A stretch of 64,000 bases of DNA, from sequence record MH791409.1. One strand, written 5' to 3'. The position numbers were made by a program, and so were the translations under genes. The notes beneath the pieces are model-generated. The model saw only the letters and a program-made list of their open reading frames with translations. It was not told the origin of the DNA and did no database searches. How positions within the stretch are numbered: the first letter of the stretch is position 1; the number at the start of each line of letters is the position of its first letter. This DNA comes from Escherichia phage EcWhh-1. Positions 1 through 64,000 of the stretch are shown here, piece after piece.

Positions 1-8
1 GCCCTTAA

Positions 9-170
9 TTAGTTGCTTGAATCGACTCTATAAACTTGACCACGGGTTTGGTAAACTTCGCCGTCCCATGTTTCAACTGTGATAGTAACGTACTCGGCAA
101 AAAGAGGACGTGTATCTGTCCAGAGATAACCATATTCACCTGTGACGAGCGTAACCCAGTACTTTCTCAT
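9..170 (-). CDS. hypothetical small protein, 53 aa
   Basis: Below ORF-track cutoff. ATG at 170 with AGGAG 5 nt upstream, TAA at 9-11. MRKYWVTLVTGEYGYLWTD... First gene downstream of gene 39. Confidence 0.45.
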   Translation of the reverse strand: MRKYWVTLVTGEYGYLWTDTRPLFAEYVTITVETWDGEVYQTRGQVYRVDSSN

Positions 171-184
171 AAAGTCTCCTTTTA

Positions 185-204
185 TACGGTACTCATGTAC
201 CGTA
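185..204 (-). other. perfect 8-bp hairpin just after gene 39 stop
   Basis: tacggtac-tcat-gtaccgta. No U-run follows on the minus strand, so this is an RNA stability or processing hairpin rather than a clear terminator. Confidence 0.4.
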
Positions 205-212
205 CGTATTTA

Positions 213-2033
213 TTATGACATCCAAGCCTTACGCAGCTGTGGGTCGTTTCCAAGGAGCATTTCGAACTGGTCTTTCCAATCTTCAGGTAATTGAACTACA
301 TCGAATTTAGGGTCTTGAATCATTCGACGGTATTCAGCCTTCTCAAGAGAACCGAGTCCTTTAATATAACGAATAGAATGCTTAGGTAGAGAGTCCTTAG
401 CTTTGGTATAACTAGGTACATCATAGAACCATTCCTGTTCTTTACCAACCTGAGCAATGATTACAGGAGTCTTACAGAAACGAATTCGTCCCTGTTCAAA
501 CAATTCCGGCCACTGACTAAAGAAAGCTAATAACGAAGGATAAATCGAACCAGTACCATCCACATCGGCGTCAGTCATGATAGCGATATTACGATAGTTG
601 GTTTTATCTGCAGGTTCACCAATAACCAGTCCAGTGATTGCACAGATATCAAACAATTCTTTGTTCTTCATGATATCGGCAGCAGTCATACCCCAGGTAT
701 TCATAACCTTTCCGCGTAACGGATAACCACCTTGGAGGTCTTTATTACGAACTTCAATGAAAGGACCCATTGCAGAATCACCTTCCGTAAGGAATAAAGT
801 CGTATCAGCATCTTTGCCATACATATTGGCTTTAATATGCTTATGGACCTTGGCTTTCAAAGCTTTCTTAGCAGCTTTTGTTTCGGCAGCCTTTTCAGCA
901 GCGAGCTTACGTGCTAATGCAGCCTCAATAATAGGCATCAACACAGCTTCATTAGCTAATATGGATTTAGCTAGTTTTTTAGAATCTAACTGAATATGCG
1001 AACGAATTTCACCATACGGCGATGTTAGACGTTCTTTAGTCTGGGAATCGAATCGCATATTTTTCATGCTTCGCACAAACATCAGCATCGTTAAACATTC
1101 TTTAATACGGGCTTTGGTTACTTCAATTTTAAACTTACGCTTAATTTGTGGGATAAGCTCGTCACAAATATCATCCATAACACATTCAACGTGGTGACCA
1201 CCGTTTTTAGTATGAATATTGTTCACGTACGTTAATTGTCGGAATCCATCAGGAGAGCGTCCTATAGATATCGAACAATTGTCCTGTTCTTGGATAATGC
1301 ACTCTTCGTCGAACTGTTTGGCGTATTTTTTAAACGACCCTTGGATTTTCTTACCATTAAATTTAAATTCAATATCAGGATAAATGACTGCTAAGGTTTG
1401 AAGTCGGTCAATGGTAATATCTTGATAAATTTTTTCAAATTGGTTCATTTCAAAGTGGCTAAAATCAGGTACAAATTCTACTTTGGTTCCATTAGTTTTA
1501 GATGGCTTTGATTTCCAAGAAACGTTTTCAGCGTTATTAGAGCAGTTAACAATAAGTTCAGATTTACCATCAGAAGTTGTGCCTGTAAACATCACAGAGA
1601 ATATATTTGTTAAACTGGAACCGACACCGTTTTGACCACCGGTAACACGTTCAGAGTCATCACCAAAGTTACCGCCTGCCTTGGTTTTTGTCCAAGCCGC
1701 GACGGGTCCTGGGATTTCTTCACCTTCAGGAGTAACCACTAGAGCTTGAGGAATACCACGGCCATTATCTTCTACAGTAACCTTATTAGAACTTAAATCA
1801 ATGCTTACTGAAATTTTGTTGGCAAACTTAAAATTAGTACGAATAGCTTCATCAACTGAGTTATCGATGATTTCATCAACTAATTTAAGAACACCCGCTA
1901 CATACCGTACTTTGGTAAACTCGCCGAAAAGAAATCGTTCATGGTCTTCAAATGATACACTTCCGATGTACATTCCAGGACGCTTAAGAACGTGTTCCTT
2001 ATCTGAAAGCATTTCAATTTTATTATCAATCAT
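213..2033 (-). CDS. 39: DNA topoisomerase II large subunit, uninterrupted gp39+gp60 type
   Basis: 606 aa. GHKL ATPase blocks (IIDNSVDEA, GQNGVGSS) and Toprim blocks (LTEGDSA, MTDADVDG). The C-terminal part, which T4 encodes as separate gp60, is in frame here. T4 synteny. Confidence 0.93.
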   Translation of the reverse strand: MIDNKIEMLSDKEHVLKRPGMYIGSVSFEDHERFLFGEFTKVRYVAGVLKLVDEIIDNSVDEAIRTNFKFANKISVSIDLSSNKVTVEDNGRGIPQALVVTPEGEEIPGPVAAWTKTKAGGNFGDDSERVTGGQNGVGSSLTNIFSVMFTGTTSDGKSELIVNCSNNAENVSWKSKPSKTNGTKVEFVPDFSHFEMNQFEKIYQDITIDRLQTLAVIYPDIEFKFNGKKIQGSFKKYAKQFDEECIIQEQDNCSISIGRSPDGFRQLTYVNNIHTKNGGHHVECVMDDICDELIPQIKRKFKIEVTKARIKECLTMLMFVRSMKNMRFDSQTKERLTSPYGEIRSHIQLDSKKLAKSILANEAVLMPIIEAALARKLAAEKAAETKAAKKALKAKVHKHIKANMYGKDADTTLFLTEGDSAMGPFIEVRNKDLQGGYPLRGKVMNTWGMTAADIMKNKELFDICAITGLVIGEPADKTNYRNIAIMTDADVDGTGSIYPSLLAFFSQWPELFEQGRIRFCKTPVIIAQVGKEQEWFYDVPSYTKAKDSLPKHSIRYIKGLGSLEKAEYRRMIQDPKFDVVQLPEDWKDQFEMLLGNDPQLRKAWMS

Positions 2034-2703
2034 TATGTTTTCTCTCGAATTGTTTTAAAATATTTTTATAGGACCCTTCAGGAAATCCACGTTTAATACT
2101 TTCTTTCATGAATTTAGCCAGTTTAGGTTTATCTAATTCTAACCATAAATCTTCTAAAGCGGATTCATATTCCCAAACAGGGCTTTTACGATTTTTAAGA
2201 CCGCATTTGATTAAGGCCTCGTCTGTATGTTTCTTACCAAAGAAAGGGTTGTTTTCTTTAGCCATTGCTTTGGAATGTTCAGGGCGTTTAATCCCATACA
2301 TAGGGTTAAGTTCACCTAATTTAAGGCCTGATTGGATTTTTATAGTTTCATGAGAATGATGTTTGTTAAAGAAAGGATTGTTTTCTTTACTAACGTCGGA
2401 GCCGAAAAATCCTTTAGGTGCTGCAGTTGCTCTATTAAAAAATAAATCAGATTTAGCCGCATTATTAAGGACTTGATACTTATACTCCGCTTTAGTAGCT
2501 TCTTCTCTTGTCTCGAATTCTTCAACTATCAAACTATCGAAAAGCTCAGGATGGGCAGCCAATTCAGACTTGTAAATCTCTTGGTACTTTTTAGATTTTA
2601 CGGAGCCGTGGTATCCGTTTAAATGTTTTTCTAGGCTAGTCGAACCTATATAAAATGGAGGTAATTTGTCTCCGGAATAAATCGTCAAGTAAACTATAAA
2701 CAT
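2026..2703 (-). CDS. GIY-YIG homing endonuclease (Seg-like, free-standing)
   Basis: 225 aa. N-terminal GIY-YIG (IVYLTIY...FYIGST). Repeated NNPFF(N/G)KKH and NPMYG NUMOD3-like repeats. Stop overlaps the gene 39 start by 8 nt. Confidence 0.8.
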   Translation of the reverse strand: MFIVYLTIYSGDKLPPFYIGSTSLEKHLNGYHGSVKSKKYQEIYKSELAAHPELFDSLIVEEFETREEATKAEYKYQVLNNAAKSDLFFNRATAAPKGFFGSDVSKENNPFFNKHHSHETIKIQSGLKLGELNPMYGIKRPEHSKAMAKENNPFFGKKHTDEALIKCGLKNRKSPVWEYESALEDLWLELDKPKLAKFMKESIKRGFPEGSYKNILKQFERKHND

Positions 2704-2726
2704 ACATCCTCCTTTAATTTATGAAG

Positions 2727-2756
2727 ATTATATCATGGCTTTATTGGAGCGTAAAC
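2727..2756 (-). promoter_or_regulatory. early-type promoter for the GIY-YIG gene
   Basis: Minus strand: GTTTAC (2756-2751), 18-nt spacer, TATAAT (2732-2727) preceded by TGa. AGGAGG SD before ATG 2703. Confidence 0.6.
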
Positions 2757-2777
2757 AAAAAAAGGGCCGAAGCCCTT
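2757..2777 (-). terminator. rho-independent terminator after lipoprotein gene
   Basis: Minus-strand RNA AAGGGC-UUCG-GCCCUU followed by a U7 run. Overlaps the stop codon at 2776-2778. Confidence 0.7.
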
Positions 2778-3036
2778 ATTCGAATCGAATAGTAGAGTTT
2801 TTAAACAGTAATCCTGAGCACACGGTACCCTTAACAGTTTTACCTGTAGGACCTACAGCAATGAATCCTGTACGTTGGAAGTCATCTTCAGAACATCCAA
2901 ACAAGCTATAACCTGTGATTTGGACCTGATCGAACCCGTTTGCATTCAAAACTTTAACAGCATTATCAGCATCAGTACAACCAACCAACGAAACTGCTAG
3001 TACAAGAGCCGCAATAGAACGATTAACATATTTCAT
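2776..3036 (-). CDS. predicted lipoprotein, 86 aa
   Basis: Signal peptide plus lipobox: MKYVNRSIAALVLAVSLVG|C. Confidence 0.6.
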   Translation of the reverse strand: MKYVNRSIAALVLAVSLVGCTDADNAVKVLNANGFDQVQITGYSLFGCSEDDFQRTGFIAVGPTGKTVKGTVCSGLLFKNSTIRFE

Positions 3037-3042
3037 AATTTC

Positions 3043-3219
3043 TCACTTAGTTAGCAGGTCATAGAACCCGCCGTTAACATGTTTAGGAGCTGAAACTAGC
3101 CGAACAGCCGGCCGATGGCAATCAGGGCAAACATCATTATCTCTTTCAGAGATTTTCTTGATTTTTTCGTATTCTTTTGCACAGTCTTCGGATTGGCATT
3201 TGTAATCATAAAGTGGCAT
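3043..3219 (-). CDS. FmdB-like CxxC...CxxC zinc-ribbon protein, 58 aa
   Basis: Below track cutoff. MPLYDYKCQSEDCAKEYEK...CPDCHRPAVRL. AAGGAA SD. ATG at 3219 follows the upstream stop (3221-3223). Confidence 0.55.
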   Translation of the reverse strand: MPLYDYKCQSEDCAKEYEKIKKISERDNDVCPDCHRPAVRLVSAPKHVNGGFYDLLTK

Positions 3220-3220
3220 A

Positions 3221-3658
3221 TTATTCCTTAAAGTGCGCTTTCAGCATCTGGTAAACAGTCCAGGCTTCAGAATTATTAGAGATAGTGATTTTAGTCAAAG
3301 GGAAATCACTCGGTTCAGATGGGGCTGCATCTTCAGACTGGTCTTCGTCTTCAGAAAAACCATCTTCGGCCCATTCGTCTTCACTGTCAACTACAACCAT
3401 TTCCGTAAAGAATTTACGCTCGCTTGGATATAAAACCATATCAATGTTATCACCATAAGCCAAGTCCACGTTCATCACATAACCTGCCGCTAATCTAACA
3501 GGGCAAAACCCTTCAGCATTGACAATAATATCGGCTAAGCTAGAATTATCAGGATTCCTAATATTATGGGCATTCAGCTTACGGAATTCAGCTTCTGCAG
3601 CGTCATCTTTAAAATAGTACCATTTACCTTTTTCAAATTCGAGTTCTTGATTAAGCAT
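3221..3658 (-). CDS. hypothetical acidic protein, 145 aa
   Basis: Start moved to ATG 3658 (GGAAGGAAAC SD; ATGCTTAA overlap with the upstream stop). Acidic tract SEDEWAEDGFSEDEDQSEDAAPSE. Confidence 0.55.
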   Translation of the reverse strand: MLNQELEFEKGKWYYFKDDAAEAEFRKLNAHNIRNPDNSSLADIIVNAEGFCPVRLAAGYVMNVDLAYGDNIDMVLYPSERKFFTEMVVVDSEDEWAEDGFSEDEDQSEDAAPSEPSDFPLTKITISNNSEAWTVYQMLKAHFKE

Positions 3659-3869
3659 TGTAAGTTTCCTTCCAGAAGTCGGTGCCTTCAGCAGTGATTT
3701 CACGGAACACTGCATAGATAGGGTTTTTATCACCTTGATTTTCGTATACATAAACCGACGATAAATGAGAAAACGTATCAGAATGTTCCTTTTGAACCAC
3801 GATTAAATCAGGGTTGAACAGAACATCTTCAAATTCTTCACGAGTCGAGTTCACAGTAACTTTAGCCAT
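3651..3869 (-). CDS. hypothetical protein, 72 aa
   Basis: Coding-strand ORF with GAGAGGAAAA SD and its own promoter-like element upstream. Confidence 0.5.
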   Translation of the reverse strand: MAKVTVNSTREEFEDVLFNPDLIVVQKEHSDTFSHLSSVYVYENQGDKNPIYAVFREITAEGTDFWKETYNA

Positions 3870-3900
3870 TTTATTTTCCTCTCATTTGTTGATAGGGTAA

Positions 3901-3930
3901 ATAGTATCACTACCCTACCGTATTGTATAC
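3901..3930 (-). promoter_or_regulatory. early-type promoter (weaker match)
   Basis: GTATAC (3930-3925), 18 nt, TACTAT (3906-3901), then the conserved ...CCCTATCAAC leader. Confidence 0.4.
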
Positions 3931-3943
3931 TATTTTTTAAACT

Positions 3944-4510
3944 TTATGCACGGTGAATGTTAGCATATTCAACAATAAAGCTTTCAGGAACAACCTTAAA
4001 GGTTCCAAGGAACACGATGTTATAGAGCTTAACGCCACCTTCAACCCACTGGTCTGTGATGTAACCAGACATGCTACTGGTTTCGTAAGTACCAAAAGGT
4101 TCGTCAACATATTTGAACGGTTTAGGAGTATTAAAACACACTCCTCGACCTAATTTCCATTTGAAATCAACGCCAACATGGGACTGGTCGATAGTTTCAA
4201 CGTCTTGAGCTACTACGCCACGGATATCATTGCTTTCACATACATACCCATCATGGGATTCAACTTCTTCAACTACAGGAGCGATGTACCCGGTAAATTC
4301 AGTCGATTCCAAGAATTTAGCACGCACATAACCGAATTGAGTTTCAGTCTGGCGATTTTTAGGAATGATACGAACTTTTACTTCATAATTTTCTTCACTG
4401 ACACCTTCTTTAAGTTGGATGCTAACAACTTCAACTAAACTGCCCGCAGCTTTTGAACGAGACTTTTTGGATACACGAACGATACTGCCGATATCGGAAA
4501 TAGTAATCAT
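3944..4510 (-). CDS. hypothetical protein, 188 aa (paralogue of 4584-5132)
   Basis: C-terminal block GYITDQWVEGGVKLYNIVFLGTFKVVPESF matches GWVTDQWIEDGVELLNVVHAGDFSIVPRSA of the neighbouring gene. Confidence 0.6.
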   Translation of the reverse strand: MITISDIGSIVRVSKKSRSKAAGSLVEVVSIQLKEGVSEENYEVKVRIIPKNRQTETQFGYVRAKFLESTEFTGYIAPVVEEVESHDGYVCESNDIRGVVAQDVETIDQSHVGVDFKWKLGRGVCFNTPKPFKYVDEPFGTYETSSMSGYITDQWVEGGVKLYNIVFLGTFKVVPESFIVEYANIHRA

Positions 4511-4552
4511 AATTTTTCTCTCTTGGTTAAAGGTTTATAATCCATGAGAGCC

Positions 4553-4581
4553 ATTATAACATGGCTCTCGATAAAGTAAAC
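4553..4581 (-). promoter_or_regulatory. early-type promoter
   Basis: GTTTAC (4581-4576), 17 nt, TATAAT (4558-4553) with an upstream TGt. Confidence 0.6.
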
Positions 4582-4583
4582 TA

Positions 4584-5132
4584 TTAATTCAATACGTTAA
4601 CCACTGCACTACGAGGTACTATGCTAAAATCACCAGCATGTACAACGTTCAGGAGTTCAACACCATCTTCAATCCACTGGTCTGTTACCCAACCACAGAT
4701 AGGATTATCAAAAGGACGACGGATAGCCACAGCAGCACACAACAGGTCGGTAGGGCCTTGTTCTTCAACTTCTTGGAACAGGATGAACTCATCTTCATAA
4801 ACCAGGTTTTTCTCTATTTTGTTATTATCTAACCGGCGACCGTGGATGACGTAAGATTTGTCAAACCACTCACTTTTGGCGAATTCTTCAACAATAAATT
4901 CGCCTTCGCCAAAAACATCAGTCAGAGTTTTATAACCAGAAATCAAGGCCTTAGTTTTAATTTCAGGTTCAACCAGTTTGTAGGTTTTGCCGATTTCGAT
5001 AGTCTGAGTAGTCATAGTGGTTTCCTTAATTTCCAGTGGTTTAACAGGGCATACATAAGTGCTTAAAACATCAAAATCAATCAGTTTAGCTGCCGGATTC
5101 GGGGTGTATTTAGGGTTGTAATTAAATTTCAT
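4584..5132 (-). CDS. hypothetical protein, 182 aa (paralogue of 3944-4510)
   Basis: ATGA overlap with the upstream stop at 5129-5132. An alternative start is ATG 5015 (AAGGAAAC SD, MTTQTIEIGK), which aligns with the paralogue's N-terminus MITISDIGS. Confidence 0.55.
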   Translation of the reverse strand: MKFNYNPKYTPNPAAKLIDFDVLSTYVCPVKPLEIKETTMTTQTIEIGKTYKLVEPEIKTKALISGYKTLTDVFGEGEFIVEEFAKSEWFDKSYVIHGRRLDNNKIEKNLVYEDEFILFQEVEEQGPTDLLCAAVAIRRPFDNPICGWVTDQWIEDGVELLNVVHAGDFSIVPRSAVVNVLN

Positions 5133-5638
5133 ATTGTTCTCAATTCAATAAAATCTACGAGTTCGGCATAGGATTTGCGGAACATTACTTGGCGGCCACC
5201 AATGACAACCTCATCTTCAGGTATTTCGTAAACAGCAAGATAGAATCCTTTAGAAGATAATTCTTTACGCTCTTCACGAGTGAACCAGCGCATCATATCA
5301 TACTCACTGGCAAAAGCAAAATGGTAGAGGTTAACAAACCAGCCTGGAATATAATCGTCGCAGCCTTCATAATCAGGTCGTTTCCACTTAGTTCTAATGG
5401 TTTTATTAGAATTTTCTACCAGCAACTTATCTTGACTTGGTAGTGGGATATTTTTATTAATGCTATGATGATGTCTAAAAATAGGTCTGTCTAAACCTAC
5501 TTCTAATAACCAGCCTTCACTCCATGAGTCTGTTGTACTTCTATACGGGGTCATTTGGGTACAGAGGTCTCGTCGTATTGTGATAGCGTTTCCATCATCT
5601 AAGATACTGAACGATGACTCAACTCGATAAATTTTCAT
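5129..5638 (-). CDS. hypothetical protein, 169 aa
   Basis: GAGGAG SD and an early promoter upstream. No domain recognised. Confidence 0.55.
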   Translation of the reverse strand: MKIYRVESSFSILDDGNAITIRRDLCTQMTPYRSTTDSWSEGWLLEVGLDRPIFRHHHSINKNIPLPSQDKLLVENSNKTIRTKWKRPDYEGCDDYIPGWFVNLYHFAFASEYDMMRWFTREERKELSSKGFYLAVYEIPEDEVVIGGRQVMFRKSYAELVDFIELRTI

Positions 5639-5665
5639 TTTGTTCTCCTCATGTTGATAGGGTAG

Positions 5666-5694
5666 ATAATATCATGTCATGAGGAGAAGTAAAC
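5666..5694 (-). promoter_or_regulatory. early-type promoter
   Basis: GTTTAC (5694-5689), 17 nt, TATTAT (5671-5666), leader ...CCCTATCAAC, GAGGAG SD. Confidence 0.6.
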
Positions 5695-5698
5695 ACTT

Positions 5699-6373
5699 TT
5701 ATCGATTTTTTACACTTAATGGGTCTGGATTCTCAGGAACATCTTCCAGGTTTAAAGCATATCGTTGGGCATATTTCAGCATCAAGATATCCTTAGCACA
5801 GTCATGGATAGAGTCATGGGCTACAAAGCCATTCAATGTTCCGTTAGGCAGAGGGCACATGCTTAATCCACGCGTCAGTGAATAGGCTTCAATGGCCGTG
5901 CGGATATCACGTTGGTTCCAGAATTTAACCGGTTCCAACTTAGTGGTATCGATTTCGTTCTCAGGAACACCTTCAGAACGATAAGCATCGCGAATAAGGT
6001 CCACTAAGATTGGAAAGTCAAAGGACATTCCGCGGCACCACATCTGCGATTTCCATTGGTCCACTTCGTTTTTACGGCAGTATTCCAGGAAATTACCAAT
6101 GCCGATAGAAGTACTCACATCAATTTCGGACGGAGCCAGGTTTTTACGTGCTTCGGGTCCTTGTTCTTTCCACCACTGCAATGTGCTTTTAGAGAACAGA
6201 CGTTTATCGCGTTGAGAAGCCAAATCGAATTTAATACGAAGGCCACGTTGAGTAAGCTCTTCAAACGATTCTACTACCTCTGGATTAGGGTCATAAGCAA
6301 TTACGGCGAGGTCGATAACTGCTGCATTTTGGGTAGTGGCAAAGGTTTCGAAGTCAATAATTATATCTTTCAT
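5699..6373 (-). CDS. dexA: exonuclease A (DEDDh 3'-5' exonuclease)
   Basis: 224 aa. Exo I IIDFET, Exo III HDSIHDCAKD. Lies immediately downstream of dda as in T4. Confidence 0.8.
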   Translation of the reverse strand: MKDIIIDFETFATTQNAAVIDLAVIAYDPNPEVVESFEELTQRGLRIKFDLASQRDKRLFSKSTLQWWKEQGPEARKNLAPSEIDVSTSIGIGNFLEYCRKNEVDQWKSQMWCRGMSFDFPILVDLIRDAYRSEGVPENEIDTTKLEPVKFWNQRDIRTAIEAYSLTRGLSMCPLPNGTLNGFVAHDSIHDCAKDILMLKYAQRYALNLEDVPENPDPLSVKNR

Positions 6374-6609
6374 TTAACGTACCTCATAAGGTCTCGGATT
6401 TGGCCAACAGTATAGTCTTCAATATAAACCGAAGAGATATTGTCGTCCATCAGTTTTTGCACTGCAATAAAATCACTTTCAATCTCTTTAAGTGAATGCA
6501 AGACCTTATGAGCCTTGCCACGGATATTTGTATCGTCTGGGTTGACCTTAATAATATATTCCGTCTCGAATTTCAACTTATAAAATTGGTCTTTAGTTAC
6601 TTTAATCAT
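6370..6609 (-). CDS. hypothetical protein, 79 aa
   Basis: Start moved to ATG 6609 (TGAGGAAAAT ATG right after the dda stop). 4-nt overlap with the dexA start. Confidence 0.5.
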   Translation of the reverse strand: MIKVTKDQFYKLKFETEYIIKVNPDDTNIRGKAHKVLHSLKEIESDFIAVQKLMDDNISSVYIEDYTVGQIRDLMRYVK

Positions 6610-6616
6610 ATTTTCC

Positions 6617-7948
6617 TCAAACATAATAGGCATCAGTACGAGCACGGGTAATACTAACATAAGCCAGCTGTGAAGCTAAATTGGCATCTGCCATGTGCAT
6701 GCACGGAGTATAGATGAAACTGTTTTGGACAGTAAGACCCTGTGATTTATGAACAGTGCTCACCGGAAGAGCTCGAACCTTAGTGAACATTCGCTTAGCT
6801 TTCCAGAAATCAGCCCACTTAGGTTTCTTACCAGTTCCACGCATAGCCTTGTACTCAGTAGCCACCTTAGCCAAGAAATAATGGAACTTCTCAACTGAAG
6901 CCTCATCAATAACTTTCAAGTGTTCTACATAGTACTCGTCATCCTCATCAACAGATTCAACCTGGAGGTCCCAGTAATTAATCATCTGGCGAGTGCCTAC
7001 ATCCTTGGCAGACAAGAACAATGAGGTGTGGTTCACATCTAAAATACGAACCATCTGGCCGTTATTAAAAATGGTTTCAGAGAATTTCTTACCGTCGTAT
7101 TCAAGTTCCTTAATAAAAGGCTCTTGCATCACGAGGATTTCGCCCTTGATATAAGGCGCATCGGTTTCATAAAGCTTTTTACGAATAATACTATTCAGTT
7201 TTTCAACTGATTTATTTGTATAAGCAAACATCCTATTCTCAAACAAGGCATCGGCATCTTTTACGATGGAAAAATAATTCATCATAAAATCTTTTAAAGC
7301 CGTTTGAGATTTAAAACCATGGACACCGTGACCTTCGAATATACAATCTCGGAACCATCCACCATTACGGATTTCAGTAGCAACCTCAATGATGGGAGCA
7401 TTACTACGCATTACTTCAGTAAGGTGCAGCTGTTTAATTTTAGGATGAGTAAAGAATGGAGACAACTGAGGGCTTCCATCACTTCCTGGTTCTACAGGTT
7501 GTAACTGTGCTCGGTCGCCAATCCCTAGTACAGTGCACCATGGTGGAACCGAAGCTTCGATAATCTTAAACAGCTTGCCGTCAATCATTGAGCCTTCGTC
7601 GACCACAAGAACATTACATTTGCTCAAGTCAGGAGCTTCACGTTGTTCAAAAATATCCTGGTCTTCGTATGTAGTCGGGTTAATCTTTAAGATTCGGTGG
7701 ATTGTCGATGCTTCTTGGCCTGCGAGTTTCGACAATACCTTCTTGGCCGCGTGTGTAGGTGCGGTCAAAATAACTCCGAGTTCGCCATTCTTGACTAAGT
7801 GGTCAAGGATAAATTTAGTAAGGGTCGTTTTACCTGTACCCGCAGGACCATTCAATGTAATCCATTCGCCCTTACGTCGTTTAATAGCTTCAATGATTTC
7901 TTTAAAGGCCGTCCGTTGCCCAATATTCAAGTCTTCAAATGTAATCAT
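6617..7948 (-). CDS. dda: Dda SF1B DNA helicase
   Basis: 443 aa. Near-colinear with T4 Dda as I recall it (INGPAGTGKTT Walker A, STIHRILKINP, SNAPIIEVATEIRNG, ALPVSTVHKSQG). Confidence 0.95.
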   Translation of the reverse strand: MITFEDLNIGQRTAFKEIIEAIKRRKGEWITLNGPAGTGKTTLTKFILDHLVKNGELGVILTAPTHAAKKVLSKLAGQEASTIHRILKINPTTYEDQDIFEQREAPDLSKCNVLVVDEGSMIDGKLFKIIEASVPPWCTVLGIGDRAQLQPVEPGSDGSPQLSPFFTHPKIKQLHLTEVMRSNAPIIEVATEIRNGGWFRDCIFEGHGVHGFKSQTALKDFMMNYFSIVKDADALFENRMFAYTNKSVEKLNSIIRKKLYETDAPYIKGEILVMQEPFIKELEYDGKKFSETIFNNGQMVRILDVNHTSLFLSAKDVGTRQMINYWDLQVESVDEDDEYYVEHLKVIDEASVEKFHYFLAKVATEYKAMRGTGKKPKWADFWKAKRMFTKVRALPVSTVHKSQGLTVQNSFIYTPCMHMADANLASQLAYVSITRARTDAYYV

Positions 7949-8244
7949 GCCAATTTTACTCGCTTAACATATAAAGTATCTAAAATCAATTTTAATTCTC
8001 GGGCCCGTTCTTTGGTAGGAAAAACTGTTTTAGTTTCCCACTTATCAAACCACCACTTTCTTGGCGTGCACACTGTTTCAAGGCGTCCAAGCCGAAGATA
8101 TCTTTTTGTTGAGATTTCATAAGCCTCTAAAGCAGTGTCAGCCCCAATCTTTGTCGAATACAAAGTCACTTCACCGGCATCTTCTAACGGAATTTCATAC
8201 CCGTCTTTGTCCTTGTGAACCAATACGTATGCATAGTACATCAC
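7945..8244 (-). CDS. hypothetical protein, 99 aa
   Basis: Coding-strand ORF with a 4-nt overlap onto the dda start. Occupies the dda.1 position. Confidence 0.5.
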   Translation of the reverse strand: MMYYAYVLVHKDKDGYEIPLEDAGEVTLYSTKIGADTALEAYEISTKRYLRLGRLETVCTPRKWWFDKWETKTVFPTKERARELKLILDTLYVKRVKLA

Positions 8245-8245
8245 G

Positions 8246-8995
8246 TTAACCTCTAATCAGTGAAAAAATTGAAGCATTCAGCGGAAGACCTTTTTTCAAC
8301 TTCAATTTGTCAATAAAAGAAAGGTGTTCTAAACGCTCCAGACCTTGAATAATTTTATCATACATATCGTAACGCGTTTCTGCTTCAGACAATTTAAACT
8401 TGACACGCCAGTCAGGTCCACCAATTAAAGATTTAAGACCTTTTTCCATAGTACCGATTGAAGCATTAGAACCGTGGATACGGGCCTTAACTGCGATAAC
8501 AGAAGGAGTCTTATCAGTAGCTCCTGATTTAATAAGGTCTTTAAGACGTTTTTCACGTTTTTTAAGACCTCTTTGGGTATCTTTTATATTTTTAACGATT
8601 TTACGGATTTTATAATAATTATCAGGGGTAACTTTAAAACTATTAGGCATTTTAGAACTACCTGAAATACGAACTGCTAAACGAGTCTGAGCACGTTTCA
8701 GTTCATCAAGGGACAAATCGGCACGTAAGCTGTTATACTTAACTTTAACTGGGATTACATTACCCTCAATATAGCCGATATCGTTGTTAAAACGTTCAAA
8801 TGAAATCTTATCATTAACTGAATTTTCATCAAAGTACTCGCCTGAATAAGCGCACACTTTTTGTTCGAGAAGTCTACGAACATATTTACTAGACAGATTG
8901 AAGTCCTTACCACGTTTATAAGCAGAAGCTTTGGTGTGTTTGCGGCGGTTGTAAACCTTTAACTCAAATTCATCGTTAGTTTTAATAGTAGGCAT
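8246..8995 (-). CDS. Srd-position protein, 249 aa (possible Srd homologue)
   Basis: The size and the slot between modA and dda match T4 srd. That assignment rests on synteny and size only. Central block CAYSGEYF...SFERFNNDIGYIEGNVIPV is noted. Confidence 0.4.
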   Translation of the reverse strand: MPTIKTNDEFELKVYNRRKHTKASAYKRGKDFNLSSKYVRRLLEQKVCAYSGEYFDENSVNDKISFERFNNDIGYIEGNVIPVKVKYNSLRADLSLDELKRAQTRLAVRISGSSKMPNSFKVTPDNYYKIRKIVKNIKDTQRGLKKREKRLKDLIKSGATDKTPSVIAVKARIHGSNASIGTMEKGLKSLIGGPDWRVKFKLSEAETRYDMYDKIIQGLERLEHLSFIDKLKLKKGLPLNASIFSLIRG

Positions 8996-9035
8996 GATAT
9001 TTTTCTCATCTTACGGACGATTAGTTGATAGGTCT

Positions 9036-9064
9036 ATAGTATCATGTTGCTTGATAAAGTAAAC
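9036..9064 (-). promoter_or_regulatory. early-type promoter
   Basis: GTTTAC (9064-9059), 17 nt, TACTAT (9041-9036), leader AGACCTATCAAC. Confidence 0.6.
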
Positions 9065-9068
9065 ACTT

Positions 9069-9096
9069 TTTTGCTTTAAATTTTCAACGGTATAAT
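9069..9096 (+). promoter_or_regulatory. consensus MotA-type middle promoter on the plus strand (antisense to modA)
   Basis: Plus strand: ttTTGCTTTA (9069-9078), 12 nt, TATAAT (9091-9096). It points into the 3' end of the minus-strand ART genes. No credible plus-strand ORF follows. Confidence 0.4.
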
Positions 9097-9133
9097 GAAT
9101 CAAGGACTTTGCCTTTCAATTAAACCGGGTGGT

Positions 9134-9748
9134 TCAGTAAGAAAGAACGGAAAGATTCCAAATGGTGTAATTATTCCATTTAGGATTTCTCTCAATAGAG
9201 TCTACGCGCAGCGTAGTTCCCGCAGGGAACATCATCTCATCTTCATCATTAATTAATTGTAAGTTTGCTACACGTGTAGATTCAGGAAATGCGCCTGGGA
9301 ACTCTTCAGGGGGCGCAGCACATAACATTTTAAAGATTTCTTCCTGATAATTGTACACAAATGGCGCATCATTAATACAAAAGATATTAAATGTGCCGTA
9401 GAAGTTATAAGATGCGAAATTCCTTGCTACGTTGAAGTCTTTAGAGAAGCTCATCACACGGTCGAATTCAATTACCGCACCCACACACATTGTGGACTCT
9501 AGATACTTCAGGGTCTTTTTAGATATACCGCGATAGAGCTTATCAGGCACTACAGAAGTCAGGTTCTTACGAATAATTTTGTTCAGAGTTTCCTGGATAG
9601 AATCAGGTTTATTTTCCATACACTGCCAGAGCGTGCTCTGTTCTAAATCAGAATACACCTCATCAATTTCTATCTGAGTATTCTCACGGAAATCATCGCA
9701 TTTGGCATTGTTGATAAATTCTGCTAATTTATGGCTTGGATATAACAT
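9134..9748 (-). CDS. modA: ModA/ModB-family ADP-ribosyltransferase
   Basis: 204 aa. R-S-E triad: LYRGIS, MSFSKD, NDEDEMMFPAG. The A versus B label comes from gene order only. Confidence 0.7.
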   Translation of the reverse strand: MLYPSHKLAEFINNAKCDDFRENTQIEIDEVYSDLEQSTLWQCMENKPDSIQETLNKIIRKNLTSVVPDKLYRGISKKTLKYLESTMCVGAVIEFDRVMSFSKDFNVARNFASYNFYGTFNIFCINDAPFVYNYQEEIFKMLCAAPPEEFPGAFPESTRVANLQLINDEDEMMFPAGTTLRVDSIERNPKWNNYTIWNLSVLSY

Positions 9749-9773
9749 ATTATTCTCCTCAGTTGATAGAAAG

Positions 9774-9803
9774 ATAGTAACATAAGCATCCTTGCCTGTA
9801 AAC
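9774..9803 (-). promoter_or_regulatory. early-type promoter
   Basis: GTTTAC (9803-9798), 18 nt, TACTAT (9779-9774), GAGGAG SD. Confidence 0.55.
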
Positions 9804-10372
9804 TAAAAATCTAACATTTTTAAATGAATTGTTTTATACTCGATTTCGTATGGATCCCTTTTGACGGTTTCGATTGCAACAATCTCAAATCGCGATAGAC
9901 TAGAGACCATGAACTCACATTCAGTTTCAACCATATCATAGAGGTCGATACGAGATTCATCTATTTCAAGCTCATCCACATTCCCTGCAAGAACAAGGTC
10001 GATAGCATGATTGTAGTAGTCGAAAATGAACGGTGCATTCCTGAGACTTAAAATGGTTTTGGTTCCATACTCCCATGCCCCTGCGAACTGACGAGCCTGA
10101 GAGTATTGTGTACTAAAAGAAGTAACTCGACCAGGAGACCATTGACACCCTACTGAAAGGAGCTCTAATTGCTCAAGTTCTCTGGTGGTAATCCCACGAT
10201 ACAACTCTACTGGAACCGCTGAAGTAACATGCTTGCGAACCAGTTTGTCGAGGTCGTAATGGAAGTTAGGGTCTTTTTTGGCGTCCAGACATTTCTCTAA
10301 CAACGCTTGTTCAGATTTTGAAAATTTAGAATTGATTCGGTCTTGATAAAGACATTTTTGTTCGATGTTCAT
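9803..10372 (-). CDS. modB: ModA/ModB-family ADP-ribosyltransferase
   Basis: 189 aa. LYRGIT, TSFSTQ, ETECEFMV (R-S-E). Paralogue of the adjacent gene. The label comes from gene order only. Confidence 0.7.
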   Translation of the reverse strand: MNIEQKCLYQDRINSKFSKSEQALLEKCLDAKKDPNFHYDLDKLVRKHVTSAVPVELYRGITTRELEQLELLSVGCQWSPGRVTSFSTQYSQARQFAGAWEYGTKTILSLRNAPFIFDYYNHAIDLVLAGNVDELEIDESRIDLYDMVETECEFMVSSLSRFEIVAIETVKRDPYEIEYKTIHLKMLDF

Positions 10373-10396
10373 ATGACCTCCAGTGATTTAGAGGTC

Positions 10397-10425
10397 ATTA
10401 TAACATGAAGGGAGGGGGTGTAAAC
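10397..10425 (-). promoter_or_regulatory. early-type promoter
   Basis: GTTTAC (10425-10420), 17 nt, TATAAT (10402-10397) with TGt. Confidence 0.6.
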
Positions 10426-10658
10426 TACTTAAACACACCAAGTGGGACGCCAAACACTGCAATGTCGGCAGCCATGCCTAATGAGGATTGGGTATATGAA
10501 GTATAGGAGCTTTTTGATTCATAAGAGCTTTTTGTTTCTGGCTTCTCAGCTTCAATCTTAGGAGCTTTTGCCTGAATATTTTTTTGCTCGGTTTCCTTAC
10601 GAGCTTGTTTACGGTCGATATCCAACGCCGATGTAGGTATATTAGTTAGCCAATTCAT
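10425..10658 (-). CDS. hypothetical protein, 77 aa, Ser/Tyr-rich with hydrophobic tail
   Basis: The track start is TTG. ATG 10658 is TAATG-coupled to the upstream stop. Contains KSSYESKSSYTSYTQSS, then AADIAVFGVPLGVF. Confidence 0.5.
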   Translation of the reverse strand: MNWLTNIPTSALDIDRKQARKETEQKNIQAKAPKIEAEKPETKSSYESKSSYTSYTQSSLGMAADIAVFGVPLGVFK

Positions 10659-10846
10659 TATTTTACCCAAGGGGCCCAAGGTGGAGGGTCTTGATAGTAA
10701 GAAGCTAGGTCACTAAGGACCTCTTTAGGCAACTTAAAACCGTGCTTCTGTATAATCATATCAAGTTCGTTGACAAGGTCAACAGGCGGCTCCTGAGTTG
10801 TTTCAGGCTCAGGGTCCGGAATGACAAACATATCAAATAAGTCCAT
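10658..10846 (-). CDS. hypothetical protein, 62 aa
   Basis: TAATG coupling to the upstream gene at 10846. Acidic and Pro-rich. Confidence 0.5.
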   Translation of the reverse strand: MDLFDMFVIPDPEPETTQEPPVDLVNELDMIIQKHGFKLPKEVLSDLASYYQDPPPWAPWVK

Positions 10847-11337
10847 TAGTAACCACCGATAGGACCATAACCATACATACGAGCTCGTAACTTAGCATCA
10901 CGAATAGCTTCTTCGGTCGGGGTAAAACGCAAACCAATATCAAAGTGTTTCCAAATCTGACATTCTACCTCCGTCAGGTCTTCGACGGTAGAAATCAGAT
11001 AAGTACGACCTTTAAGACGTTCAGTAGCCATTCTATCTCTATCTTTATAGAAAATATCCATTGTTCCATCGGCATACGGGTCTGCCGGGTAACGATAGCC
11101 TTTGATATGCAAGGCTTGAGCCACACTAAAAGGGCACCCCTCAGCGACATCAACATTTTTGTTATGGTAAGCCTTCATCAGAATATTTTCTGGCAGCTTA
11201 ATATCTTTTAATCTTGTTTCTAACTGGGTTATAGAATTCATACCATTGTCGACAAAGATAAGACACGCCGTAGCATCATAAGGACGCGTTTGGCCTGATG
11301 AATCACGTACATGGAATTCGAGTTCATAGACTTTCAT
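10846..11337 (-). CDS. hypothetical protein, 163 aa (T4 mrh-like size and position)
   Basis: Coding-strand ORF. Any name would rest on synteny and size only. Confidence 0.5.
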
Positions 11338-11491
11338 TATGTTTTCCTCTTTTTAGTTTACCTACTAAAGGACCATCCGGAATTTTATTTTCCTGGATGT
11401 ATTTCTCGTTTTCTTCCATCATTTTACTACCAATTTTAAGAAGCAAATCCATTGCCTCTTTAGTACGTGCTTCAGCTTCTTCAATAGTCAT
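11324..11491 (-). CDS. hypothetical small protein, 55 aa
   Basis: Below cutoff. ATGA overlap with the upstream stop (11488-11491). The 3' end overlaps the next start. [31 protein letters not shown]... Confidence 0.45.
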
Positions 11492-11688
11492 GATTTATCC
11501 CCATAGATATCACGCATAATCCTAAGGGCCTCGCGTTCTAATTTCTTTTCGCGTTCGTCACGGATGCCTTTAAGAATCCATTCCTCTGATTCACGTTTCA
11601 TTTCTGCATTAGCTTGGTCTAACCAACCGTCATCAAGATAATCACCGGGACGGTCTAGCCAATCTTTAAGCCATGATAAAGGTTTCAT
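11488..11688 (-). CDS. hypothetical protein, 66 aa
   Basis: TAATG coupling at 11688. Charged and helical. Confidence 0.5.
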
Positions 11689-12023
11689 TAATCACACGAG
11701 CCGGACGATGAGTCACAGCTTCCTGAGTCAGAATAAGACGAATCGCCGGTCCAAGAACTAACGGCAGCCGCTACTACAATAGGAGTGGTATCAATATAAT
11801 TTTGCCTTTGCGCTCGCTCGTCTTTTAATTTTTCTAAACGGGCTTTTAATTCGTCGGCATTTAAGCTCGAAGCGTGAGACCCAACATTGCCTGCTTTTTC
11901 AGGCTGACGGATAACTTCTTCCATCATACCGTCGCCTACATAAACATATTCCTTCGGGCCTGAGATAGGAACTACACCTTCGCCAGGAGTGGTCTTGAAA
12001 AAATTCTTAAGCCACTGAATCAT
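11688..12023 (-). CDS. hypothetical protein, 111 aa, Ser/Cys-rich C-terminus
   Basis: Tail VSSWTGDSSYSDSGSCDSSSGSCD. 4-nt overlap with the upstream gene. Confidence 0.5.
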   Translation of the reverse strand: MIQWLKNFFKTTPGEGVVPISGPKEYVYVGDGMMEEVIRQPEKAGNVGSHASSLNADELKARLEKLKDERAQRQNYIDTTPIVVAAAVSSWTGDSSYSDSGSCDSSSGSCD

Positions 12024-12229
12024 AGGAAACCTCGTTTAAATTCAACTTTATCAATATCATCAGTCTCGTGACGGATTTCGGCGTTAAATTCGATAGAACC
12101 GTCTTCATGCATCATAAATGAATGGACAATAACTTCGGTATACCAAGGAGTATAGAAATACTTTTTCAATACGTGATTAGCGATAATTTCATCCAAAGTT
12201 TTATTTGGTTTAATCCAACGATTTAACAT
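12020..12229 (-). CDS. hypothetical protein, 69 aa
   Basis: Start moved to ATG 12229 (GAGGAG SD). The longer track ORF would run through its own promoter. Confidence 0.5.
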   Translation of the reverse strand: MLNRWIKPNKTLDEIIANHVLKKYFYTPWYTEVIVHSFMMHEDGSIEFNAEIRHETDDIDKVEFKRGFL

Positions 12230-12255
12230 AGTGTTCTCCTCTATAAGATACATCT

Positions 12256-12285
12256 ATCTTAACATGGCCTACTCGTAAAGTAAAC
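12256..12285 (-). promoter_or_regulatory. early-type promoter (weak -10)
   Basis: GTTTAC (12285-12280), 18 nt, TAAGAT (12261-12256). Lies directly downstream of the soc terminator. Confidence 0.4.
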
Positions 12286-12295
12286 TACTAAAACG

Positions 12296-12319
12296 AAAAA
12301 AGGAACCCGAAGGTTCCTT
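12296..12319 (-). terminator. rho-independent terminator after soc
   Basis: AAGGAACC-UUCG-GGUUCCUU followed by a U-run on the minus strand. Confidence 0.75.
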
Positions 12320-12323
12320 ATAA

Positions 12324-12557
12324 TTAAACAATATCGGTAGGCGTAAACATCGCCGCGTTCTTAGTTCGCCAATCGGCTGCATCAGTCACTACAGTAGTAT
12401 AGGCTGCAACGGCCGAAGGGAAAGTCTGATAATGAGCATTAGCAATACGATGCTCATTTGAATAGATTTCAAACGGAACTGAAACCTCAGTACCTTTAAC
12501 TTCTTTACCTTCACCAGCTGGATGCGTAAAGGTTTTGATATTAACGAAACCACCCAT
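12324..12557 (-). CDS. soc: small outer capsid protein Soc
   Basis: 77 aa. GFVNIKTF...ANAHYQTFPS... matches T4 and RB69 Soc as I recall them. An exact late promoter lies upstream. Confidence 0.9.
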   Translation of the reverse strand: MGGFVNIKTFTHPAGEGKEVKGTEVSVPFEIYSNEHRIANAHYQTFPSAVAAYTTVVTDAADWRTKNAAMFTPTDIV

Positions 12558-12588
12558 AATTAACTCCTTTGTTGTTTAATTACAGGTG

Positions 12589-12596
12589 TATTTATA
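12589..12596 (-). promoter_or_regulatory. late promoter TATAAATA for soc
   Basis: Exact TATAAATA on the minus strand, 31 nt upstream of ATG 12557 and just after the gene 56 stop. Confidence 0.7.
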
Positions 12597-12598
12597 AC

Positions 12599-13120
12599 TT
12601 AATAACCTCGGTCTTGACGAGCAAAGTTCTCGGCATTTTTCAGGTAATACAGTTTAAAGATTTCTTCAGCGGTCAGTCCAAGACCCTGGAACATATTCAG
12701 AACAAAGTGCAGAATATCAATCATTTCGAATTTAATTTCGAGCTGGTCTTCAGGAGACAAATCGTTAATCAGGGTTTCACGACGTTCAGCATGTTGAGCT
12801 TTCCAAGGCTTCCATACTGCAGATGCATCTTTTTCACCATTGCTCATACCACCAAGAGAAGTCAGAAGTTCACGGAATTCGTCATCAATATAATCTTTCT
12901 GGTTGCGAAGCCAATCGACAACTTCACCCGCAGTGGCCAAATCATCAGGATGACGATTATATTCAGGCTTATCTTTAGCTAAACGAACCTGCAAAGATTT
13001 CTGCATATCAAGCATAACCTGCAGAGGGTCTTTATCTTCGTGAATCAGAGCATTAAAATAAGCTTCTTCAGCTTTATCGGCACCGGCAATCAGTTGAGAA
13101 CATTCATTAAAATGAGCCAT
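12599..13120 (-). CDS. 56: dCTPase-dUTPase (dCTP pyrophosphatase)
   Basis: Start at ATG 13120 (MAHFNE, AAGGAAA SD). Strongly similar to T4 gp56 (PLQVMLDMQ, IDDEFRELLTSLG, EIFKLYYLKNAENFARQDRGY). Confidence 0.93.
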   Translation of the reverse strand: MAHFNECSQLIAGADKAEEAYFNALIHEDKDPLQVMLDMQKSLQVRLAKDKPEYNRHPDDLATAGEVVDWLRNQKDYIDDEFRELLTSLGGMSNGEKDASAVWKPWKAQHAERRETLINDLSPEDQLEIKFEMIDILHFVLNMFQGLGLTAEEIFKLYYLKNAENFARQDRGY

Positions 13121-13161
13121 TATATTTTTCCTTATCAATTCATTTGTTAGTAAGTTAGATA

Positions 13162-13187
13162 ATTATAAACTGCTAGATTAAAGCGAA
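13162..13187 (-). promoter_or_regulatory. MotA-type middle promoter for gene 56
   Basis: ttCGCTTTA (13187-13179), 11 nt, TATAAT (13167-13162). Confidence 0.45.
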
Positions 13188-13214
13188 TAAATATTAATTT
13201 AACAGGAGGATAAC

Positions 13215-13415
13215 ATGGGTAGTATTTTTTACCAAATCTGGAAATTGGCTGAAAAGAAAGACAAGAAAATGATGTTAGGTTTTCTTGCGCTAGACGTATT
13301 CCTTTGGAATCTTTTAGTAGTTCCTGTAGCCGCTAGCCAAGGGGTAATTTTACCAGCGGTTACAATGGAACACGTATTAAGCATAATTGGATTCTTTAGC
13401 GGAGTTCCTGTCTAA
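13215..13415 (+). CDS. hypothetical membrane protein, 66 aa (only credible plus-strand gene)
   Basis: AGGAGG SD 5 nt before ATG 13215. Sits in the 56-61 intergenic gap. Hydrophobic (LGFLALDVFLWNLLVVPVAA). AATAAATA late-like box at 13186-13193. Confidence 0.5.
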   Translation: MGSIFYQIWKLAEKKDKKMMLGFLALDVFLWNLLVVPVAASQGVILPAVTMEHVLSIIGFFSGVPV

Positions 13416-14440
13416 ATTTTAGAATATTTTGAAAGCCTCATTTTTGCCATTAACCCTTGGGCTATATTAGCTTTCATATACGCCAATATATCATTTATAT
13501 CAGCTTTATCTTTCATAACCATATCATTTATATCTTTAGAAGGCCATGGAGCCTTGTCCCAGAATAGGACCCTTTCGCCGGCATCAACTAATCGTTGCAT
13601 ACGCTTAATTGTGTCAGGATGACGGGGTTCATTGTCCATTACCCAAGCACGAGTTTCTTTACATGGAACCATAGCCAAGTCCAACGACCCACCAGTAATT
13701 GCTATTGCATTAGGTACGAATAATGAATCAATAGGACCTTCCATTACCCACACCAATTGACGTTCGTCAACTGTATCCATTCCATATATTTTTGTAGCTT
13801 GGTCATGAGCTTTTATTGTAATATATTTTTGTGGAGCATCTTTACGCAAGGCTCGGCCCTGAAAACTTTCAATTTGTTTATTCTTATTGAAAATTGGAAT
13901 AACCAAACGTGGTTCAGGCATTTCTTTGGAATAGGTCCCCGGATTAACAGAATTCACCAATGCAGGCCATTCTTTAGTAAACCATAACCGATTCCATTTA
14001 TTTTCAGGAATGCACCGCAGAGTTACATACTTAATAATAGGATGGTCCTTAGGCATTCTATCTAATCGTTCACAGAAATTAAGCTTTTCGATGACAGGCA
14101 TCTTAGCTTTAATTTTTTCAGATATCTCCACCTTAGGTGCAGCTTGTCTCCCAAACGATTGCTCTTTATGTTTCTCAAGAATATATTCGCGATATAAATC
14201 AGGCTCATATTCGTATAGGTACTTCTTAATTCCTGCCGAATAATCACAGTTAAAACAGTGTAGCATTACAGAGCCGTCATTGGCCGGATAGGCCCAGAAT
14301 CGAGCTTTGTTCTCATCCTTTTGGGAGTCGCCACATACACGACAACGACAGTTTAATTTAAAATCACTACCAGTTACTTGTCTGAATTTAGGTTGGTAAT
14401 TCAAGGCACGTACAGCAAATTCTCTATCGACATATGACAT
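13412..14440 (-). CDS. 61: DNA primase
   Basis: 342 aa. N-terminal Zn ribbon CRCRVCGDS...CFNC and a Toprim core. Same length and synteny as T4 gp61. Confidence 0.93.
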   Translation of the reverse strand: MSYVDREFAVRALNYQPKFRQVTGSDFKLNCRCRVCGDSQKDENKARFWAYPANDGSVMLHCFNCDYSAGIKKYLYEYEPDLYREYILEKHKEQSFGRQAAPKVEISEKIKAKMPVIEKLNFCERLDRMPKDHPIIKYVTLRCIPENKWNRLWFTKEWPALVNSVNPGTYSKEMPEPRLVIPIFNKNKQIESFQGRALRKDAPQKYITIKAHDQATKIYGMDTVDERQLVWVMEGPIDSLFVPNAIAITGGSLDLAMVPCKETRAWVMDNEPRHPDTIKRMQRLVDAGERVLFWDKAPWPSKDINDMVMKDKADINDILAYMKANIAQGLMAKMRLSKYSKI

Positions 14441-14478
14441 TATTTTTCCTTGGGCTCTAAATTAATAGAGCCATTATA

Positions 14479-14640
14479 TCATTCGTTTTCGGATTTTTCT
14501 TTACGCTTTTTGGATGGGATTTGTTCAGGCCCTTTGTTGACGACTGCACCTGAGGTAGTTCCGGAGGCAATATTAGATGGGTTTCCACCTGCATCGCCTG
14601 CGACCATATCTTCGTTCATAACTTCTTTAAAAGATTTCAT
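14479..14640 (-). CDS. hypothetical small protein, 53 aa, late-promoter driven
   Basis: Below cutoff. Exact TATAAATA, then AGGAG, then ATG 14640. MKSFKEVMNEDMVAGDAGGNPSNIASGTTSGAVVNKGPEQIPSKKRKEKSENE. Confidence 0.5.
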   Translation of the reverse strand: MKSFKEVMNEDMVAGDAGGNPSNIASGTTSGAVVNKGPEQIPSKKRKEKSENE

Positions 14641-14653
14641 AGGCTCCTGGCCT

Positions 14654-14661
14654 TATTTATA
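14654..14661 (-). promoter_or_regulatory. late promoter TATAAATA
   Basis: Exact minus-strand TATAAATA overlapping the stop of the upstream ORF, 13 nt before ATG 14640. Confidence 0.55.
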
Positions 14662-14848
14662 TTACGAAAATAGCTTTGTCACCGTTGGCGTCAGTGACTT
14701 CGTACGTATCTTCGTGGTAAAGTGGGATAATCCAGGTCACACCATCATCAGCAATAACATGGATAGCTTCTTGGTCTTTTGATACGATTTCATATTCTTC
14801 GAACAACTCGAATACAGAAATCTTAGAGCCCGTACACATTGCACTCAT
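14657..14848 (-). CDS. hypothetical protein, 63 aa
   Basis: AAGGGAAC SD. Acidic. Confidence 0.5.
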   Translation of the reverse strand: MSAMCTGSKISVFELFEEYEIVSKDQEAIHVIADDGVTWIIPLYHEDTYEVTDANGDKAIFVI

Positions 14849-15044
14849 ATTGTTCCCTTCTTTTAATCAGTTGACGATGGGCCTTTTTAAGTTTACGAAG
14901 CTGGCGCTTAGTTGGCCGTGCAACATAAGCTTGAGTAGTTACTCGTCCAAAAACACCATACTTAGGTGAAGGAGAATCAATAAAGACTTCCCACTGGCAG
15001 GAGTAACCATATACCGCTTTAGAGAATTGAGTTAAAACAAACAT
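14823..15044 (-). CDS. RPTKRQ-motif small basic protein, 73 aa
   Basis: ARPTKRQLRKLKKAHR motif shared with 15866-16129 and 40002-40187. Confidence 0.55.
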   Translation of the reverse strand: MFVLTQFSKAVYGYSCQWEVFIDSPSPKYGVFGRVTTQAYVARPTKRQLRKLKKAHRQLIKRREQYECNVYGL

Positions 15045-15045
15045 A

Positions 15046-15486
15046 TCAACCTCGATTCATAAAGGCATTAAAAATCTGGTCGTCAATTGAATAAACCGGA
15101 GCTTCCAGAATTTTCAACAGGCTATTTTTGATATACTTGCTAGGGATATCCATATTAACGCAGTCGTTCAATTCATTGTCCGGGAGGATATCTTTAAATT
15201 CGAATCCTTCAAATTCAACCTTGTCAGGAAAACCATCAGCGAAAAAATAAACCAATTGGTGTATTGTATTGCGCGAAAATAATTTAGACTTAACAGCAAT
15301 AAGTTCTTGCCAGTGGTTTAATTCTCTATTAAGAAGTTTATGGGCAAATACAATCCTATCATCGCTATCAACAATAAAATAACCCAGGTATTGATGGTCG
15401 TCGCTCCAATACATTCTGTATGCCTGGGCATTTGGATTTTTACAACGAAGTTTTTTGATAACCAAATTTCTGTTAATCTTATTCAC
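15046..15486 (-). CDS. hypothetical protein, 146 aa
   Basis: GTG start at 15486 with a GAGGTG SD. Overlaps the sp stop by 8 nt. Confidence 0.5.
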   Translation of the reverse strand: MNKINRNLVIKKLRCKNPNAQAYRMYWSDDHQYLGYFIVDSDDRIVFAHKLLNRELNHWQELIAVKSKLFSRNTIHQLVYFFADGFPDKVEFEGFEFKDILPDNELNDCVNMDIPSKYIKNSLLKILEAPVYSIDDQIFNAFMNRG

Positions 15487-15772
15487 CTGTCACCTCTTTA
15501 ACGATATTTTTGTTATCGAAATTAGCATCACAGTACAGAACATAGTTATACTGCATAACACCGCTAGAAGCCAATTGGTCAGATACTTCTTTAACCATAT
15601 CAGGACGGTCACGTTTAGTGATGTTCATGATATCGGCATAAATCTGATGCTCAACTGCTTCTTGATCGGCAGTCATAGACCACTCACAAAGGTCTGCGTC
15701 ATAACCGGCCGTTACCGGAGCCGTGCCACATGATGCTACTGTAAGGATTGCTGCGATTAATAACTTTTTCAT
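15479..15772 (-). CDS. sp: Spackle periplasmic protein (superinfection exclusion / lysozyme inhibitor)
   Basis: Start at ATG 15772 (MKKLLIAAILTVASC). AGYDADLCEWSMTADQ...VMQYNYVLYCDANFDNKNI closely matches T4 Sp. Confidence 0.88.
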   Translation of the reverse strand: MKKLLIAAILTVASCGTAPVTAGYDADLCEWSMTADQEAVEHQIYADIMNITKRDRPDMVKEVSDQLASSGVMQYNYVLYCDANFDNKNIVKEVTGE

Positions 15773-15800
15773 TTTTAACTCCTCGTTAGTTGATAGGTCC

Positions 15801-15830
15801 ATAGTATCATTACCATAGACCATTGTAAAC
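15801..15830 (-). promoter_or_regulatory. early-type promoter
   Basis: GTTTAC (15830-15825), 18 nt, TACTAT (15806-15801). Confidence 0.55.
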
Positions 15831-15865
15831 ACTTATTTTACTTTAGCGTAATCTAAAGTTACTAA

Positions 15866-16129
15866 CTATGATTCCATTATCAGACGACGTTGACGACGGA
15901 GAACCTCACCGCCGACATAAGCACGAAAAGCTTTTTTGCACTGACGAATCTGGCGCTTAGTAGGACGAACAGTAAATTCGTAGAACTCTACAAAATCCAT
16001 TTCACCTTTAGTTTCCTGAGAAAGGACAAGTTCCCAGCGACTGTTAATACGATCTGCATAAATCTTATGCTTACCGAAAGACCGGTCCCAAAAGCCACTT
16101 TTAACAGGCTTCATAATTTGGATATTCAT
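15866..16129 (-). CDS. RPTKRQ-motif small basic protein, 87 aa
   Basis: Start at ATG 16129 (GAGGAA SD). VRPTKRQIRQCKKAFR motif. Confidence 0.55.
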   Translation of the reverse strand: MNIQIMKPVKSGFWDRSFGKHKIYADRINSRWELVLSQETKGEMDFVEFYEFTVRPTKRQIRQCKKAFRAYVGGEVLRRQRRLIMES

Positions 16130-16130
16130 T

Positions 16131-16271
16131 TTATTCCTCGTCTTCATGTTTATGAGCAATTTCTTCGAATTCACTGTCACAGTCTAAACAGGTTGCGTTG
16201 TCCCAAGCATCAAATACCGCTTGCTCTTCACAAACTGAACAGCCGCACACTACACATTCTACTTCTTCCAT
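16131..16271 (-). CDS. Cys-rich zinc-ribbon micro-protein, 46 aa
   Basis: Below cutoff. TAA-ATG junction with the dmd stop. GAGGAA SD. MEEVECVVCGCSVCEEQ...CLDCDSEF. Confidence 0.45.
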   Translation of the reverse strand: MEEVECVVCGCSVCEEQAVFDAWDNATCLDCDSEFEEIAHKHEDEE

Positions 16272-16478
16272 TTAGATTTCCTCAATGCGGGCATCATATT
16301 CAAAAACTTTATTGTCATTAACAAAGGCTTTCACCAGCGCATTATTCACTTCTGCATACTGCACCGTAACCCATTCAATCATATTTTGGTCACTAACATC
16401 CAGCGCAGTTTCTTTGGTAAACATATTACCATTTTCAAACCAACCAATAAACACTACGATCTCTTCTAATTTACGCAT
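16272..16478 (-). CDS. dmd: Dmd antitoxin (inhibitor of RnlA/LsoA RNases)
   Basis: Start at ATG 16478. VVFIGWFENGNMFTKE...VQYAEVNNALVKAFVNDNKV matches T4 Dmd. Lies just downstream of 41 as in T4. Confidence 0.85.
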   Translation of the reverse strand: MRKLEEIVVFIGWFENGNMFTKETALDVSDQNMIEWVTVQYAEVNNALVKAFVNDNKVFEYDARIEEI

Positions 16479-16479
16479 T

Positions 16480-16797
16480 TTAGATTTCCTCACAGAAGGC
16501 CCATTCAGCATGATAAACCGTGGCGCCTTTAGTATCATTTAAACAAACCACATCTACCGGAGCAATTACACGATAAAGACGAGGTTCTCCTCCCACTGAA
16601 CGAGCAGCTCGTCCAGCATAAATCTTAGCCAAACCGATATCTTCAGTAAAGAATACACGATTCAGGTTTTTCTTACGACCAGTTTCAGACAGAACTCCTG
16701 TTTCCTCAGGAGGACAAAGCATATTACCAATATTAGCCACACTACAACTTCCGTGATAATACACTTTATATTCTGCTTTACAGTCGATGGTTTTCAT
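16480..16797 (-). CDS. Arr-like (rifampin-ADP-ribosyltransferase-fold) protein, 105 aa
   Basis: The track start is TTG. ATG 16797 has a GGAG SD. By eye, the blocks YYHGS, RVFFTEDIGLAKIYA and RLYRVIAP align to Arr FYHGT, IYFS and YIYIVEP. Needs a profile search. Confidence 0.4.
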   Translation of the reverse strand: MKTIDCKAEYKVYYHGSCSVANIGNMLCPPEETGVLSETGRKKNLNRVFFTEDIGLAKIYAGRAARSVGGEPRLYRVIAPVDVVCLNDTKGATVYHAEWAFCEEI

Positions 16798-16821
16798 TTT
16801 GTTCTCCAAGTTGATAGGTCT

Positions 16822-16850
16822 ATAGTATCATGCCTATAGGAGATGTAAAC
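16822..16850 (-). promoter_or_regulatory. early-type promoter
   Basis: GTTTAC (16850-16845), 17 nt, TACTAT (16827-16822). Lies immediately downstream of the gene 41 terminator. Confidence 0.6.
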
Positions 16851-16856
16851 CCTTAA

Positions 16857-16881
16857 AACAAAAAAGGAGCCGAAGCTCCTT
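16857..16881 (-). terminator. rho-independent terminator after gene 41
   Basis: AAGGAGC-UUCG-GCUCCUU plus a U-run. The stem includes the TAA stop. Confidence 0.7.
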
Positions 16882-18310
16882 AAAATTTGATAGATGCTGC
16901 TAAATCGTCTAAATCACTTCTATTAACACGCGACTGGCGATTGACCTCTGCTTGGCGGTTCATTTCACCTGTAGCCTCACGAACAGTGTTCACTGGACCT
17001 GGGTTAAAATCGTCTTCAACTTCATACCAACGCTGGTTTCCTTTCTTAACACCAATCTTAAATTTGTTGTAGTAGCTCTTATCACCATAACGAGATTTAA
17101 GCTGCTTAACCATCTGCATACCCATCTGAGCAAACTCTTCTGTCTCGACCACACCTAACATGAAGTCTGCAGTATGTGCAATACCAAAGGATTCAGCGAT
17201 ATCAGCCATATCGATTTCGGCGGCAACGTTCGCACCACGAGTAGTCTGGGCTGCAGTCCACAACAATAATTTCTTCTCTACTGCAAGTCCACGTAGTTCT
17301 TCGGCAACCATCTTAATCAATCCATAACTGTTTTCAGAGAAAACTTTCGTACGGGATGAAGCACAGATAGCCAAGTAGTCGACGATAACGACCTGTGGGA
17401 CAAAGTTTTGTTTGAGCTTGTATTCGTTTAATAATGCACGGAATGTATCGGCATTAGCACCACCAGTAGGGTACTGTTTAATCTTTAAACGACCTAAAGT
17501 AGCAGTTGAACGCCACTTATCCATCTTAGCTTTATATTCAGGCCATGAGACGTGACCATCATCGATATCATCCAGTGATACATCCAGAAGGTTAGCATCG
17601 ATACGCTTAGCACATACTTCCTCTGCCATCTCCATAGAGATATAAAGAACATCATAACCGGATTGAAGGTAATCAGCAGCCAATGAACACAGTCCAAGAG
17701 ACTTACCTACGTTTGTTCCTGCCAACAATACGTTTTCAGTACCAAACTCTGCTCCACCCTTAGTAATCTTGTTCAGAATATTAAGACGGAATGGAACCTT
17801 ACGTGCTTTATCGGAATAACTTTTGAATCGTTCTTCATAGTCATCCATCCAGTCATGACCTAATTCGGAATCGAAACAAATCGATAATGCATCACGCATG
17901 ATATCTGGAATAGCACCAATACCTGGAAGTTTTCTATTTTGTTGCTCAACCGGAAGGTCGGCATTAGTTTGGATTTCAATGATTTTTGAAGTTGCATTAT
18001 ACATCGCTGCTTTCTGAACGTATTTCTCCGTTTCTTTAACCAACCATTCTTGGTCTTCGGGTCCAGCATTCAGTGAGCTTAAAAGCTCTTTAGCTCCTTG
18101 ATGTTCAACTTCTGAAAGCGTACTGTTATCTAATGCAATGCTCAATGCGTTCTTAGAAGGCACTGCATTATATTCATTGACGTGTTTTTTAATTTCTTTG
18201 AAAAGGGTCTTTGCAGGACCCTGGTCAAAATATGAATCATTCATATAAGGCCAGACCTTAGTGAAATAATCACTATTGCCTAGCAGTTGAGCCAAAATAG
18301 TTTCTACCAC
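16880..18310 (-). CDS. 41: replicative DnaB-like helicase
   Basis: Colinear with T4 gp41 (GVNVGKS-type Walker A: GTNVGKSLGLCSLAADY). There is no ATG. GTG 18310 gives MVETIL, aligning with T4 MVEIIL, with a GAGGTGG SD. The track start is GTG 18319. Confidence 0.93.
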   Translation of the reverse strand: MVETILAQLLGNSDYFTKVWPYMNDSYFDQGPAKTLFKEIKKHVNEYNAVPSKNALSIALDNSTLSEVEHQGAKELLSSLNAGPEDQEWLVKETEKYVQKAAMYNATSKIIEIQTNADLPVEQQNRKLPGIGAIPDIMRDALSICFDSELGHDWMDDYEERFKSYSDKARKVPFRLNILNKITKGGAEFGTENVLLAGTNVGKSLGLCSLAADYLQSGYDVLYISMEMAEEVCAKRIDANLLDVSLDDIDDGHVSWPEYKAKMDKWRSTATLGRLKIKQYPTGGANADTFRALLNEYKLKQNFVPQVVIVDYLAICASSRTKVFSENSYGLIKMVAEELRGLAVEKKLLLWTAAQTTRGANVAAEIDMADIAESFGIAHTADFMLGVVETEEFAQMGMQMVKQLKSRYGDKSYYNKFKIGVKKGNQRWYEVEDDFNPGPVNTVREATGEMNRQAEVNRQSRVNRSDLDDLAASIKF

Positions 18311-18633
18311 TTCCACCACCTCTTAGATTTAATTTTATCCAGTTCTTCTTGTATTTGCATTGTAACACATTTTTCTACATGAAGCGCTAGCTCTTCTTTT
18401 CGGTCTTCGGAAGGTGTTCCGAAATCAACCGACACTTTTCCATCTTTCTCAATAACAATATTCATCACATAAACGATGTGAGCAGTGCCATCGGGTAAAG
18501 TAAGCATAATTTCCTGCTTAACAGAACCCATTGACTTACGGATTATATCTAATGATTTCTCATAATAACGAGGGTCACTAGGACCCTCTTCGGTATCTTT
18601 AACAAAATTATCTAAATCAGATAAATCAGTCAT
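18304..18633 (-). CDS. 40: gp40-position protein (head vertex assembly chaperone slot), 109 aa
   Basis: Lies between uvsX and 41 as in T4. Overlaps both neighbours. Confidence 0.5.
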   Translation of the reverse strand: MTDLSDLDNFVKDTEEGPSDPRYYEKSLDIIRKSMGSVKQEIMLTLPDGTAHIVYVMNIVIEKDGKVSVDFGTPSEDRKEELALHVEKCVTMQIQEELDKIKSKRWWKW

Positions 18634-19807
18634 GGTCGCTCACAAAATTCATGTTTTCTAAATCGCTTTCGATGTCAGCAGCGCTTTGGGTATTTCCACC
18701 TAATTTAACAGAAACGTTCTTAGAGACACGAGAGTTAATAAGGTCGTTCACTGCATCGTCAACTTCTTTAATAGAATTAATTGCACCGAGCTTATACTTA
18801 TTCTCGATTGCTTCACGGAACGGAGCATGTTTAAACAGTGGTCCCCAGAACTCAACACAATCGGTAGCTTTAGCACGCCATGCTTTTTCTTCTTGAACCA
18901 TTTCACCTGTGGTTTCGTCAAGGAATGCACGATTATACCACCCAGCTTTAGGTTTCACGACAAAGCCGATATCAGTAGCCATTTCAAGCAATCCACTGAA
19001 TGGGTCGATACCGCCTTCAAAGTTAACGGTGATAGGGAACGTTGACTTCTCTTTAACCGTACGAGATTTCTCAGCCTTAAGTGTGAAGTCATAACCAGTG
19101 AGCTCAGTACCATCTTTAACCTGGCGTTTAGAGATAAAGAACACGGTAGAAGCAGAGTACAGAATACCAGTACCACCACCCATAATCTCTTTAGGATACA
19201 TTCCACCAATTTCCATAGCCGTGTGGTTAATTGCTACACAAGGGATATCCTTGATGGTCAGATAAGGTGTTACGATACGGAACAGAGATTTCAGTGACTT
19301 AGCACGAGTCATATCACCTACAACTTTCTCGTTCAAAGCATCTTCGGTTTCTTTCTTAGAAGCAGTGTTACCAATGGAGTCGATAAAGATAATAACCTTT
19401 TCGCCACGAGTAATTTCTTCTAACTGGTTGGTCATATCAACTTTAAGCTGTTCGACTGACTGGATTGGTGTATGAACCACACGTTCCAAATCAACACCCA
19501 TCGAACGGAAATAAGATTCTGAAGCACCGAACTCAGAGTCATAGAACAAGCAAATTGCGTCTGGATATTTCTTCATATATGCCGCAACCATAGTTAATCC
19601 AAACAACGTTTTAAAGTGTTTAGACGGTGCAGCAAAGATTGTCAAACCTGATTGTAAGCCTGCATTCAACGCACCACCCAATGCAATATTAAGCATAGGA
19701 ATACGAGTAGGAACTTCGTCACGACCATTAAACAATTTAGATTTGGTCAGGTCGGCAGTCATTTTAGAAGTAGAAGCTTTAATCAAACGGGATTTTAAAT
19801 CAGACAT
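18626..19807 (-). CDS. uvsX: UvsX RecA-like recombinase
   Basis: 393 aa. Walker A region AAPSKHFKT. T4 UvsX-like throughout. Synteny. Confidence 0.93.
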   Translation of the reverse strand: MSDLKSRLIKASTSKMTADLTKSKLFNGRDEVPTRIPMLNIALGGALNAGLQSGLTIFAAPSKHFKTLFGLTMVAAYMKKYPDAICLFYDSEFGASESYFRSMGVDLERVVHTPIQSVEQLKVDMTNQLEEITRGEKVIIFIDSIGNTASKKETEDALNEKVVGDMTRAKSLKSLFRIVTPYLTIKDIPCVAINHTAMEIGGMYPKEIMGGGTGILYSASTVFFISKRQVKDGTELTGYDFTLKAEKSRTVKEKSTFPITVNFEGGIDPFSGLLEMATDIGFVVKPKAGWYNRAFLDETTGEMVQEEKAWRAKATDCVEFWGPLFKHAPFREAIENKYKLGAINSIKEVDDAVNDLINSRVSKNVSVKLGGNTQSAADIESDLENMNFVSDHD

Positions 19808-19859
19808 TATATTTTTCCATAGGCATCATTATATTTTTCTCACGTTTTAAGATAGGGTA

Positions 19860-19887
19860 ATTATATCACTTCACAGCTACAGCATTA
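19860..19887 (-). promoter_or_regulatory. MotA-type middle promoter for uvsX
   Basis: taATGCTGTA (19887-19878), 12 nt, TATAAT (19865-19860). Confidence 0.5.
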
Positions 19888-20016
19888 CTTAATTCCTCGG
19901 TTGATAGCCTTATCGACTATCTTCCGAACTTCTCGTTTCTCGAGCCACACTAATAATAGCAAGCCTCCGAAAGAGAATAATAACAAACCTATAAAAAGCA
20001 ATAGAGGACCTAGCAT
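19885..20016 (-). CDS. single-pass membrane micro-protein, 43 aa
   Basis: Below cutoff. GAGGA SD. ATG 20016 overlaps the upstream stop by 7 nt. MLGPLLLFIGLLLFSFGGLLLLVWLEKREV... Confidence 0.45.
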   Translation of the reverse strand: MLGPLLLFIGLLLFSFGGLLLLVWLEKREVRKIVDKAINRGIK

Positions 20017-20903
20017 ACTACGTCCTCATAACGTGGCATTTCGTATTCAGAATGAATATTGGCACCGAAATAAATGAATTCAGCCAGACCAGGATGGAAT
20101 ACTAAACCTGGGTTCTCATGATAAATGATATGTGGTCTTGATTTCAGAATTTGATAATATTCAACCTTACTCGGTTTGAATTTAATAATCTCTACATCAG
20201 GACGATAGTCTTCGCGCTTAAATGAATCATTAGGGTCGGTGATATAAAGACGAGCACCTTCAGCGGCAGCTTGGTCTACAACTCTTTCGAATTGATAACA
20301 CTTATCCGAAATACGGAATGGATGGAAAATACCATCAATTTTAATAGGCGCTAGACCTTCAGAGTAACGCTCAATTACTGCAGGATTAATTACCTTTTGG
20401 TCTACAAAAATCTTATCAGAGGATGCACCTCGTGACATCAGGACGTCTTTCTGGCATTGATTCAAGACTGTAGTATAAAGTGAACGTTCAACTGAAGCCA
20501 CATCAATATCAATGAACTCGTCGATATAATAACGAGGAACTTCAGGGTCCATTGTGATATTAAAGTTGAATTGTACAGTATGAGCACCATCATAACCGGT
20601 GATATCGGTCACCAGTCCTGAGCAATCATAGTATTCGATTAGTGAATCGACTACAAACTCATTTTCAGACCAGAAATGTTTACGGGTTTCATAAGCATTT
20701 TCTTTATACCAAAGTGGTACGAAATTCAGTTCTGGGAATAATTCAATGCATTCTTTGATATCGCTCGAATTTCTAGGATAAGCCAGATAATCACCTGGAC
20801 GAGCACGATTTAAATGGAGTTGAAAATTACCGTCCTTAAGGACGGCATATTCACCTGTTTCGTAACTACGCATACTGAAAATAGGAACGATAAACAAACT
20901 CAT
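20010..20903 (-). CDS. orphan 297-aa protein in the beta-glucosyltransferase slot; candidate hmC glycosyltransferase
   Basis: ATGA-coupled to gene 42. Not alignable by eye to T4 beta-gt, except for a loose GT-B-like block IFHPFRISDKCYQFERVV versus T4 GGSFRSGQRESKMVEF. Confidence 0.35.
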   Translation of the reverse strand: MSLFIVPIFSMRSYETGEYAVLKDGNFQLHLNRARPGDYLAYPRNSSDIKECIELFPELNFVPLWYKENAYETRKHFWSENEFVVDSLIEYYDCSGLVTDITGYDGAHTVQFNFNITMDPEVPRYYIDEFIDIDVASVERSLYTTVLNQCQKDVLMSRGASSDKIFVDQKVINPAVIERYSEGLAPIKIDGIFHPFRISDKCYQFERVVDQAAAEGARLYITDPNDSFKREDYRPDVEIIKFKPSKVEYYQILKSRPHIIYHENPGLVFHPGLAEFIYFGANIHSEYEMPRYEDVVC

Positions 20904-21598
20904 TTCAGGAAACCTCGGACGTAGTCAAAATCACGTTCAAACACGTGTGCACTTACCATGGTGTGGGAATATGTACCTAAACCGACACCACACTGTTCAG
21001 CAATAAATGCCATCAGTTTACCCTGCAGATAGAAATCCAGCTGCATAACAACGGCGCAGTTTTGTGAACGCATATGAGTGTGTGCATACAGACGTCCATC
21101 ACGAATATAATATGTTACCGAATCGGTACACGGATATTCTAGGGATTCGTCAGAATCAAGGAGGGCTTGGTCTTGTTCTTGGAGAATTTGGAACACAACT
21201 CGTCTCGAGTTAGGCTTTTCTTTAAGCTCTTTAAGTAGGGCTGGGAGTTGGGCCACAATTCGAGGGCCATAGAAAGTGTTGAAGTTTGCAGGCAATACGT
21301 CACTTTTCGGCTTATCAATGAACTTAGCAACATTAGGGTATTCCTTAAATGCTTCGGCAGCGTCAGTACCACCAGAAATCATAAATTTCCAAAAGGATTC
21401 GGCATATTCATAACTAATACGATTGATACGTGGGTCGGTGAATTTATAGGTGCTTGCATCCAGTACTTCTACCGAAGCAGAACCAATTTCATAACAACGT
21501 CCGATACGAGAATCAACTGCAAACTGTGGAGCTTCCAGGATTTCTTCGTTCATTTGTTTAAATGCATTTTCAAAACTAACAGCGGTAATGTGTTTCAT
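20900..21598 (-). CDS. 42: thymidylate-synthase-family deoxypyrimidylate hydroxymethylase (divergent gp42)
   Basis: 232 aa. Conserved blocks: KPNSRR, YPCTDSVTYYIRDGRL, HMRSQN, SAHVF. Lies at the T4 gene 42 position, but is much more diverged from T4 gp42 than its neighbours are from their T4 counterparts. Confidence 0.7.
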   Translation of the reverse strand: MKHITAVSFENAFKQMNEEILEAPQFAVDSRIGRCYEIGSASVEVLDASTYKFTDPRINRISYEYAESFWKFMISGGTDAAEAFKEYPNVAKFIDKPKSDVLPANFNTFYGPRIVAQLPALLKELKEKPNSRRVVFQILQEQDQALLDSDESLEYPCTDSVTYYIRDGRLYAHTHMRSQNCAVVMQLDFYLQGKLMAFIAEQCGVGLGTYSHTMVSAHVFERDFDYVRGFLK

Positions 21599-22131
21599 TT
21601 ATTCACCTTATTTTCAATATATTCGTTCAGACGTTTTAATTCTACCATATCAACATTAAGCAAATTATTATGGCCGTCATGATTTAAGATTTTAAACACG
21701 TTTTCAAAACATGTTTCGTATTGCCGGATAGTTAGGTTGAACTCATCTTTGGTTAATTTAATAAGGTCGTCTTCGAAGTCTTCGTCTAATGGATTGCGAG
21801 TTAAAATAACCTCGATAACGTTAAATTCGGATTTAAACCCTTTCCAATCTTCCAGTTCTACATAAGGGTCCATTTCACCACGAAGGAATCCTGAGTAAAC
21901 AATATTACTTGGATAACCACGGTCAAGGATATAAACGAAATTAGGGTCTAAAAACTTATACAGAGTTTCAACTAAAGCCTTATCGTTATCAGTTCCTAAT
22001 GAAATACACTTGCCATTAATCTTTTTAGGAAAATCAATAAGGCGGTATTTCTTATTGGATAACAGATTTTTAATTAAAGTGGACTTCCCGGAATTATCCG
22101 GGCCGTCTATAACAATGATTTTTGGATTCAT
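21595..22131 (-). CDS. P-loop (thymidylate/dNMP kinase-like) kinase
   Basis: 178 aa. Walker A VIDGPDNSGKST, DRG motif. ATGA overlaps at both ends. Confidence 0.55.
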   Translation of the reverse strand: MNPKIIVIDGPDNSGKSTLIKNLLSNKKYRLIDFPKKINGKCISLGTDNDKALVETLYKFLDPNFVYILDRGYPSNIVYSGFLRGEMDPYVELEDWKGFKSEFNVIEVILTRNPLDEDFEDDLIKLTKDEFNLTIRQYETCFENVFKILNHDGHNNLLNVDMVELKRLNEYIENKVNK

Positions 22132-22511
22132 GGATGATAGGCCTTATAACTATCAAGAGTTCCTTCACGAACCATTTCTTTAAAGTGGTCAGGACGGATT
22201 GCTCGGTCATCGATGATAAAAGTATAACTCGGCTTATGCGTAAGCAGATTATGATATTTCAATCCAATCTTTTCAAGGTTCTTAACCAATGCAGGAACTA
22301 CTTCAACCAAGATTCGACCTGGGCCACATGAAGTCATGCCACGGGCAGTGAATAATGTAATCTCGTACCCTTCATCATAAAGCTTATTAATCATGGACAC
22401 CATTTCGGTGTCCGGTTTAAAGTTCTCATAATCACGGTCATGGTTCCAAATCGTGATTGTGTTATCGATATCAAAACATAAATGTGGCTTATTTTCTACT
22501 CGATGCGACAT
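22128..22511 (-). CDS. HAD-superfamily phosphatase
   Basis: Motif I FDIDNTIT, motif II LFTAR, motif III KPSYTFIIDDR. ATG 22511 is TAATG-coupled (alternative start ATG 22526). Confidence 0.6.
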   Translation of the reverse strand: MSHRVENKPHLCFDIDNTITIWNHDRDYENFKPDTEMVSMINKLYDEGYEITLFTARGMTSCGPGRILVEVVPALVKNLEKIGLKYHNLLTHKPSYTFIIDDRAIRPDHFKEMVREGTLDSYKAYHP

Positions 22512-24184
22512 TAAATTTTCTTCCATTGTTTGTGGAGTTCAGTAGAACCTGTAGGTTTATATTTTACACCAGTTTCCTGGTCAAGCAAAACCCACTTATC
22601 AGGACAACGAGTAATAATTTGAGCCGTGATAGGGTCACGAACTTCATCGACAAATTCACCAGTAATAAGCTTACGCTTATGAGGATGCCGCTTCAGCAGC
22701 ACACTCAGTTGATACAAACCGTTATAATAAGCACCCAGAGCTTTCAGAGGGTTATTCTTAAAGTAACCTGCCAGCGCCATCCAAATAACAGCAATCCAGA
22801 GCTTGTGCTTAAATGTGCACATAGGAATATCGTCTAAAGGCATAACCTTTTCGATATCAACGAATACACGAGTTCCGTTACGAGTTAATCCACCCCATAG
22901 AGGGTCTGAGTTAAATTTGTCATAGCCATCGATAGAATAAAGCACCTTAGCTTCATCATAAATCGCAGGGCCTTTAGAACTATTACCGAAATAACCACGT
23001 GGGTCGATGATTTTAATATCACCTTCGTCCGACAGCATAATATTACTGTAGTGCGGGTCGCCATGAATAAGTTGGTACGGTTCTTTATGTTCAGACAGAA
23101 TTTCTAGTGCATGGCGGAGAAGTTTTTCGGGGTCGCCTACTTTGAAATCGTTAACATAGGTAATGCCCTGTGGAGCAAAGCCTTCAATCAATCCGGCAAT
23201 AGAAGCATTACGAATAAGGACCTTGTCCAACACTTCTTTCTTAACATCGGAATACCATTGCTCATCGGACGGGTTATCGATAGTTCCACCGAATGAACGT
23301 AATGCACTAATGACCTTATAAACCATGAGGACTTTAGTTTCTTTGGACATAAACCGGTAGGCATCTGCCATGGTACGACCAAAGATACGTTCCATTTTAA
23401 TGAATTCGCCTGGAGAAAAGTCTACAATGCTAGGAACGAATTCAGAATCAATAGAATTATACCAATTGATTTCTTTAGATTGAATTTCTTTACCTAATTC
23501 GTTAGTTGGTACTTTAATAGCCAGATTCTCGGTGAACTCTAATTTATTAAATTCACGGTTAATTTCAGAATCTTCATGGGCCTTGGCAAGTTTCAATTTG
23601 TCACCGACATCAACTACAAAATCCAGTTTACGTTCAGTCAAATAGACCATTGAATCCAGGTTATCAGCAAGGTCTTCGCCATAATTAGAACGGTCGAAAC
23701 CTGTCCAATTGGCTACCTGATACAAACCAACTACACCGCCACCGGTACCAATTTCACGTAAGTACGGTTCTTCAAATGTAAAGCGACAGTCAGTTCCATA
23801 GGTATAACAATAGTCGTTACCCCATTCAACTTTATGACCGATAGGAATGATGTCACACCAGTTAAACAGGACATTATGGCCAATGATATCTTCGGCAATG
23901 CAATCGATAGCATGAGCTGAACCATTAGCAACATCAACGTTACGAATAGTGAATTTAGGCTTATCACCAGTAATCATGTTAATGGATTTAATATAGCCTT
24001 TAACGAGGTCGTTAAATTTGCTGTGAATAACCAGAATAATTTCATCTGATTGGTTACTATACAAATCATACAAATGTTTTAATACCGTATGTTGTTTGTA
24101 GTTAACCAATACCTTTGGGATTTCGTTAGTAATTGGATACAACCGTGAGCCAAGACCTGCGCCTAAAATAACAACCTTTTTCAT
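22511..24184 (-). CDS. bifunctional sugar-1-phosphate nucleotidyltransferase / APH-choline-kinase-like kinase
   Basis: Start at ATG 24184 (GAGGAA SD). N-terminal VILGAGLGSRLYPIT...PKVLV (GxGxRL NTase). C-terminal LIHGDPHYSNIM...IIDPRG (Brenner HGDxxxxN plus Dxx). Confidence 0.65.
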   Translation of the reverse strand: MKKVVILGAGLGSRLYPITNEIPKVLVNYKQHTVLKHLYDLYSNQSDEIILVIHSKFNDLVKGYIKSINMITGDKPKFTIRNVDVANGSAHAIDCIAEDIIGHNVLFNWCDIIPIGHKVEWGNDYCYTYGTDCRFTFEEPYLREIGTGGGVVGLYQVANWTGFDRSNYGEDLADNLDSMVYLTERKLDFVVDVGDKLKLAKAHEDSEINREFNKLEFTENLAIKVPTNELGKEIQSKEINWYNSIDSEFVPSIVDFSPGEFIKMERIFGRTMADAYRFMSKETKVLMVYKVISALRSFGGTIDNPSDEQWYSDVKKEVLDKVLIRNASIAGLIEGFAPQGITYVNDFKVGDPEKLLRHALEILSEHKEPYQLIHGDPHYSNIMLSDEGDIKIIDPRGYFGNSSKGPAIYDEAKVLYSIDGYDKFNSDPLWGGLTRNGTRVFVDIEKVMPLDDIPMCTFKHKLWIAVIWMALAGYFKNNPLKALGAYYNGLYQLSVLLKRHPHKRKLITGEFVDEVRDPITAQIITRCPDKWVLLDQETGVKYKPTGSTELHKQWKKI

Positions 24185-24244
24185 TATCTGTTCCTCAAGT
24201 GAATGTAGGTACATTATACACTATTTTTAATAAATTTCTATTGC

Positions 24245-24745
24245 TTAAATCTTATCTTTACCGTATTCCATGCACTGTTCTACTGCAGCAGGCACTTTGG
24301 TCTTAAGCTTGTTGATTTGTTTCTTATAATCACGAGCCTTATCGAAGCTCTCGGTTTCGAGCATTTCGTAATAACGAGCCTCGTGGACAGAAATCTGTAG
24401 ATTGATATGGTTTACACACATGGCATACAGTTTCTGCTTTTTGTACAAATCATCTTGGCGCTTCATTTCTGCCTGGTGTTTGGCTAGTACCGCTTCACGC
24501 TTAGACTCTTGTTCACGTTGGAATTCGATTTCCCTTTGAGCATATTTTGCACAGTTATTACCACATTGATTATTAGCTCGGGTGTACACAAGTCCAGAAC
24601 CGGCACGGAATTTCATTTCGCCGTCGAATTGTTTCTGTTCAGCTGCGATACGAGCTTTACCAACTTCATCAGCAGAAACTGCATCACCGTATTGGACTGC
24701 GCAACCTGATAGGAGCATACTCATTGCGATAATTAACTTTTTCAT
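24245..24745 (-). CDS. predicted lipoprotein, 166 aa
   Basis: MKKLIIAMSMLLSG|C lipobox. Coiled-coil-like, charged mature part. Confidence 0.6.
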   Translation of the reverse strand: MKKLIIAMSMLLSGCAVQYGDAVSADEVGKARIAAEQKQFDGEMKFRAGSGLVYTRANNQCGNNCAKYAQREIEFQREQESKREAVLAKHQAEMKRQDDLYKKQKLYAMCVNHINLQISVHEARYYEMLETESFDKARDYKKQINKLKTKVPAAVEQCMEYGKDKI

Positions 24746-24752
24746 AATATCC

Positions 24753-24890
24753 TCAATTAAAACAGTTATACTTAATTTGTGCTATAAGAATAATCCATCC
24801 CATGATTAATGTTGGAATCATTGGAGGAATTGCCACTGCCCAATAAACGGTAAAGGCAGCCATTATAAGAAATAAAATAATTATCTTCAT
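24753..24890 (-). CDS. membrane micro-protein, 45 aa
   Basis: Below cutoff. ATGA overlap with the imm stop. MKIIILFLIMAAFTVYWAVAIPPMIPTLIMGWIILIAQ... Confidence 0.45.
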   Translation of the reverse strand: MKIIILFLIMAAFTVYWAVAIPPMIPTLIMGWIILIAQIKYNCFN

Positions 24891-25123
24891 TGTTTAACGA
24901 TAATGATTTGTGCGTTTGATTTATGTTCAGCGACTATAGCCCAGATTAAAGCCACTACCCAACCAATCATCGTCCACCCTAACAGGAGATTAAGGAAGAA
25001 GATTCCGACATTGCTACGAGTGCCTCGCAGAAGGGCCAGAATCCATGGTAAAAAGTAACCAATGAACATAATAACCAGAGAACCGAATCCTAAAACACCA
25101 GCACTAACGATTAAAGCTTCCAT
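24887..25123 (-). CDS. imm: superinfection immunity protein Imm-like
   Basis: Start at ATG 25123 (GAGGAAAT SD). Two TM segments. LNLLLGWTMIGWVVALIWAI matches the Imm_superinfect signature. Lies at the T4 imm position. Confidence 0.7.
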   Translation of the reverse strand: MEALIVSAGVLGFGSLVIMFIGYFLPWILALLRGTRSNVGIFFLNLLLGWTMIGWVVALIWAIVAEHKSNAQIIIVKQ

Positions 25124-25154
25124 TGTAATTTCCTCTAAGTAGTTGATAGGAAGG

Positions 25155-25184
25155 ATACTACCACGTTCCTTGTGGTATGTAAAC
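25155..25184 (-). promoter_or_regulatory. early-type promoter
   Basis: GTTTAC (25184-25179), 18 nt, TAGTAT (25160-25155). Lies right after the gene 43 stop. Confidence 0.5.
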
Positions 25185-25186
25185 AC

Positions 25187-27898
25187 TTAAAAGTCGAACA
25201 TATCAAATAATGTTGCTTTTTTCTCGTAGTCGATTTTAGCAGACTCGGTAAAACCAGTTAGAGGCTTGATAAAGGTCTTTTGGAACAGTACGTTGTAGTC
25301 CATCCAACGGAGGACTTGGTCACGAATCTGAACTGGGAGTTCAATACCTGACGGCCATGCCATACAGGCTTCACCAAACGGGTTGCCTTCTTTAAGTGGC
25401 AGTACATATACCTTTTCACCGTCAACGATACGAGGCATAGTCAAATCACCAGCAGAAGCACGCATGTAAGCTAAGCAACCTTTGATGTGGTACGGGCATT
25501 TAGAACCAGGGAATCCGCCTTCATTATATTTCTCGATGTTGTTAGCACTGGATACTGCTGCAATGCTTACATAGTCCAGTTCGTTAAATTCCTTATTAAA
25601 CTGTTTGAAATATTCTTGCAAAGACGCCTCGCCTTCTTGAAGCATACGACGGATACATTCTTTCAGAGCTTTCTGAACAGCTTTAGGTGTACTTGATTTC
25701 TGAGTTTCGAGACCCATGATTTTCAAGTGTGGTTCGGCATAACGAGTGCCTTCCATGTCCCAAACGTTCAGTGCATAACGTTTCTTGCCTGTCCAGAATC
25801 CACCAAGACCTTTAGAACCAAGTGGAGGACCTGCGATAGCTTCTCGGTCCATGAACATCAAGTGTTGTTTGTTGTTCATGTATTCGCACATCTCACGGAA
25901 GCCTGCATCAATAGTCGGTTCCATACGTTCACGTGCAAATTTATCTAAGAAGTCGACCCAGTGGTTAGTGTCACGGAATTTATCTTCGCCTACTTTATTG
26001 ATGATTGCATCTGCCTTAACATAAATGGAGTCAGTATCACCATAGAGCACGAACTTCTGGTTTTCAGTCTTACACACGCTATTCAGATATTCGTTAACCT
26101 TACGTTCAATCCATTGGAGAGCCATTTGACCAAACAGTGTGATTGCAGTTGCGTTCCTGAGGTCGTAATAACGAAACCATACGTTACCAAGTGCACCATA
26201 AAGGGAGTTGATAAGCAACTTACGGTTAATCTGAGCAGTGTTACCTGCAACTTCGGTACGTTCAGCTCTGAACAACATTTCTTTTAAAGAAGAGGCCGAC
26301 AGTTTTTTAATCTGGGCTTTTATTTCATCAGAGAAGTCGAAACGGTAATCGATATCCAGTGGACTATCAACAGACAGATTAGGATTTTCCAATGCTTCTT
26401 TAATTAACTCGCCATTACGTTGGGCTGCAAGCATATAACCTTTATGTTCTTTACGTTGTAAGAACACCTTCGTGATTTCTGTAGGAATCACACCATCACG
26501 GTCTTTATAGTACATCATGCCGTTAGGAGAGCAACTGTAGGTGTCGCTAGGACGCGGAGCAGTTCCGGCAATATATTCATGTATCGGTGCGTTGGCGAAT
26601 GTGCCTGCGATGGTCTCTGGGCTTATATTCACTTGTCGAATGATACTCGGGTACAGAGATGTAAGGTCGAAACTCATTACATATTTGTACGCGTTAGGAA
26701 TAGGTTCCTTAACGAAAGCACCTGGATAAGGTTGAACCGCATGCGATTTGGCCTGAGGAATAACTTTACCCTGTTCTTTAAGGCTATTAAAGATAATAGC
26801 GTCCCAAGTCTTAATTGGACTGAACACCGACTGAATCTGCATCTTAGCATAATAACCCATGTCCAGACTAAGAAGAATGAACTGGCGTTTCATATCAATC
26901 TGCACAACACGATATACGTCGATAATGTTATAGGAAATATATCGTTGGTGGTTCGTCTCACGTAACTTGGAGATAGGACCATCATATTTCAACTTACCTA
27001 CTTTCAATTCATATTCAGAAACATAATCCAGAGAATAAGAAGGCTGGTTAGTAAAGCTGAATTTTTTATAAAGGTCGATATAATCCAGAACAGAGATACC
27101 GAACAGTGTAATAATTTCGCGAACACCGTACATATTCTCGATAACTTTAACACGAGTCTTACGATGTGGGCTTAATCGCTTAGCAGTGTTCTCACCAAAC
27201 AGATTTTTCAGACGGTTATAAACGTATGGCACGTCAAATGATTCAACGTTCCATCCAGTCAAAATCACAGGAGTTTTCTGTTGCCAGAAATTCAGATACT
27301 CAAGCATCATTTCTTCTTCAGAATTAAACGGAAGATAAACGATTTTGTCAATGATTTCTTGTGGAACTTCGTCACCACCTTCGTCTTGGAGTTTCTCAGC
27401 GATTTTAATCGACCACTCTTCGACCGTACCATAAGGTGAAACTAAAAGGTCAAATACATAGAATTTATCATCAATCGAGTCGTAGTGAGTAATGGCATCG
27501 ATAGGATGTTTAGCCTGGGCAGGTTCAGGGAATCCATCAGGGGATGTTACCTCGATGTCGAAGTTAGCAATACGAATCTTGGAAGAATCATACTTGATTT
27601 CTTTACGATAGGTATCAGACAAATAGGCTAATTTATAGTCGTCCATACCAAGGGCTTCGAGACCCATATCGTCCATGCGCTTCATCCACTGAGAAGCATC
27701 GCGCATTGAATCGAATTCTTTCTTAACACAACCCTTACCGTAGATGTCAATATATTTTACGGCTTGCTCTGGGTTAGCGTGCATAAACATTGTAGGCTTG
27801 TAAGGAACTTCACGACTACGTTCGTTACCATTTTTATCGATGTAACGTTCGAGAATATTATCACCGATTTGTTCGACTGTCAAATAGAATTCTTGCAT
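25187..27898 (-). CDS. 43: DNA polymerase (family B)
   Basis: Start at ATG 27898 (MQEFYLTVEQIGD, AAGGAA SD). Very close to RB69/T4 gp43 as recalled (FDIEV exo I, SLYPSII, YGDTDS). Confidence 0.97.
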   Translation of the reverse strand: MQEFYLTVEQIGDNILERYIDKNGNERSREVPYKPTMFMHANPEQAVKYIDIYGKGCVKKEFDSMRDASQWMKRMDDMGLEALGMDDYKLAYLSDTYRKEIKYDSSKIRIANFDIEVTSPDGFPEPAQAKHPIDAITHYDSIDDKFYVFDLLVSPYGTVEEWSIKIAEKLQDEGGDEVPQEIIDKIVYLPFNSEEEMMLEYLNFWQQKTPVILTGWNVESFDVPYVYNRLKNLFGENTAKRLSPHRKTRVKVIENMYGVREIITLFGISVLDYIDLYKKFSFTNQPSYSLDYVSEYELKVGKLKYDGPISKLRETNHQRYISYNIIDVYRVVQIDMKRQFILLSLDMGYYAKMQIQSVFSPIKTWDAIIFNSLKEQGKVIPQAKSHAVQPYPGAFVKEPIPNAYKYVMSFDLTSLYPSIIRQVNISPETIAGTFANAPIHEYIAGTAPRPSDTYSCSPNGMMYYKDRDGVIPTEITKVFLQRKEHKGYMLAAQRNGELIKEALENPNLSVDSPLDIDYRFDFSDEIKAQIKKLSASSLKEMLFRAERTEVAGNTAQINRKLLINSLYGALGNVWFRYYDLRNATAITLFGQMALQWIERKVNEYLNSVCKTENQKFVLYGDTDSIYVKADAIINKVGEDKFRDTNHWVDFLDKFARERMEPTIDAGFREMCEYMNNKQHLMFMDREAIAGPPLGSKGLGGFWTGKKRYALNVWDMEGTRYAEPHLKIMGLETQKSSTPKAVQKALKECIRRMLQEGEASLQEYFKQFNKEFNELDYVSIAAVSSANNIEKYNEGGFPGSKCPYHIKGCLAYMRASAGDLTMPRIVDGEKVYVLPLKEGNPFGEACMAWPSGIELPVQIRDQVLRWMDYNVLFQKTFIKPLTGFTESAKIDYEKKATLFDMFDF

Positions 27899-27956
27899 TT
27901 CATTTCCTTTATAGACGAGTGATTGTCTTTTGTTTGTTGATGAATCATTATACTCC

Positions 27957-27978
27957 AAAAAGGGACTTCGGTCCCTTT
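27957..27978 (-). other. 8-bp hairpin upstream of gene 43
   Basis: AAAGGGAC-CGAA-GUCCCUUU then UUGGAG-TATAAT (27952-27947). May be a weak terminator, a leader hairpin or a promoter context. Confidence 0.4.
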
Positions 27979-27980
27979 GC

Positions 27981-28196
27981 TTAAATTTCTATTGTCAAGC
28001 GTTTAATAGTCGGATTGCCATCTTCGTCTTTAGTTTTAATCATAGCCTGGAAGACTTGCTGACCTGGATGTAGTAACTTATGGAGGTCCTTTTGAAATTC
28101 TATTTGGAGCTCTTCGGAAAGGTCAAAAACAGTTTGAGTTGGTGAAAGCCCATACACCTCTTTAAGACGTTCGCACGTTTCAATTTCAAGAATCAT
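27981..28196 (-). CDS. hypothetical protein, 71 aa
   Basis: ATG 28196 lies 1 nt after the regA TAA. The track N-terminal extension overlaps regA. Confidence 0.5.
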   Translation of the reverse strand: MILEIETCERLKEVYGLSPTQTVFDLSEELQIEFQKDLHKLLHPGQQVFQAMIKTKDEDGNPTIKRLTIEI

Positions 28197-28197
28197 A

Positions 28198-28560
28198 TTA
28201 ATTACCAATCGTATACTTAGACAATAGTTCCCAGTCATTTTTCTGTTTAAAGGAAATGACACGGAAATTATTAGTAATTTCGAACAATTCAGAATCGTCT
28301 ACTATATCAATAAGTCCCCAATCCTTAAGAAGCTGGGCGATAGAATCACGACGTTGGTAGTCTTCACCATCGATATCTACCTGGCGGCCATCCATACGCA
28401 ACATCTCTTTAAAGTGGACAATATAATACCGTCCTTGCTTTTGCAAAATGTGACAGGATTGATATAGTTTCTTTTCTTTATTATTAGCGATACCCATACG
28501 AGTCAGGGTCTCTTTCACTTTCAAAAAGTCTTCAGGTTGTTTCAGAGTAATTTCAATCAT
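28198..28560 (-). CDS. regA: RegA translational repressor
   Basis: 120 aa. MIEITLKQPEDFLKVKETLTRMGIANN...FRVISFKQK is near-identical in pattern to T4 RegA. Confidence 0.95.
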   Translation of the reverse strand: MIEITLKQPEDFLKVKETLTRMGIANNKEKKLYQSCHILQKQGRYYIVHFKEMLRMDGRQVDIDGEDYQRRDSIAQLLKDWGLIDIVDDSELFEITNNFRVISFKQKNDWELLSKYTIGN

Positions 28561-28566
28561 TTTAAT

Positions 28567-29139
28567 TTACCATTCCAATGCTTTCTTTTTCAAGTCTTTT
28601 TGTTCTTTCACATTTTTAGTTACGGATTTCAGGAACTCGTCCGTAACCAACCCTTTCATCTTCTTAAGCATTGCTGGAAGATGGCCTTTAATTTTATAAG
28701 TCTCGAGATAACGATAAGCGTCATCATTATTAATTGAATGGTATTTCATCAATAAACGAGTAATAAAAACTACACTAACTTCATCATCATGGGCCTTAGC
28801 CCATTTACCAAATCTCTTACCCTTAGGAACGGCATGTAAAAGATAATTGAAGTGACTTTGGTCGTCAAGTTTAAGACAGTTAACCATCGCGGCTTGCATA
28901 ATACAATCTACGTGTTGGCTCAAACTATTATCTAGCCAAAATTGATTATAGTTTTCTGATTGAGCCAAGTTACGTTGTTTTTTACCGTATGTGATATCGT
29001 TCATAATGGCAAACAATTCGTTTTCAGCCTTTTCTTTAAATGAATCGGCTAAGGCTTGAATAGCAGCGTCGTTACGTTGTTTCCAAGCAACTTCATGTTC
29101 ATTCAGTTCAACGTCATCATCAAAAAGACTTATAGCCAT
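28567..29139 (-). CDS. 62: clamp loader small subunit
   Basis: 190 aa. T4 gp62-like (NEHEVAW, GLVTDEFLKSVTKNVKEQK). Confidence 0.92.
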   Translation of the reverse strand: MAISLFDDDVELNEHEVAWKQRNDAAIQALADSFKEKAENELFAIMNDITYGKKQRNLAQSENYNQFWLDNSLSQHVDCIMQAAMVNCLKLDDQSHFNYLLHAVPKGKRFGKWAKAHDDEVSVVFITRLLMKYHSINNDDAYRYLETYKIKGHLPAMLKKMKGLVTDEFLKSVTKNVKEQKDLKKKALEW

Positions 29140-30089
29140 TGGAGCTCCAGAGCAAGTTGGATAAACAGATAAGTCAGGTGAATTTCTGGGTTAGCAGCAA
29201 TACCATGGTATTGGTTATTTTCACCGACGATTTCATACATTCTAACAATGCTTGGTCCAGGCAATTTACCATAGAGTTCATTAGCCAATGTCATAATAAA
29301 GTTGGCATAATCATTGACATGACGTGGAGCTAATGCACGGAGTTCTTTAAAGTTTTTATCTTTCAGTGCAGCCACTACTTCATCAATAGGCGAATTGGTA
29401 TTCATTACAATACTCAAAATGCCTGTATCGATTTTACCACTTGAGGAATAACGGTCTAGTTGGTTAACTGTTTTACGGAAGTCAGGGAAGTTTTGTTTAA
29501 CCAAAGCAGCAATAACTTTAAGGTCTTCGACTTCGATATTTTCGTTTTTACAAATTGCTACGGCACGATGAATCATTTCTTTCATCATGGCTGTTTGGTC
29601 AGCTGGAGTGGCTTCACCAAATTTAATTACACGACAACGGGATTGAAGTGGACCGATGATACCATCAATATTGTTTGCTGTAATAATTACAGAACAGTTT
29701 GAGGAATAGGCCTCTAAGAATGAACGAAGGTGGCGTTGAGCTTCAGCAACACCAGCACGGTCGAATTCGTCAATAACAATTACCTTACGTTTACCTTCGA
29801 TAGATTTAGAAGATGCAAAACGAGTAAGTTCGTTACGAACGAAATCAATACGACAGTCGGAACCGTTAACAAACAACATGTCTGAATTTGTATCAGCACA
29901 CAATGCTTTAGCCACGGTAGTTTTACCTGTGCCTGGTGAAGCAGAGACTAGGATAATGTTAGGGATTAGGCCCTTATTAACAATGGCTTGGAGGGTTTCT
30001 TTATCATGTGCAGGCAGAATACACTCAGATAAAGTACCTGGACGATATTTCTGTTCGAACATGAATTCATTATTGTTTACTGTAAGCAT
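29130..30089 (-). CDS. 44: clamp loader large subunit (AAA+)
   Basis: 319 aa. EQKYRP, SPGTGKTT, VIVIDEFD, SRC. T4 gp44-like. Confidence 0.95.
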   Translation of the reverse strand: MLTVNNNEFMFEQKYRPGTLSECILPAHDKETLQAIVNKGLIPNIILVSASPGTGKTTVAKALCADTNSDMLFVNGSDCRIDFVRNELTRFASSKSIEGKRKVIVIDEFDRAGVAEAQRHLRSFLEAYSSNCSVIITANNIDGIIGPLQSRCRVIKFGEATPADQTAMMKEMIHRAVAICKNENIEVEDLKVIAALVKQNFPDFRKTVNQLDRYSSSGKIDTGILSIVMNTNSPIDEVVAALKDKNFKELRALAPRHVNDYANFIMTLANELYGKLPGPSIVRMYEIVGENNQYHGIAANPEIHLTYLFIQLALELQWL

Positions 30090-30126
30090 ATTAATTTCCT
30101 CAGGTTTGTTTTTACATTATACTCCA

Positions 30127-30145
30127 AGGGAGGAATTTCCTCCCT
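30127..30145 (-). other. hairpin between genes 45 and 44
   Basis: GGGAGGA-(AUU)-UCCUCCC, followed by TTGGAG-TATAAT (30121-30116). Same architecture as upstream of gene 43. Confidence 0.4.
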
Positions 30146-30150
30146 ATGCT

Positions 30151-30849
30151 TTAGAACGAGTGGCTTGAGCCTGCTTCCATAGCTAATACATAAGAAGCTT
30201 GTGTACCTTCAAACTTAGCTGCAAATCGAGCATCCTGACCTTCACCGCGCGCCCATAACAACACATGATAATCAGCAGGCATCATTTTCATATTGGTTTT
30301 GTTAATGATGAACTTAAAGTCAGGACCATCATGGTCGGCCACGACCAGAGAATACAATGGGCGAGTTAATTCTTTATCGTCGACTTGTTTATAACCGTTG
30401 ATAACAATTTTACCATCGTCTACAGTGATTGCAAATGTATCAATACTCAGACCAGAGGACACACGCATCAACTGTTGATAATCTTCGGCTTTCAGGTCGA
30501 AAATAACTTCGGCCACAGGGAACGGAATAGCTTTACTTGGGAATGCGATTGTGCTTGGGTCGGCAATAGGCCACTTAATTGTTGAACGTTGGTCTTTAAT
30601 AATTAATGTTGTTTGGTCTTCACTTACCGAAACTTCAGCACTTTCCGATACCAAAGACAGAATACTTAAGAAGCCATTCAAATCATAGATTGCTGCTTCG
30701 ATATCGAAGGTATCACTTACAGTAGCTTCACCATAACTTGCACCGGTAACAGATCGGGTCAGAATGGTGTTACCTGGTTTAAGCATAATGCCTGGGTTAA
30801 TACCAGAGAAGTTTTTAAGAATGTTCAGGGTTTCTTTAGAGAATTTCAT
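30151..30849 (-). CDS. 45: sliding clamp
   Basis: 232 aa. Colinear with T4 gp45 (AIYDLNGFL, IFINKTNMKM-type block). Confidence 0.95.
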   Translation of the reverse strand: MKFSKETLNILKNFSGINPGIMLKPGNTILTRSVTGASYGEATVSDTFDIEAAIYDLNGFLSILSLVSESAEVSVSEDQTTLIIKDQRSTIKWPIADPSTIAFPSKAIPFPVAEVIFDLKAEDYQQLMRVSSGLSIDTFAITVDDGKIVINGYKQVDDKELTRPLYSLVVADHDGPDFKFIINKTNMKMMPADYHVLLWARGEGQDARFAAKFEGTQASYVLAMEAGSSHSF

Positions 30850-30874
30850 AATGTTTCCTTATCAAGTCAAATTA

Positions 30875-31309
30875 TTAAGCAATTACGATCATTTGTTTAC
30901 GGATTGATTCAGGCAGAGATTCAATATACTCTGGAATCTTGGAAGCAATAATAGAACCGGCTTCAAGCAACTGCTCATCAGGGTCGACGCAATAATCATC
31001 TTCTAAACGTTCAGAACCGTCGCGGTCGATAACAAGTTTAGCACCTGCAGCCAAAGAATCTTTAAAGTGTTTACGCATGATTTCAATCCACTTATCAGAT
31101 ACATCATTATCGATGATACTGTACAGCATAAACTTGGTTTCTTGTGGAAGAGACTGCAGTCGGCGTGCAGAGTCGGTATCAATATTCAGTACCCATGATT
31201 TACGGATACGGTTCTGATTATGTGGGTTGGAATCAGTACGGATGGTTTTAACTTGGATATCTTTAACGGTAACGCCATTAGAAGTAGCAAACATAATATT
31301 TTCTCTCAT
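30875..31309 (-). CDS. rpbA: RpbA-position protein (RNA polymerase-binding protein slot)
   Basis: Lies between 45.2 and 45 as in T4. Alternative start ATG 31294. A consensus middle promoter lies upstream. Confidence 0.5.
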   Translation of the reverse strand: MRENIMFATSNGVTVKDIQVKTIRTDSNPHNQNRIRKSWVLNIDTDSARRLQSLPQETKFMLYSIIDNDVSDKWIEIMRKHFKDSLAAGAKLVIDRDGSERLEDDYCVDPDEQLLEAGSIIASKIPEYIESLPESIRKQMIVIA

Positions 31310-31324
31310 TTAGTTGGTAAATGT

Positions 31325-31350
31325 ATTATAAATCAATATTTTAAAGCAAT
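31325..31350 (-). promoter_or_regulatory. MotA-type middle promoter
   Basis: ATTGCTTTA (31350-31342), 11 nt, TATAAT (31330-31325). Confidence 0.6.
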
Positions 31351-31542
31351 TTAATCAAAGTACTCATAGACAAACCATGCTGGATTTCTATTTGACATGA
31401 TTGTAACATATTCTGACTTAAAAGCATTTTGGAGATAATCTTCAGTAACAAGATGTTCGTCTCCAGAGAAGTTGTTAACTAAAACATATCTCTTTATTTC
31501 TGGAACGGCCAACAAATGCTGGCCTGTTATAAAATCACTCAT
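31351..31542 (-). CDS. hypothetical protein, 63 aa (45.2 slot)
   Basis: 4-nt overlap with the gene 46 stop. Confidence 0.5.
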   Translation of the reverse strand: MSDFITGQHLLAVPEIKRYVLVNNFSGDEHLVTEDYLQNAFKSEYVTIMSNRNPAWFVYEYFD

Positions 31543-33221
31543 TCTAACACCGTGAATCGCCCAACTTTCTTCATTTGAAGATGTTGGCCATAAGCTTGTG
31601 GGTCATGGTCTCGGTGAGAGATAATGAACACGTTCGTATCCTCAAGGCTATTCAAGATGGTTGCAATGCTCTTAACGCCTTCAGAATCCGTGGCACTGTC
31701 AAATACCTCATCAAGAATCAGTGTGGATATATTAACACCTGATACCCTAGAAGCAATATCACGCCATGTAAAAAGTAGTGCGATATCAATACGTGCTTTC
31801 TCACCCTGTGAAAATGAAGCATAACTAAAGTCTTCACGTCCACGTGATTTAATCGTCTCATTGAATTCTTCGTCTAGGGTAAAGACGTAGTCCGCTTCCA
31901 TAATCTTCAAATAAGAATTAATCTGCTTATTAAAGATAGGAATGTATTTCTTAATAATGGAACCTTTAATACCTGTATCCTTCAACATTTCTGTCAGAAT
32001 TCCACGATGATATTTTTCCATTACCAAGGACGATTTGGTAGAGACGATTTTATCAAGCTCTGCTTGAAGCGCAGCAATCTCTTCGGCATTACTTACGAAC
32101 TCAGCTGCCGCTTGGTCAATTAATACCTTAACCTTTTTGGCTTTCTCTACAGCAGTAATGGCTTGCTGCTTATGAGTAGCTATCTGAGATTTAATAGCCA
32201 ACGCTTTATTGCGTTGTTCTGTTACTTGGTCTTTAATGAGCTTGAGCTCTTGGTATTGCTCATTAATCTTATCCAAAGATTTTTGAAGCTCAAAGTTTTT
32301 ATCCTTAATTTTAGTAAGGATATTACCATGCTCTTCTAACCCTTGCATACACGTAGGGCAGTGACCACCGGTTTCGTATAACTTAACCACCTTTGTAAAG
32401 GTTGCCATATCATTTTTGATTGCAAATCCTTTATTACTCAGGTCACTCATGGAATCGCTAGGGTCATCATCTACGATAACATTGAGTAATTCATCAGTCA
32501 GGGATTCTATGCTCGCCTTAGCAGTCCTGGCTTCTTTAACGAGCTCATCATACATTAATTGTAGACGGGCAGCGTTTTCGCCAGATAATTTACGTTGACG
32601 TTCTTCGTTGTCATTATAAATTTTAATTTGTTGGGTAATAGAATCTTGCTTAACGTCTATTACTTGGATTTGGCTATTAGTCTCACGAATCAAAGATTTG
32701 TTCAACTTATCCATATCCGCCAATACAGAAACCTCTAAGAGGTCTTCGACGAGTTTTCTTCTTGCAGGAGTGGATAGGCCCATAAAAGGGGTATATCCAG
32801 CTGTGCCGAGTACGACAATTTGTTTGAAGCTTGCATAGGACATTCCGATAAGCTGTTCAAATTCCGCTTGGAAGTCTTTACTGCTGGCAGATTCATCAAG
32901 ACGTTCACCGTCACAAGAGATTTCAAAAACGTTGGGTTTTTGCCCGCGTTTGATATAGTATTCTTTGCCATCATATTCCATCCACAGTTCGACCAAAAGG
33001 TCTTTCTTGTTACTTGAGTTAATCAACTGCCCTTTCTTAACATCACGAAAAGGCTTACCGAACAGAGCAAATGTTACAGCTTCAAGGAATGTTGATTTCC
33101 CTGCACCATTTTTACCAGTGACTAAGGTCTTTTGGACCTTATCAAGTTGGATTGTAATGGGCTGCTGCCCGACCGACATAATATTTTTATACGTTACTTT
33201 CTTTAACTTAAAAGTCTTCAT
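31539..33221 (-). CDS. 46: recombination endonuclease subunit (Rad50/SbcC-like)
   Basis: Start at ATG 33221 gives 560 aa, colinear with T4 gp46 (GKNGAGKST, FSQGEKARIDIALLF, LILDEVFD). Confidence 0.95.
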   Translation of the reverse strand: MKTFKLKKVTYKNIMSVGQQPITIQLDKVQKTLVTGKNGAGKSTFLEAVTFALFGKPFRDVKKGQLINSSNKKDLLVELWMEYDGKEYYIKRGQKPNVFEISCDGERLDESASSKDFQAEFEQLIGMSYASFKQIVVLGTAGYTPFMGLSTPARRKLVEDLLEVSVLADMDKLNKSLIRETNSQIQVIDVKQDSITQQIKIYNDNEERQRKLSGENAARLQLMYDELVKEARTAKASIESLTDELLNVIVDDDPSDSMSDLSNKGFAIKNDMATFTKVVKLYETGGHCPTCMQGLEEHGNILTKIKDKNFELQKSLDKINEQYQELKLIKDQVTEQRNKALAIKSQIATHKQQAITAVEKAKKVKVLIDQAAAEFVSNAEEIAALQAELDKIVSTKSSLVMEKYHRGILTEMLKDTGIKGSIIKKYIPIFNKQINSYLKIMEADYVFTLDEEFNETIKSRGREDFSYASFSQGEKARIDIALLFTWRDIASRVSGVNISTLILDEVFDSATDSEGVKSIATILNSLEDTNVFIISHRDHDPQAYGQHLQMKKVGRFTVLE

Positions 33222-33471
33222 CGTTATAAGCATCCTTGATGCATGATTCAGCCATATGAATTAATGTTTCTGGAGTATCATCTACCATTACATTAAAGCT
33301 AAATTCTACAGCCCAATCGGTAGCAACATAAACTTTAATAAGCTCGTTGGTATCGCGAGTGCTCACGGCTTCAAACCAGAACTTAATTGTACTAGGTTGA
33401 CCATCATCATCAATAACTATACAGTCGTGTTCCAGTTCAAGTCCCGATTTTTTGAATTCATCTAAAGTCAT
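33208..33471 (-). CDS. hypothetical protein, 87 aa (46.1 slot)
   Basis: ATGA overlap with the gene 47 stop. Confidence 0.5.
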   Translation of the reverse strand: MTLDEFKKSGLELEHDCIVIDDDGQPSTIKFWFEAVSTRDTNELIKVYVATDWAVEFSFNVMVDDTPETLIHMAESCIKDAYNDEDF

Positions 33472-34490
33472 CGTGTAACCTCATTATAAAGTTGTGCAGC
33501 CATAGTCTTAAGGGCTTTAACATCGGCTTCAGTGTGGCCATCAGGAAGGGCATCGATATAATCATACATCATATCCAAGAGGGATTTAACTTCGTCTTCC
33601 TCTTCAGAATCATCGATATCAACACTATTATCTACCTTAGACACAATACGTAAAGAGTGAACAACCTTTTCAAGCTCTGATTCGAACTTAGTAAGACCGT
33701 CATCGATTTTATCGACTATAACACGAACTGCGATATTTGTAAAATCTTTGTAATCGATAGTCTCGTTAGGATAATGAATCTTACGATGCCAACAGGTTTC
33801 ATTAATGATGAAATCCATTTTATGAGTTTCGGTATCGAAAATCCAGAAACCACGAGGGTCGTTCTCATCGCCTGCAGTAAGGGTCCATGGAGTACCAATG
33901 TACTTGACGTTTGCTGCATCAGAAATAGTGTGGAAGTGGCCTGACCAAACTTGCTTATACTTTTTAAGGAAATCAGGTTCTAAACCATGAGATTTCATTC
34001 CTTTATAGAAATAGAAACCATTTAATTCCCAATGTCCAATACAGAAATCTGCTGTGGTATTTTTGATATGGTCCATGATATCGGTCGTGTTTTCTTCACA
34101 CATCCATGGAATCAAATCAATTTCGGTGCTATCAAAGTTAACAGTAGTAGGTTTTTCAATAACCTTGATATGGTCATATTTACCCAGAACTTCAGAAGCT
34201 GCGTTCGGAGTCAATGTATTTTTGTAGTGGGCATCATGGTTCCCGACAACGGTATACATGGTGATGCCATTGGTTTTAAGCAAATCTGAAATATGCCGAG
34301 CAAATTCCATACACTTATGAGTAATTGCTTTACGAACGTCAAAGATATCACCATATTGAATCCACACGGTAATACCATTTGCTTTAGAATAATTGATAGC
34401 ATCTTTAATGCCGGACAATTGAATGTTTTGGACCCAAGGGTCGTCGTTCTTAACTCCAAGGTGCCAGTCACCTGTGTTTAATATTTTCAT
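33468..34490 (-). CDS. 47: recombination endonuclease subunit (Mre11/SbcD-like)
   Basis: Start at ATG 34490 (MKILNTGDWHLG). Phosphoesterase motifs GDIFD, GNHD, GHFH. Confidence 0.95.
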   Translation of the reverse strand: MKILNTGDWHLGVKNDDPWVQNIQLSGIKDAINYSKANGITVWIQYGDIFDVRKAITHKCMEFARHISDLLKTNGITMYTVVGNHDAHYKNTLTPNAASEVLGKYDHIKVIEKPTTVNFDSTEIDLIPWMCEENTTDIMDHIKNTTADFCIGHWELNGFYFYKGMKSHGLEPDFLKKYKQVWSGHFHTISDAANVKYIGTPWTLTAGDENDPRGFWIFDTETHKMDFIINETCWHRKIHYPNETIDYKDFTNIAVRVIVDKIDDGLTKFESELEKVVHSLRIVSKVDNSVDIDDSEEEDEVKSLLDMMYDYIDALPDGHTEADVKALKTMAAQLYNEVTR

Positions 34491-34630
34491 AAGCCGAGCA
34501 CCGTTATCGCAATGCAAAATAAAATTATTGAGATGAACCCATCAGGAGTAGAAAAGAATCCTATCCAACAGGCTCGTGTGAATGTGTAGAATGCCATGAA
34601 TAACACGACATATCCTAAAAGTAATTCCAT
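34487..34630 (-). CDS. membrane micro-protein, 47 aa
   Basis: Below cutoff. GAGGAG SD. ATGA overlap with the gene 47 start. MELLLGYVVLFMAFYTFTRACWIGFF... Confidence 0.5.
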   Translation of the reverse strand: MELLLGYVVLFMAFYTFTRACWIGFFSTPDGFISIILFCIAITVLGL

Positions 34631-34672
34631 ATGTTCTCCTCAGTTGGTTCATTTTATCATCCTAATATAAAG

Positions 34673-34696
34673 CAAAAAAGGAGCCTAAGCTCCTTT
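34673..34696 (-). terminator. rho-independent terminator
   Basis: AAGGAGC-UUAG-GCUCCUU plus a U6 run on the minus strand. Confidence 0.65.
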
Positions 34697-34858
34697 ACCA
34701 ATTAATACGCCATACAGAGGTTCATGAGAAGACCTGAACTTGATAGGCTTATAGGTAATAGTACCTTCATTTTCCGCTTTAATACGAGCAGCTTCAAATT
34801 TAAGTATCATCTCATTTTTGTCAGATTTAATCTTATCAAAATCCATCGAATTCGTCAT
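34685..34858 (-). CDS. hypothetical small protein, 57 aa
   Basis: Below cutoff. AAGAGG SD. MTNSMDFDKIKSDKNEMILKFEAARIKAENEG... The stop lies in the terminator stem. Confidence 0.4.
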   Translation of the reverse strand: MTNSMDFDKIKSDKNEMILKFEAARIKAENEGTITYKPIKFRSSHEPLYGVLIGKGA

Positions 34859-34946
34859 TCATAAAACCTCTTAAACTTTTTCGTATTCGTCATTCATAGC
34901 TTAAAAATCCGGATGTTCGTCTTTCATTAGCCACCTGTCCATGTTA

Positions 34947-35147
34947 TCATCGTTGCCACCACTTCTTAAGTTGATGTGAATCCACCCAAACCTTGGCTAC
35001 AGGCTCAATCCGAAAAATTTCATCGGAATACTGCCCAACCATTTTATATTCGGTTTCAGTCTGCTTAATACAAATATTACCGTATGAGCGAAGTCTGAAG
35101 GCGGCTCCAATAAGAAGCCTTTTAAAGGGTTTATTTACTAGCGCCAT
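34947..35147 (-). CDS. hypothetical protein, 66 aa
   Basis: Start moved to ATG 35147 (MALVNKPF), 17-nt overlap with the upstream gene. Weak SD. Confidence 0.4.
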   Translation of the reverse strand: MALVNKPFKRLLIGAAFRLRSYGNICIKQTETEYKMVGQYSDEIFRIEPVAKVWVDSHQLKKWWQR

Positions 35148-35442
35148 TGATAATTTCCCAAATCTGTTTACGCGTAGTTTCCCACATAACTCTAACGATT
35201 TCGTCAGTAGTCGGTTGACGGTAAATACCACGTAATTTAATTATAGCATATTTGTAAGCTTCGAAATTGTTTTCGAGAACAGCGCCCTGAGCATGTGTAT
35301 TAAGACGCTTAATTTCACGGGCATTCTTTTTAAGAATTTTGGCAGCTTGAGAAGCGGCTTCTTTAGCATTATTCTCTTCTAAACGCTTCTGGGCTTCTTC
35401 AATTTGCTCTTCGGTCAATTGAGAAATGTCGGTGCTTTGCAT
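35131..35442 (-). CDS. hypothetical protein, 103 aa
   Basis: Helical and charged. Tightly packed downstream of the gene 55 operon. Confidence 0.55.
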   Translation of the reverse strand: MQSTDISQLTEEQIEEAQKRLEENNAKEAASQAAKILKKNAREIKRLNTHAQGAVLENNFEAYKYAIIKLRGIYRQPTTDEIVRVMWETTRKQIWEIINGASK

Positions 35443-35443
35443 A

Positions 35444-35671
35444 TTAATCCTTGTAATTCAGTTTTATATAAAAATCTTCGTCGGTAACGTGATAGTTATA
35501 AGTTAATGTTCCTTTTTCAGCTTTAATTTCTACCGAATCAGGGTGTTTTGGGTCTATTACAATAGGAAGCTTGGCAATATCCTTAAGATACATTTTAAGA
35601 ACATAAGGAATTGCCGAATACTCTCCATCTACTTCTTCTAAAAGGCCTACCAGGTTAATCTTGAGTTCCAT
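35444..35671 (-). CDS. hypothetical protein, 75 aa
   Basis: The track start is TTG. The first ATG is 35671 ([10 protein letters not shown]), which overlaps the gene 55 end. Confidence 0.45.
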
Positions 35672-36212
35672 ATAAAAAATCCAGCTCACCAACTTTAGAT
35701 TCGGCGCTCTTATCAGACCCTGGCGCTTTAACTAAAGAGGTTTCATACTGAGTCATTTTGTCGTAAATATCCTGGATAAAAGTTTCATCTGCGATACCTA
35801 CCATGTCGTCGTCATTGGCGTCATAAACGTTATGGACGAAGTAGCTGTATTTCTTTGCCATTTCTTTACGTTCTTTCTTGATACGCTGAACAAAGGCATT
35901 AAAACAAGCCATAGTGATATATGCATGCGGGTTGTCGTATTTTGTTTCGTCGAAGTTATGAAGACCTTTAATAGAGGCTTCGATTCCATCAGCAATCATT
36001 TCTTGCTTCCAAGATTGGGTATATCCGGAGAAGTTGAAACGCTTAGAAAGGCCTTCAGCAATGAGCATAATAGCCAAGCCGATAACGTCGTTCTGACGAA
36101 CTATTTTATTAGGGTCGGTATTTTCTCGGAGTTCTGTTTTCCACTGGGTAATGGCTTTCAGAAGCTCCTTATTATTTACATAGTTATTTTTAGTCAGTTT
36201 AATTTCGGTCAT
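35655..36212 (-). CDS. 55: late sigma factor gp55
   Basis: 185 aa. NNKELL...[48 protein letters not shown] is near-identical to T4 gp55. Confidence 0.96.
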
Positions 36213-36243
36213 TGTTACCTCAGATAACTCAAATCATAGGTCT

Positions 36244-36278
36244 ATTATATCATAGTATTTGGAGACCCGTTTAAAGCA
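36244..36278 (-). promoter_or_regulatory. MotA-box promoter region upstream of gene 55
   Basis: gaTGCTTTA (36278-36272), 14 nt, TACTAT (36257-36252). An overlapping TATAAT lies at 36249-36244. Confidence 0.45.
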
Positions 36279-36542
36279 TCAACGGAGTAAGCAATAAGCC
36301 TGAAATACTGTTTCAAGGATTTGTATGAACTCGGGATAAGAAATTGTATCAGTACATCCATGTTCGGACATATATCCGCAAAATTCTTTAAAAAGTTCCG
36401 GATAATCCCGATGGTTGTATTTGGAAATATGAGACTTCCATACTAAAGAAGTCTCACCACAAACAAACTCAACATCCATACAGTTATCTATTAAGAAAAA
36501 TCCGAGACCTTCATAAGCGAGGGTGGTGGATATGGGTTTCAT
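36279..36542 (-). CDS. hypothetical protein, 87 aa
   Basis: Coding-strand ORF with a 4-nt overlap onto the upstream gene. Confidence 0.5.
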   Translation of the reverse strand: MKPISTTLAYEGLGFFLIDNCMDVEFVCGETSLVWKSHISKYNHRDYPELFKEFCGYMSEHGCTDTISYPEFIQILETVFQAYCLLR

Positions 36543-36805
36543 TGTAGGAATCGAGCTCCTTCTAATGCATCATCAAGATTATCAAACTCATCGACGTAAT
36601 CAATACCGCCAACTTCATCTTTAGCGTATAGCCAGTACCGTTTAAATTCATATTCGATAATAAAGTGGTCACCTTCAATCTGGAGAGCCCCATCACCATT
36701 AAATTGGACTGCATAACCTGTAAAGCGGACATCATTCAGGAGTTCTTCTTTCATAGCAATCATTTCCAAGTTTTTATCGTAATTAGAGAGTTTTATTTTA
36801 ATCAT
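36539..36805 (-). CDS. hypothetical protein, 88 aa
   Basis: Coding-strand ORF with overlapping neighbours. Confidence 0.5.
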   Translation of the reverse strand: MIKIKLSNYDKNLEMIAMKEELLNDVRFTGYAVQFNGDGALQIEGDHFIIEYEFKRYWLYAKDEVGGIDYVDEFDNLDDALEGARFLQ

Positions 36806-37046
36806 TTAAATAATCCTCAAATTCATTTAATGTCATGCCTTCGTCCCAAGCTATTTTAGGATCGGGCATTTTCATATAAGTGGTCTTAGAGCTTATAGGA
36901 AATATCCTGAAATCGCGATGACTTCCACTTAGCATATTAGCCGCTTTTATAATGGTTTCACTATTATTCATCATAGGGGTACGTTGGAAACCGGCTAAAG
37001 CTTTAAGGACTATTATAACCGATACATCTTCAGGCAAATTACTCAT
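36798..37046 (-). CDS. hypothetical protein, 82 aa
   Basis: Coding-strand ORF with overlapping neighbours. Confidence 0.5.
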   Translation of the reverse strand: MSNLPEDVSVIIVLKALAGFQRTPMMNNSETIIKAANMLSGSHRDFRIFPISSKTTYMKMPDPKIAWDEGMTLNEFEDYLND

Positions 37047-37372
37047 TTAGCTGCCTTAACAATTTTCAGGTCAACGAATTTTTTCTTACGTTGATTCTTC
37101 ATACGACGGATGGTTTTGTCTGTGATTTCACCTGGCTGCCAAGCTTTAGATTCGACACCAAAGGCGGCCACATCAAACTCGTCGAGAATATATTGAACCA
37201 GGATTTCACGAATACCGTTCTTACCAATTTTTTGGTCTTTAGAGTGCATGATTGGTAACAGTTCAGCAACCCATTGGTCAAGAACCTGAGGAGTTACAAA
37301 GCCAGTTTTCATCAGTTCATTAACTTTATCGAAAGCGAAAGAGTTCAGTACGTTTTTAATAGCTTGTGACAT
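37043..37372 (-). CDS. hypothetical protein, 109 aa
   Basis: GAGGAAATTATT-ATG leader and MSQAI N-terminus, both also found on gene 44090-44938. Confidence 0.55.
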   Translation of the reverse strand: MSQAIKNVLNSFAFDKVNELMKTGFVTPQVLDQWVAELLPIMHSKDQKIGKNGIREILVQYILDEFDVAAFGVESKAWQPGEITDKTIRRMKNQRKKKFVDLKIVKAAK

Positions 37373-37412
37373 AATAATTTCCTCAGTTTAAAAATTTATA
37401 ATCCGTAGGACC

Positions 37413-37442
37413 ATTATACTCTGGTCCCAAGAGTTTGTAAAC
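37413..37442 (-). promoter_or_regulatory. early-type promoter
   Basis: GTTTAC (37442-37437), 18 nt, TATAAT (37418-37413). A TATAAATT late-like box lies at 37400-37393. Confidence 0.55.
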
Positions 37443-37642
37443 TATTTTTGTGCTAATGCACCTTTCCAACCTTCATACATCATTGCGGCTGATATTAATA
37501 TTGCTCCTGCGCATTTTGAATATTTGTTATTCCAAAACCAGTTTAGAAAAACTTCGTCATCAATACCTTGAGCTATCATATTTTCAAAGAACTGACGACG
37601 GGCTTCAGCAATTCGTTGTGATAATTTAGATTCAGGATTCAT
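37442..37642 (-). CDS. hypothetical protein, 66 aa
   Basis: Coding-strand ORF with a C-terminal hydrophobic segment (CAGAILISAAMMYEGW). Confidence 0.5.
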   Translation of the reverse strand: MNPESKLSQRIAEARRQFFENMIAQGIDDEVFLNWFWNNKYSKCAGAILISAAMMYEGWKGALAQK

Positions 37643-37774
37643 TTAAATTTTCCAGTTGCCGTTTTCATCAATAAATTTAATCCAGTCATTTACTGACCAC
37701 TTAGTCGTATCGCCTTTTGGAGTAACATTTAAAGTGTATAATCCTTGTTTAAAAAGCATACGTTTGATATTCAT
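37643..37774 (-). CDS. hypothetical small protein, 43 aa
   Basis: Start moved to ATG 37774 (GAGGAAAAT SD just after the upstream TGA). MNIKRMLFKQGLYTLNV... Confidence 0.45.
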   Translation of the reverse strand: MNIKRMLFKQGLYTLNVTPKGDTTKWSVNDWIKFIDENGNWKI

Positions 37775-37781
37775 ATTTTCC

Positions 37782-38075
37782 TCAGCTGTAACGATAGCAT
37801 TCGTTTGATTTACGTTTTGCAACTCGATGAGAAGTATTGTAATCAGGTTCATCGTCGCTGTAAACATCTTTTTTCAGTTTTCTCACTTCTTTACGAAGTT
37901 GGCGGTTCATTTCATTCTTAACTTCAGAATCAACGCCGCTAAAGCGTTTCCATTTATCTGACCGGAAGATATTTTCATTCAAAGTTTCTTCCGATACGCC
38001 ATCAGGTGCTTTACGTCTAGCAATGCAATTAAAATCTCTAGATGGCAATTCTTTACGACGGATAGTTTTACCCAT
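37782..38075 (-). CDS. hypothetical basic protein, 97 aa
   Basis: Coding-strand ORF, Lys/Arg-rich. Confidence 0.5.
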   Translation of the reverse strand: MGKTIRRKELPSRDFNCIARRKAPDGVSEETLNENIFRSDKWKRFSGVDSEVKNEMNRQLRKEVRKLKKDVYSDDEPDYNTSHRVAKRKSNECYRYS

Positions 38076-38077
38076 AG

Positions 38078-38332
38078 TTACCTCAACAGTTTGTATCCAA
38101 TAAGGTTTTTAATGTACTGGATGTCTTTGATATCCAAATCCAACTTAAGGTCTTTCAGACGGTCGGCCAGGGTCAAAAAGGTTACATGCTTCCAATTCTT
38201 AACAGGACAGCAATAAGTCTTAGGACCATTTGCAATTTCAATATTCTTATCAGTGACGGTGAGAAAAATTAGGCGCTCATCATCCAGATTAAGGGTGATG
38301 ACATTTTTCATTGAATGCAATTTCAGGCTCAT
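38078..38332 (-). CDS. hypothetical protein, 84 aa
   Basis: Coding-strand ORF with an ATGA overlap onto the upstream micro-ORF. Confidence 0.5.
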   Translation of the reverse strand: MSLKLHSMKNVITLNLDDERLIFLTVTDKNIEIANGPKTYCCPVKNWKHVTFLTLADRLKDLKLDLDIKDIQYIKNLIGYKLLR

Positions 38333-38505
38333 AATTTAATTTCCTTAGCTATCGAACAAAATACACCACGGTCACAAATCATTTTAATATTAAGGTCAAT
38401 TATGGTATACCACACGTCTAGGCTAGATATTTCAGTTACTAGAACAGCTTTGCCGTTGATTGAATAATACTGGTTGACTTTAATTTCTTTATCTTGGATA
38501 GTCAT
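38329..38505 (-). CDS. hypothetical small protein, 58 aa
   Basis: Below cutoff. GAGGAG SD and an early promoter upstream. MTIQDKEIKVNQYYSINGKAVLV... Confidence 0.5.
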   Translation of the reverse strand: MTIQDKEIKVNQYYSINGKAVLVTEISSLDVWYTIIDLNIKMICDRGVFCSIAKEIKL

Positions 38506-38534
38506 AATGTTCTCCTCATGTGTTGATAGGATAG

Positions 38535-38563
38535 ACTATAACACGTGAGGAGAGGAAGTAAAC
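38535..38563 (-). promoter_or_regulatory. early-type promoter
   Basis: GTTTAC (38563-38558), 17 nt, TATAGT (38540-38535). Confidence 0.55.
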
Positions 38564-38564
38564 A

Positions 38565-38882
38565 CTAATCTTCAATTAAATCTCGGTCATAACCAAGTTC
38601 AATCAAAAGTGACTTAAAGGCAGGAATATTTTCTATTTTCTTATTATCGACAAATATGACAGGATAGCGTATCGCTAAGCTCTTGAAGCCGGCACGTTTG
38701 GCCAATGATACTATAAGAGGCTTGTCATATACCGCGCCTGACGGCGTCTGGTTAATCACAGGATAGAAAGTATGTGGGATAGAAAGGGAATTTAGGAGCG
38801 ATAGAACTGCAATGCACCCTGGACAGCGCATGACTGTCTCAGGGATACCGTAAATCTCAATTTTAGTTAACTTTTGGTCCAC
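38565..38882 (-). CDS. thioredoxin/glutaredoxin-fold protein (CPGC), NrdH-like slot
   Basis: IEIYGIPETVMRCPGC...YPVIFVDNKKI. Preferred start GTG 38882 (AAGGAG SD 9 nt upstream). Alternative start ATG 38930. Confidence 0.55.
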   Translation of the reverse strand: MDQKLTKIEIYGIPETVMRCPGCIAVLSLLNSLSIPHTFYPVINQTPSGAVYDKPLIVSLAKRAGFKSLAIRYPVIFVDNKKIENIPAFKSLLIELGYDRDLIED

Positions 38883-39159
38883 AGGAAATAACTCCTTGGT
38901 AGTCCCAAGTTTTGATAACTTCTTCGTCATTAGTGTTGTACGGAACGTAAACCTGTACAAGAAAACCTGTGTCATCGAAAGAGAAATAAACGGTTGGTTT
39001 GATTCCGTGAATCTCTGATAGAGCATAGATATCTTTAAGGTCTTCTTCCTTATCTTTAAAGAATTCGGGGTTCAGGTCACAGTCATGGAAGTACCAATCA
39101 TCACCGAACTTGTCCCATGCGGTCCAATTGGTAGCTACATATTCTTCAAAACGTTTCAT
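38863..39159 (-). CDS. hypothetical protein, 98 aa
   Basis: Coding-strand ORF with an ATGA overlap onto the upstream gene. Confidence 0.5.
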   Translation of the reverse strand: MKRFEEYVATNWTAWDKFGDDWYFHDCDLNPEFFKDKEEDLKDIYALSEIHGIKPTVYFSFDDTGFLVQVYVPYNTNDEEVIKTWDYQGVISCGPKVN

Positions 39160-39371
39160 TCTTTCACCTTCATCATTTTAGAAATAACACCATGAACAGA
39201 CTGGATTCGTTTTTCGAACTCAGACCCTTCAAGACCTTTTTCAGTACTCAGGGCACCGATAATAACAAACAGTAATCCAAACGGGATGACCAGGATTAAA
39301 AGGCACACGATAAACAAGGCAAATGTAATATTGGCCAGGATATCGGAAACAGCATTACGAAATTTGTTCAT
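39156..39371 (-). CDS. membrane protein, 71 aa
   Basis: ATG 39371 is TAATG-coupled. TM segment ITFALFIVCLLILVIPFGLLFVIIGAL. Confidence 0.5.
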   Translation of the reverse strand: MNKFRNAVSDILANITFALFIVCLLILVIPFGLLFVIIGALSTEKGLEGSEFEKRIQSVHGVISKMMKVKE

Positions 39372-39496
39372 TAAAGAACCCACATGTTAGTTACAACAAA
39401 TAACCATTGAGCAGGATACTCAACACCCATAATACGCACCGCATCGTTCAGAGATTCGGCTAAAGCATAAAATGTGTAGCCATAAAAATTAATCAT
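39371..39496 (-). CDS. hypothetical micro-protein, 41 aa
   Basis: Below cutoff. ATGA overlap with the gene 49 stop and TAATG coupling with the next start. Confidence 0.4.
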   Translation of the reverse strand: MINFYGYTFYALAESLNDAVRIMGVEYPAQWLFVVTNMWVL

Positions 39497-39966
39497 TTAA
39501 GCGATTTCCTCAGTTGTTTTTTAAACGAATCGACCATTTGTTTCTTAGTGGCAGATTCATTATAAGTCATTCCATGTGAAAGCATTTCAGCAATCATTTC
39601 TTCCTTACCCAACCTGCTGAACTCTTTGGTTTTATCAGGAACGAAATTAGGATGAATATTATTTTCAGTATAATCAGCTTTCAGATAGACCAGCAAATTC
39701 TCTAACCATTCGAGGTAGTCAACGTTTTGACCTTTAAGACCAGAACGGTTGAACTTATGCTTCATTTGTCCTTCTGCAGCATTGCACAGGTTACATAGTA
39801 AACCACGAACCTTACCGGCTTTTGGCCCGTTTAACTCGTGGTCGTGGTCAAGGTGGTTACTTTGAACATCAGGGTTTAATTCACGTTTACAAATCAAACA
39901 CTTACCACATTGTGCATCATAAAGTTTTTGTTTTTCTTCTTTGTATAATTTGCCGGTCAACAACAT
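39493..39966 (-). CDS. 49: endonuclease VII (Holliday junction resolvase)
   Basis: 157 aa. MLLTGKLYKEEKQK...HLDHDHELNGPKAGKVRGLLCNLCNAAEG is near-identical to T4 gp49. Confidence 0.96.
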   Translation of the reverse strand: MLLTGKLYKEEKQKLYDAQCGKCLICKRELNPDVQSNHLDHDHELNGPKAGKVRGLLCNLCNAAEGQMKHKFNRSGLKGQNVDYLEWLENLLVYLKADYTENNIHPNFVPDKTKEFSRLGKEEMIAEMLSHGMTYNESATKKQMVDSFKKQLRKSLK

Positions 39967-39971
39967 AATAA

Positions 39972-40003
39972 ACCCTTACCATTATTAGATAAGGGTATTT
40001 ATT
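39972..40003 (-). promoter_or_regulatory. gene 49 leader hairpin sequestering the SD, plus late-like box
   Basis: ACCCTTA (39978-39972 arm) pairs with TAAGGGT (39996-39990), which contains the SD. AATAAATA at 40003-39996 abuts the 5' arm. Confidence 0.45.
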
Positions 40004-40187
40004 ATTTTTCAAATGTACTATAGAACGAACGATGCAACCGTTTAAATTGACGAATCATCTTTTTGGTAGGGCGAGTATACAATCCTACACAGGTGGCCAT
40101 AAACTGGTCGGTAGGACTTCCTTTGATAAGAAGTTTCCAGACCTTACTGCCATCCAACTTTTCGGTATAGACTAATTTAGTTTTCAT
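40002..40187 (-). CDS. RPTKRQ-motif small basic protein, 61 aa
   Basis: TRPTKKMIRQFKRLHR motif. Third family member. Confidence 0.55.
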   Translation of the reverse strand: MKTKLVYTEKLDGSKVWKLLIKGSPTDQFMATCVGLYTRPTKKMIRQFKRLHRSFYSTFEK

Positions 40188-40360
40188 CAGAACGCCTTAT
40201 CAGCAAAGCGAAGTTGAGCTTCAAGCCAATGGATATAGTCGGCTGCAGCTTTAATCAAATCGGATTCTAGGTCAGGTAAAGAACCCGAATCCGACAACTC
40301 GTAAAGCGAATGTTCAATCAGACGGCCTTTGTGACGGCCAATTTCAATTTTGGTACTCAT
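40187..40360 (-). CDS. hypothetical small protein, 57 aa
   Basis: Below cutoff. GGAG SD. TGATG junction with the next gene. MSTKIEIGRHKGRLIEHSLYELSDSG... Confidence 0.45.
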   Translation of the reverse strand: MSTKIEIGRHKGRLIEHSLYELSDSGSLPDLESDLIKAAADYIHWLEAQLRFADKAF

Positions 40361-40523
40361 ATCCAAACTCCATATCGATTAAATCATTGTTTGAAGGTTC
40401 ATTATACTCTATTTCGGAATCGTTGTAAACCGGTTCCTCTGGCTCGGTAGTTTCCCACCGAGCGACATACCATGGCTTAACGGTCACACCACCAACTCGA
40501 TACTTCAAAATCGGGTTCACCAT
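40344..40523 (-). CDS. hypothetical acidic protein, start uncertain
   Basis: Only the C-terminal part (VKPWYVARWETTEPEEPVYNDSEIEYNEP...) is free of the overlap with 40477-40785. Candidate starts are ATG 40523 or an in-frame GTG about 11 nt before the upstream stop. Confidence 0.3.
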   Translation of the reverse strand: MVNPILKYRVGGVTVKPWYVARWETTEPEEPVYNDSEIEYNEPSNNDLIDMEFGYEYQN

Positions 40524-40785
40524 CTTCCCAGTACCAAGGGCCGACCGGGTGCCAATCGCCGTGTTCATCTTCTTCAAATTCTTCGGATTCAAGCCCAACG
40601 TATTGCCATTGGACCTCATAAGCGGTGCCACCAATTACAACAGTGTTCTCGCCATACGGGTGAGCTACAGCAAAGTCTATACCTTCTGCTTTAGCCAGCC
40701 AAACCATATATTCGTATAGTTTATATTCCAGGTCATCTTCGGTGCCATCACCTAGAAAAATGGTTTGTTCGTTTAATTCAATCAT
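40477..40785 (-). CDS. hypothetical acidic Trp-rich protein, 102 aa
   Basis: Coding-strand ORF with a 4-nt overlap onto the upstream gene. Confidence 0.55.
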   Translation of the reverse strand: MIELNEQTIFLGDGTEDDLEYKLYEYMVWLAKAEGIDFAVAHPYGENTVVIGGTAYEVQWQYVGLESEEFEEDEHGDWHPVGPWYWEDGEPDFEVSSWWCDR

Positions 40786-40970
40786 AATTCCACCATAAAT
40801 TCAAATAGCTGGTCACGTACACAAGTATCAGTCCAACCCCATTTGGTGGCTTCTTCTTTTAACCAATCCGGGAGATTTGCCAATACGGTTTCTTTACTAG
40901 GCGCAGGAGTATCAAACTCACTTGCAAACTCTCTTGCGCAGGTTCCATAAGCTATATCAAATTCGGTCAT
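40782..40970 (-). CDS. hypothetical protein, 62 aa
   Basis: Start moved to ATG 40970 (MTEFDIAYG), ATGA-coupled to the upstream micro-ORF. Confidence 0.5.
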   Translation of the reverse strand: MTEFDIAYGTCAREFASEFDTPAPSKETVLANLPDWLKEEATKWGWTDTCVRDQLFEFMVEL

Positions 40971-41134
40971 TTGAAGTTCCAGAATGAAGCACCAACCAGA
41001 AATAAAGGCCAACAAATCATAGACGTCAGCCACCAACAAAAGTCACCTGCACCGAAATCATCTAATTTAGCTAGGGTCTTAGCATAACCAATACCGATGA
41101 TAAGATACAAAATACCCAACAATAATTCAATCAT
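40967..41134 (-). CDS. membrane micro-protein, 55 aa
   Basis: Below cutoff. ATGA coupling at both ends (nrdC stop and next start). MIELLLGILYLIIGIGYAKT...WPLFLVGASFW. Confidence 0.5.
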   Translation of the reverse strand: MIELLLGILYLIIGIGYAKTLAKLDDFGAGDFCWWLTSMICWPLFLVGASFWNFK

Positions 41135-41394
41135 TTGAAATACGCTCGCAGTTGGTCAAAGCCACCAATAGAAGTTCCATCGGGAGCAAATACCTGTGGC
41201 ATAGTCAAACCTACCTGAGATTCACGTCCAAGAGCAGCCAGGAGTTCGGCAATCTTCTCATCATCAAATACACCTTTTTCCGGCATCACGTTAATGAATT
41301 CGTAAGGTTGTTTCTTAACATCAAGCAGACGTTTGGCATTATCACAGAAAACACAACGGTGAATATTTGAATCGTAACCATAAACTTTAAACAT
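41131..41394 (-). CDS. nrdC: T4-type thioredoxin/glutaredoxin
   Basis: 87 aa. MFKVYGYDSNIHRCVFCDNAKRLL...MPQVFAPDG..IGGFDQLR is near-identical to T4 NrdC. Confidence 0.95.
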   Translation of the reverse strand: MFKVYGYDSNIHRCVFCDNAKRLLDVKKQPYEFINVMPEKGVFDDEKIAELLAALGRESQVGLTMPQVFAPDGTSIGGFDQLRAYFK

Positions 41395-41395
41395 T

Positions 41396-41632
41396 TTAAA
41401 TTCCTAATATTTGTTTGAATGCTTCAGAACGGTCGAGTTCTGTTCCATATTTTTCCGTGTGCTCATTTTTTAAATCATACACATCAGATAGTATATTATT
41501 ATACGAACGAGTTAAAGCAGATTTTAAAACTGAATAACTGTCCGGAAATTTACCGTGCTCTTTATAATAAGCTAGAGTAAGTTCGCGGACTGCCTTATCG
41601 GCAGCCTCTACATATTCTTTACGCTTTGCCAT
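41396..41632 (-). CDS. hypothetical protein, 78 aa
   Basis: Start moved to ATG 41632 ([15 protein letters not shown]). Overlaps the upstream stop by 14 nt. Confidence 0.45.
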
Positions 41633-41930
41633 TTTCGTCTCGCTCAAATCGGTGTTTGCAATGGCGGCATTTATATCGAAGATTACTGGTTTGCCAATGG
41701 ACCAATTGAACCTGTTCTGTGCCACACTTAGGACAGTTAGGAACATTCTTAGAAGCTTGTTCTCGTCGTGCGACCATAGCCATTACAGCATCCCAATTAA
41801 CGGCATCACCATAATCATCACAACCATGAATTTTACCGACCAATTCAACTTCAACATCCTCGGCTTTAATAAATTTCAATAAACCGGTATTAGATGCTGA
41901 AGCAATATCTTCAGCTAAACGTTGTTTCAT
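41619..41930 (-). CDS. zinc-ribbon protein, 103 aa
   Basis: CPKCGTEQ...CRHCKHRF. 4-nt overlap with the upstream gene. Confidence 0.55.
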
Positions 41931-42937
41931 TTCAGCAGCTCCAGAGCCTGTTCAAGACGGTCTAAACGATTGGTAGACTCTTCCCAAAGTTTCTTGGCAG
42001 CGGTATATTGCCCGGTCAGTTTTTTGTTAATAGCCAAGGCATCTTTATACGCTTTTTCTAAGGCAACGATTTCCGGTAACTTGGATTTAGTAATTGGTGT
42101 ATGGGCCATGATAGGGCTGTTCAAGTCGTTAATCAAGTCTTCTAATGTAGCAGGCTCTTTATCAGTATTCACAATTTCCTCACATTTTTCTTGGTAAATT
42201 TCAGCGTCAGTTTTTGGAACGGTACATTTGATTTCGCGAACTGTTACTAAGACCTCATATCCTTTCCAGCCTAAGCGGTGTTTAACTTCTTGGGTCTCAT
42301 ATTTCTCTACTGTATCCATCAAAGCTAGGGCTTGTTCGATAGTATTCAAGGTATCGTAAGCAATATCTTGATACTTTACAACTTCCGCATCATCTTTAGG
42401 TTTCCTATTAGGTGACCAAATAACAGAAATAATAGCTTTTCCTTTATAACTATTTGTTTTAATCATGCAATTAGCCATCGGGTGAATAGTACGACAATCA
42501 CCGGAAACTATAGTTTTAGAGGCCGCTTTGAGAATTAATGCAGAGTTAGCCTTGAATTCGCTAACCCAACGTTGCGGAAATAAACTACTAGGGTCCATAC
42601 CTTTAATTTTGATATAACCTTTTATGGTATCACCAAACCATTTGTAGCTAACAACGTGGCTAGAACCCGGATATTTCTCTTTACCGAACTCAGAAAGGAT
42701 GTCCTTATTGACCAGTCGAGAAAGCAGTCGAGAACCTTTAAATGTATCTACGATATCAGGAATAAACAAACGACCCGCTATCTTTTCGATTTCAGCTTTG
42801 AAACAGCGCGATAATGCATCATCAATTTGGTCGACCCATTTATTGATATTAGAAACTATTACCACATATGGGGTTAATGGAGGGGTGTTGGCAGTGATAT
42901 ACGTAGTAAAGGCATTGATGTATTCAGTACGAGTCAT
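41927..42937 (-). CDS. hypothetical protein, 336 aa, C-terminal coiled coil
   Basis: Own early promoter. Tail ...[22 protein letters not shown]. Confidence 0.6.
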   Translation of the reverse strand: MTRTEYINAFTTYITANTPPLTPYVVIVSNINKWVDQIDDALSRCFKAEIEKIAGRLFIPDIVDTFKGSRLLSRLVNKDILSEFGKEKYPGSSHVVSYKWFGDTIKGYIKIKGMDPSSLFPQRWVSEFKANSALILKAASKTIVSGDCRTIHPMANCMIKTNSYKGKAIISVIWSPNRKPKDDAEVVKYQDIAYDTLNTIEQALALMDTVEKYETQEVKHRLGWKGYEVLVTVREIKCTVPKTDAEIYQEKCEEIVNTDKEPATLEDLINDLNSPIMAHTPITKSKLPEIVALEKAYKDALAINKKLTGQYTAAKKLWEESTNRLDRLEQALELLK

Positions 42938-42963
42938 GATATTCTCCTCAAGTTGATAGAAAG

Positions 42964-42993
42964 ATTATACTCCATCCATCCTTGGATGTAAAC
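42964..42993 (-). promoter_or_regulatory. early-type promoter
   Basis: GTTTAC (42993-42988), 18 nt, TATAAT (42969-42964). Confidence 0.55.
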
Positions 42994-42994
42994 A

Positions 42995-43870
42995 TTATTT
43001 TAGAGCTAATACTGCAGCGCGGAGCTTGTCACGCTGGAGTTCCATGTTCTTGATGCGAATCAATACGTCTTGGATACTCTTTTTCTCATCTTCGATCTGG
43101 CCGTTTAAACGGTGGATTGATTCCTGGAGATGGTCCTCATGATACTTCTCGATAGGTTTCATCGTAGGGTTAGTAACCACCATAGAATTATCAGGTGTAA
43201 TTTTCCAATGATACGGTTTGGAATTGAATGGACTCGGTACAGCCGTGGTTTTGAATTTGTCATAGGCTGCATACTGGCCTACACTGTCACATGATACTGC
43301 AGAGGTAGAGATACGTCGTTCCATTTGTGGGTCCTTTTGTTGGGATTGGTAAGGGGCATAAGACAAAAGATATTCGCGAGTTAGTTTAATTCTGATGTAT
43401 ACTGCATCAGCCAGCCCGGAACATTCTGCGTACTCGTCAGTAGTAACCTTATATGATTCTACAGCCTTAATACGAGCCATTGCTTCTCTGAATAAGGTTT
43501 CAAATGCTTCACGAAGGGCCTTATTACCTTTTGAGGTAGGACGGAAACGAACTTGAACACCATCATCCAAAATATTAATGACCAGGTTACGAGCTGTAAA
43601 ATTAATATTTTTGATATTGACAGGAACCGTAGAAATACGCCCTGCAGTAGCCAATAGGTCTTTGATATTAGCTCGTAATGTTGCACCAAACAGATGGGCC
43701 GGGCTACGGCAATAATCATTCAAAGAGCTGATGTAAGTTCCTTTACGGCCTACACCATAAGTATAATTACCATTACAAATATGACCAAAGTCAGCTAGGC
43801 GGTCAATAGCGATACGACGAGTCGTGTCATGGTCATAGATGGAATATTCTTTACGTGTTTTAATGTTCAT
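42995..43870 (-). CDS. hypothetical protein, 291 aa, C-terminal coiled coil
   Basis: ATG 43870 lies 1 nt after the upstream TAA (the track start lies further upstream, inside the neighbouring gene). Tail ...IKNMELQRDKLRAAVLALK. Confidence 0.55.
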   Translation of the reverse strand: MNIKTRKEYSIYDHDTTRRIAIDRLADFGHICNGNYTYGVGRKGTYISSLNDYCRSPAHLFGATLRANIKDLLATAGRISTVPVNIKNINFTARNLVINILDDGVQVRFRPTSKGNKALREAFETLFREAMARIKAVESYKVTTDEYAECSGLADAVYIRIKLTREYLLSYAPYQSQQKDPQMERRISTSAVSCDSVGQYAAYDKFKTTAVPSPFNSKPYHWKITPDNSMVVTNPTMKPIEKYHEDHLQESIHRLNGQIEDEKKSIQDVLIRIKNMELQRDKLRAAVLALK

Positions 43871-43871
43871 A

Positions 43872-44087
43872 TTAAAGTCCAAATAATTTTTCATAGAGTT
43901 TAGCAATAGGCCATAGAACTAGCATACATAGCCAGGCAAAGCAAAATACCGGCCATACGAATGTAATGAATACTGCATCATAGCTTGATTCAATTTCAAC
44001 CGGGTTCCATGCACCGGACTTATGAACAAATAATGCAGTAATAAATCCTATCACAAGATATCCAATAATAAAACTGATAATTTCCAT
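43872..44087 (-). CDS. membrane protein, 71 aa
   Basis: Two predicted TM segments (IISFIIGYLVIGFITALFV; FVWPVFCFAWLCMLVLWPI). Confidence 0.55.
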   Translation of the reverse strand: MEIISFIIGYLVIGFITALFVHKSGAWNPVEIESSYDAVFITFVWPVFCFAWLCMLVLWPIAKLYEKLFGL

Positions 44088-44089
44088 AA

Positions 44090-44938
44090 TTAATCCTTAA
44101 GAAGATTTAGGATATCGATATATTTTTGACGTTCAGCCTTAGCTTTAGCATTCAGACCAGAGAGTCGGAAAATCTCATCATCTTGTTGTTGGATTGTAAC
44201 ATTCAAGCAAGTAAGCAAATTGCTAAAATACTCAATCTGGGCTTGATGCTTCTCATTGCTGCGCACTGGCACAGGTTCCGGTTTAGGAGCTTGTTCTGAA
44301 GGCTCTTCAGTCAGGTCTTTAATTTGGTACAGTTTAATACGCTGACCCGCTCCAGTTTCGGCATCACCAAAACTAAGAACACCATGCCGTTCTAATTCAG
44401 ACAGGGCTAAGCGCAGGTGGAACTTCCAGTTGTCATATTGACAACCACTATAAGTGGAAACAATATACCCACCATGTTCAGGTATTTGACTTTTAATAAT
44501 ATTAAAGACAATCCAATCGCCTGAACCATTGGTCTTAAAGGTCATTTGTTTATCAAGACCTTTTGCAAGGCGAGCGCCAAGAGCCAGTAGACGCCGTTGG
44601 TTGGCATGAAGGTCTTGAACAACTTCGTCAAATGACATCGCCGGGATTAAACGACCATAAAGGTCGTAGCCTTTGTTATAATTTTTAAGAATAATTTTGG
44701 CATTAGCACGAGACAACATACCTGTTTTACGAAGAGTTTTCATGACTCGGTCTTCTAACGTAAACGAACCTTTAGTCTTGTCAAAGATTTTAGTGAAGTC
44801 ATCTTTAACAGTACAAACATTGAACTTGTCCCACATCATATATAGAACCCTTTCAACCACTTCATTAGAACTCGGAATAAAACCAAAATTAATAACTTTT
44901 TTAACTTCAGAACGAATTTGATTAATTGCCTGTGACAT
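44090..44938 (-). CDS. hypothetical protein, 282 aa, C-terminal coiled coil
   Basis: Shares its leader and MSQAI start with 37043-37372. Tail ...AKAERQKYIDILNLLKD. Confidence 0.6.
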   Translation of the reverse strand: MSQAINQIRSEVKKVINFGFIPSSNEVVERVLYMMWDKFNVCTVKDDFTKIFDKTKGSFTLEDRVMKTLRKTGMLSRANAKIILKNYNKGYDLYGRLIPAMSFDEVVQDLHANQRRLLALGARLAKGLDKQMTFKTNGSGDWIVFNIIKSQIPEHGGYIVSTYSGCQYDNWKFHLRLALSELERHGVLSFGDAETGAGQRIKLYQIKDLTEEPSEQAPKPEPVPVRSNEKHQAQIEYFSNLLTCLNVTIQQQDDEIFRLSGLNAKAKAERQKYIDILNLLKD

Positions 44939-44975
44939 AATAATTTCCTCAGTAAGTAATTAAGAACCTAGAACC

Positions 44976-45002
44976 ATTATACCATCCTTGGTATAAAGCG
45001 TT
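44976..45002 (-). promoter_or_regulatory. MotA-type middle promoter (variant box)
   Basis: aaCGCTTTA (45002-44994), 12 nt, TATAAT (44981-44976). Confidence 0.45.
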
Positions 45003-45526
45003 TATGCGAGAACCGTCTTTAAACGCTCTTCAAATTTCTGAAGCAGAGCTTGGCGTTCAGCTCGTTGTGATTTGTACTGCTCGATACGACCTGAAGTGAG
45101 GGCGTACTGTTCGTTTACTGATTCCCGCATGAATTCAGGAATCTCTTTACACGCTTTGATTTCGTCAAACTTATCAATAACCGCTTGTTCCTCGGCAATC
45201 AGATTATCGAAATAAGCGATATCAGATTTAACATTTGCCAGGTCGGATTCAGTAGGCATTAAACGTTTGTTACGTTCAGCTTGATAAGCTTGATTGTTTT
45301 CACGGCTCCAGTAAAGAATACGTTTTTTGTTAGTGTTTTTATAGAGCTCTACAATACCAACTGAATCGATGATAGCAATCCAGTTCCAACGGCTTTTGTA
45401 AATCTCTCCTCCAGATACGGTAATCTCATTACCACAAGCAACGTCGTTAAAGAACTTGCTTTGTTTTTCAGATTTGAAATTACCATTATTAAAATTAATC
45501 AGTGAAAAAATATCTTTAGCGTTCAT
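45002..45526 (-). CDS. hypothetical protein, 174 aa, C-terminal coiled coil
   Basis: Own early promoter. Tail ...RAERQALLQKFEERLKTVLA. Confidence 0.6.
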   Translation of the reverse strand: MNAKDIFSLINFNNGNFKSEKQSKFFNDVACGNEITVSGGEIYKSRWNWIAIIDSVGIVELYKNTNKKRILYWSRENNQAYQAERNKRLMPTESDLANVKSDIAYFDNLIAEEQAVIDKFDEIKACKEIPEFMRESVNEQYALTSGRIEQYKSQRAERQALLQKFEERLKTVLA

Positions 45527-45552
45527 GATAACCTCCAGTAGTTGATAGGTCT

Positions 45553-45581
45553 ATAGTATCATTTCTACTGGAGATGTAAAC
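45553..45581 (-). promoter_or_regulatory. early-type promoter
   Basis: GTTTAC (45581-45576), 17 nt, TACTAT (45558-45553), leader AGACCTATCAAC. Confidence 0.6.
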
Positions 45582-45583
45582 AA

Positions 45584-45925
45584 CTAATAGAAACTTTTTT
45601 CACCGGATTGACCACTAAACCAAGCGGATTGGGTGTTCTCTTTCCGTTGGTGTTTAATACGAATAAGGTATTCATTCCTGATGGCGCAGAGTTCACCTCG
45701 GAAGTCGCCTGCCAACTTTACCTGCTTACGGTCTAGATTTATTAAGGCCTGAGTCTTAGCGGCCAAGGCCAGTCTCTTGTAGTCTCCTTCTTCACAATCG
45801 GTTTTATAAACCTTTTCGGCGAATTTGTATTTAAATTCATTATCATAGTCCTCGACGGACTGTTTCATGGCATTAGAGTACTTCAACTCTGCTTTTATAA
45901 GGTCGTAACTAAATTGTTCGAACAT
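45584..45925 (-). CDS. hypothetical protein, 113 aa
   Basis: Coding-strand ORF. No domain recognised. Confidence 0.5.
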   Translation of the reverse strand: MFEQFSYDLIKAELKYSNAMKQSVEDYDNEFKYKFAEKVYKTDCEEGDYKRLALAAKTQALINLDRKQVKLAGDFRGELCAIRNEYLIRIKHQRKENTQSAWFSGQSGEKSFY

Positions 45926-45935
45926 AATTTCACCT

Positions 45936-46916
45936 TTATTTCAGAAGTGTAACTTCAGCGATTTCGTTCCAGTCATTTTTATCAGTGGCAATGAAGTCCG
46001 CCAGATAAAGAGCTGTACGTAATGATACGTTACGAAGACGAGATACATTAGCCTTCATCCATGCTAAAGCTTGATAAGTCTCAGCATCAGTCAGACCTCG
46101 ATTTTGCATCATATCAGTGGACAGGATAACGTCTTCAACACGAACCATAATCTCTTCGTTCGAGTGAACTCCGAGGTCTAAGTAAACTGAACGAGATACT
46201 AAAGCCTGGAGGTGTGGAGCAAGTTTAGTTCCACGCTCTAATTCACGGTCAATATCAACGTTGGTGATGAACACGATGGTGCCTTCGTATTCGAATTCTT
46301 TATCGATATTTTTATCATCGAGGTAAGAACTTGAAGTGCTCCAGCACACTTTACGTTTTTCACCAGTATCCAATGCTGCTTTTAACAGGTTCAGGATATC
46401 CATATCAGAGAATACATCAACATCATCGATAAGAAGAACACTATTAGGGCCGCGGTTATTCCAAAGCTGCTCGTAAAGACCGATTCCACTAATCTTTCCG
46501 TTGATTGATTTATATTCGATAGTTTCATTTTCGTGGGCATTTTGTAATGCTTTATCCAAAGAATACGTTTTACCAATACCTGCGGCACCAGAGATGATAA
46601 GGGAACGAATTTTACCATCGATGATTCCGTTGGTCATCATGTTCATTACTTTAAAACGTTTGTTGATGCGATGTTTCATTTCTTCAGCGGATTCAGTAAT
46701 CACTACAGGAGCTTCAGTACCTTCCATTTCAACGTCACATTTGAACACCCATACACCACGTTCAACACCATCAATCTGTACGAATACCTTGCCATCACCG
46801 AGGTGAGCTTCGGATTCATGAATTTTATTTGGGAACCAGGTTTTACCTGAACTCATGAACGTACCAGAGATTTCATTACCGCGATAGATACCTTTGTTGA
46901 TTTTGATAGTTAACAT
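45936..46916 (-). CDS. AAA+ ATPase
   Basis: Start at ATG 46916 (AAGGAG SD). Walker A IISGAAGIGKTYS, Walker B VLLIDDVD. Confidence 0.7.
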   Translation of the reverse strand: MLTIKINKGIYRGNEISGTFMSSGKTWFPNKIHESEAHLGDGKVFVQIDGVERGVWVFKCDVEMEGTEAPVVITESAEEMKHRINKRFKVMNMMTNGIIDGKIRSLIISGAAGIGKTYSLDKALQNAHENETIEYKSINGKISGIGLYEQLWNNRGPNSVLLIDDVDVFSDMDILNLLKAALDTGEKRKVCWSTSSSYLDDKNIDKEFEYEGTIVFITNVDIDRELERGTKLAPHLQALVSRSVYLDLGVHSNEEIMVRVEDVILSTDMMQNRGLTDAETYQALAWMKANVSRLRNVSLRTALYLADFIATDKNDWNEIAEVTLLK

Positions 46917-46951
46917 TTTATTCTCCTTCACTCAGTAGATTTGATAGGTCT

Positions 46952-46980
46952 ATAATAACATGTTTGAAATGGATGTACAC
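46952..46980 (-). promoter_or_regulatory. early-type promoter (GTGTAC variant)
   Basis: GTGTAC (46980-46975), 17 nt, TATTAT (46957-46952). About 40 nt are near-identical to the copy at 47264-47292. Confidence 0.5.
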
Positions 46981-46982
46981 AC

Positions 46983-47213
46983 TTATTTTGCAATAATTTC
47001 ACAGAAGCCATCTTTATAGCGGGCCCATGTTTCACCATTTACTGTATAAAGAGCAGCTTTACGACCATTAGGCATAACAACTTGTTTACCTTTGTTTTTA
47101 GTTACAGCTTCAATAATTTCGTATTCTTCGGCACGATCAGCTTTAAATGTATCTTCCAGAGCGATCAAGTTAGTAGTGTAAGAACCGTATTTGTAATTTT
47201 TGATAGCGTACAT
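46983..47213 (-). CDS. hypothetical protein, 76 aa
   Basis: Flanked by the two near-identical promoter copies. Confidence 0.55.
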   Translation of the reverse strand: MYAIKNYKYGSYTTNLIALEDTFKADRAEEYEIIEAVTKNKGKQVVMPNGRKAALYTVNGETWARYKDGFCEIIAK

Positions 47214-47263
47214 TTTTATATCTCCGTTTGGTTTAAGTTTTCAGCTCTTTAGCTGATAGGTCT

Positions 47264-47292
47264 ATAATAACATGTTTAAAGCAGATGTACAC
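47264..47292 (-). promoter_or_regulatory. early-type promoter (GTGTAC variant)
   Basis: GTGTAC (47292-47287), 17 nt, TATTAT (47269-47264). Confidence 0.5.
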
Positions 47293-47312
47293 TACTTTTT
47301 TGCACTAAACCC

Positions 47313-47334
47313 AAAAAAGGCCCGAAGGCCTTTT
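47313..47334 (-). terminator. rho-independent terminator
   Basis: AAAAGGCC-UUCG-GGCCUUUU plus a U-run. Abuts the TGA at 47336-47338. Confidence 0.7.
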
Positions 47335-47335
47335 A

Positions 47336-48346
47336 TCATTTATAATACGAGTTATGGTTTTCTAGGTAAACCTGCTCAACGAACTTGTCCCAGAACTTCA
47401 TATCTACCTTATCAGGCATACCGTTCTTAGCTGCCCAGATGGCATTGGTTTCGACTTCATCAACTATAGCTTCGAGCTCAGCCTGTACATCTTTAAAAGC
47501 ATGTAGCCCCTGTTTGATTTCAAGGATAAATGGTGCTGTTCGTAAAGGATATTGAAGGTCACCGGTCATATAGATTTCCTTCAACTGATATCCAGCACGA
47601 TAAGCATGGCTCAGAGCTTTCCAGTCAATACCTTCATTAGCTTCAGCCTTACGAGCACGTTCGCCATATTCTGCATCAAGTTTATTCAGAGATTGCTTAA
47701 GCTCGACCAATGACAGAGTAGTTTGGTACTTACGTCCGAGGACAGTATAGAACGTTTGAGGACCTGTTTTCTCGTGGTTATGAAATACCCATTCACAGAA
47801 CTCGTTTTCAGGGAGCCGGTGCTTAATATCTTCTACCTTAGTACGTCGTTGCTTAGTAGAACCATCTTCTTGATAATCAACCCACTGTTCAGGAATCTGG
47901 TTAACGATAGCCAGTACACCACGCAGAGCAGCCAGACGAGAACCCTTAACACCATATTTAGAAGCTTGCTTACGAACGTACCCTAAATAGGCTTTCATGT
48001 TGGTTGTATAGAACCGAGAACGATTGTCTTGGATAAATTTCCATACATCAGGTAAATCAGATTTAACCACCAGTTCAGGTGGAGTATGAATCATGTCCAG
48101 AGCAACTGTTTCGCCATCAGCCGCTAGTTTAAAGAAATATTTCAGGCTGTAAAGCTCGTGGTCGACATCATCTTTAGTGTTTTTGGAAGCAGTGTTATTC
48201 GTGTTCAGGTTGGTATGGTTCATAGCCGTACCTAACAGAATATCACGCGGATGCGGAACAAAGATTTCTTTAAAATCGACATCAGATTCCGGAGTACTTG
48301 TTCCATAAAGGTGGCTACCGAAGTAGCCTTTCATAACTGTTCTCAT
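47336..48346 (-). CDS. predicted nucleotidyltransferase (pol-beta superfamily, RlaP-like)
   Basis: 336 aa. GSHLYGTSTPESDVDF (G-S...D-x-D) signature. ATGA overlap with the upstream gene. Confidence 0.6.
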   Translation of the reverse strand: MRTVMKGYFGSHLYGTSTPESDVDFKEIFVPHPRDILLGTAMNHTNLNTNNTASKNTKDDVDHELYSLKYFFKLAADGETVALDMIHTPPELVVKSDLPDVWKFIQDNRSRFYTTNMKAYLGYVRKQASKYGVKGSRLAALRGVLAIVNQIPEQWVDYQEDGSTKQRRTKVEDIKHRLPENEFCEWVFHNHEKTGPQTFYTVLGRKYQTTLSLVELKQSLNKLDAEYGERARKAEANEGIDWKALSHAYRAGYQLKEIYMTGDLQYPLRTAPFILEIKQGLHAFKDVQAELEAIVDEVETNAIWAAKNGMPDKVDMKFWDKFVEQVYLENHNSYYK

Positions 48347-48795
48347 TCTTTATTCTCGAAGTGGATTACAGGGCAGACCTTAGATTTACGAGCTTTGATA
48401 TATTGGATGACAACGTTTTCTTTAGTTTCTCGGCCTTCACGCTCAGCTTGAATACGTTGCCATTCCTTTTCTTCTCTACGGGCATCATACCATGAGTGTA
48501 AATTCATCGCACCGAATGCCAAACCAATGGATAGCGCAATAATAAGAGATATTGCAACCAACCCTAAAACAAACCCGAGACTCAACAGAACAGGGGTACT
48601 TAATACAAAGAAATGCTCTAATACACCAGCACCTGCAACAGTTAATCCAAAAAGCGTACTACCTGCAACAACAGCACAAGCAAAACAAGCCCAAACCATT
48701 TTCCAGAAGTAAGCACACAAAGAGTGTGGTCGAGAATGGCGGTCATAAAAACGGTCGTGTAATTTAACGTGCCAAGAGTTTGTATTGATAATCAT
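48343..48795 (-). CDS. membrane protein, 150 aa
   Basis: Three hydrophobic segments (CAYFWKMVWACFACAVVAGSTLFGL...). Confidence 0.55.
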   Translation of the reverse strand: MIINTNSWHVKLHDRFYDRHSRPHSLCAYFWKMVWACFACAVVAGSTLFGLTVAGAGVLEHFFVLSTPVLLSLGFVLGLVAISLIIALSIGLAFGAMNLHSWYDARREEKEWQRIQAEREGRETKENVVIQYIKARKSKVCPVIHFENKE

Positions 48796-48804
48796 AATAT
48801 TTCC

Positions 48805-49365
48805 TTAAGAGTTCATAGTTGGGATAACAGAGTTCAGATAAGAGACTAAAGCTTTGAGCTCGTCCTTAGTAAATACCACTTCATTTTCACCGTCGTGTCT
48901 TTGGGTCAAGGATAGCAAATCACGACCCTGATGTTGATACACAGACAATTCGGTGTCATAATCCATTTCTTCTTCATCACCTTCAAAGGTTTCACTAGAA
49001 CGAATTACCGCATCTTGGCCAGGGACTTTCCATTCAACTTCTGGATGGCATTCTTCCTGGAACAGTTTAAAAATATATTTAAAGAAATTAGCAGAATCAC
49101 TAATGCTTAGACATTCCCCATCCGTTTCCAAATTAAACCCGTTGTCATGGTTATAAATCTGGGCCCACATATCATCGTTAATATTAAATACACCTCTAAA
49201 ACTACCATTAAGATATTGGTGTTTGTCCAAAACCTTTAAATCGTAAAGTGGTTTGATATCTTGGATAGTCAGTACGATTTTATCGTCTTCTTGTGAAAGC
49301 ACAATTGCATTATCAACTACTTCAGCGGTCAGGTCACCAAACAACCCAGATGTTTCAATAATCAT
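48805..49365 (-). CDS. hypothetical acidic protein, 186 aa
   Basis: C-terminal block VFTKDELKALVSYLNS, shared with 49562-49759 and 50066-50302. Confidence 0.55.
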   Translation of the reverse strand: MIIETSGLFGDLTAEVVDNAIVLSQEDDKIVLTIQDIKPLYDLKVLDKHQYLNGSFRGVFNINDDMWAQIYNHDNGFNLETDGECLSISDSANFFKYIFKLFQEECHPEVEWKVPGQDAVIRSSETFEGDEEEMDYDTELSVYQHQGRDLLSLTQRHDGENEVVFTKDELKALVSYLNSVIPTMNS

Positions 49366-49375
49366 TTTCCGTTCC

Positions 49376-49558
49376 TCATTTCACATTTTGTTTAATAAAA
49401 TTTAACAACTCTTTAAGAGCTTCATCTTCTTCTTTAGAAAGCCTGCTACATTCACTAGCTGGGTAATCATTGCAAAACGCAGTTTCAAATCTGGCCACTG
49501 CTCCAGCATATGACTCGATAAGCTCTTCAAGTTTTAAATGCTTTTCTTCGGTTTTCAT
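49376..49558 (-). CDS. hypothetical helical protein, 60 aa (paralogue of 49879-50061)
   Basis: FCNDYPASECSRL...ALKELLNFIKQ versus MCEGYSYSGIERCKRD...ALVDYLEELK. Confidence 0.5.
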   Translation of the reverse strand: MKTEEKHLKLEELIESYAGAVARFETAFCNDYPASECSRLSKEEDEALKELLNFIKQNVK

Positions 49559-49561
49559 AAA

Positions 49562-49759
49562 TCACCGGTTGTGTTTTAAAATACTATAAAGCTCTTCGAC
49601 CTGGCTTGCGTTCAGACAAATCATATCATTTTCTTGTTGGAGCGTAATTCCACCTTTTTCTTCCCAATCTTTAACAAAGATGTCATCGTCAGACTCTTCA
49701 ACATCGGCCAAAAGGACGATAATACCGTCTTCAGAATTACCACTCGGATCGTATAACAT
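49562..49759 (-). CDS. hypothetical acidic protein, 65 aa
   Basis: Start moved to ATG 49759 (GAGGAAA SD, TAATG coupling). MLYDPSGNSEDGIIVLLADVEESDDD... Confidence 0.5.
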   Translation of the reverse strand: MLYDPSGNSEDGIIVLLADVEESDDDIFVKDWEEKGGITLQQENDMICLNASQVEELYSILKHNR

Positions 49760-49854
49760 TACAGTTTCCTCGCTAACCATGAAAAGAATAAACCAATTAA
49801 AACAGGCCCTACAGCCATTGTTAGCCAAGCCCAAGGTTCAAGATAGTAAATCAT
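49759..49854 (-). CDS. possible membrane peptide, 31 aa
   Basis: MIYYLEPWAWLTMAVGPVLIGLFFSWLARKL. TAATG-coupled to the next gene. Very short, so tentative. Confidence 0.3.
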   Translation of the reverse strand: MIYYLEPWAWLTMAVGPVLIGLFFSWLARKL

Positions 49855-49878
49855 CTCATGCTCCTGTGCCATCAGCCA

Positions 49879-50061
49879 TTATGCTTTCAATTCTTCTAAA
49901 TAATCAACCAAAGCCTGTTTTGATTTAGCCAAATCTCGTTTACACCGTTCTATTCCAGAATATGAATAACCTTCACACATCTCAACCGCAAGGTCGTTAG
50001 AATCTCTTTCAATTTCAATAGCCAATTTAAGAATTTTTGCACACTGTTCAGTAGTTAACAT
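49879..50061 (-). CDS. hypothetical helical protein, 60 aa
   Basis: Paralogue of 49376-49558 (C-x2-Y-x4-6-C motif). Confidence 0.5.
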   Translation of the reverse strand: MLTTEQCAKILKLAIEIERDSNDLAVEMCEGYSYSGIERCKRDLAKSKQALVDYLEELKA

Positions 50062-50065
50062 AATA

Positions 50066-50302
50066 TCACCAGTATTTGTTGATAGTAGAAATTAATTCTT
50101 GGGCTTGGGCTGTATTCAGTTTACACCCACAACCCTTTAATGTGTCTTTAAGGAGCCACGGTTCCTTGAGCTCGTCCTTTTCCAGACGAATTCTGTATCC
50201 TCGATAATCGGCAAAGATACTTCGGTCGTCGAATATCTTAATCTCAAGGATACGACCATTGATTTCATATTCTAATGAAACCGTAGTACTTGTAAGTTTC
50301 AT
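50066..50302 (-). CDS. hypothetical protein, 78 aa
   Basis: C-terminal CKLNTAQAQELISTINKYW block shared with downstream paralogues. Confidence 0.5.
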   Translation of the reverse strand: MKLTSTTVSLEYEINGRILEIKIFDDRSIFADYRGYRIRLEKDELKEPWLLKDTLKGCGCKLNTAQAQELISTINKYW

Positions 50303-50315
50303 ACTGTTTTCCTCA

Positions 50316-50546
50316 TTAAATTTTTTCGAATAATGCTAAAGCTTTTTCGATAGCTACAGATTTAGTACCAATAACCATTTTAGGCTGGTATTGGAACTTA
50401 GTAGCTTCGTAAACTTCTAAACCGGTTACTTTACCATTTTGTTCGATAATAGCAAAGGTGGCGTTTTCAAAATCTTCAGCTTTAACTTTAAGTGCTTTAG
50501 AAGCTTTAGCGATATCGATAACTTTCAGGTTGGTGATGGTTTTCAT
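50316..50546 (-). CDS. hypothetical protein, 76 aa
   Basis: GAGGAG SD. First gene after an early promoter. Confidence 0.55.
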   Translation of the reverse strand: MKTITNLKVIDIAKASKALKVKAEDFENATFAIIEQNGKVTGLEVYEATKFQYQPKMVIGTKSVAIEKALALFEKI

Positions 50547-50574
50547 TTTGTTCTCCTCATTAGTTGGTAGGTCT

Positions 50575-50603
50575 ATAGTATCATGTTCCTAGAGGATGTA
50601 AAC
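50575..50603 (-). promoter_or_regulatory. early-type promoter
   Basis: GTTTAC (50603-50598), 17 nt, TACTAT (50580-50575). Confidence 0.6.
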
Positions 50604-50612
50604 ACCTAAACG

Positions 50613-50640
50613 AAAAAAGGTCCCACCGAAGTGAGACCTT
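50613..50640 (-). terminator. rho-independent terminator
   Basis: AAGGUCUCAC-UUCG-GUGGGACCUU (one mismatch) plus a U6 run. Confidence 0.65.
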
Positions 50641-50643
50641 TGA

Positions 50644-51027
50644 TTATTCTAACGTCAGCAAATACTTAGTCTGGTAAAAGACGCCAGTGATATCGTCCAA
50701 AGTCGACTGGATGGCCTTGGGAAGGGTGTCATAGATTTTATCAGTTGCTTTAAGAAGCTCATCAAGGAAATCTACAGGGTCCTTAGGCAAGTCTGAAGCA
50801 GACGGTAATGATGCTTTATATTCTTTGCCACTGAATCCAAGATATTGCTCACTAAATTGGTCCAGAGGTCCTTGAACTTCTACATAATAGAAGTCATACG
50901 CTTTGTGTCTTGCATAGCTTTTGGTTTCTAAATGGGCTGACTTAAAATAGGCTAAAGAAACCAGTAGCCAACCAATATAAGAATCCACTTCAGACCCTCG
51001 ACCGGGTACGAAATCATTGAATTTCAT
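50644..51027 (-). CDS. hypothetical protein, 127 aa
   Basis: Coding-strand ORF. No domain recognised. Confidence 0.55.
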   Translation of the reverse strand: MKFNDFVPGRGSEVDSYIGWLLVSLAYFKSAHLETKSYARHKAYDFYYVEVQGPLDQFSEQYLGFSGKEYKASLPSASDLPKDPVDFLDELLKATDKIYDTLPKAIQSTLDDITGVFYQTKYLLTLE

Positions 51028-51307
51028 CTTCTACCTTCATTAGTTTTGCATAACGCTCTCCGATGGCACGACCTTCAATTGAGCATGCTTCTATAGTCCG
51101 ACAACTTGAATTCTTCCAGGAAGCCGTAACATAGGCCCAATAGTCTTCGGAGGCCTTTACGCTTGGTCTACTCATTTGCGCATAAACAGGCATCGCACTA
51201 CTAGCAAACGCGTCCATCAATTTATCATTGGTATCATTTGCTAGTGAAACTGAAGGGCCTAAACATCCCGCCATAAGGATACAAGCCGCTGTACGGAAAA
51301 TATCCAT
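51014..51307 (-). CDS. predicted lipoprotein, 97 aa
   Basis: MDIFRTAACILMAG|C lipobox. Confidence 0.5.
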   Translation of the reverse strand: MDIFRTAACILMAGCLGPSVSLANDTNDKLMDAFASSAMPVYAQMSRPSVKASEDYWAYVTASWKNSSCRTIEACSIEGRAIGERYAKLMKVEDEIQ

Positions 51308-51399
51308 ACAAATGTCCTTTGTTGTTTTATACTATTTGCCTTTCGGCCTTAACCGATAGCGATTACCAAAAGCTAAAGCTCTACGGTTAGTATTATTAT

Positions 51400-51678
51400 T
51401 TATAGCTTTTTAAGCTTACGACAATAAGAATAGAACACGTCGTTAAAATTATATTCAACCCAATTCCTCTGTATAGGCGAGGTAATGGAAAGCATATAAT
51501 GCGCTTTAATTAAATCCATCCCATTTTTATTAGGACACTCTTTATTATTAGCATTATACGTCGCTGCTACAACCTCTATCTCTCTTTTGTAAGCCACATC
51601 ATCCATGATAGGCGAAAGAACAATATAAGAAATAGCCACAGCGAACGCTAGAATTAAAATCTTTGAATTTAGGTCCAT
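51400..51678 (-). CDS. membrane-anchored protein, 92 aa
   Basis: N-terminal TM segment ILILAFAVAISYIVLSPI. Confidence 0.5.
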   Translation of the reverse strand: MDLNSKILILAFAVAISYIVLSPIMDDVAYKREIEVVAATYNANNKECPNKNGMDLIKAHYMLSITSPIQRNWVEYNFNDVFYSYCRKLKKL

Positions 51679-51685
51679 AGTACCC

Positions 51686-52258
51686 TCAACTCGTTATTTC
51701 TATCCAGTGCTTCCTGCACAATGACACGTAAGAATCGTTGCCACCTATAGAAACTTGGGCTCCGTCCTTAATTGCGATACCATCTTGGATACGAGCCGTC
51801 ATAGTAGCTTTACGGCCGCAATGGCACACACCTTTGTACTCAACGAGTTTATCTGCCGTAGCGAGTAATTCAGCAGAGCCAGGAAACAGTTTACCCTGAA
51901 AATCAGTTCTTAGTCCATAGCACATAACTGGAACATTATAATTGTCTACTATCTTTGCCAGTTGTTTTATCTGTACAGGTTCTAAGAATTGTGCTTCATC
52001 CACAAACACACAGTGGATATCTTTTTGAGATTCAGCCCAACGATAGAACTCGTATAGGTCCATATCCGGAGTCACTGCATTAGCCTCTTGGCTAATCCCT
52101 ATACGAGATGAAATGCTATGGCTTGATTCTCTATTGTCTATCGCAGGCTTTAAAAGGAGTACGCCCATACCACGTTCTTTGTAGTTATGAGCGGCTGTTA
52201 GCAATGAAGCGGTCTTCCCGGAATTCATTGCTGCGTAGTGAAAATAAAGTTGGGCCAT
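51686..52258 (-). CDS. tk: thymidine kinase
   Basis: 190 aa. YAAMNSGKTASLL, VFVDEAQF, CHCGRKA...SLCRKHW. T4 Tk-like. Confidence 0.95.
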   Translation of the reverse strand: MAQLYFHYAAMNSGKTASLLTAAHNYKERGMGVLLLKPAIDNRESSHSISSRIGISQEANAVTPDMDLYEFYRWAESQKDIHCVFVDEAQFLEPVQIKQLAKIVDNYNVPVMCYGLRTDFQGKLFPGSAELLATADKLVEYKGVCHCGRKATMTARIQDGIAIKDGAQVSIGGNDSYVSLCRKHWIEITS

Positions 52259-52267
52259 ATTACCTTC

Positions 52268-52453
52268 TTAAAGACTATTTACATAAGCTATTAATTCATT
52301 TTCTTTCTCATCAAATCGATTGGCAAATTCTTCCTGGTGTTCGGCATCTATAGGGCCATATTCATCATAAAAAGAATTTGCTTCTGCATGCTCATCCAAA
52401 AGCTCATGGATAAGCTCAAATAATTTATCTTTCTGTTCTTTACTCAGACTCAT
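52268..52453 (-). CDS. hypothetical acidic protein, 61 aa
   Basis: Start moved to ATG 52453 (AAAGGTG SD, ATGA coupling). Confidence 0.5.
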   Translation of the reverse strand: MSLSKEQKDKLFELIHELLDEHAEANSFYDEYGPIDAEHQEEFANRFDEKENELIAYVNSL

Positions 52454-52662
52454 AACCATTGCACCTTTAAGCAATATTCTTCTACATGATGTTTACGTTT
52501 ATTTTTATCTATAAAAGTATATTCAACGTATTCACCGATATACCATTTATCGGTGTTGTGTTGACTTTTTATAGGGCATTTAGTTACTCGGGTTTCAGTC
52601 CAACGTCGAATAATTTCCGCTTTGTTTTTAGGGTCAAACGGATGTGGGTAATGGGCTTTCAT
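52450..52662 (-). CDS. hypothetical protein, 70 aa
   Basis: Coding-strand ORF that overlaps the macro-domain gene end. Confidence 0.5.
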   Translation of the reverse strand: MKAHYPHPFDPKNKAEIIRRWTETRVTKCPIKSQHNTDKWYIGEYVEYTFIDKNKRKHHVEEYCLKVQWL

Positions 52663-53101
52663 AATCTACCACCACTAAATTAATATCAGGAGTAAACAAA
52701 TTAATCAATTGATAAACCTTGTCCCAATCACCACCAGCAATACCACAACCGATACGAGGGATATAAATTCTTGGTTTAAACAAAAGACCCTTTGCGGTAC
52801 GGTTTAATTCTATCATACAGTTTACTAAAGCACCGTAATCAAGATTAGGACCTGGTTCGTATTGGGTGTATAAATTATAGCAAATTTGGCCCTTATTACC
52901 TGTGGCTTGAGTAAACGTGCCAAGTTTTTCCAAATGGCCTAAATAAGTGGTTTTATCGATAGCGAGAATAGGCGGATAAGCCTTAGCCAATTGTCCGGCT
53001 ACACCTGAACCCATTGTGTGGAAACAGTTGCACCCGTGCGCAACATTATTGCCTTGAAGAAACAGGGCGACGATATCGCCCTTAATATAATCAATAATCA
53101 T
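52634..53101 (-). CDS. macro-domain protein (ADP-ribose binding/hydrolase)
   Basis: 155 aa. GDIVALFLQGNNVAHGCNCFHTMGSGVAGQL and IPRIGCGIAGGDW motifs. Confidence 0.65.
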   Translation of the reverse strand: MIIDYIKGDIVALFLQGNNVAHGCNCFHTMGSGVAGQLAKAYPPILAIDKTTYLGHLEKLGTFTQATGNKGQICYNLYTQYEPGPNLDYGALVNCMIELNRTAKGLLFKPRIYIPRIGCGIAGGDWDKVYQLINLFTPDINLVVVDYESPLPTSV

Positions 53102-53454
53102 TTAGAGTTTAATCCTCGATTGTAAGAATCGACGAGTCTGTCTACCATAGACGCGCACATTTCTTTGTACTTTTTATCAGATGGAATACATTCAGTAACG
53201 TTTAGACGTTGCTCGTATCTTTTAGAAAGAGTTTTCTCTTTCATTCGGCGATGCTCTACGTCGTTCTGGCCATCTTTAAAAGCAGCTGTGATTTTTGAAC
53301 TGAATTCGATAACGCATTCAGTATTACTTGGATGACAATAATCTTTTGCTGTACGGGTAGCATACTCGACAATTGAATTATTGCTATCATCAACTTGTGA
53401 CGCTAATACTCCCGGAGCTATCAACATAAGCGCTATAGTCATCTGCTTAATCAT
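53098..53454 (-). CDS. secreted protein, 118 aa
   Basis: Signal peptide MIKQMTIALMLIAPGVLA|SQ. Confidence 0.5.
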   Translation of the reverse strand: MIKQMTIALMLIAPGVLASQVDDSNNSIVEYATRTAKDYCHPSNTECVIEFSSKITAAFKDGQNDVEHRRMKEKTLSKRYEQRLNVTECIPSDKKYKEMCASMVDRLVDSYNRGLNSK

Positions 53455-53994
53455 TTAATATACCGCCTCAAACATCTTTTTAGATTTTAGGTAATTGGCC
53501 TTTTCTAGAACTTCAGAAGCATATTTACTGCCTGCTTTGACGTTCCAGCCCGCATTATAAGAAGCAATCGCTTTTCTCAGGTCACCTTTGTGAACATCAA
53601 TCCAATAAGACAGTTCAATGTAGGCCCAAGAGGCACTGTTCTGTCGTTTTTGGACCATACGAATTATTTCTTTGTCTGACATCTTCCAACCTACCTGTTG
53701 AACACGACTTCTTAACGTAGGCAAGTAATTTTGGAACATGCCATAAGCATGGTGCTTATCTTTATTTAAACCTTGATTAATTCCGGCTGATGATTCCTGC
53801 CATAGTAATCCGGCCATGATATATCCTAATCCTTTTTGATTAGGGTTTTCTTTGAACTTTCCCGACTTTTGGTATTGTTCACCGAAAGCATACGCATAAT
53901 GTAAATTATCGAGTTGTTCATTACTGAAAGTAGGCTCTACGCTATAGGCAGACATACTAACTGTCAATAGTAAAGTGGCTAATACTTTTTTCAT
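53455..53994 (-). CDS. secreted lytic transglycosylase (SLT domain)
   Basis: Signal peptide MKKVLATLLLTVSMSAYS. SLT motifs WQESS, GMFQ, SYNAGW. Confidence 0.7.
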   Translation of the reverse strand: MKKVLATLLLTVSMSAYSVEPTFSNEQLDNLHYAYAFGEQYQKSGKFKENPNQKGLGYIMAGLLWQESSAGINQGLNKDKHHAYGMFQNYLPTLRSRVQQVGWKMSDKEIIRMVQKRQNSASWAYIELSYWIDVHKGDLRKAIASYNAGWNVKAGSKYASEVLEKANYLKSKKMFEAVY

Positions 53995-54006
53995 GAGACC
54001 TCATTA

Positions 54007-54465
54007 TTAAAGATAGATTACTTTCGTGCTGGTTTTACCTTCTAAACGTTTAGAGTTAACAAATGCCATACGACATTTTAATGAATATCCTTTATCAGGA
54101 TGTTTACGATCTACGGTCATACCCAACCATAAGGTTTTATCGGTAATCTCGAGACGCAGCGGACGATACACCTTACCTGGGACAATTTCGGATTCTACAT
54201 CAGGCAGAGGTTCCTGGATTAAGAATTCATGGATTTCTTTAACATGGTTATGGAGTTGCTTGAATAAAGCAAAAACGTATTTTTCGTCGATTTCACGTTG
54301 GATAGCACGGTCCAACAAATGATTGGAGTACTTAATAAAGAAGGCTGGGACTCCGCTCTTAATGGCGGCTTTTTTGATGGACGCATTCAGTTCACGGAAT
54401 TCGGTTTCAAACTGACGACGTAATTTGTTGCGGCGGATGAATACTTCTGAATTAATTTCTGACAT
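54007..54465 (-). CDS. regB: RegB endoribonuclease
   Basis: 152 aa. EVFIRRNKLRRQFE...HLLDRAIQREIDEKYVF matches T4 RegB. Confidence 0.93.
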   Translation of the reverse strand: MSEINSEVFIRRNKLRRQFETEFRELNASIKKAAIKSGVPAFFIKYSNHLLDRAIQREIDEKYVFALFKQLHNHVKEIHEFLIQEPLPDVESEIVPGKVYRPLRLEITDKTLWLGMTVDRKHPDKGYSLKCRMAFVNSKRLEGKTSTKVIYL

Positions 54466-54493
54466 TTTGTAATCTCCTGTAGTTGATAGGTTT

Positions 54494-54522
54494 ATAGTAT
54501 CATGTCTACAGGAGATGTAAAC
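54494..54522 (-). promoter_or_regulatory. early-type promoter
   Basis: GTTTAC (54522-54517), 17 nt, TACTAT (54499-54494). Confidence 0.6.
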
Positions 54523-54526
54523 TGCT

Positions 54527-54736
54527 TTATTCTTGGAATGGGGTAAGTTTTCCAGCAGCTGAACAAATTTCTACCAGTACAGGGTAAAACTCTTTCACTT
54601 GTTCAAGGCGTTGGGCTGCATACTGTACTTCGCCTTCTTCGAGACAAGCCATTTGGTCGTCAAGCAAGTATTTGTGGTAACCAGTACAGGCTTCACCGAT
54701 GATACGTTGGAAATCTTGCAAACTTTCAATTTTCAT
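54527..54736 (-). CDS. hypothetical protein, 69 aa
   Basis: Start moved to ATG 54736 (GAGGAAAAA SD, TGATG junction). Confidence 0.5.
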   Translation of the reverse strand: MKIESLQDFQRIIGEACTGYHKYLLDDQMACLEEGEVQYAAQRLEQVKEFYPVLVEICSAAGKLTPFQE

Positions 54737-55014
54737 CAGTATTTTTCCTCGGGTTGGAAAACGGAACGACATGCCCACATGCTTGCTTCTTTCAAGCGTT
54801 CGATTGCTGTACGAATCTGGGCTAGGCGTTCATGGGTGAGGTTGAATTCTTCATCACTCATTTTATCAACACCCGAGCATGTAAAGGCTTCAACATATTC
54901 TTCTTCCAAGGCTTTAAAGATTAACCCTAATCGAACTTCAGCATCTTTAATCGCGTTCACTTTACCGATTTTATCGTCGGTATGCGGCTTATAACCCTTA
55001 ATATCTTCAATCAT
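54736..55014 (-). CDS. hypothetical protein, 92 aa
   Basis: Coding-strand ORF with a 4-nt overlap onto the upstream gene. Confidence 0.5.
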   Translation of the reverse strand: MIEDIKGYKPHTDDKIGKVNAIKDAEVRLGLIFKALEEEYVEAFTCSGVDKMSDEEFNLTHERLAQIRTAIERLKEASMWACRSVFQPEEKY

Positions 55015-55229
55015 TTCGCTTCCTCATCAGATGCAATATCGTATTCAACTAAATGAATCCCATCATATCCACCACGAACAGAGATATATGTGCTAGGATA
55101 AACGGTTTCTTTACCGTTCCATTGTCCACCATTCCAACATTCCAAAAAGCCTTGTTCGCCCTGTTCGTGGAACCAGTCAACAAACATCTTCAGAGCTTCA
55201 TCAGAGCCTTCAATTGTCAATTTAGACAT
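55011..55229 (-). CDS. hypothetical protein, 72 aa
   Basis: Coding-strand ORF with overlapping neighbours. Confidence 0.5.
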   Translation of the reverse strand: MSKLTIEGSDEALKMFVDWFHEQGEQGFLECWNGGQWNGKETVYPSTYISVRGGYDGIHLVEYDIASDEEAK

Positions 55230-55518
55230 ATTTCTTCCAGTCAGAAATCATATAAATCTCTTGGTCATATGTCAAGAGACTACGAGTTATAATACCCTTA
55301 CAAGGCCCTGAGATGAACTCGAGGGTGAAGTAAGGAACCTGTTTCATTAATCGGATGCTCGGGGCATGACATCTAAAACGAGAGCCCTTAAAGGGCCCTG
55401 TCATGAATACATATTCTAATGGATAGAAATAAGCATACTCGAAATTTTTAGTAAGGTCCTCTCTTCGAACCTTACGTGAGAAATAACAGAACTCAAAAAG
55501 TTCTTCATCAGTCATCAT
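55222..55518 (-). CDS. hypothetical protein, 98 aa
   Basis: Start moved to ATG 55518 (ATGA overlap with the upstream stop, AGGA SD). Confidence 0.5.
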   Translation of the reverse strand: MMTDEELFEFCYFSRKVRREDLTKNFEYAYFYPLEYVFMTGPFKGSRFRCHAPSIRLMKQVPYFTLEFISGPCKGIITRSLLTYDQEIYMISDWKKYV

Positions 55519-56042
55519 TGCATTCCTATCACAAAGAACAGAGGCAAAGGCTTGTCGCCTTGACACATAAATTTATTAATCATTACCTGGTAAGCTTCAT
55601 AGAACTTATCCATCGCCGGAAGGCGCATCGGCTCTTCGATAATAATCAATAATCGAGTAACAGATAGTCCACGATACTTATGGAAATTGTCTTCATCAAG
55701 GAAACTGCGCACAGTATCATAGACAACAAAACCAGGACCTTCGACTTGGAGATGTGGTTGTGCCTTAGAAACCTGTTTTATTACATTACAAATTTCCCGC
55801 GAGCGATGCGAAGAACTTGACATAACAATCACATCATTACCTTTGGAAACCCAATCAGCTGCGAACTGAGCAAGGGCACTTGTTTTACCTGTTTGGCGTC
55901 CGCCGTCAAGTCGAAGAGTACCAAACTCTTGCATTCTTGAAGCTGGTTCATACCAGGTGTATTGGTCTGAGTCTAAACGTTCAATGGCGCGTTCAGCGAA
56001 GGCGTGCATTAAGGTTAGATAAATGGGAGTTAAAAATTTCAT
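55515..56042 (-). CDS. small P-loop NTPase, 175 aa
   Basis: Walker A GGRQTGKTSA, Walker B-like LLIIIEEP. Confidence 0.55.
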   Translation of the reverse strand: MKFLTPIYLTLMHAFAERAIERLDSDQYTWYEPASRMQEFGTLRLDGGRQTGKTSALAQFAADWVSKGNDVIVMSSSSHRSREICNVIKQVSKAQPHLQVEGPGFVVYDTVRSFLDEDNFHKYRGLSVTRLLIIIEEPMRLPAMDKFYEAYQVMINKFMCQGDKPLPLFFVIGMQ

Positions 56043-56203
56043 AGTAGTCTCTTAGCGGTGGGGCCGTTCCTTGGCACATTAAGTCGTCCATGTATCCGTA
56101 TGTAAACCCTTTACCGCACTTGGGCTCGACCTTATTACAGGTAGGGAAAGGCCCATCACTCAGAGGACGCAACGTTCATGAGGAGAGGGTCGGCTTGCCT
56201 TTA

Positions 56204-56503
56204 TTAGAAAGAACCAGAACCTTTAATTGTGTTCTGACGACCTTTATTTTCTAATTCAGAGTGGTCGATTTCATATGCTTGTGCTACGCCAAAGGCCTTT
56301 TTAACTTTAGCTAAAGAACCTTTAGATGTAACAATATTAAAAGTATTACCTTTGGTAAAATCAACCAAATCGACTTGTACACCCTGTTTACCAAGGCTTG
56401 CTACAATAGCGTCAACATATTCTTGGTCTAAAGTGCCTTGGACTCCAATTTGAAATGCTTTAGGGGCTTTGGCTTCTGTAATAAATTCTTGATAAGTTTT
56501 CAT
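56204..56503 (-). CDS. head internal protein with capsid-targeting sequence
   Basis: 99 aa. N-terminus MKTYQEFITE|A equals the T4 IP capsid-targeting and gp21-cleavage consensus. The remainder is unlike T4 IPII/IPIII. Confidence 0.7.
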   Translation of the reverse strand: MKTYQEFITEAKAPKAFQIGVQGTLDQEYVDAIVASLGKQGVQVDLVDFTKGNTFNIVTSKGSLAKVKKAFGVAQAYEIDHSELENKGRQNTIKGSGSF

Positions 56504-56527
56504 ATTATTCCTTAAGTTGATAGAAGT

Positions 56528-56557
56528 ATTCTATCACGGATTTAATTAAGCGTAAAT
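56528..56557 (-). promoter_or_regulatory. early-type promoter (inside denV 3' end)
   Basis: ATTTAC (56557-56552), 18 nt, TAGAAT (56533-56528). Confidence 0.4.
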
Positions 56558-56962
56558 AGCCTTACCATAATGTTTGTACCAGGTAGGGCGCTGTGCAATT
56601 TTTTCGTCTAAACGGGCTTGTGAAATAGCGATAGAAGCTTCGTGAGGAACATAATCACCACGGAATTCCTGAGGAATATCACTAATGTCCTGGACCGTAG
56701 TATCCTTGATATTAAAACCACGTTTTAAACATTCGGCTATAAGCTCAATTTGTCGCTTACGTAAAAATTCAAGCTTATCGTAAAAGAATGTAACATGGCC
56801 TGTGCCAAGGATAAAAGTAGGACTGATTTTAAAATCACGAACACGTTTACCGTTAGCAACATGCTTACGAACTGCACCGAAAACACGTGGTAATTCACGA
56901 TATTCAGCCATTAAGTGTTGGTCAGCCAATTCAGATACTAAGGTAAGGTTGATACGAGTCAT
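56546..56962 (-). CDS. denV: endonuclease V (pyrimidine-dimer DNA glycosylase)
   Basis: 138 aa. Essentially identical in pattern to T4 DenV ([28 protein letters not shown]...). Confidence 0.97.
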
Positions 56963-56990
56963 TTTTTAATCTCCTGTAGTTGATAGGTCT

Positions 56991-57019
56991 ATAGTATCAT
57001 GCCTACAGGAGAAGTAAAC
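56991..57019 (-). promoter_or_regulatory. early-type promoter
   Basis: GTTTAC (57019-57014), 17 nt, TACTAT (56996-56991). Confidence 0.6.
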
Positions 57020-57418
57020 TTATTTGTAAGTTTTCATCCAATTCTTAAACAAAGCTGCGACGTCTTTCTCTTTAACGTTCAATTTAACGTCCAGCATTTT
57101 GCCACCAGCGGCACGTGTCTGACGAATCTTAGCCGTACCGGTTTCGCCATTCCACTCAACATAATACTGTCCGGTGTTCATAGCGATACCATCGCCATAG
57201 TCTTCGTTCTTAGAAGTAGTGAATGCTAACTTCATGGTCTTAGAGACACGGGCCTGCATGCCTGTCTGCAGAGCGTTACGAACGCGAATAACCTGAGGAG
57301 TGGCCTGGGTAAGGTTCTCATTCAGTTCTTCAGTGAACTCTTCGGATTCAAACATCGCCAAAAGTTCTTTAGATGCAGGAATTACATTCTCTGCGATAAA
57401 TTCATTATAAGTTTTCAT
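57020..57418 (-). CDS. head internal protein with capsid-targeting sequence
   Basis: 132 aa. N-terminus [10 protein letters not shown]|N. Lies just downstream of e, as ipIII does in T4. Confidence 0.7.
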
Positions 57419-57899
57419 ATGCTTTCCAAGTACCTGTTTTAAATGTAGAAATCACGCGCTTAGCACGATTAGGAGTTTGTCTATACCAACGAGATTGAGC
57501 CAGGTTAACTGCCGCATCGTCCCAACGTTTCTGTTGGAGCATACGTAAAGAGTTAGTGAACCCTGCTACGCCTGCTTCACCCATTTGGAAGACCATGTTA
57601 ATTAAAGCACAACGACGAACTTCGTCCAGTACATCATAAACAGGTTTCAATTTAGGATTACGCAGAATAGCTCTACGAGCATTTTCAACCGATCGGTTAA
57701 AGAGTTGCTCAGCTTCAGCCATAGTAATACGACCGTTGCAAACTCGACCCATAAGCTTATCAAGTTCAGCGCGAGCAACATCTTTAGATGGGTTCTTGGT
57801 AATCAACTGGCCAATGCCAATAGTCCAATAACCTTCGGTGTCTTTATAAAGATTTAAATCAAGACCTTCGTCTTGACGTAACATATCAAAAATATCCAT
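57405..57899 (-). CDS. e: lysozyme (endolysin)
   Basis: 164 aa. [13 protein letters not shown]...[13 protein letters not shown]...matches T4 lysozyme, including catalytic E11, D20 and T26. Confidence 0.97.
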
Positions 57900-57900
57900 A

Positions 57901-57929
57901 ATACCTCCTGAGTATAGGAGGTATTTATA
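57901..57929 (-). promoter_or_regulatory. gene e late promoter plus SD-sequestering hairpin
   Basis: Exact TATAAATA (57929-57922) overlaps the 5' arm of the hairpin ATACCTCCT-ATACTC-AGGAGGTAT (57924-57901), whose 3' arm is the SD. Confidence 0.7.
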
Positions 57930-58379
57930 TCAAAAGAGCGAATCTAAAACCTTAAACATCGACGGACCCATGACATATTCCCATTGAGGACGTTTAATCA
58001 AGGCGAACGCATCGAATTCAGGAACCGTGCGACCATCAGGGAACGTATGGTAAGCGGTACATTTGCAATCCTTGAACTGCTCGTGTTCCACAGGCACAGT
58101 ATATAAGAACAGATGTAGATTCTTATTGCTTGAATATTTGAACTCACCTAGGTCTTTCAGGAACGCAGGATCGTATGCTGTGAATCCGATCTCTTCTTCG
58201 GTTTCACGCATTGCCGCTTGAATAGGCTCTTCGCCCGGTTCGACATGGCCTTTAGGAATGTCCCATTTATGACGCATGTTCTCTGGATTACGAGAGCCTG
58301 TTACACGACCCATAACTAGTTCTTTATCAACGGTCATGAATAAAATACCGGCAGATAATTCTTTCGCTTTCTTACTCAT
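57930..58379 (-). CDS. nudE: Nudix hydrolase
   Basis: Start at ATG 58379 (MSKKAKE). Nudix box GHVEPGEEPIQAAMRETEEEIG. Lies at the T4 e.1 position. Confidence 0.85.
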   Translation of the reverse strand: MSKKAKELSAGILFMTVDKELVMGRVTGSRNPENMRHKWDIPKGHVEPGEEPIQAAMRETEEEIGFTAYDPAFLKDLGEFKYSSNKNLHLFLYTVPVEHEQFKDCKCTAYHTFPDGRTVPEFDAFALIKRPQWEYVMGPSMFKVLDSLF

Positions 58380-58608
58380 CGTCTCGTTCCCATGATTGTT
58401 TAAAGATATCTCGTATAATAATTTCAACACATGTTTCTGTTGACGGACTTTCACTATCAGATATTTGGACCATATAATCAGAAATAGGTCGGAACATATC
58501 CAAGTCGCTTTCTAAATCTTCTTTGATTTTCTCTTCTGATGTTCCGGTGTCATAGGAATACAGATAAGAATCACATGACTCGGATTTAATATAAATTGCA
58601 ATACTCAT
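58372..58608 (-). CDS. hypothetical acidic protein, 78 aa
   Basis: ATGA overlap with the upstream gene. Confidence 0.5.
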   Translation of the reverse strand: MSIAIYIKSESCDSYLYSYDTGTSEEKIKEDLESDLDMFRPISDYMVQISDSESPSTETCVEIIIRDIFKQSWERDDE

Positions 58609-59192
58609 TTACGGCATTCCTCAATAAAGGAGTTCAATGTATTTTTCTTGGTGTTATCATCATATACCTTTTTAACTTTAGAAATACGAAAAGGTACTTC
58701 GATAACCGAGGTCCATAAAAATGACGCAATAAGACCTGAGATAGCCGCAGACATCGCTGAAGCAAATACACAAATAGGCAGGTCATTATCTGTTTTCAGG
58801 AAAAACCAAAGGAGTGGAAAAAATAATATTCCCATCCAAACATAGAACCTAGAACTCACTAATTTGTCATATTCGTCACTCCATGCACGAAAGCCGTATT
58901 TTTTGCTATAACAAATCAATGGGTCGGGTGTCTGTTCTTTGAGTGGTTCTGGTTGCCAACCGTTTACGATATAGCCCATTTTATATTCCTCAATTAAAAG
59001 CCGTTTCATTTCAGCAGTACAACCGGACCAATCTATCGTACTAGCTGGAATTCCTTCATCGCCATCATCAATATTTCGCCAAGACTTTTTAATAACCATA
59101 TTCTCACCACTTGGGATAATAATTCCAGCATTTTCCGACCGACGGATGAAGTTTGCATCAATACCCATACACCCAGGTTCATAAAGGGCCAT
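58605..59192 (-). CDS. membrane protein, 195 aa
   Basis: C-terminal half has 2-3 TM segments (FYVWMGILFFPLLWFFL; CVFASAMSAAISGLIASFLW). Confidence 0.55.
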   Translation of the reverse strand: MALYEPGCMGIDANFIRRSENAGIIIPSGENMVIKKSWRNIDDGDEGIPASTIDWSGCTAEMKRLLIEEYKMGYIVNGWQPEPLKEQTPDPLICYSKKYGFRAWSDEYDKLVSSRFYVWMGILFFPLLWFFLKTDNDLPICVFASAMSAAISGLIASFLWTSVIEVPFRISKVKKVYDDNTKKNTLNSFIEECRK

Positions 59193-59878
59193 TACCAGCC
59201 CTCCATAGGAAATTCCAGATAAACTTGAGCATTAACACGGATTTCATTAGTAATCTTTTTAACACGGTCGGTATTACGAGAGACACGACCAAACCAGCGC
59301 CAACCGTTACTTACTGCACGAGAACCTGTATGCCATGTCTGCCAATCAAACTGGAGTAACGTGCGGTCAGGGGCATCCCACTTGGTTAATTCATTAGACT
59401 CAATTTTTTCCAGAACTTCTTTATGCCACTGGCGATAGATAAGTTCGCCTTCAGGAATCTGGCTAAATTGTGCAGTTCCGGTTGCAAAATAAGTAGGACA
59501 CACATCAGCGTTAACAAGACCGAGAATATGTTCAGAATGGTAACGAGGATTATCATAATCAGGTTGCCCTGCGGTAATAAAGTGCTGGCCAACCGGAATA
59601 TCCGGACGCGGTACATCATCATGATGATAACCTGGGATAGCAGGGTACCAACCAGGCATCAGCATATGAACACGAGAATCAAATACAACCTGGTCGGTGT
59701 TCCAATCATCTGGTAGGTTCATGATGAAGCTGCGGGTAATAGGTCCGCCATTATCAAAAGCGAAGGCTAACGAGCTGTTGAAGAACATAGGTTCGTTTTT
59801 GATTTTATCATTAGAAATTTTACCAGCGAAACCGCCTACTGCACGAGCTTTAGAATTAAAAGTTTTTGGACCGTTCAT
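59192..59878 (-). CDS. putative Fe(II)/2-oxoglutarate dioxygenase-like protein
   Basis: 228 aa. HxD candidate YHHDD, distal H in QTWHTG, and an RVS (RxS) 15 residues later. This pattern reading needs a fold search. Confidence 0.4.
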   Translation of the reverse strand: MNGPKTFNSKARAVGGFAGKISNDKIKNEPMFFNSSLAFAFDNGGPITRSFIMNLPDDWNTDQVVFDSRVHMLMPGWYPAIPGYHHDDVPRPDIPVGQHFITAGQPDYDNPRYHSEHILGLVNADVCPTYFATGTAQFSQIPEGELIYRQWHKEVLEKIESNELTKWDAPDRTLLQFDWQTWHTGSRAVSNGWRWFGRVSRNTDRVKKITNEIRVNAQVYLEFPMEGW

Positions 59879-59892
59879 AATATTTTCCTCAC

Positions 59893-60105
59893 TTACTTTT
59901 TGTTGAAAAAGTACATTTTACCTTTAGGGGACAAGGATACACGAAGTGCATTACCAATACCAACTGAACATTTAACCAGGTCAGCAGATTTCAATTCACC
60001 AAATGCTTGACGAAGGTCTCCATCACGAGTGTTAACCATCAGGCATTTAGCACCAGCTGCACGAACTTCGTTTAACATGTTGATTGCTTGATTAGAAAGT
60101 TTCAT
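59893..60105 (-). CDS. hypothetical protein, 70 aa
   Basis: Start moved to ATG 60105 (GGAG SD). The longer track ORF runs through its own promoter. Confidence 0.5.
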   Translation of the reverse strand: MKLSNQAINMLNEVRAAGAKCLMVNTRDGDLRQAFGELKSADLVKCSVGIGNALRVSLSPKGKMYFFNKK

Positions 60106-60142
60106 TTTATTCTCCATTTCACTCTGTTGTTTTGATAGGTCT

Positions 60143-60171
60143 ATAGTATCACACCTATAGACCTTGTAAAC
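60143..60171 (-). promoter_or_regulatory. early-type promoter
   Basis: GTTTAC (60171-60166), 17 nt, TACTAT (60148-60143). Confidence 0.6.
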
Positions 60172-60183
60172 AATTTTATGCAA

Positions 60184-61143
60184 TTATTTTTCGAAAGGAC
60201 GAATTAAATGATGGTTATCTTGGAATCGTTTGATGTAGTCACTTTCACCTAAAGTCTTGTACATATTAACCACAGCTTGGTAGTTTTCCCATGCATAAGT
60301 GCGGAACCAACCTGAAGTGATTGAGGTACACACTTTCTCAAGAGCCATATAGAAACTTAATGATGGTGAAATATTGAAGTCATTAGGAACCTGTGAACGT
60401 TCTAGTGCCAGGACACAAGTTTCTTCATATACACCAGCCAGTTTAATAGCTTCAGGCAAAGCCTCGAACTTCTCACGAGAGGTCATGACTTCAGAACCTT
60501 CCTTCATATAAAAGGTATATGCAGGGCGCCCTGCCAATGCCACTGCTTCATGGATAGAGTCGTGGTCTAGCGTATAAATGGTATCGTTAAAGAACGATGA
60601 TTTGTTTACATCCAATTTAGGGTGCTTGTAGCTCAACGTTTCTTTTTGACGTTGCAGCATAATTTCCTGGAGTTCTTCGTTCAGGGTGATACCTTTATTA
60701 CGAAGGTATTTGATGTGGGACATAGTTTTCAGGAAGAAAGGATTATTCTTCAGGAAACGATGAGAGGTTTTGATAGCCAGACAGATATCAGGCGTGGCCC
60801 AATAAAAGCCTGTCATACGGTCCTTTTTAATATGATTTTCAGCATATTTTAGGAGACGATAACTTGAGGTGAAATCTTCGTCTTGAAGCTCACCGGTGAT
60901 TTCTCGTACGTTAGTCAGAGCACGAACGATATATGCTTCAAAATAGGTTTCTTTACCGTTGTACATGCATTTAAAAGCCTGGACATCAGGGTTATCCACA
61001 GGAACATGGGCGCCGAACATCCGAGCTTTAAAGTGGTTCCATGAGCCTTGGTCGGCAATGAAATCCCAATCAGAATTTTCGATATACTTACTTTCAATCA
61101 GACCAGCGTGGTGCAGTGCACGAGAACCAATAACTAACATCAT
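60184..61143 (-). CDS. hypothetical protein, 319 aa (possible pol-beta-like NTase N-terminus)
   Basis: N-terminal VIGSRAL...NSDWDFI loosely fits the G-S...D-x-D pattern. Otherwise unrecognised. Confidence 0.5.
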   Translation of the reverse strand: MMLVIGSRALHHAGLIESKYIENSDWDFIADQGSWNHFKARMFGAHVPVDNPDVQAFKCMYNGKETYFEAYIVRALTNVREITGELQDEDFTSSYRLLKYAENHIKKDRMTGFYWATPDICLAIKTSHRFLKNNPFFLKTMSHIKYLRNKGITLNEELQEIMLQRQKETLSYKHPKLDVNKSSFFNDTIYTLDHDSIHEAVALAGRPAYTFYMKEGSEVMTSREKFEALPEAIKLAGVYEETCVLALERSQVPNDFNISPSLSFYMALEKVCTSITSGWFRTYAWENYQAVVNMYKTLGESDYIKRFQDNHHLIRPFEK

Positions 61144-61156
61144 AATATTTTCCTCA

Positions 61157-61324
61157 TTAGTAGAGACGAGTTACTTCATATTTACCTAGTTCAGATTTTT
61201 TTGCTTCAACACGCGTGGCAGCGAGATTAGCGGCCTCTAGTGAAGAAAATTGAAGCACTTGTGAAGTATTCTGCCTTACGCCACCTTGTGGGTGAGTAAC
61301 AAAAACAATAAGAACATTATACAT
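61157..61324 (-). CDS. hypothetical small protein, 55 aa
   Basis: Below cutoff. GAGGAAAATATT-ATG leader identical to that of the next gene. MYNVLIVFVTHPQGGVRQNTSQ... Confidence 0.5.
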   Translation of the reverse strand: MYNVLIVFVTHPQGGVRQNTSQVLQFSSLEAANLAATRVEAKKSELGKYEVTRLY

Positions 61325-61345
61325 AATATTTTCCTCAGAGTAAAC

Positions 61346-61585
61346 TTAAATTTCGGCAACGTAAGTATTATGCAATTCCCACATATCATCGGAATTACTC
61401 TCAACGATAGGAATTATCTCATTAGAAATTTCTTCTGCATAAGGGTCATTGATACAGTGGGCATCTTCAAAACGAACACCGTAATCAGACTTCTTATAGG
61501 CAAAGCCATAAATCTTTTTAAACTTGGCACGAGTAATGCGTACCGGTTCATTAGACTTATCGGACATCGGAGCGTAATACCACAT
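61346..61585 (-). CDS. hypothetical protein, 79 aa
   Basis: GAGGAG SD. A promoter-like element lies upstream (TACTAT 61618-61613, ATGTAC 61642-61637). Confidence 0.5.
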   Translation of the reverse strand: MWYYAPMSDKSNEPVRITRAKFKKIYGFAYKKSDYGVRFEDAHCINDPYAEEISNEIIPIVESNSDDMWELHNTYVAEI

Positions 61586-61628
61586 ATGTTCTCCTCATGT
61601 TTGTGTAGGGTAATAGTAACACGTATTT

Positions 61629-61958
61629 TTAGAGTTGTACATCACTTCTGCAATATTCTAAAAATAATTTATCGTTGTCTACCGTATCCCAACGACGCCA
61701 AGATGGATTCCAGACCAGAGCGTTGTCACCACAATCATTGAGCTTAAAATGGTCGTAGTACATAGCTATACGTCTAGTTTCGTCACCAGAGAACCCCAGT
61801 ATAGGCTCACCATGGGTGTGATACATATGATGGTGCATTGAGAGGTCGCATTTGTAAAACATCTCACGTTTACCACGAACGAACAAGAAGGCTTGCCCAT
61901 TCATATAGAATTCTTTGTCTGTTTTCAAAAGATATTTGAATACCGAATCTTTATGCAT
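61629..61958 (-). CDS. hypothetical His-rich protein, 109 aa
   Basis: Start moved to ATG 61958 (AGGAGG SD). Confidence 0.5.
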   Translation of the reverse strand: MHKDSVFKYLLKTDKEFYMNGQAFLFVRGKREMFYKCDLSMHHHMYHTHGEPILGFSGDETRRIAMYYDHFKLNDCGDNALVWNPSWRRWDTVDNDKLFLEYCRSDVQL

Positions 61959-61988
61959 AAATCCTCCTACCACATCCATGTGGTTAAA

Positions 61989-62216
61989 TTATTTTCCTAA
62001 CGAAACACGAGTAGGTTTTTTACCAAAATAGTCTTCGTAAGAACCATCTAAACGACCTGCTTTAGACCGACAATACGAATCATACTTTTTGTAATAAGTC
62101 ATCTCAGTATTATAACGTGGGTGTCTATCGGCCATAATAATACTTAGTGGCCAACCTTTGGCATAATCGCGAAGACCGTTTATTTTACGAATGTATCGTT
62201 TTTTCAATTTTAGCAT
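61989..62216 (-). CDS. hypothetical basic protein, 75 aa
   Basis: Coding-strand ORF that overlaps the upstream family member by 7 nt. Confidence 0.5.
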   Translation of the reverse strand: MLKLKKRYIRKINGLRDYAKGWPLSIIMADRHPRYNTEMTYYKKYDSYCRSKAGRLDGSYEDYFGKKPTRVSLGK

Positions 62217-62434
62217 GAGCTTGGGTACCAGATTTCACCATCGGCACGAGCAACGAAGGTGCGACCAGCTTCTTCACCATAACAAGAGCTATTCAGCCAA
62301 TCTTCGAGACGAACTTCACCGTCATAATCGTCGAGCTCAACACCAAAATCCTGAGCAGAAGCCATATCTTTTACTTTCTTATACAGTGCAGCCAGTTCAA
62401 GTGCCGCTTTTTCTAATTCATTAATAGTAGTCAT
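62210..62434 (-). CDS. W-x-S-S-C C-terminal-motif family member 1 (74 aa)
   Basis: Start at ATG 62434 (TAA-GGTGATAAAA-ATG). Ends GEIWYPSSC*. Acidic. Confidence 0.6.
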   Translation of the reverse strand: MTTINELEKAALELAALYKKVKDMASAQDFGVELDDYDGEVRLEDWLNSSCYGEEAGRTFVARADGEIWYPSSC

Positions 62435-62444
62435 TTTTATCACC

Positions 62445-62654
62445 TTAGCAAGACATAGAGGAGCTAAACCAGAAACCTTCACCTTCAGGAATACCGTAAT
62501 CATCACGGACCCATTCGTAATCATCATATTCCGGACTAGAAGCTGGAATATATTCTTCGCCACCAGCGTGGAAGTGCTGACCTGTTTCGTCAGCCACGGA
62601 CTGGCCTTTACGTACTAATTCACGGATTTGTTTTTCAATTTCATCAATAGTCAT
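62445..62654 (-). CDS. W-x-S-S-S-x-x-C family member 2 (69 aa)
   Basis: Ends GFWFSSSMSC*. TAAGGAAATAAA-ATG junction. Confidence 0.6.
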   Translation of the reverse strand: MTIDEIEKQIRELVRKGQSVADETGQHFHAGGEEYIPASSPEYDDYEWVRDDYGIPEGEGFWFSSSMSC

Positions 62655-62663
62655 TTTATTTCC

Positions 62664-62861
62664 TTAGCATTCGTAAGAGGAGGACACCCAGGAGCCACCT
62701 GTAATTGTAATACAGCCATTGTAAATCGTGATATGACGGTCCAGATGGTTTTCACCATCGATATAGATATCAGCTTCTTCGCGTTCTTCTTTACAAATCT
62801 GGATAACGTTTTCAATAGCTGCGGCTGCAGTACGGATTGCACAATCTAGTTCACGAGACAT
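62664..62861 (-). CDS. W-x-S-S-S-x-x-C family member 3 (65 aa)
   Basis: Ends GSWVSSSYEC*. TAAGGAATTATT-ATG junction. Confidence 0.6.
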   Translation of the reverse strand: MSRELDCAIRTAAAAIENVIQICKEEREEADIYIDGENHLDRHITIYNGCITITGGSWVSSSYEC

Positions 62862-62870
62862 AATAATTCC

Positions 62871-63152
62871 TTAACATTCAGAAGAAGAGGACACCCAACC
62901 ACCATTTTCTAGGCTGGTAGTGTAATCATGTTGGTTTACAATAGCGTACTGAGCTTCACCGTATTCTTCCCAGTGGGCAAGGTCGGCTTTCAGGGCGCCA
63001 GGAGAATAATAGTCACCGCCCATACCGCGAGCAGGGTATATATTAAAATGAGTCTCATATTTGTTAGCAATTTCCTCAGCACGTCGAATAGCTTTATGGA
63101 TATCATTTACTGCTTTGGCCAGCTCTTTATTTTTACGGTAATCATTCATCAT
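62871..63152 (-). CDS. W-x-S-S-S-x-x-C family member 4 (93 aa)
   Basis: Ends GGWVSSSSEC*. TAAGGAAACACT-ATG junction. Confidence 0.6.
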   Translation of the reverse strand: MMNDYRKNKELAKAVNDIHKAIRRAEEIANKYETHFNIYPARGMGGDYYSPGALKADLAHWEEYGEAQYAIVNQHDYTTSLENGGWVSSSSEC

Positions 63153-63161
63153 AGTGTTTCC

Positions 63162-63452
63162 TTAGCACATTGCTGAAGAGGAGACCCAAGCACCAACTGT
63201 AACGACACCATTTTCAACTTCACCGCCGTTGTTTTCAATTTCATCTTTAAACCACTGGGAGCATTCATAACCGACAGGATAATATGTACGGCCTGAACCA
63301 TAATCACCGGTGCCGAATTGGATACCATACTTATCGGCAATAGCTTCGCATTCATGTTCGATGGCATCTACTTTATTCAGAAGAGCATAGATAGCCTTTT
63401 CTGCAGATTTCTCGTCATTGTGTTCTGGGATTTCAATTTCAATTTTATTCAT
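63162..63452 (-). CDS. W-x-S-S-S-x-x-C family member 5 (96 aa)
   Basis: Ends GAWVSSSAMC*. ATGA overlap with the upstream membrane-protein gene. Confidence 0.6.
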   Translation of the reverse strand: MNKIEIEIPEHNDEKSAEKAIYALLNKVDAIEHECEAIADKYGIQFGTGDYGSGRTYYPVGYECSQWFKDEIENNGGEVENGVVTVGAWVSSSAMC

Positions 63453-63802
63453 GATTTACATTCCTTAATAAAGGTTTCAAGGTCATTACGTTTAGTTTGT
63501 TTTACATACTCATTATAATTAGCCATCTCTAAAGCATATCTCTTACGGATGGGAGCATTCAAAGCATTTGTATGGCAAATATCATACACGAGAGGGATAA
63601 AATAGGCCACAACTGCTGGAGCGATTATCATATAGAAACCCATCTCAATAGGTGTGACTCCTTCGATTACAGCCATAACCACGGTCATTACCAGGCCAAT
63701 TAGGCCACCAAGCATGGCTGTAACAATCCCTAATAATAAATTGGCACCAATATCATATTCAGCCAATTGATAAACATGCGATGAAAGACTAGGCCGTTCC
63801 AT
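63449..63802 (-). CDS. membrane protein, 117 aa
   Basis: Start moved to ATG 63802 (AAAGAGG SD). Three TM segments. Confidence 0.5.
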   Translation of the reverse strand: MERPSLSSHVYQLAEYDIGANLLLGIVTAMLGGLIGLVMTVVMAVIEGVTPIEMGFYMIIAPAVVAYFIPLVYDICHTNALNAPIRKRYALEMANYNEYVKQTKRNDLETFIKECKS

Positions 63803-63989
63803 TTTGAACCTCTTTAGCGTATTCACGGCATTCAGCAATAAAGCGATTAAGCTTCCGTTGTTGTTTACGACTTTCTAATGTGTACTCAGCAGTTAAGATA
63901 CCAAGCTCGGCTTTATCATAATTTTTAATATCAGTGTAAGATGGTCGACGGTCGACCATTCCAAATACATCACCATTTTCTAAAGCCAC
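63789..63989 (-). CDS. hypothetical protein, possibly 5'-truncated by window edge
   Basis: The track start is GTG 63989. The frame stays open to the window end at 64000. Confidence 0.4.
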   Translation of the reverse strand: MALENGDVFGMVDRRPSYTDIKNYDKAELGILTAEYTLESRKQQRKLNRFIAECREYAKEVQNGTA

Positions 63990-64000
63990 ATAGCATACTA

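Follow-up and report, generated by a model that had tools for sequence, protein, structure and literature searches.

The open reading frame lying between gene 39.1 and the topoisomerase gene 39 of coliphage vB_EcoM_IME281 (genus Dhakavirus) was analysed by comparison with related phages. The results support its identification as a free-standing Seg-type GIY-YIG endonuclease gene adjoining gene 39 (seg below). It is probably a homing endonuclease gene that spreads by cutting the 5' region of gene 39 in phages lacking seg, the repair then copying seg together with its flanks. This mechanism is the established paradigm of the Seg enzymes and I-TevI transferred to seg. The core of the first-pass annotation, namely a Seg-type, free-standing gene beside gene 39, was borne out. 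Among close relatives seg is sporadic, and gene 39 differs strongly between phages that have seg and those that do not.

Gene arrangement

Positions refer to the window, the whole stretch of 64,000 nucleotides that was analysed, and the genes, gene segments, domains and signals given below are all on its minus strand. The ORF call gave an intact seg reading frame (2026..2703) which starts with ATG and encodes 225 amino acids. It is located between gene 39.1 (2776..3036) and gene 39 (213..2033), the latter encoding the topoisomerase II large subunit of 606 amino acids in its unsplit 39+60 form, and is not within an intron or intein. The stop of seg overlaps the start of gene 39 by 8 nt (ATGATTGA, 2026..2033). 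The reading frame, this overlap and the coordinates of the terminator and promoter described below are all as previously claimed. The intergenic gap between 39.1 and 39 measures 64-69 nt in seg-less relatives, and T4 has nothing between the two genes. The accompanying remark on mobA of T4 was also correct, the mobA remnant being located at the opposite end of 39, between 39 and 60. The dN/dS values of seg against six orthologues were 0.08-0.35, and the gene is under purifying selection.

Domains, fold and catalytic residues

The protein consists of a GIY-YIG catalytic domain (aa 1-95, 2419..2703) with the residues Y5, Y18, K26, E73 and N90, three NUMOD3-like repeats (aa 104-170, 2194..2394; ENNPFFNKHHS, LNPMYGIKRPEHS and ENNPFFGKKHT; Pfam NUMOD3, 4.7e-11) and a C-terminal three-helix domain (aa 171-225, 2029..2193) which is probably DNA-binding. 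The family profile matched the DNA-binding domain of I-TevI (1I3J) at an E value of 0.0055, and hhalign agreed on this match, which falls in the NUMOD3 repeats. The score for Pfam GIY-YIG (PF01541) was 20.2 bits (E 7.6e-4), below the gathering cut-off of 22.6, and no precomputed PF01541 match was present among the 120 homologues listed. As the score was under the cut-off a structural test was required, and this test was passed. The fold comparison revealed a three-stranded sheet with flanking helices (beta1-beta2-alpha-alpha-beta3-alpha) which is superimposable on solved GIY-YIG domains; the fold of seg is GIY-YIG. The family forms a divergent branch of GIY-YIG, and for this reason seg is not filed there by sequence models alone. 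The catalytic domain of I-TevI was not reached by phmmer and the family profile against PDB sequences, nor by hhalign against an approximate I-TevI sequence; these searches gave only NUMOD3 or a marginal UPF0213 match.

All 67 homologues carry Y5, Y18, E73 and N90, which by topology would correspond to Y6, Y17, E75 and N90 of I-TevI. At position 26, the presumed site of the canonical catalytic arginine, the 67 sequences showed K (46), R (15), N (4) and A (1) with no invariant Arg, and the T4 Seg proteins align across this segment, sharing the GYxGS pattern. Two other assignments were rejected. The RefSeq product name 'HNH endonuclease', which is also the label of PHROG 10820, has no HNH family behind it in the Pfam scan and the fold is GIY-YIG. 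An I-TevI-like intron endonuclease (TIGR01453) reached 26.6 bits against the NCBIfam cut-off of 56.05, and the protein has a single Cys and its gene no intron. The nuclease activity of the seg product is putative, by analogy with the enzymes compared below.

Occurrence in related phages

Full-length seg orthologues were found in 33 of the approximately 1,235 phage records having a gene 39 homologue. By genus, the counts were 4 of at least 34 records for Dhakavirus, 9 of 149 for Mosigvirus and 11 of about 140 for Jiaodavirus. The distribution is clearly sporadic and gene 39 is strongly polymorphic, which is the reverse of the universal presence without target polymorphism that had been named as evidence against homing. 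In the nine phage genomes and two metagenomic contigs whose loci were read, seg is directly upstream of gene 39. The sequence further upstream varies among these 11 loci, the adjacency of seg and 39 being unaffected. The nearest known seg has 80% protein identity to that of IME281, and the nearest gene 39 5' region, on the metagenomic contig L021, 84-98% identity.

The gene 39 locus of other phages holds further endonuclease genes. Proteus phage PM2 carries seg together with an HNH-family endonuclease gene which splits its gene 39, as mobA does in T4, and Gaprivervirus RZ has at the same junction an ORF with an Endonuclease-VII domain, with the same 'immune' allele of gene 39. In the literature, for which the search coverage was incomplete, an endonuclease upstream of gene 39 was nowhere described; the reports found concern only mobA within gene 39/60 and, in metagenomes, its replacement by GIY-YIG endonucleases.

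Co-conversion footprint

The comparison of IME281 with seg-less JS98 showed 97-100% identity outside 888..2959 and 60-80% inside, so that a foreign patch of 2.07 kb stands in a JS98-identical background. The patch comprises the 3' part of gene 39.1 (2776..2959, about 80% identity to JS98), seg itself and the 5' part of gene 39 (888..2033, nt 1 to ~1146), which is about 68% identical to JS98 while the remainder of the gene is 99% identical. Like patches were observed in Mosigvirus, where HX01 and AV114 were compared with SF and AV117 and the patch begins exactly at the insertion point, and in Jiaodavirus, where Mexia compared with JD18 showed a shorter tract of ~680 nt. In gene 39 the 5' part groups by seg status across genera and the 3' part by genus. 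These comparisons indicate that seg was recently copied into IME281 along with at least the first third of gene 39, and that the same footprint arose independently in Mosigvirus and Jiaodavirus. The evidence for co-conversion is an evolutionary footprint from the comparison of Dhakavirus, Mosigvirus and Jiaodavirus genomes. Neither the phage records nor the protein collection contained a donor of the IME281 patch.

The patch border common to Dhakavirus and Mosigvirus (gene 39 nt ~1100-1146) was considered as the cleavage site and rejected. It falls within sequence that all alleles share (LMPIIEAALARKLAAEKAAETKAAKKA) and in which a crossover of any kind would resolve, and the Jiaodavirus patch already ends at about nt 680. 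IME281 also has a second patch relative to JS98, at motB (window ~4300-4510), which is unrelated to seg.

Gene 39 alleles and the candidate target

In the whole of gene 39, 11 nucleotides separate all seg-positive from all seg-negative alleles, and all of them are at or before nt 693. Six of these fall within nt 27-77 (1957..2007), the others being at nt 345-349, 598-599 and 693. The fixed changes in this segment include S19P and S26V, giving KRSGMYIGSS in seg-negative alleles and KRPGMYIGSV in the seg-positive allele of IME281. The clustering of the fixed differences makes nt 27-77 the best guess for a candidate target and immunity site. A strict model of two allele classes tied to seg was weakened by two phages. 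Biddle_MM4 has seg and its gene 39 begins with the seg-negative type of N-terminus (VIKNEIQIL), while FB has the seg-positive type of gene 39 and no seg; the case of FB means that this allele type can exist independently of the endonuclease.

It is possible, though the less favoured reading, that seg is an active homing endonuclease which cuts outside nt 27-77, either at the insertion junction (the leader or ATG of gene 39), within 39.1 or at a point several hundred bp inside gene 39. Seg-positive phages have a wholly replaced gene 39 leader, which would also confer immunity, further fixed differences are present at the three more distant places, the IME281 patch takes in 256 nt on the 39.1 side, and among the known Seg enzymes the distance between gene and cleavage site differs (PMC2988022). 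However, the leader is not conserved between seg-negative Dhakavirus, Mosigvirus and Jiaodavirus, the Mosigvirus patch has no extension upstream of the insertion, and six of the 11 fixed differences are packed into 51 nt, which speaks for the candidate segment.

Expression signals of seg and gene 39

The intrinsic terminator (2755..2777) forms the hairpin AAGGGCTTCGGCCCTT at 2777..2762 followed by T7, and together with the adjacent upstream hairpin it gave an RNA fold of -11.8 kcal/mol (z = -2.9). The sequence GGGCTTCGGCCC and the T-run are unchanged in seg-less JS98, FB, SF and AV117. The terminator therefore belongs to the 39.1 backbone and is ruled out as part of the mobile unit. The promoter (2727..2756) is of the sigma-70 or T4 early type, GTTTAC-17-TATAAT, with the -35 hexamer GTTTAC at 2756..2751, the -10 hexamer TATAAT at 2732..2727, a spacer of 17 nt and an extended -10 TG at 2735-2734. 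It is absent from JS98, Bp7, HX01 and L021 and is specific to IME281. Hence, of the terminator-promoter cassette which the first-pass annotation had assigned to seg, only the promoter stands as insert-specific, and in IME281 only. Promoter-like matches as a class showed no enrichment (16 compared to 16.8 in shuffles); each of the three best minus-strand matches with TG was in an intergenic gap immediately before an ORF. A Shine-Dalgarno sequence for seg, AAGGAGG (2708..2714), is placed 4 nt ahead of the ATG, and a leader bearing such a sequence was present only in IME281, PM2 and L021. Most orthologues would rely on the promoter resident at gene 39. In Mosigvirus, TG1 and L021 seg lies behind the resident MotA-type middle promoter of gene 39, and in Mexia (Jiaodavirus) it follows a resident early promoter. 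In most lineages only 6-8 nt separate the resident -10 hexamer from the seg ATG that follows it.

The replacement expression signals of gene 39 had been missed earlier. Within seg there is a site resembling a MotA-type middle promoter, CGCTTTA-N13-TAGAAT (2136..2161), which precedes the gene 39 ATG by about 105-130 nt. As TGCTTTA-N13-TAGAAT it is kept in seven of eight orthologues, in one of them despite an amino acid change, and motifs of this class are over-represented in the window (8 compared to 1.5 expected). The last codons of seg contain the Shine-Dalgarno sequence GAGAG for gene 39 (2042..2046), 8 nt ahead of its ATG, which is conserved among orthologues. The seg cassette would thereby supply gene 39 with replacement expression signals, the promoter function being putative. 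Host-gene expression signals embedded in the endonuclease gene have been described for the seg and mob genes of T4 (PMC2988022), and the seg of IME281 is like them in this respect.

Proposed mechanism

In IME281, transcription of seg would begin as soon as the cell is infected, at the gene's own sigma-70-type promoter, and the strong Shine-Dalgarno sequence would direct translation. The product combines an N-terminal GIY-YIG nuclease domain with NUMOD3 repeats for the minor groove and a small, probably DNA-binding helical domain. On co-infection with a seg-less relative, the enzyme would cut the DNA of the relative at the 5' end of gene 39 or close by, most plausibly in the conserved stretch of nt 27-77 coding for KRSGMYIGSS. 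Recombination-dependent repair of the phage would then copy the IME281 allele over the break, transferring seg and flanking DNA. The gene 39 of IME281 would escape cutting because its 5' region is the diverged KRPGMYIGSV allele. The insertion of seg would displace the resident promoter and ribosome-binding site of gene 39, and the cassette would therefore bring replacements, namely the embedded MotA-type promoter, the Shine-Dalgarno sequence in the terminal codons and the overlapping stop/start.

Another explanation is that seg is a domesticated nuclease which has lost homing and is retained for marker exclusion or partial exclusion of competing phages, or for control of transcription in the 39 region. 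I-TevI represses its own promoter. Purifying selection across distant hosts and the unusually strong early promoter and Shine-Dalgarno sequence of IME281 are in favour of such a role, and the T4 homing endonuclease genes, which are implicated in the exclusion of T2, provide a precedent (PMC2988022, PMC2993671). The low frequency within genera (~3-8%) and the recent patches fit a still-moving element over a fixed beneficial gene, and domestication is considered unlikely. Exclusion and homing are two faces of one activity, so the two explanations are not truly exclusive.

The patches could in principle come from ordinary recombination, and T4-like genomes are generally mosaic, IME281 has the second patch at motB, the Dhakavirus and Mosigvirus borders lie where any recombination would resolve and FB holds the allele without seg; that general homologous or homeologous recombination among T4-like phages carried the ORF along as a non-causal passenger is nevertheless improbable, as in three independent genera the patch is tied to the point of seg insertion and reaches into gene 39 each time, seg is found at a single site throughout, and the ORF has a nuclease fold, conserved catalytic residues and purifying selection.

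Comparison with known endonucleases and significance

The homing endonuclease proposed here resembles T4 SegA-SegG, above all SegF (next to gene 56) and SegG (next to gene 32), in its length of about 220 amino acids, its N-terminal GIY-YIG domain and the signature YIG-x9-GY(H/M)GS, and it has a C-terminal domain related to that of SegA and SegF. Like the T4 Seg genes it is free-standing between conserved genes, overlaps a neighbouring ORF, is sporadic and shows flanking co-conversion. The family HMM searched against an 8-sequence database gave E values of 8e-9 for SegC, 4e-8 for SegA, 3e-6 for SegE and SegG, 9e-5 for SegF and 1.5e-4 for SegD and SegB, compared to 0.69 for I-TevII, and BLASTP matched the C-terminus of SegA at E 6e-6. 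The similarity to T4 Seg is at the profile level only (BLASTP at most 29-37% over short stretches). The locus is also different, as T4 has no seg upstream of 39, and seg lies upstream of its presumed target gene, not downstream of it. Seven free-standing endonuclease genes of T4 (segC, segF, segG and four mob genes) have been described as lacking promoters, with a recognisable ribosome-binding site in only about half (PMC2988022), whereas the seg of IME281 comes with a strong early promoter and a Shine-Dalgarno sequence of its own.

Unlike I-TevI, seg is not intron-encoded, lacks a zinc finger (one Cys) and shows only about 20% identity; judged by topology, its Lys at position 26 would take the place of the catalytic Arg27 region. 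MobA is a mobile endonuclease which exploits the topoisomerase II large subunit gene and co-transfers part of it (bioRxiv 10.1101/2022.08.31.505936; PMC2988022). Similarly, seg would exploit the same essential gene 39 and move with part of it. MobA, however, is an HNH nickase encoded inside the ORF at nt 1399-1419, splits the gene and brings a bypass cassette, while seg is upstream and leaves gene 39 intact.

A wider, tentative reading is that the gap between the gene 39 promoter and ATG is a contested landing pad, shared by at least two unrelated nuclease families (Seg GIY-YIG and the Endonuclease-VII-domain ORF of RZ), and that endonuclease drive has kept an old trans-genus KRSGMYIGSS/KRPGMYIGSV dimorphism in the ATPase-coding 5' part of gene 39. 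If so, one homing endonuclease would serially replace another at this junction, seg expression would be leaderless and weak in most lineages, and IME281 would be an escaped variant with its strong early promoter and Shine-Dalgarno sequence.

The finding corrects a propagated annotation error, the 'HNH endonuclease' of RefSeq and PHROG 10820. It leaves the understanding of how homing endonucleases work unchanged, seg being, as far as its sequence indicates, a selfish nuclease gene of the T4 Seg type, previously uncharacterised but in itself ordinary. With transfers that are apparently recent and arose independently in three genera, and with only a few candidate target and immunity nucleotides, the comparative record is exceptionally clean, and the cleavage site and co-conversion model are therefore directly testable with IME281 and JS98, whose identity around the locus is ~99%. 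For the T4-like phages, the region upstream of the topoisomerase II large-subunit gene would be the eighth locus of Seg-type homing endonucleases, and the patches point to an essential replication gene having had its ATPase-coding portion, a third to two-thirds of the gene, replaced in association with the endonuclease.

Locus and protein family

Positions 1..5000 of the window were 100% identical to Enterobacteria phage vB_EcoM_IME281 (MH051913 / NC_055740; Straboviridae, Tevenvirinae, Dhakavirus), whose recorded plus strand is the minus strand of the window. The gene order on the minus strand was dexA, motB.2, motB.1, motB, cef, goF-like, 39.2, 39.1, the Seg-like ORF (seg) and gene 39, the topoisomerase II large subunit gene. 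The features listed in the first-pass annotation were all located: seg at 2026..2703(-), encoding 225 aa; gene 39 at 213..2033(-), sharing the 8-nt overlap ATGATTGA with seg; the terminator hairpin GGGCUUCGGCCC with its U7 tail at 2777..2755(-); and a promoter with -35 GTTTAC (2756..2751, -), a 17-nt spacer and -10 TATAAT (2732..2727, -) with an extended-10 TG. The Shine-Dalgarno sequence AAGGAGG precedes the seg ATG by 4 nt on the same strand. Downstream of gene 39, a 53-aa ORF (9-170, -) matched PHROG 4369 (unknown function, 1e-29); ORFs of similar size (50-66 aa) occupy this position in FB, TG1, Bp7, RZ, Mexia, JD18 and two contigs (L021 and L022), and none is annotated there in JS98.

The domain searches of the seg protein gave NUMOD3 at 4.7e-11 (Pfam), GIY-YIG at 20.2 bits, which is below the gathering score of 22.6, and a sub-threshold match to the NCBIfam group I intron endonuclease model. 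In a collection of 5.8 billion proteins, none of the 120 homologues listed had a precomputed GIY-YIG match. Across 67 homologues Y5, Y18, E73 and N90 were invariant, and the usual Arg position was K in 46 and R in 15. The family profile matched all seven T4 Seg proteins in an 8-sequence search (SegC 8e-9, SegA 4e-8, down to SegB 1.6e-4), with which the family shares the signature YIG-x9-GY(H/M)GS, and the NUMOD3 segment of the profile matched the DNA-binding domain of I-TevI (1I3J). The C-terminal 55 residues, made up of three helices, gave weak HTH and homeodomain matches, and BLASTP gave 27% identity to the C-terminal region of SegA. The pairwise dN/dS of 0.08-0.35 among seven orthologues shows that the protein is maintained by selection.

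By the tests available, seg belongs to the free-standing GIY-YIG homing endonucleases of the T4 Seg type and would work like them, cleavage and biased inheritance, the activities that define the class, being predicted; this supports the class proposed at first pass. The locus is one that T4 leaves unoccupied. GenBank names the product 'hypothetical protein' and RefSeq 'HNH endonuclease'; the latter name is wrong, since no HNH signal was found in the protein. The same label stands in RefSeq for IME281 (KNT84_gp274, NC_055740), Bp7, HX01, PM2 and TG1, and in PHROG 10820. Orthologues in some GenBank records are already labelled 'GIY-YIG homing endonuclease'; a literature search found no description of seg upstream of gene 39.

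Distribution

Full-length orthologues (58-100% identity, tblastn) were found in 33 phage records, against about 1,235 with a homologue of the gene 39 5' part; presence among relatives is sporadic. The phages that carry the gene belong to, among others, Dhakavirus, Mosigvirus, Jiaodavirus-like Klebsiella phages, Tegunavirus (Yersinia), Bragavirus (Proteus), and Providencia and Enterobacter phages. The gene is rare within genera: 4 of at least 34 Dhakavirus records (IME281 and Bp7), 9 of 149 Mosigvirus and 11 of about 140 Jiaodavirus. At all inspected loci, including two metagenomic contigs, seg is the gene immediately before gene 39 and in most cases overlaps it by the same 8 nt; the region further upstream varies. 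In T4 a gap of only 69 nt separates 39.1 from 39; the different mobile endonuclease of T4, mobA, is indeed nearby, as a remnant at the other end of gene 39 (PMC2988022).

Other endonuclease genes are associated with gene 39. In Proteus phage PM2 an HNH ORF (L005:5202-6017) splits gene 39 as mobA does in T4, with seg also present upstream, and in AV114 an HNH+NUMOD3 ORF (L010:4892-5689) directly follows gene 39, and its flanks are locally diverged. An unannotated region of IME08 between a-gt.2 and gene 47 (L015:2455-3017), in the T4 mobB neighbourhood, encodes a seg paralogue over at least its first 348 nt, as also in QL01, IME540 and NC-G; in IME281 tblastn found one place and no second copy. 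The first ~117 residues of the paralogue are 62-69% identical to the IME281 catalytic domain and the C-terminal part differs, suggesting that nuclease and DNA-binding modules have been shuffled.

Expression signals

The proposed terminator-promoter cassette held only in part. The terminator is identical in the seg- phages JS98, FB, SF and AV117, which assigns it to 39.1 and not to the insert. The promoter stands for IME281 only: GTTTAC-17-TATAAT was present in no other lineage, and this early-type promoter is therefore a lineage-specific acquisition. In seg- phages the terminator is followed by a MotA-type middle promoter (TGCTTTA, 12 nt, TAnnAT) and a Shine-Dalgarno for gene 39. A MotA-box promoter of this type precedes seg in HX01/AV114 and TG1, an imperfect match in Biddle, only the -10 TATAAT in Bp7, and in Mexia the resident early promoter common to seg- JD18. 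The seg ATG of all these lies only 6-8 nt past the -10 hexamer with no Shine-Dalgarno, suggesting leaderless or weak translation. Metagenomic contig L021, whose gene 39 5' region is closest to that of IME281 (84-98%), has the JS98-type middle promoter and then an SD-bearing leader.

Each of the eight orthologues has, within the seg coding sequence and ~135 nt short of the stop, the site TGCTTTA-N13-TAGAAT (variant CGCTTTA in IME281, 2136..2161), which is kept in Mexia though the encoded residue changed; motifs of this class are enriched in the window (8 matches against 1.5 expected). The last seg codons encode a GAGAG Shine-Dalgarno 8 nt before the gene 39 ATG. It looks as if the two make up for the displaced promoter and ribosome-binding site of gene 39, as is also described for T4 seg and mob genes (PMC2988022). 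In Klebsiella phage Biddle_MM4 the gene 39 annotation begins at an internal Met (MYIGS...; L007:3668-3730). The frame extends upstream as far as a GTG, which has an 8-nt overlap with the seg stop and gives VIKNEIQIL...; the true start is probably 60 nt further upstream than annotated.

Mosaic patches and candidate target

The strongest evidence for a mobile seg is the footprint left in the alignments. IME281 and JS98, which lacks seg, are 97-100% identical for kilobases on both sides of 888..2959; within it the identity collapses, to ~80% over the last 256 nt of 39.1 and ~68% over gene 39 nt 1 to ~1146, and abruptly returns to 99-100% beyond. Independently, in Mosigvirus, the seg+ phages HX01 and AV114 match the seg- phages SF and AV117 at 97-100% identity except in a patch that begins exactly where seg is inserted and reaches gene 39 nt ~1105-1146. 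In a third case, Jiaodavirus, Mexia (seg+) and JD18 (seg-) have flanks of 95-100%, seg stands in place of a 122-aa ORF, and the divergence of gene 39 already ends at nt ~680. This ORF, of unknown function, lies behind an early-type promoter upstream of gene 39 in seg- Jiaodaviruses (Klebsiella phage JD18, L017:2317-2685), its slot being taken by seg in seg+ relatives. Across genera the gene 39 5' part groups by seg status (seg+/seg+ 74-78%, seg-/seg- 80%, mixed 67-71%) and the 3' part by genus. In Dhakavirus and Mosigvirus the patch ends within sequence conserved across every allele, so that this border is probably just the first place where crossovers can resolve; as a cleavage site it is disfavoured because the Jiaodavirus border differs. 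A second small patch at the motB 5' end (4300-4510; 75-81% to JS98 with indels, 92-95% to Bp7) has no endonuclease gene adjacent.

Eight seg+ gene 39 sequences from seven lineages were compared with five seg- sequences (JS98, SF, AV117, JD18, T4). Only 11 nt in the whole gene separate the two groups; none lies beyond nt 693, and all are within the shortest tract of co-conversion. Six fall within nt 27-77 (1957..2007). The encoded differences are I15 to V or C, S19 to P and S26 to V, and the conserved motif at the N-terminus of the ATPase, KRSGMYIGSS, becomes KRPGMYIGSV, the pattern that a target-site immunity polymorphism would be expected to give. The suggestion that gene 39 holds the target agrees with the polymorphism seen between seg+ and seg- phages, as fixed differences and as patches in three genera.

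Dhakavirus phage vB_EcoM_FB carries the seg+ type allele and no seg: its gene 39 is 98% identical to that of Bp7 over the first 1.1 kb, behind a JS98-type promoter and leader, and would be a resistant, endonuclease-free allele. The allele type switches exactly at the ATG with only ~6 nt shared (MT682711, L011:3196-3263); this junction may reflect either a precise loss of seg or the ancestral empty site. In Gaprivervirus phage vB_EcoM_RZ (NC_070780, L012:1778-2485) the place of seg directly before gene 39 is taken by another ORF, of 235 aa, which lies 6 nt past a MotA-type promoter and has an Endonuclease_7 domain at its C-terminus (Pfam 5e-18). At 10 of the 11 diagnostic positions the RZ gene 39 is of seg+ type, suggesting that one endonuclease family has taken over the site of another.

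The moderate interest of the locus lies mainly in the IME281/JS98 pair and the 11 fixed differences, which open the target to direct testing.

Follow-up and report, generated by a model that had tools for sequence, protein, structure and literature searches.

In bacteriophage lambda, unmodified host polymerase produces the OOP RNA, a short, terminated transcript that is antisense to the 3' end of cII. The middle promoters of bacteriophage T4 are the textbook example of sigma appropriation and appear in the accessible literature only as drivers of coding-strand genes or as sources of origin primers. Their consensus is (a/t)(a/t)(a/t)TGCTTtA-N11-13-TAtaAT, and phages of the Krischvirus group (RB49-type) have neither motA nor middle promoters (PMC1524935). 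At the T4 origins oriF(uvsY) and oriG(34), a middle promoter is combined with a downstream unwinding element and its transcripts serve as primers, and oriA may also use a MotA-dependent transcript (PMC3016281). Antisense transcripts do occur in T4 infections, as described for gene 32 (Belin et al., 1987, cited in PMC2988021 and PMC3014915) and in a dRNA-seq preprint that lists 150 phage transcription start sites, 22 of them antisense (10.1101/2024.04.04.588121). The accessible text of these sources, preprint coordinates aside, places no start at modA-srd, and the modA_modB primers of the preprint target sense RNA. The T4 GenBank and RefSeq records contain no promoter features. For RB69, a middle promoter termed 'Pm:12081' (plus strand, 12081-12122) was predicted by a hidden Markov model with a score of 7.9 and is one of four plus-strand entries among the 32 listed RB69 predictions (Nolan et al., 2006, Virol J 3:30, Additional file 4). 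In that supplementary list it stands as a coordinate with a low score, and the accessible text of the paper does not comment on its being antisense, conserved or placed beside modA and srd.

Here, a sequence module is described that belongs to this known promoter class and whose location and orientation are, apart from the RB69 list entry, uncharacterised in the accessible literature. It lies in a 64,000-nt stretch of DNA from Escherichia phage EcWhh-1 (MH791409.1), the whole of which is referred to as the window, in a region that shares 99.9% identity with Enterobacteria phage vB_EcoM_IME281 and 98.7% with JS98, two T4-like members of Dhakavirus. The JS98 record gives the gene order dda, dda.1, srd, modA, modB, with all genes on the minus strand, and of the ATG-initiated open reading frames of 100 aa or longer in the window, 69 are on the minus and 3 on the plus strand. 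A gap of 138 nt separates srd (8246-8995, minus strand) from modA (9134-9748, minus strand), which encodes a Mod-family ADP-ribosyltransferase (ART). The second ART gene, modB, is located at 9803-10372 on the minus strand; in T4, by contrast, modB and modA overlap by 4 nt.

The module occupies the plus strand of the srd-modA gap. It is composed of a MotA box, tttTGCTTTA, at 9069-9078 (core TGCTTTA at 9072-9078, centred at about -30), a 12-nt spacer, aattttcaacgg, at 9079-9090 with a G at -14 (position 9089), a -10 hexamer, TATAAT, that can be read directly at 9091-9096, and a discriminator with initial transcribed region, GAATCAAGGA, at 9097-9106. The usual distance of 7 nt after the -10 places the predicted +1 at A9103. 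A -35 element at 17-nt spacing would read TTTTTG, which has two of six matches to TTGACA and is not a good sigma70 element, and the extended -10 region reads CGgTATAAT, i.e. it is without the full TGn. A sigma70 scan reported no plus-strand promoter at the module, and no late-promoter motif TATAAATA was found near it. With T4 middle promoters the module shares the box, the spacing between box and -10, a perfect -10, a poor -35, the frequent G at -14 and the presence of motA and asiA genes in the phage. Unlike them, it is located on an otherwise non-coding strand with no gene to serve, is directed towards the 3' end of an early gene and is known here from sequence alone.

The same gap contains the early promoter of srd on the minus strand (9036-9064), which consists of GTTTAC (9064-9059), N17 and TGa-TACTAT (hexamer at 9041-9036, TG at 9044-9043) and has a predicted +1 at about 9029. 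This promoter and the module are arranged back-to-back, with 7 nt from the srd -35 to the TGCTTTA core. In the opposite direction, an antisense transcript would reach modA as its first gene 31 nt past the predicted start, and modB only if it extended to about 700 nt. On its path it would meet an early-type minus-strand promoter 5' of modA (TTTACA-N17-TACTAT with TG, 9774-9802), and a further early-type promoter was found by scanning 5' of modB (TTTACA-N16-TATAAT with TG, 10397-10424, minus strand). In this phage, modB, modA and srd each have one T4-type early promoter, all with the TGn extension.

The module agrees at every position with the middle-promoter consensus published for T4. In the window, the strict pattern TGCTTYA-N11-13-TATAAT has one plus-strand and two minus-strand matches; the expectation computed from 300 dinucleotide shuffles is 0.017 per strand, and five of the shuffles contained at least one strict match. 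A pattern with the WWW prefix and TAWWWT is found once on the plus and three times on the minus strand (0.057 expected), and a loose pattern gave 8 matches versus 1.5 expected. Perfect matches on the coding strand lie 5' of rpbA/45 (31351) and of gene 47 (34677), which indicates that this phage uses the T4 consensus. The first-pass annotation of this DNA had described a perfect middle promoter on the plus strand, located in the gap past modA and directed antisense into modA and then modB. This description is borne out by the consensus match with its 12-nt spacer and its low expectation, by the position in the srd-modA gap and by the modA stop codon 31 nt from the predicted +1. The plus-strand reading frame MNQGLCLS... 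(9095-9256), which it named as the only one that the promoter could serve, cannot be served by it, since the ATG of this frame overlaps the -10 and lies upstream of the predicted start.

Further matches in the window can be listed alongside. The loose pattern TGCTTYA-N11-13-TANNNT has four matches on the plus strand versus about 0.8 expected, and the three besides the module (40687, 43505 and 60934) have poor -10 hexamers. Candidates for middle promoters on the coding (minus) strand are located at 63539, 45004, 39588, 34677, 31351, 13189 and 11449. Several of these are identical or nearly identical to sites at equivalent places in the Gaprivervirus VR25, for example taaaCGCTTTAtaccaaggatggTATAATggt at 45004 in the window and 46572 in VR25.

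To follow the module across T4-like phages, IMG/VR was scanned with an Srd alignment as the seed, the ModA protein alignment being too divergent for this use, and 46 loci were counted at which srd occurs together with a Mod-family ART gene. At 40 of these 46 loci the module is present in the same orientation, in 32 distinct sequences and about 15 lineages, which answers in the affirmative the question of the first-pass annotation whether the box is conserved in related phages. The genera are Dhaka-, Tequatro-, Mosig-, Gapriver-, Karam-, Jiaoda-, Winkler- and Marfavirus, joined by STML-198-, TG1- and PEi20-type phages and further lineages, and six annotated relatives of other genera carry the same module. 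In T4, aaaTGCTTTA-N12-TATAAT is located on the plus strand of the srd-modA gap at approximately 11,863-11,890, with a predicted start at 11,897 and 14 nt to the srd -35, versus 7 nt in the window. Pm:12081 of RB69 is the orthologous module in the srd-modA gap and has a 13-nt spacer ('1 bp ins').

The TATAAT hexamer is invariant at all 40 module-bearing loci. Among 15 lineage representatives, the [T/C]GCTT core and G-6 are invariant and G-14 is nearly so; information content is close to its maximum at TGCTTT, G-14, TATAAT and G-6 and about 0 bits in the spacer and the flanks, and the spacer measures 12 or 13 nt, with no other length observed. Positions +2 to +10 are moderately conserved in the same set, and the block from -6 onwards reads G-R-W-T-Y..RG. 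Within genera, substitutions land in the spacer. The coding-strand candidates common to the window and VR25 follow the same pattern, with box and -10 kept and the spacer diverged. The footprint of conservation is that which an RNA polymerase with sigma70, AsiA and MotA would be predicted to read.

The genes motA and asiA lie outside the 64-kb window and were found in IME281, the phage that shares 99.9% identity with the window in the region of the module. Its MotA contains PF09114 and PF09158 and is about 51% identical to T4 MotA, and its AsiA matches PF09010 with 79 bits. A MotA was matched in all complete module-bearing IMG/VR genomes except three Gaprivervirus contigs; the MotA of Gaprivervirus is only about 33% identical to that of T4 and was missed by the scan patterns. 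The Gaprivervirus module has a deviant box, aaCGCTTTT, and CGCTT boxes account for 6 of 14 coding-strand sites in Gaprivervirus and 4 of 12 in the Dhakavirus window. Co-variation of box and MotA in Gaprivervirus is only suggestive on these numbers.

No module was found in the ART-srd gap of Krischvirus or in three MotA-encoding lineages, namely two of the PS2-type (Muldoonvirus; loci L055 and L056) and L064. In the PS2-type and in L064, the ART gene runs directly into the srd early promoter. Loss of modA was considered as the reason for these MotA-positive, module-negative lineages and does not give a clean separation, since the orthology of ModA and ModB blurs beyond the coliphage genera: the ART of PS2 is very divergent, and that of L064 is ModB-like, as in some module-bearing phages. 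Two other sequence elements were noted near srd. On a 169,947-bp contig (L066), a TATAATGGGTC block that resembles the -10 and discriminator of the module is located about 170 nt 5' of an srd-like gene, with no GCTT box and no detectable Mod ART gene upstream. On the antisense strand of L039, L040, L049, L053 and L061, which are Marfavirus-like and PEi20-like contigs, a conserved hairpin of the form GCTTCC-(TTCG/GAAG-type loop)-GGAAGC is followed by ATAAACTC, 216-435 nt 5' of srd and inside or beside the ART region. This ATAAACTC-tailed hairpin is a false positive of the motif regular expression.

The position of the module relative to the ART gene is narrowly defined. In all lineages but one (L034), the antisense -10 is found 3-46 nt past the stop codon of the last Mod-family ART gene; the 115 nt given by the reading-frame call for L034 are treated as an artefact of that call. 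Phages beyond the coliphage genera often have only one Mod-family ART, with about equal similarity to ModA and ModB, and since orthology is blurred in this way, 'the last Mod-family ART before srd' is the accurate wording. In Marfavirus, an extra small gene is inserted between the module and srd, and the module stays beside the ART gene. In the Klebsiella phage VAC36, a 63-aa gene (1227-1418) annotated as 'discriminator of mRNA degradation' is located between the ART gene and srd, and its ribosome-binding site abuts the MotA box of the module.

In most lineages, the module abuts or overlaps the predicted srd early promoter, in one of two arrangements. In type A (T4, the window and Mosig-, Gapriver- and PEi20-type phages), module and srd early promoter are divergent, with 7-17 nt from the box to the -35. 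In type B (Karamvirus, STML-198-type, CHI14, L041 and L036), the srd early promoter, GTTTAC-N18-TAGAAT, sits between the ART stop codon and the module and faces the latter. The two -10 hexamers are then about 13 nt apart and the predicted starts fall within 0-4 nt of each other, which would make the two open complexes mutually exclusive. At the Jiaoda-, TG1- and Marfavirus/L061-type loci, no clear early promoter was found beside the module. The adjacency to the srd early promoter, which the first-pass annotation did not mention, suggests a second or alternative role of the module in promoter competition. At L034, L037, L038, L041, L052 and L036, about 60-70 nt 5' of srd, the face-to-face arrangement amounts to an unusually tight head-on promoter pair, with about 13 nt between the -10 hexamers and predicted starts on one base pair or up to 4 nt apart.

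The body of the predicted antisense RNA is devoid of comparable signals. No conserved open reading frame was found in it, no conserved 5' structure was found in its first 70 nt (z-scores of about 0), and Rfam gave no match on either strand. Intrinsic terminators downstream of the promoter were not above chance (1 found versus 1.7 expected), the sole candidate being a weak 5-bp hairpin at 9592-9607. The last 10-40 codons of modA show no excess of synonymous conservation (0.39-0.47 versus 0.467 overall). Because no selection is visible in the RNA body, any function would have to rest on complementarity, on transcription as such or on occupancy by polymerase. Within modA, at 9202-9230 (plus strand) and about 100 nt from the predicted start of the antisense RNA, lie two neighbouring perfect hairpins of 6 bp, each with a GCA loop: CTACGC-GCA-GCGTAG and GTTCCC-GCA-GGGAAC. 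The CTACGC hairpin persists in Gaprivervirus, Mosigvirus retains it by way of a double synonymous change (CTACAC..GTGTAG), and CHI14 lacks it. It may simply follow from the TLRVD codons, which are conserved, or it may be a structural element of the modA mRNA or of the antisense RNA.

The explanation that we favour, with moderate confidence, is that the module is a genuine, conserved, MotA/AsiA-dependent middle-type promoter behind the last Mod-family ART gene that points back into this gene. Sigma appropriation by MotA and AsiA would drive the promoter, and from the early-to-middle switch onwards polymerase would start near 9103 and produce an untranslated RNA antisense to modA and possibly to modB. 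Head-on transcription, sense-antisense pairing or both would lower the expression of the toxic ARTs, while polymerase occupying the module would compete with the srd early promoter. The first-pass annotation had proposed a middle-phase antisense shut-off of the toxic early ARTs, a reading that is partly supported. Damping of ART expression would probably be one consequence, and competition with the srd early promoter is likewise probable because the site abuts it (7 nt) or, in other genera, overlaps it. In favour of the promoter reading are also the independent selection of the RB69 element by a hidden Markov model, the absence of the module from Krischvirus, which has no motA, and the constant closeness to the ART stop codon, which persists in type B although the srd early promoter has moved to the other side of the module. 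Against it stand the three MotA-encoding lineages without the module and an RNA body in which no terminator above chance, conserved frame, 5' structure or synonymous-site signal was found. In T4 and several other lineages the -10 has a full TGn extension (T4: caTGgTATAAT), and such a promoter could fire without MotA. The arrangement resembles that of lambda OOP in that the promoter is located just past the stop codon of a dosage-sensitive regulatory gene and would fire back into its 3' end, giving a cis-antisense RNA to a gene that needs only brief expression. It differs from OOP in that the module has no detectable terminator or defined RNA end and its timing would follow MotA and AsiA. The modA-srd region is dispensable for growth of T4 in the laboratory. 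High toxicity is described for ModA, and how T4 shuts off its early promoters, a process that needs neither AsiA nor ModA, is stated as unknown (PMC2988021).

Several other explanations can be weighed against the same data. A chance match without function, which the first-pass annotation had offered as an alternative, has virtually no probability. Short A/T-rich motifs arise easily in an A+T-rich phage and three further loose matches are present on the plus strand of the window, but the strict motif is expected only 0.017 times per strand and about 15 lineages, T4 and RB69 among them, keep it against fully diverged flanks. Chance is thus excluded as the origin of the motif on comparative evidence, because its two parts have been kept across genera while spacer and flanks diverged. 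Conservation of both parts also bears on the idea of a MotA-independent, extended -10 sigma70 promoter that would transcribe the antisense strand constitutively, the GCTT block being kept for another reason. T4, Mosig- and STML-198-type phages, L041 and L036 do read TGnTATAAT, and G-14 is nearly invariant. However, [T/C]GCTT at the correct distance of 12-13 nt is as conserved as the -10, the version in the window (CGgTATAAT, 2/6 at the -35) lacks the full TGn, and Krischvirus, which has no motA, is also without such an element, all of which makes this idea distinctly unlikely. A sense-strand element that mimics a middle promoter, either an RNA motif in the ART 3' UTR or srd 5' UTR or a protein-binding DNA site, appears quite improbable. 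It would account for the conservation of the +1 to +10 block (sense ..TCCTTGAWWC) beyond strict promoter need; in type B this block forms the 5' end of the srd mRNA, and its UCCUU could pair with the srd Shine-Dalgarno sequence in the minimum-free-energy fold of one lineage. Yet it would require an unlikely coincidence for two blocks at fixed spacing each to represent one half of a bipartite consensus on a single strand. In addition, Rfam has no match on either strand, the type B 5' UTRs fold weakly (-5 to -8 kcal/mol) and not in the same way from one lineage to the next, and in type A the module is upstream of the srd early promoter and therefore outside the srd primary transcript.

Two further explanations retain the middle promoter and assign it another purpose. 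An origin-type promoter like those of oriF(uvsY) and oriG(34), at which a middle-mode transcript forms an R-loop that primes replication, would share with these origins a middle-mode promoter whose transcript has a role other than coding (PMC3016281). This is very improbable for the present locus, since none of the mapped T4 origins, A (near soc), C, E, F and G, is at modA-srd (PMC3016281), and no A+T-rich unwinding element follows the module: the A+T content of +1..+60 ranks at the 52nd percentile in the window and the 75th for the T4 locus, and that of +1..+100 at the 71st and 79th, respectively. The T4 modA-srd region is about 3 kb from soc. The remaining alternative is a switch acting by promoter competition alone, in which the transcript would be irrelevant and the polymerase with MotA and AsiA at the site would block the srd early promoter at the early-to-middle transition. 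The coincident predicted starts of type B, with open complexes that would exclude each other, and the 7-17 nt between box and -35 in the back-to-back arrangement of T4, Dhaka-, Mosig-, Gapriver- and PEi20-type phages fit this proposal, as does the unconstrained RNA body, which is consistent with a role at the DNA level. The srd early promoter in the window has a TGn extended -10, and promoters of this class resist inhibition by AsiA. The shut-off of early promoters also lacks an explanation (PMC2988021). Against competition alone stand the Marfavirus/L061-, Jiaoda- and TG1-type loci, at which no early promoter was found beside the module, as well as Marfavirus itself, in which the module stays with the ART gene and not with srd. 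The universal feature is the closeness to the ART stop codon, and competition as the sole function is therefore considered unlikely.

The favoured reading of an antisense middle-type promoter behind the ART gene can be extended, tentatively and at a low probability in our estimate, to a family-wide early-to-middle switch in which captured polymerase shuts the srd early promoter and silences the Mod ART gene or genes together. As MotA and AsiA build up, polymerase would be captured at the antisense promoter, the AsiA-resistant (TGn) srd early promoter would be shut by direct competition, and the Mod ART gene or genes would be silenced through head-on transcription or antisense RNA. If true, this switch would offer one concrete, testable account of how T4 early promoters are shut off, which is so far unexplained. 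More generally, if most T4-like genera keep an antisense middle-type promoter behind a toxic ART gene, regulated antisense transcription or competition between promoters would be indicated as part of the early-to-middle switch, the step at which early-promoter shut-off still lacks an explanation. Since the module is intergenic, it can be mutated without codon changes and is cheap to test, and the T4 dRNA-seq data could confirm a start near 11,897.

A short conserved element was also noted in the srd 5' UTR of the window. The 11-mer CGTCCGTAAGA (9009-9019, minus strand) lies directly 5' of the ribosome-binding site and is identical in Dhaka-, Gapriver-, Mosig- and Jiaodavirus and in T4, with one change in a T4-like contig. 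In Jiaodavirus it falls within the spacer of the antisense module. The 11-mer could fold into a small 4-bp hairpin with a CGUAA loop.

Follow-up and report, generated by a model that had tools for sequence, protein, structure and literature searches.

A predicted minimal ADP-ribosyltransferase-fold protein related to Arr is encoded next to dmd in T4-like phages

In Escherichia phage EcWhh-1 a small gene precedes that of the antitoxin Dmd on the same strand, and the locus raises two questions: what is its 105-residue product, and does it have anything to do with Dmd? We analyzed a window of 64,000 nucleotides from this Dhakavirus (JS98-like; sequence record MH791409.1). An initial annotation, made by eye, had proposed that the product has a small Arr-like ADP-ribosyltransferase (ART) fold, and the evidence from fold prediction, profile searches and transitive Pfam matches described below supports that proposal. 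The protein is referred to as ART throughout.

As initially described, the ART gene lies immediately upstream of dmd, with a single base between stop and start codons (TAA-A-ATG); the coordinates (Table 1) and the annotation of phage UP19 both agree with this. Its ORF reads MKTIDCKAEYKVYYHGS...AFCEEI. Longer versions of 109 residues (TTG start) and 88 residues (upstream ATG) appear in the mechanical ORF list. The starts yielding 105 and 68 residues match the annotation of UP19 (98% identical), and they also fit a GAGGAAA ribosome-binding site and the place where the Pfam Dmd profile matches.

Table 1. Features of the ART-dmd region, in window coordinates.
Feature	Coordinates	Strand	Basis or remarks
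Terminator-like hairpin AAGGAGC-TTCG-GCTCCTT and T-run	16854..16881	-	Sequence scan
Early-type promoter-like site	16822..16849	-	TTTACA, 16-nt spacer, TACTAT, TG extended -10
105-aa ART-fold gene	16480..16797 including stop (coding 16797 to 16483, stop 16480-16482)	-	Arr/Tpt1-related; PHROG 2110; RB69 ORF040c homologue
13-nt direct repeat GAGGAAATCTAAA, copy 1	16479..16491	-	ART last codons and stop
dmd, 68-aa Dmd antitoxin homologue	16272..16478 including stop (coding 16478 to 16275, stop 16272-16274)	-	Pfam, PHROG
13-nt direct repeat GAGGAAATCTAAA, copy 2	16271..16283	-	dmd last codons and stop
46-aa Cys-rich ORF, third operon gene	16131..16271	-	PHROG 13952
87-aa DUF7279 protein, TifA homologue, fourth operon gene	15866..16129	-	PF23945

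The 68-residue protein is a Dmd homologue, as had been claimed. It matches the Pfam Dmd family (PF17587) with an E-value of 4.6e-20 and 72.2 bits (cut-off 27) and the PHROG Dmd family at 7.6e-32, and it is 57% and 67% identical to the T4-type and RB69 Dmd proteins, respectively. T4 Dmd inhibits the toxins RnlA and LsoA and is a proven proteinaceous antitoxin. In a T4-type genome dmd directly follows gene 41, and its synteny after gene 41 holds in the compared phage genomes. ART itself is absent from T4, in accord with the initial annotation: in T4 MT984581 a concatenated ART and Dmd query was matched by its Dmd half alone. The dmd ORF of EcWhh-1 is bracketed by two exact copies of a 13-nt repeat (0.13 copies expected in the window by chance), the first of which is predicted to serve as the dmd ribosome-binding site.

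Downstream, dmd and the following gene abut (TAAATG), and the TAA-A-ATG arrangement recurs at the junction of the next two genes (16133-16127), making this spacing generic in the operon. TifA, to which the fourth gene is homologous, is T4 gp61.4, an inhibitor of ToxN; the TifA proteins of the T4-type phage and of RB69 both match PF23945 at approximately 1e-20. Besides dmd and the tifA homologue, the neighborhood of ART includes a gene at the adfA position. The terminator-like hairpin stands directly behind the stop of gene 41 (helicase, 16880-18319), and the promoter-like site stands at the head of the ART-dmd operon. A GTTTAC...TG.TA...T element is also found 5' of dmd in the T4-type phage and 5' of ORF040c in RB69. 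The region has been named the “anti-TA island” of T4-like phages, and expression of dmd-tifA in T4 is driven by an early promoter (Srikant et al. 2022). We infer an early operon composed of ART, dmd, the 46-residue ORF and the tifA-like gene, in which ART comes first.

The ART gene is not a chance ORF: tblastn found it in 609 phage records, and its dN/dS of 0.09-0.12 indicates strong purifying selection. When compared with RB69, ART (ORF040c) is 89% identical, whereas identity is 69% in the gp41 helicase and 67% in Dmd. ART is thus more conserved than the replicative helicase, and its carriers infect Escherichia, Klebsiella, Acinetobacter and Aeromonas. Among Straboviridae other than T4, nearly all members have it. 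A sequence search of 72,556 plasmids found next to no members of the family, and the idea that the large polyvalent carriers described below are proteins of conjugative elements was dropped for this reason. PADLOC returned nothing for ART or Dmd. Anti-defense genes tend toward patchy distribution and rapid evolution; conservation this strong is unusual among them and could instead reflect a housekeeping-type function in the development of the phage. The anti-defense neighborhood is found in some genera only: the ART gene of Aeromonas, Acinetobacter and Klebsiella phages sits elsewhere, outside such a neighborhood, and is followed by unrelated genes.

The AlphaFold (AF2) model of the 105-residue protein (pLDDT 89.5, pTM 0.79) has the split beta-sheet typical of ARTs, and the top structural neighbors of this predicted model are ARTs; ParT, RES and DarT are among the fold matches. 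A fold search of the BFVD viral library returned members of the same family and one phage protein named rifampin ART. At the sequence level, a broad family profile (A2) searched against 177,635 PDB sequences matched Arr alone (Arr-ms, E=0.003; Arr-2, E=0.011), while a profile built from close homologues only (A1) was too narrow and had no match among PDB sequences at E<=10. Against PF12120 (Arr-ms) the window protein reaches 15.1 bits (E=0.026), short of the 25-bit gathering threshold. PF12120 is matched at E<=0.01 by 21 of the 43 family members, and 13 or more of the relatives that the family profile retrieved exceed its gathering score, with 26-38 bits; homology to Arr is therefore supported transitively. 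A tblastn search with one family member also identified an annotated rifampin ART (34% identity over 90% of the domain). Together, the model and the profiles indicate that the 105-residue protein is a genuine minimal ART-fold protein with a core of about 95 residues. Among characterized proteins it is closest to Arr, the rifamycin ART, and to the NAD-binding lobe of Tpt1/KptA.

Arr (PDB 2HW2, 9IAF, 9IBA) shares with the family the blocks HG[TS], PP/P, E-x-G-R and [VI]-[FY]-x-[TS], as well as the A...[YW] helix, G-G and [VI][YF]xVxP. The blocks initially picked out by eye, YYHGS, RVFFT...IYAGRAA and LYRVIAP, are the same ones that HMMER aligns to HGT, IYIT...AAVWGAELAA and IFIVEP of Arr-ms. Across 101 domains of the family there is little or no variation at H15, G16, E38, R41, F49, T51, Y60 and G69-G70, and the NAD-binding motifs are recognizable as H15-G16-S17 on strand 1, F49-F50-T51 on strand 2 and Y60 in the next helix. 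The profile alignment pairs H15 with H19 of Arr (H15-G16-S17 with H19-G20-T21), E38xGR41 with E40xGR43 and F49-x-T51 with Y49-x-T51. Both H19 and Y49 of Arr are NAD-binding residues according to mutagenesis (summarized in PMC6092378). Thus, of the H-Y-[ST] core initially suggested, the H and [ST] positions align with Arr, whereas the Y49 position is Phe in 99 of the 101 domains and Tyr in two.

The two proteins part in the C-terminal direction. The HMM alignment covers residues 13-82 of the 143 residues of Arr and so ends short of its catalytic D84 (DPN[VL] motif), which has no ART counterpart: the V84-D88 stretch of ART has no conserved Asp, with N, S or Q at position 87 and Asp at position 88 in 27%. 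The segment through which Arr binds rifampin (M[RK][DE]xL etc.) is missing, since ART ends at residue 105 and Arr has about 140 residues. Carriers also differ, ART occurring in virulent phages and polyvalent proteins and Arr in resistance cassettes. With Phe at the Y49 position, no D84 and no rifampin-binding C-terminus, ART is related to Arr without being an Arr, and its substrate is almost certainly different. In strand 5 (residues 93-104) no acidic or amide position is conserved when the broad family is considered; conservation of E103 is limited to the T4-like subgroup, the residue being Ile, Val or Leu elsewhere. Judged from the alignment, this lack of a strand-5 Glu, Asp or Gln is compatible with an H-H-h type clade. 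Since both the strand-5 acid and a D84 counterpart are lacking, activity of ART is not to be taken for granted.

Relationships to other ARTs are more partial. ART corresponds to the NAD lobe only of Tpt1/KptA (PDB 9LD3, 7KW9), with 75 residues aligned to 9ld3_A (179 residues); the N-terminal RNA-binding lobe of Tpt1, with its catalytic Arg-His-Arg-Arg, is absent, and the 105-residue protein has no match to the Pfam Tpt1 family (PTS_2-RNA) even at E<=10. There is no detectable sequence relationship to AcrIF11, the phage anti-CRISPR ADP-ribosyltransferase (PDB 6KYF). A pair consisting of a “p0068-family ART” and Dmd has been described computationally in Escherichia, Shigella and Salmonella phages (Iyer, Burroughs, Anantharaman, Aravind 2022, Viruses 14:1977; PMC9503650). 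Matched by verbal description, namely the same hosts, an ART directly beside Dmd and a high frequency in phages, p0068 and ART are very probably the same family, although p0068 was placed in the H-Y-[EDQ] clade (PMC9503650) and the nearest relatives found here are Arr and Tpt1.

The ART domain, of about 95 residues, is also found within phage proteins of up to 3,924 residues, where it co-occurs with ART-PolyVal, LPD23, ddrB-ParB, NUDIX, CHAP, a tape-measure N-terminus (PhageMin_Tail), or a portal together with a 2H/Acb1-like domain. These relatives are polyvalent proteins; the stand-alone protein of the window is not. Such proteins are believed to reach the cell together with the injected phage DNA (PMC5512222; Iyer et al. 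2017). The ART domain often adjoins ART-PolyVal (PF18760) within one giant protein. ART-PolyVal and T4 Alt, ModA and ModB belong to other ART clades (R-S-E, H-Y-D), but they too are phage ARTs that come into play as soon as infection begins, as ART would. According to the UP19 annotation, a Mod-type gene is present elsewhere in the EcWhh-1 phage.

The reading that we prefer, with a probability of roughly 55%, is that ART is produced early in infection as a NAD-dependent effector that works in host takeover or counter-defense independently of Dmd; the suggestion of a second anti-defense or host-takeover activity in the initial annotation is plausible in this sense. NAD+ would be bound through H15-G16-S17, F49/T51 and Y60, and ADP-ribose would be transferred, within the first minutes of infection, to a target conserved across Gammaproteobacteria. 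The invariant loop E38-x-G-R41, which is common to Arr, and R63 would likely take part in catalysis or substrate binding, replacing the strand-5 Glu/Asp. Acting in this way, ART would serve as a host-takeover or counter-defense effector with no need of Dmd. More tentatively, an ART lacking the canonical acid and using the E-x-G-R loop might ADP-ribosylate a non-protein target, such as the end of an RNA or DNA molecule, a nucleotide second messenger or some other immune small molecule.

We regard it as doubtful that ART dispenses with macromolecules altogether and, in the manner of Arr and of the H-H-h clade, modifies a diffusible compound (antibiotic-like or a nucleotide immune signal) or makes or consumes a soluble ADP-ribose derivative. 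Its closest relatives act on a small-molecule hydroxyl (Arr) and on a phosphate acceptor, with ADP-ribose cyclic phosphate as the product (Tpt1). Having no strand-5 acid is the pattern of the H-H-h clade, whose members act in RNA repair and on small molecules and soluble ADP-ribose derivatives (Iyer et al., PMC9503650). The domain is fused beside NUDIX (proteins P0149 and P0195) and a 2H/Acb1-like phosphoesterase (P0186), enzymes processing ADP-ribose or cyclic nucleotides, and a universal small-molecule substrate would explain why the protein is so extremely conserved among phages whose hosts differ widely. However, the NUDIX and 2H fusions are few, the substrate-binding C-terminal part of Arr and the RNA-binding N-lobe of Tpt1 are both absent, and the H-Y-[EDQ] clade to which the Dmd-linked ART was assigned is a macromolecule-modifying one (PMC9503650). 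The neighbors of two distant members (L007, L008) are phage replication genes with no macro, ARH or NADAR partner, hence no antitoxin-type clue to the substrate, and net charge and pI vary so widely within the family that they provide no argument for nucleic-acid binding.

That ART is a catalytically dead binder of NAD or ADP-ribose, serving as sponge or decoy toward immune signals made from NAD, or a binder of a host factor, appears improbable. The canonical catalytic position has no conserved acid, the protein is very small, and phage sponges for signals derived from ADP-ribose do exist (Tad1, Tad2). Against this, the NAD-contacting H-G-[ST], Y60, E38 and R41 are invariant, a pattern typical of active enzymes, and in polyvalent proteins the domain is one module among enzymatic ones.

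ART and Dmd have been proposed, in the only published suggestion of a function, to form a phage type II toxin-antitoxin system, with ART as the toxin and Dmd as its cognate antitoxin, for example for superinfection exclusion; in some Klebsiella phages a second, Mod-like ART lies beside Dmd (Iyer et al. 2022, PMC9503650). In favor of a partnership, 236 phage records have the pair side by side in the same orientation with one base between them, ART domains frequently act as toxins (ParT, RES and DarT are among the fold matches of the model), and Dmd is an established antitoxin in T4. We give this proposal a small chance, because phyletic and co-variation data contradict it. By inclusion-exclusion from 609 records with ART, 797 with Dmd and a union of 1153, both genes are present in approximately 253 records (the 236 adjacent ones included); ART has no detectable Dmd in approximately 356 of its 609 records, and Dmd has no ART in approximately 544 of its 797, T4 included. 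The unrelated genes that follow ART in Aeromonas, Acinetobacter and Klebsiella phages, and the polyvalent proteins, which contain the ART domain without any Dmd, tell the same story. Nor do the two genes co-vary: in phage ABTNLS3 ART is 100% identical, the adjoining Dmd is 53% identical, and the divergence begins exactly at the dmd start codon, the dmd allele having been replaced between the points marked by the 13-nt repeats. The spacing, being generic in the operon, is not specific to the pair, and because the phages are virulent, the logic of addiction or lysogeny does not apply. A partnership of ART with Dmd seems unlikely, and the data argue against obligate pairing; adjacency to dmd, limited to some genera, is by itself no sign of a functional link between the two, a correction to the initial annotation.

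Finally, some GenBank homologues are named “rifampin ADP-ribosyl transferase” and Arr is the best sequence match, but a true rifamycin-inactivating Arr that shields host RNA polymerase during infection is extremely improbable, given the truncated alignment, the missing D84/DPN and C-terminal rifampin-binding motifs, and a score of 12.9 bits against a cut-off of 130 for the NCBIfam equivalog rifampin_ARR, the sole, sub-threshold NCBIfam match of the window protein.

Neither the assignment of the ART fold nor the adjacency of ART and Dmd is a new finding: both are on record in the literature and in the annotation of some GenBank entries. Our literature search on RB69ORF040c, Arr-like phage proteins and rifampin ADP-ribosyl proteins in T4-like phages found no experimental study; that ART is missing from the model phage T4 may explain the oversight. 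RB69, which carries ORF040c, is genetically tractable. Should the target prove to be a non-protein one, ART would represent a new enzymatic counter-defense chemistry, one that T4 happens to be without. Identification of the substrate would add a fourth class of ARTs in T-even-type phages, beside Alt, ModA and ModB, and could reveal a new host-takeover or anti-defense reaction.

ART, the 105-residue product of the gene upstream of dmd, is supported as an ADP-ribosyltransferase-fold domain with rifamycin ADP-ribosyltransferase (Arr) and the RNA 2'-phosphotransferase Tpt1 as its nearest kin. An AlphaFold2 model built from 38 homologues has a mean pLDDT of 89.5 and a pTM of 0.79. Taken alone, ART matches the Pfam Arr-ms model below its 25-bit cut-off (E=0.026, 15 bits). 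The family profile, run in an exhaustive HMMER scan, yielded 244 cluster representatives; among the relatives scanned, at least 13 exceed the Arr-ms threshold (26-38 bits), and 21 of the 43 members of the broad alignment match it at E<=0.01. Compared with all PDB sequences, the profile of this alignment matched Arr-ms (E=0.003) and Arr-2 (E=0.011) and nothing else. Plain tblastn also aligned a family member with an annotated rifampin ADP-ribosyltransferase of a Euzebya megaplasmid (34% identity, 90% of the domain), and some homologues are named "putative ADP-ribosyl transferase" or "rifampin ADP-ribosyl transferase" in GenBank. The HMM pairs H15-G16-S17, E38-x-G-R41, V-F49-F-T51 and LYRVIAP of ART with H19-G20-T21, E40-x-G-R43, I-Y49-I-T51 and IFIVEPE of Arr. 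These are the blocks that the initial annotation had lined up by eye, and its Arr-like, ART-fold interpretation is borne out by the model, the Arr-only PDB matches and the relatives above the Arr-ms threshold. As a prediction the finding is already known, and the family fits "p0068" of Iyer et al. 2022 (PMC9503650), compared by description only; our literature survey found no experimental work on any family member.

The 105-residue ORF is a genuine gene under strong constraint. The ORF aligns with PHROG 2110 over its full length (E=1.5e-60) and is present in 609 of 50,697 phage records searched by tblastn, the hosts of which include Escherichia, Klebsiella, Acinetobacter, Aeromonas, Enterobacter, Shigella, Cronobacter, Vibrio and Citrobacter. 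Protein identity to the RB69 homologue is 89% (dN/dS 0.12), while the flanking helicase and Dmd show 69% and 67%, respectively. Comparison with homologues from Aeromonas, Acinetobacter and Klebsiella phages gives a dN of 0.26, about that of gp41 between the two coliphage genera. The synonymous divergence of ART from RB69 (positions 3001-3315 of the RB69 locus) is far below that of gp41 and dmd (dS 0.73, against about 2 and saturation), which suggests either fairly recent lateral exchange between the Dhakavirus and Mosigvirus lineages or extra codon constraint. A second recurrent neighbourhood may exist in two distant phages, Aeromonas phage 44RR2.8t and Klebsiella phage KLB21, where the ART homologue precedes an AsiA-like "decoy of host sigma70" gene on the same strand by about 1 kb.

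All genes of the region around ART and dmd are carried on the minus strand, and their layout is given in the table. The 68-residue ORF matches both Pfam PF17587 (Dmd; E=4.6e-20, 72 bits, cut-off 27) and the PHROG Dmd family (7.6e-32), and is 57% identical to T4-type Dmd. The initial annotation was thus right to call it a Dmd homologue; the ORF coordinates also agree with the TAA-A-ATG junction it described, as does the T4 record with the absence of the upstream gene. When ART and Dmd were joined into one query, that record matched the Dmd part alone, and gene 41 directly precedes dmd in T4-type phages. In RB69, the ART homologue (ORF040c) again lies immediately 5' of dmd. All four ORFs have annotated counterparts in phage UP19, which shares 98% identity with the window over this stretch; since UP19 is a Dhakavirus (JS98-like, Straboviridae), the window comes from a Dhakavirus-type phage. 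The promoter motif of the ART operon also occurs 5' of dmd in a T4-type phage and 5' of ORF040c in RB69, and the dmd-tifA-adfA region has been described as an "anti-TA island" in which an early promoter drives dmd-tifA (Srikant et al. 2022). ART is thus the first cistron of that presumably early operon in Dhaka- and Mosigviruses.

Features of the ART-dmd region in window coordinates
Feature	Position	Strand	Remarks
Gene 41, DnaB-like helicase	16880-18319	-	ORF
Terminator-like hairpin, then T-run	16881-16864	-	at gene 41 end
Promoter-like site	16849-16822	-	TTTACA, 16-nt spacer, TACTAT; TG precedes TACTAT; sequence scan
ART, 105-aa ORF	16797-16483 (stop 16480-16482)	-	first of four tightly packed ORFs
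13-nt direct repeat, two copies	16479-16491 and 16271-16283	-	flanks dmd ORF
dmd, 68-aa ORF	16478-16275	-	starts after TAA-A-ATG junction with ART
46-aa Cys-rich ORF	16271-16134 (16131-16271 with stop)	-	starts after TAAATG; PHROG 13952, function unknown
TifA homologue, 87-aa ORF	16129-15869 (15866-16129 with stop)	-	starts after second TAA-A-ATG
Second early-type promoter-like site	15801-15829	-	TTTACA, 17-nt spacer, TACTAT, TG; upstream of spackle gene
146-aa ORF	15046-15486	-	gp61.2/AdfA position
Second DUF7279 gene	14823-15044	-	

Pfam DUF7279 is matched at about 1e-20 by TifA of T4 (gp61.4, which inhibits ToxN) and by its RB69 counterpart. The fourth operon gene (1.5e-16) and a second gene in the window match it too, so that EcWhh-1 carries two TifA-like genes, the former a TifA homologue; both paralogues bear an RPTKRQ[IL]R basic motif. 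The 146-residue ORF matches Pfam AdfA only at its C-terminus and below threshold (E=0.007), and may be a diverged anti-DarT factor. Spackle and primase genes are next in line in the UP19 annotation, and the promoter-like site before spackle is nearly identical to that before ART. The Cys-rich ORF between dmd and the tifA-like gene (MEEVECVVCGCSVCEEQ...CLDCD), present in UP19 and in Salmonella phage vB_SalD_ABTNLS3, encodes what looks like a zinc-ribbon mini-protein.

Elsewhere the domain, about 95 residues long, is embedded in proteins of 200-3,924 residues, either internally or at one of the two termini (55 of the 150 top representatives). Pfam partners are ART-PolyVal (six clear cases, often directly adjacent), DUF7178 (three cases), NUDIX (two cases), LPD23, ddrB-ParB and CHAP, GNAT with Toprim, a tape-measure-type N-terminus, and a lambda-type portal followed by the Arr-like domain and a 2H/Acb1-like phosphoesterase. 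Proteins of this kind were described as polyvalent by Iyer et al. 2017 (PMC5512222), who argue that they enter the cell together with the DNA. The family was essentially absent from a plasmid search, and the two distant loci examined are phage contigs; so the stand-alone T4-like ART is one form of an effector module injected by other phages. In a set of relatives from the scan (P0135, P0140, P0149, P0182, P0186, P0195) the Arr-like domain often adjoins a second, unrelated ART (ART-PolyVal), and in some of them it lies beside NUDIX or a portal and 2H/Acb1-like phosphoesterase; we found no description of such pairings in two Aravind-lab papers.

Residues (nearly) invariant across the broad family, those of the NAD pocket among them, are H15, G16, [TS]17, P29, P30, T33, E38, R41, V48, F49, T51, A57, Y60, A61, G69, G70, G91 and A100, and it is the invariant E-x-G-R loop that would most obviously serve in catalysis or substrate binding. 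Position 103 is Glu in the T4-like subgroup only and hydrophobic in the rest of the family. We favour, with a probability of about 0.55, a reading in which ART would be an active NAD+-dependent ADP-ribosyltransferase expressed from the early promoter, modifying a target conserved across Gammaproteobacteria and aiding takeover or blunting a defence independently of Dmd. Of this picture, the fold, the kinship with Arr, the conserved NAD pocket, the selection, the layout of the operon and the domain's use as an injected module in other phages are demonstrated, and the activity, timing, host target and role are inferred. A minority but serious alternative is a non-protein substrate, such as an RNA or DNA end, a nucleotide signal or a small molecule: it is kept in play by the kinship with Arr and Tpt1, by the occasional NUDIX and 2H fusions and by the missing strand-5 acid, the residue pattern being that of ARTs lacking this catalytic residue, as in Tpt1. 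That the protein is a catalytically dead binder is less likely.

Equally doubtful is the proposal of Iyer et al. 2022 that ART is a toxin and Dmd its cognate antitoxin. Among 1153 phage records with at least one of the two genes, 609 have ART and 797 Dmd; by inclusion-exclusion both occur in about 253, and they are adjacent in 236. About 356 records thus carry ART with no detectable Dmd and about 544, T4 included, Dmd without ART, all approximate figures, since they hinge on how well tblastn detects a protein that is small and evolves fast. ART occupies other neighbourhoods, with unrelated small genes after it, in Aeromonas phage 44RR2.8t, Acinetobacter phage AbTZA1 and a Klebsiella Slopekvirus. 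In the Dhakavirus ABTNLS3 (1501-2013 of its locus, against 16272-16797 of the window), the ART protein is 100% identical to that of the window and its gene about 96%; the adjoining Dmd reaches only 53% identity. The divergent stretch runs from exactly the start codon of dmd to a point about 35 nt short of its stop, so that within a single phage genus dmd alleles have been exchanged as units. The exact direct repeat flanking dmd, GAGGAAATCTAAA, has only two copies in the 64 kb (0.13 expected by chance), covers, in ART as in dmd, the final E-E-I codons together with the stop, and provides the ribosome-binding site for the following gene. It fits cassette-like replacement of dmd with ART unchanged and may be the recombination boundary for exchange or loss of the dmd cassette. 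Tight intergenic spacing is typical of the whole operon. Together, the missing partners, other neighbourhoods, dmd swap, repeat and generic spacing argue that the two genes are neighbours because they share an early operon within an accessory region prone to recombination, and not as a cognate pair, with an occasional functional link possible.

Finally, true rifampin resistance is very improbable, and ART was rejected as a genuine Arr: the functional residues of Arr are H19, Y49 and D84 (DPN motif), plus C-terminal rifampin-binding motifs (PMC6092378), whereas 99 of 101 ART family domains have Phe at the Y49 position, the alignment stops at Arr residue 82 of 143 with no conserved acid at or beyond that point in the family domains, ART ends at residue 105, and its score for the NCBIfam rifampin_ARR equivalog is 12.9 bits, the cut-off being 130.

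Because it is uncharacterised, unusually well conserved and missing from T4, the model phage, the predicted enzyme is a reasonable experimental target.
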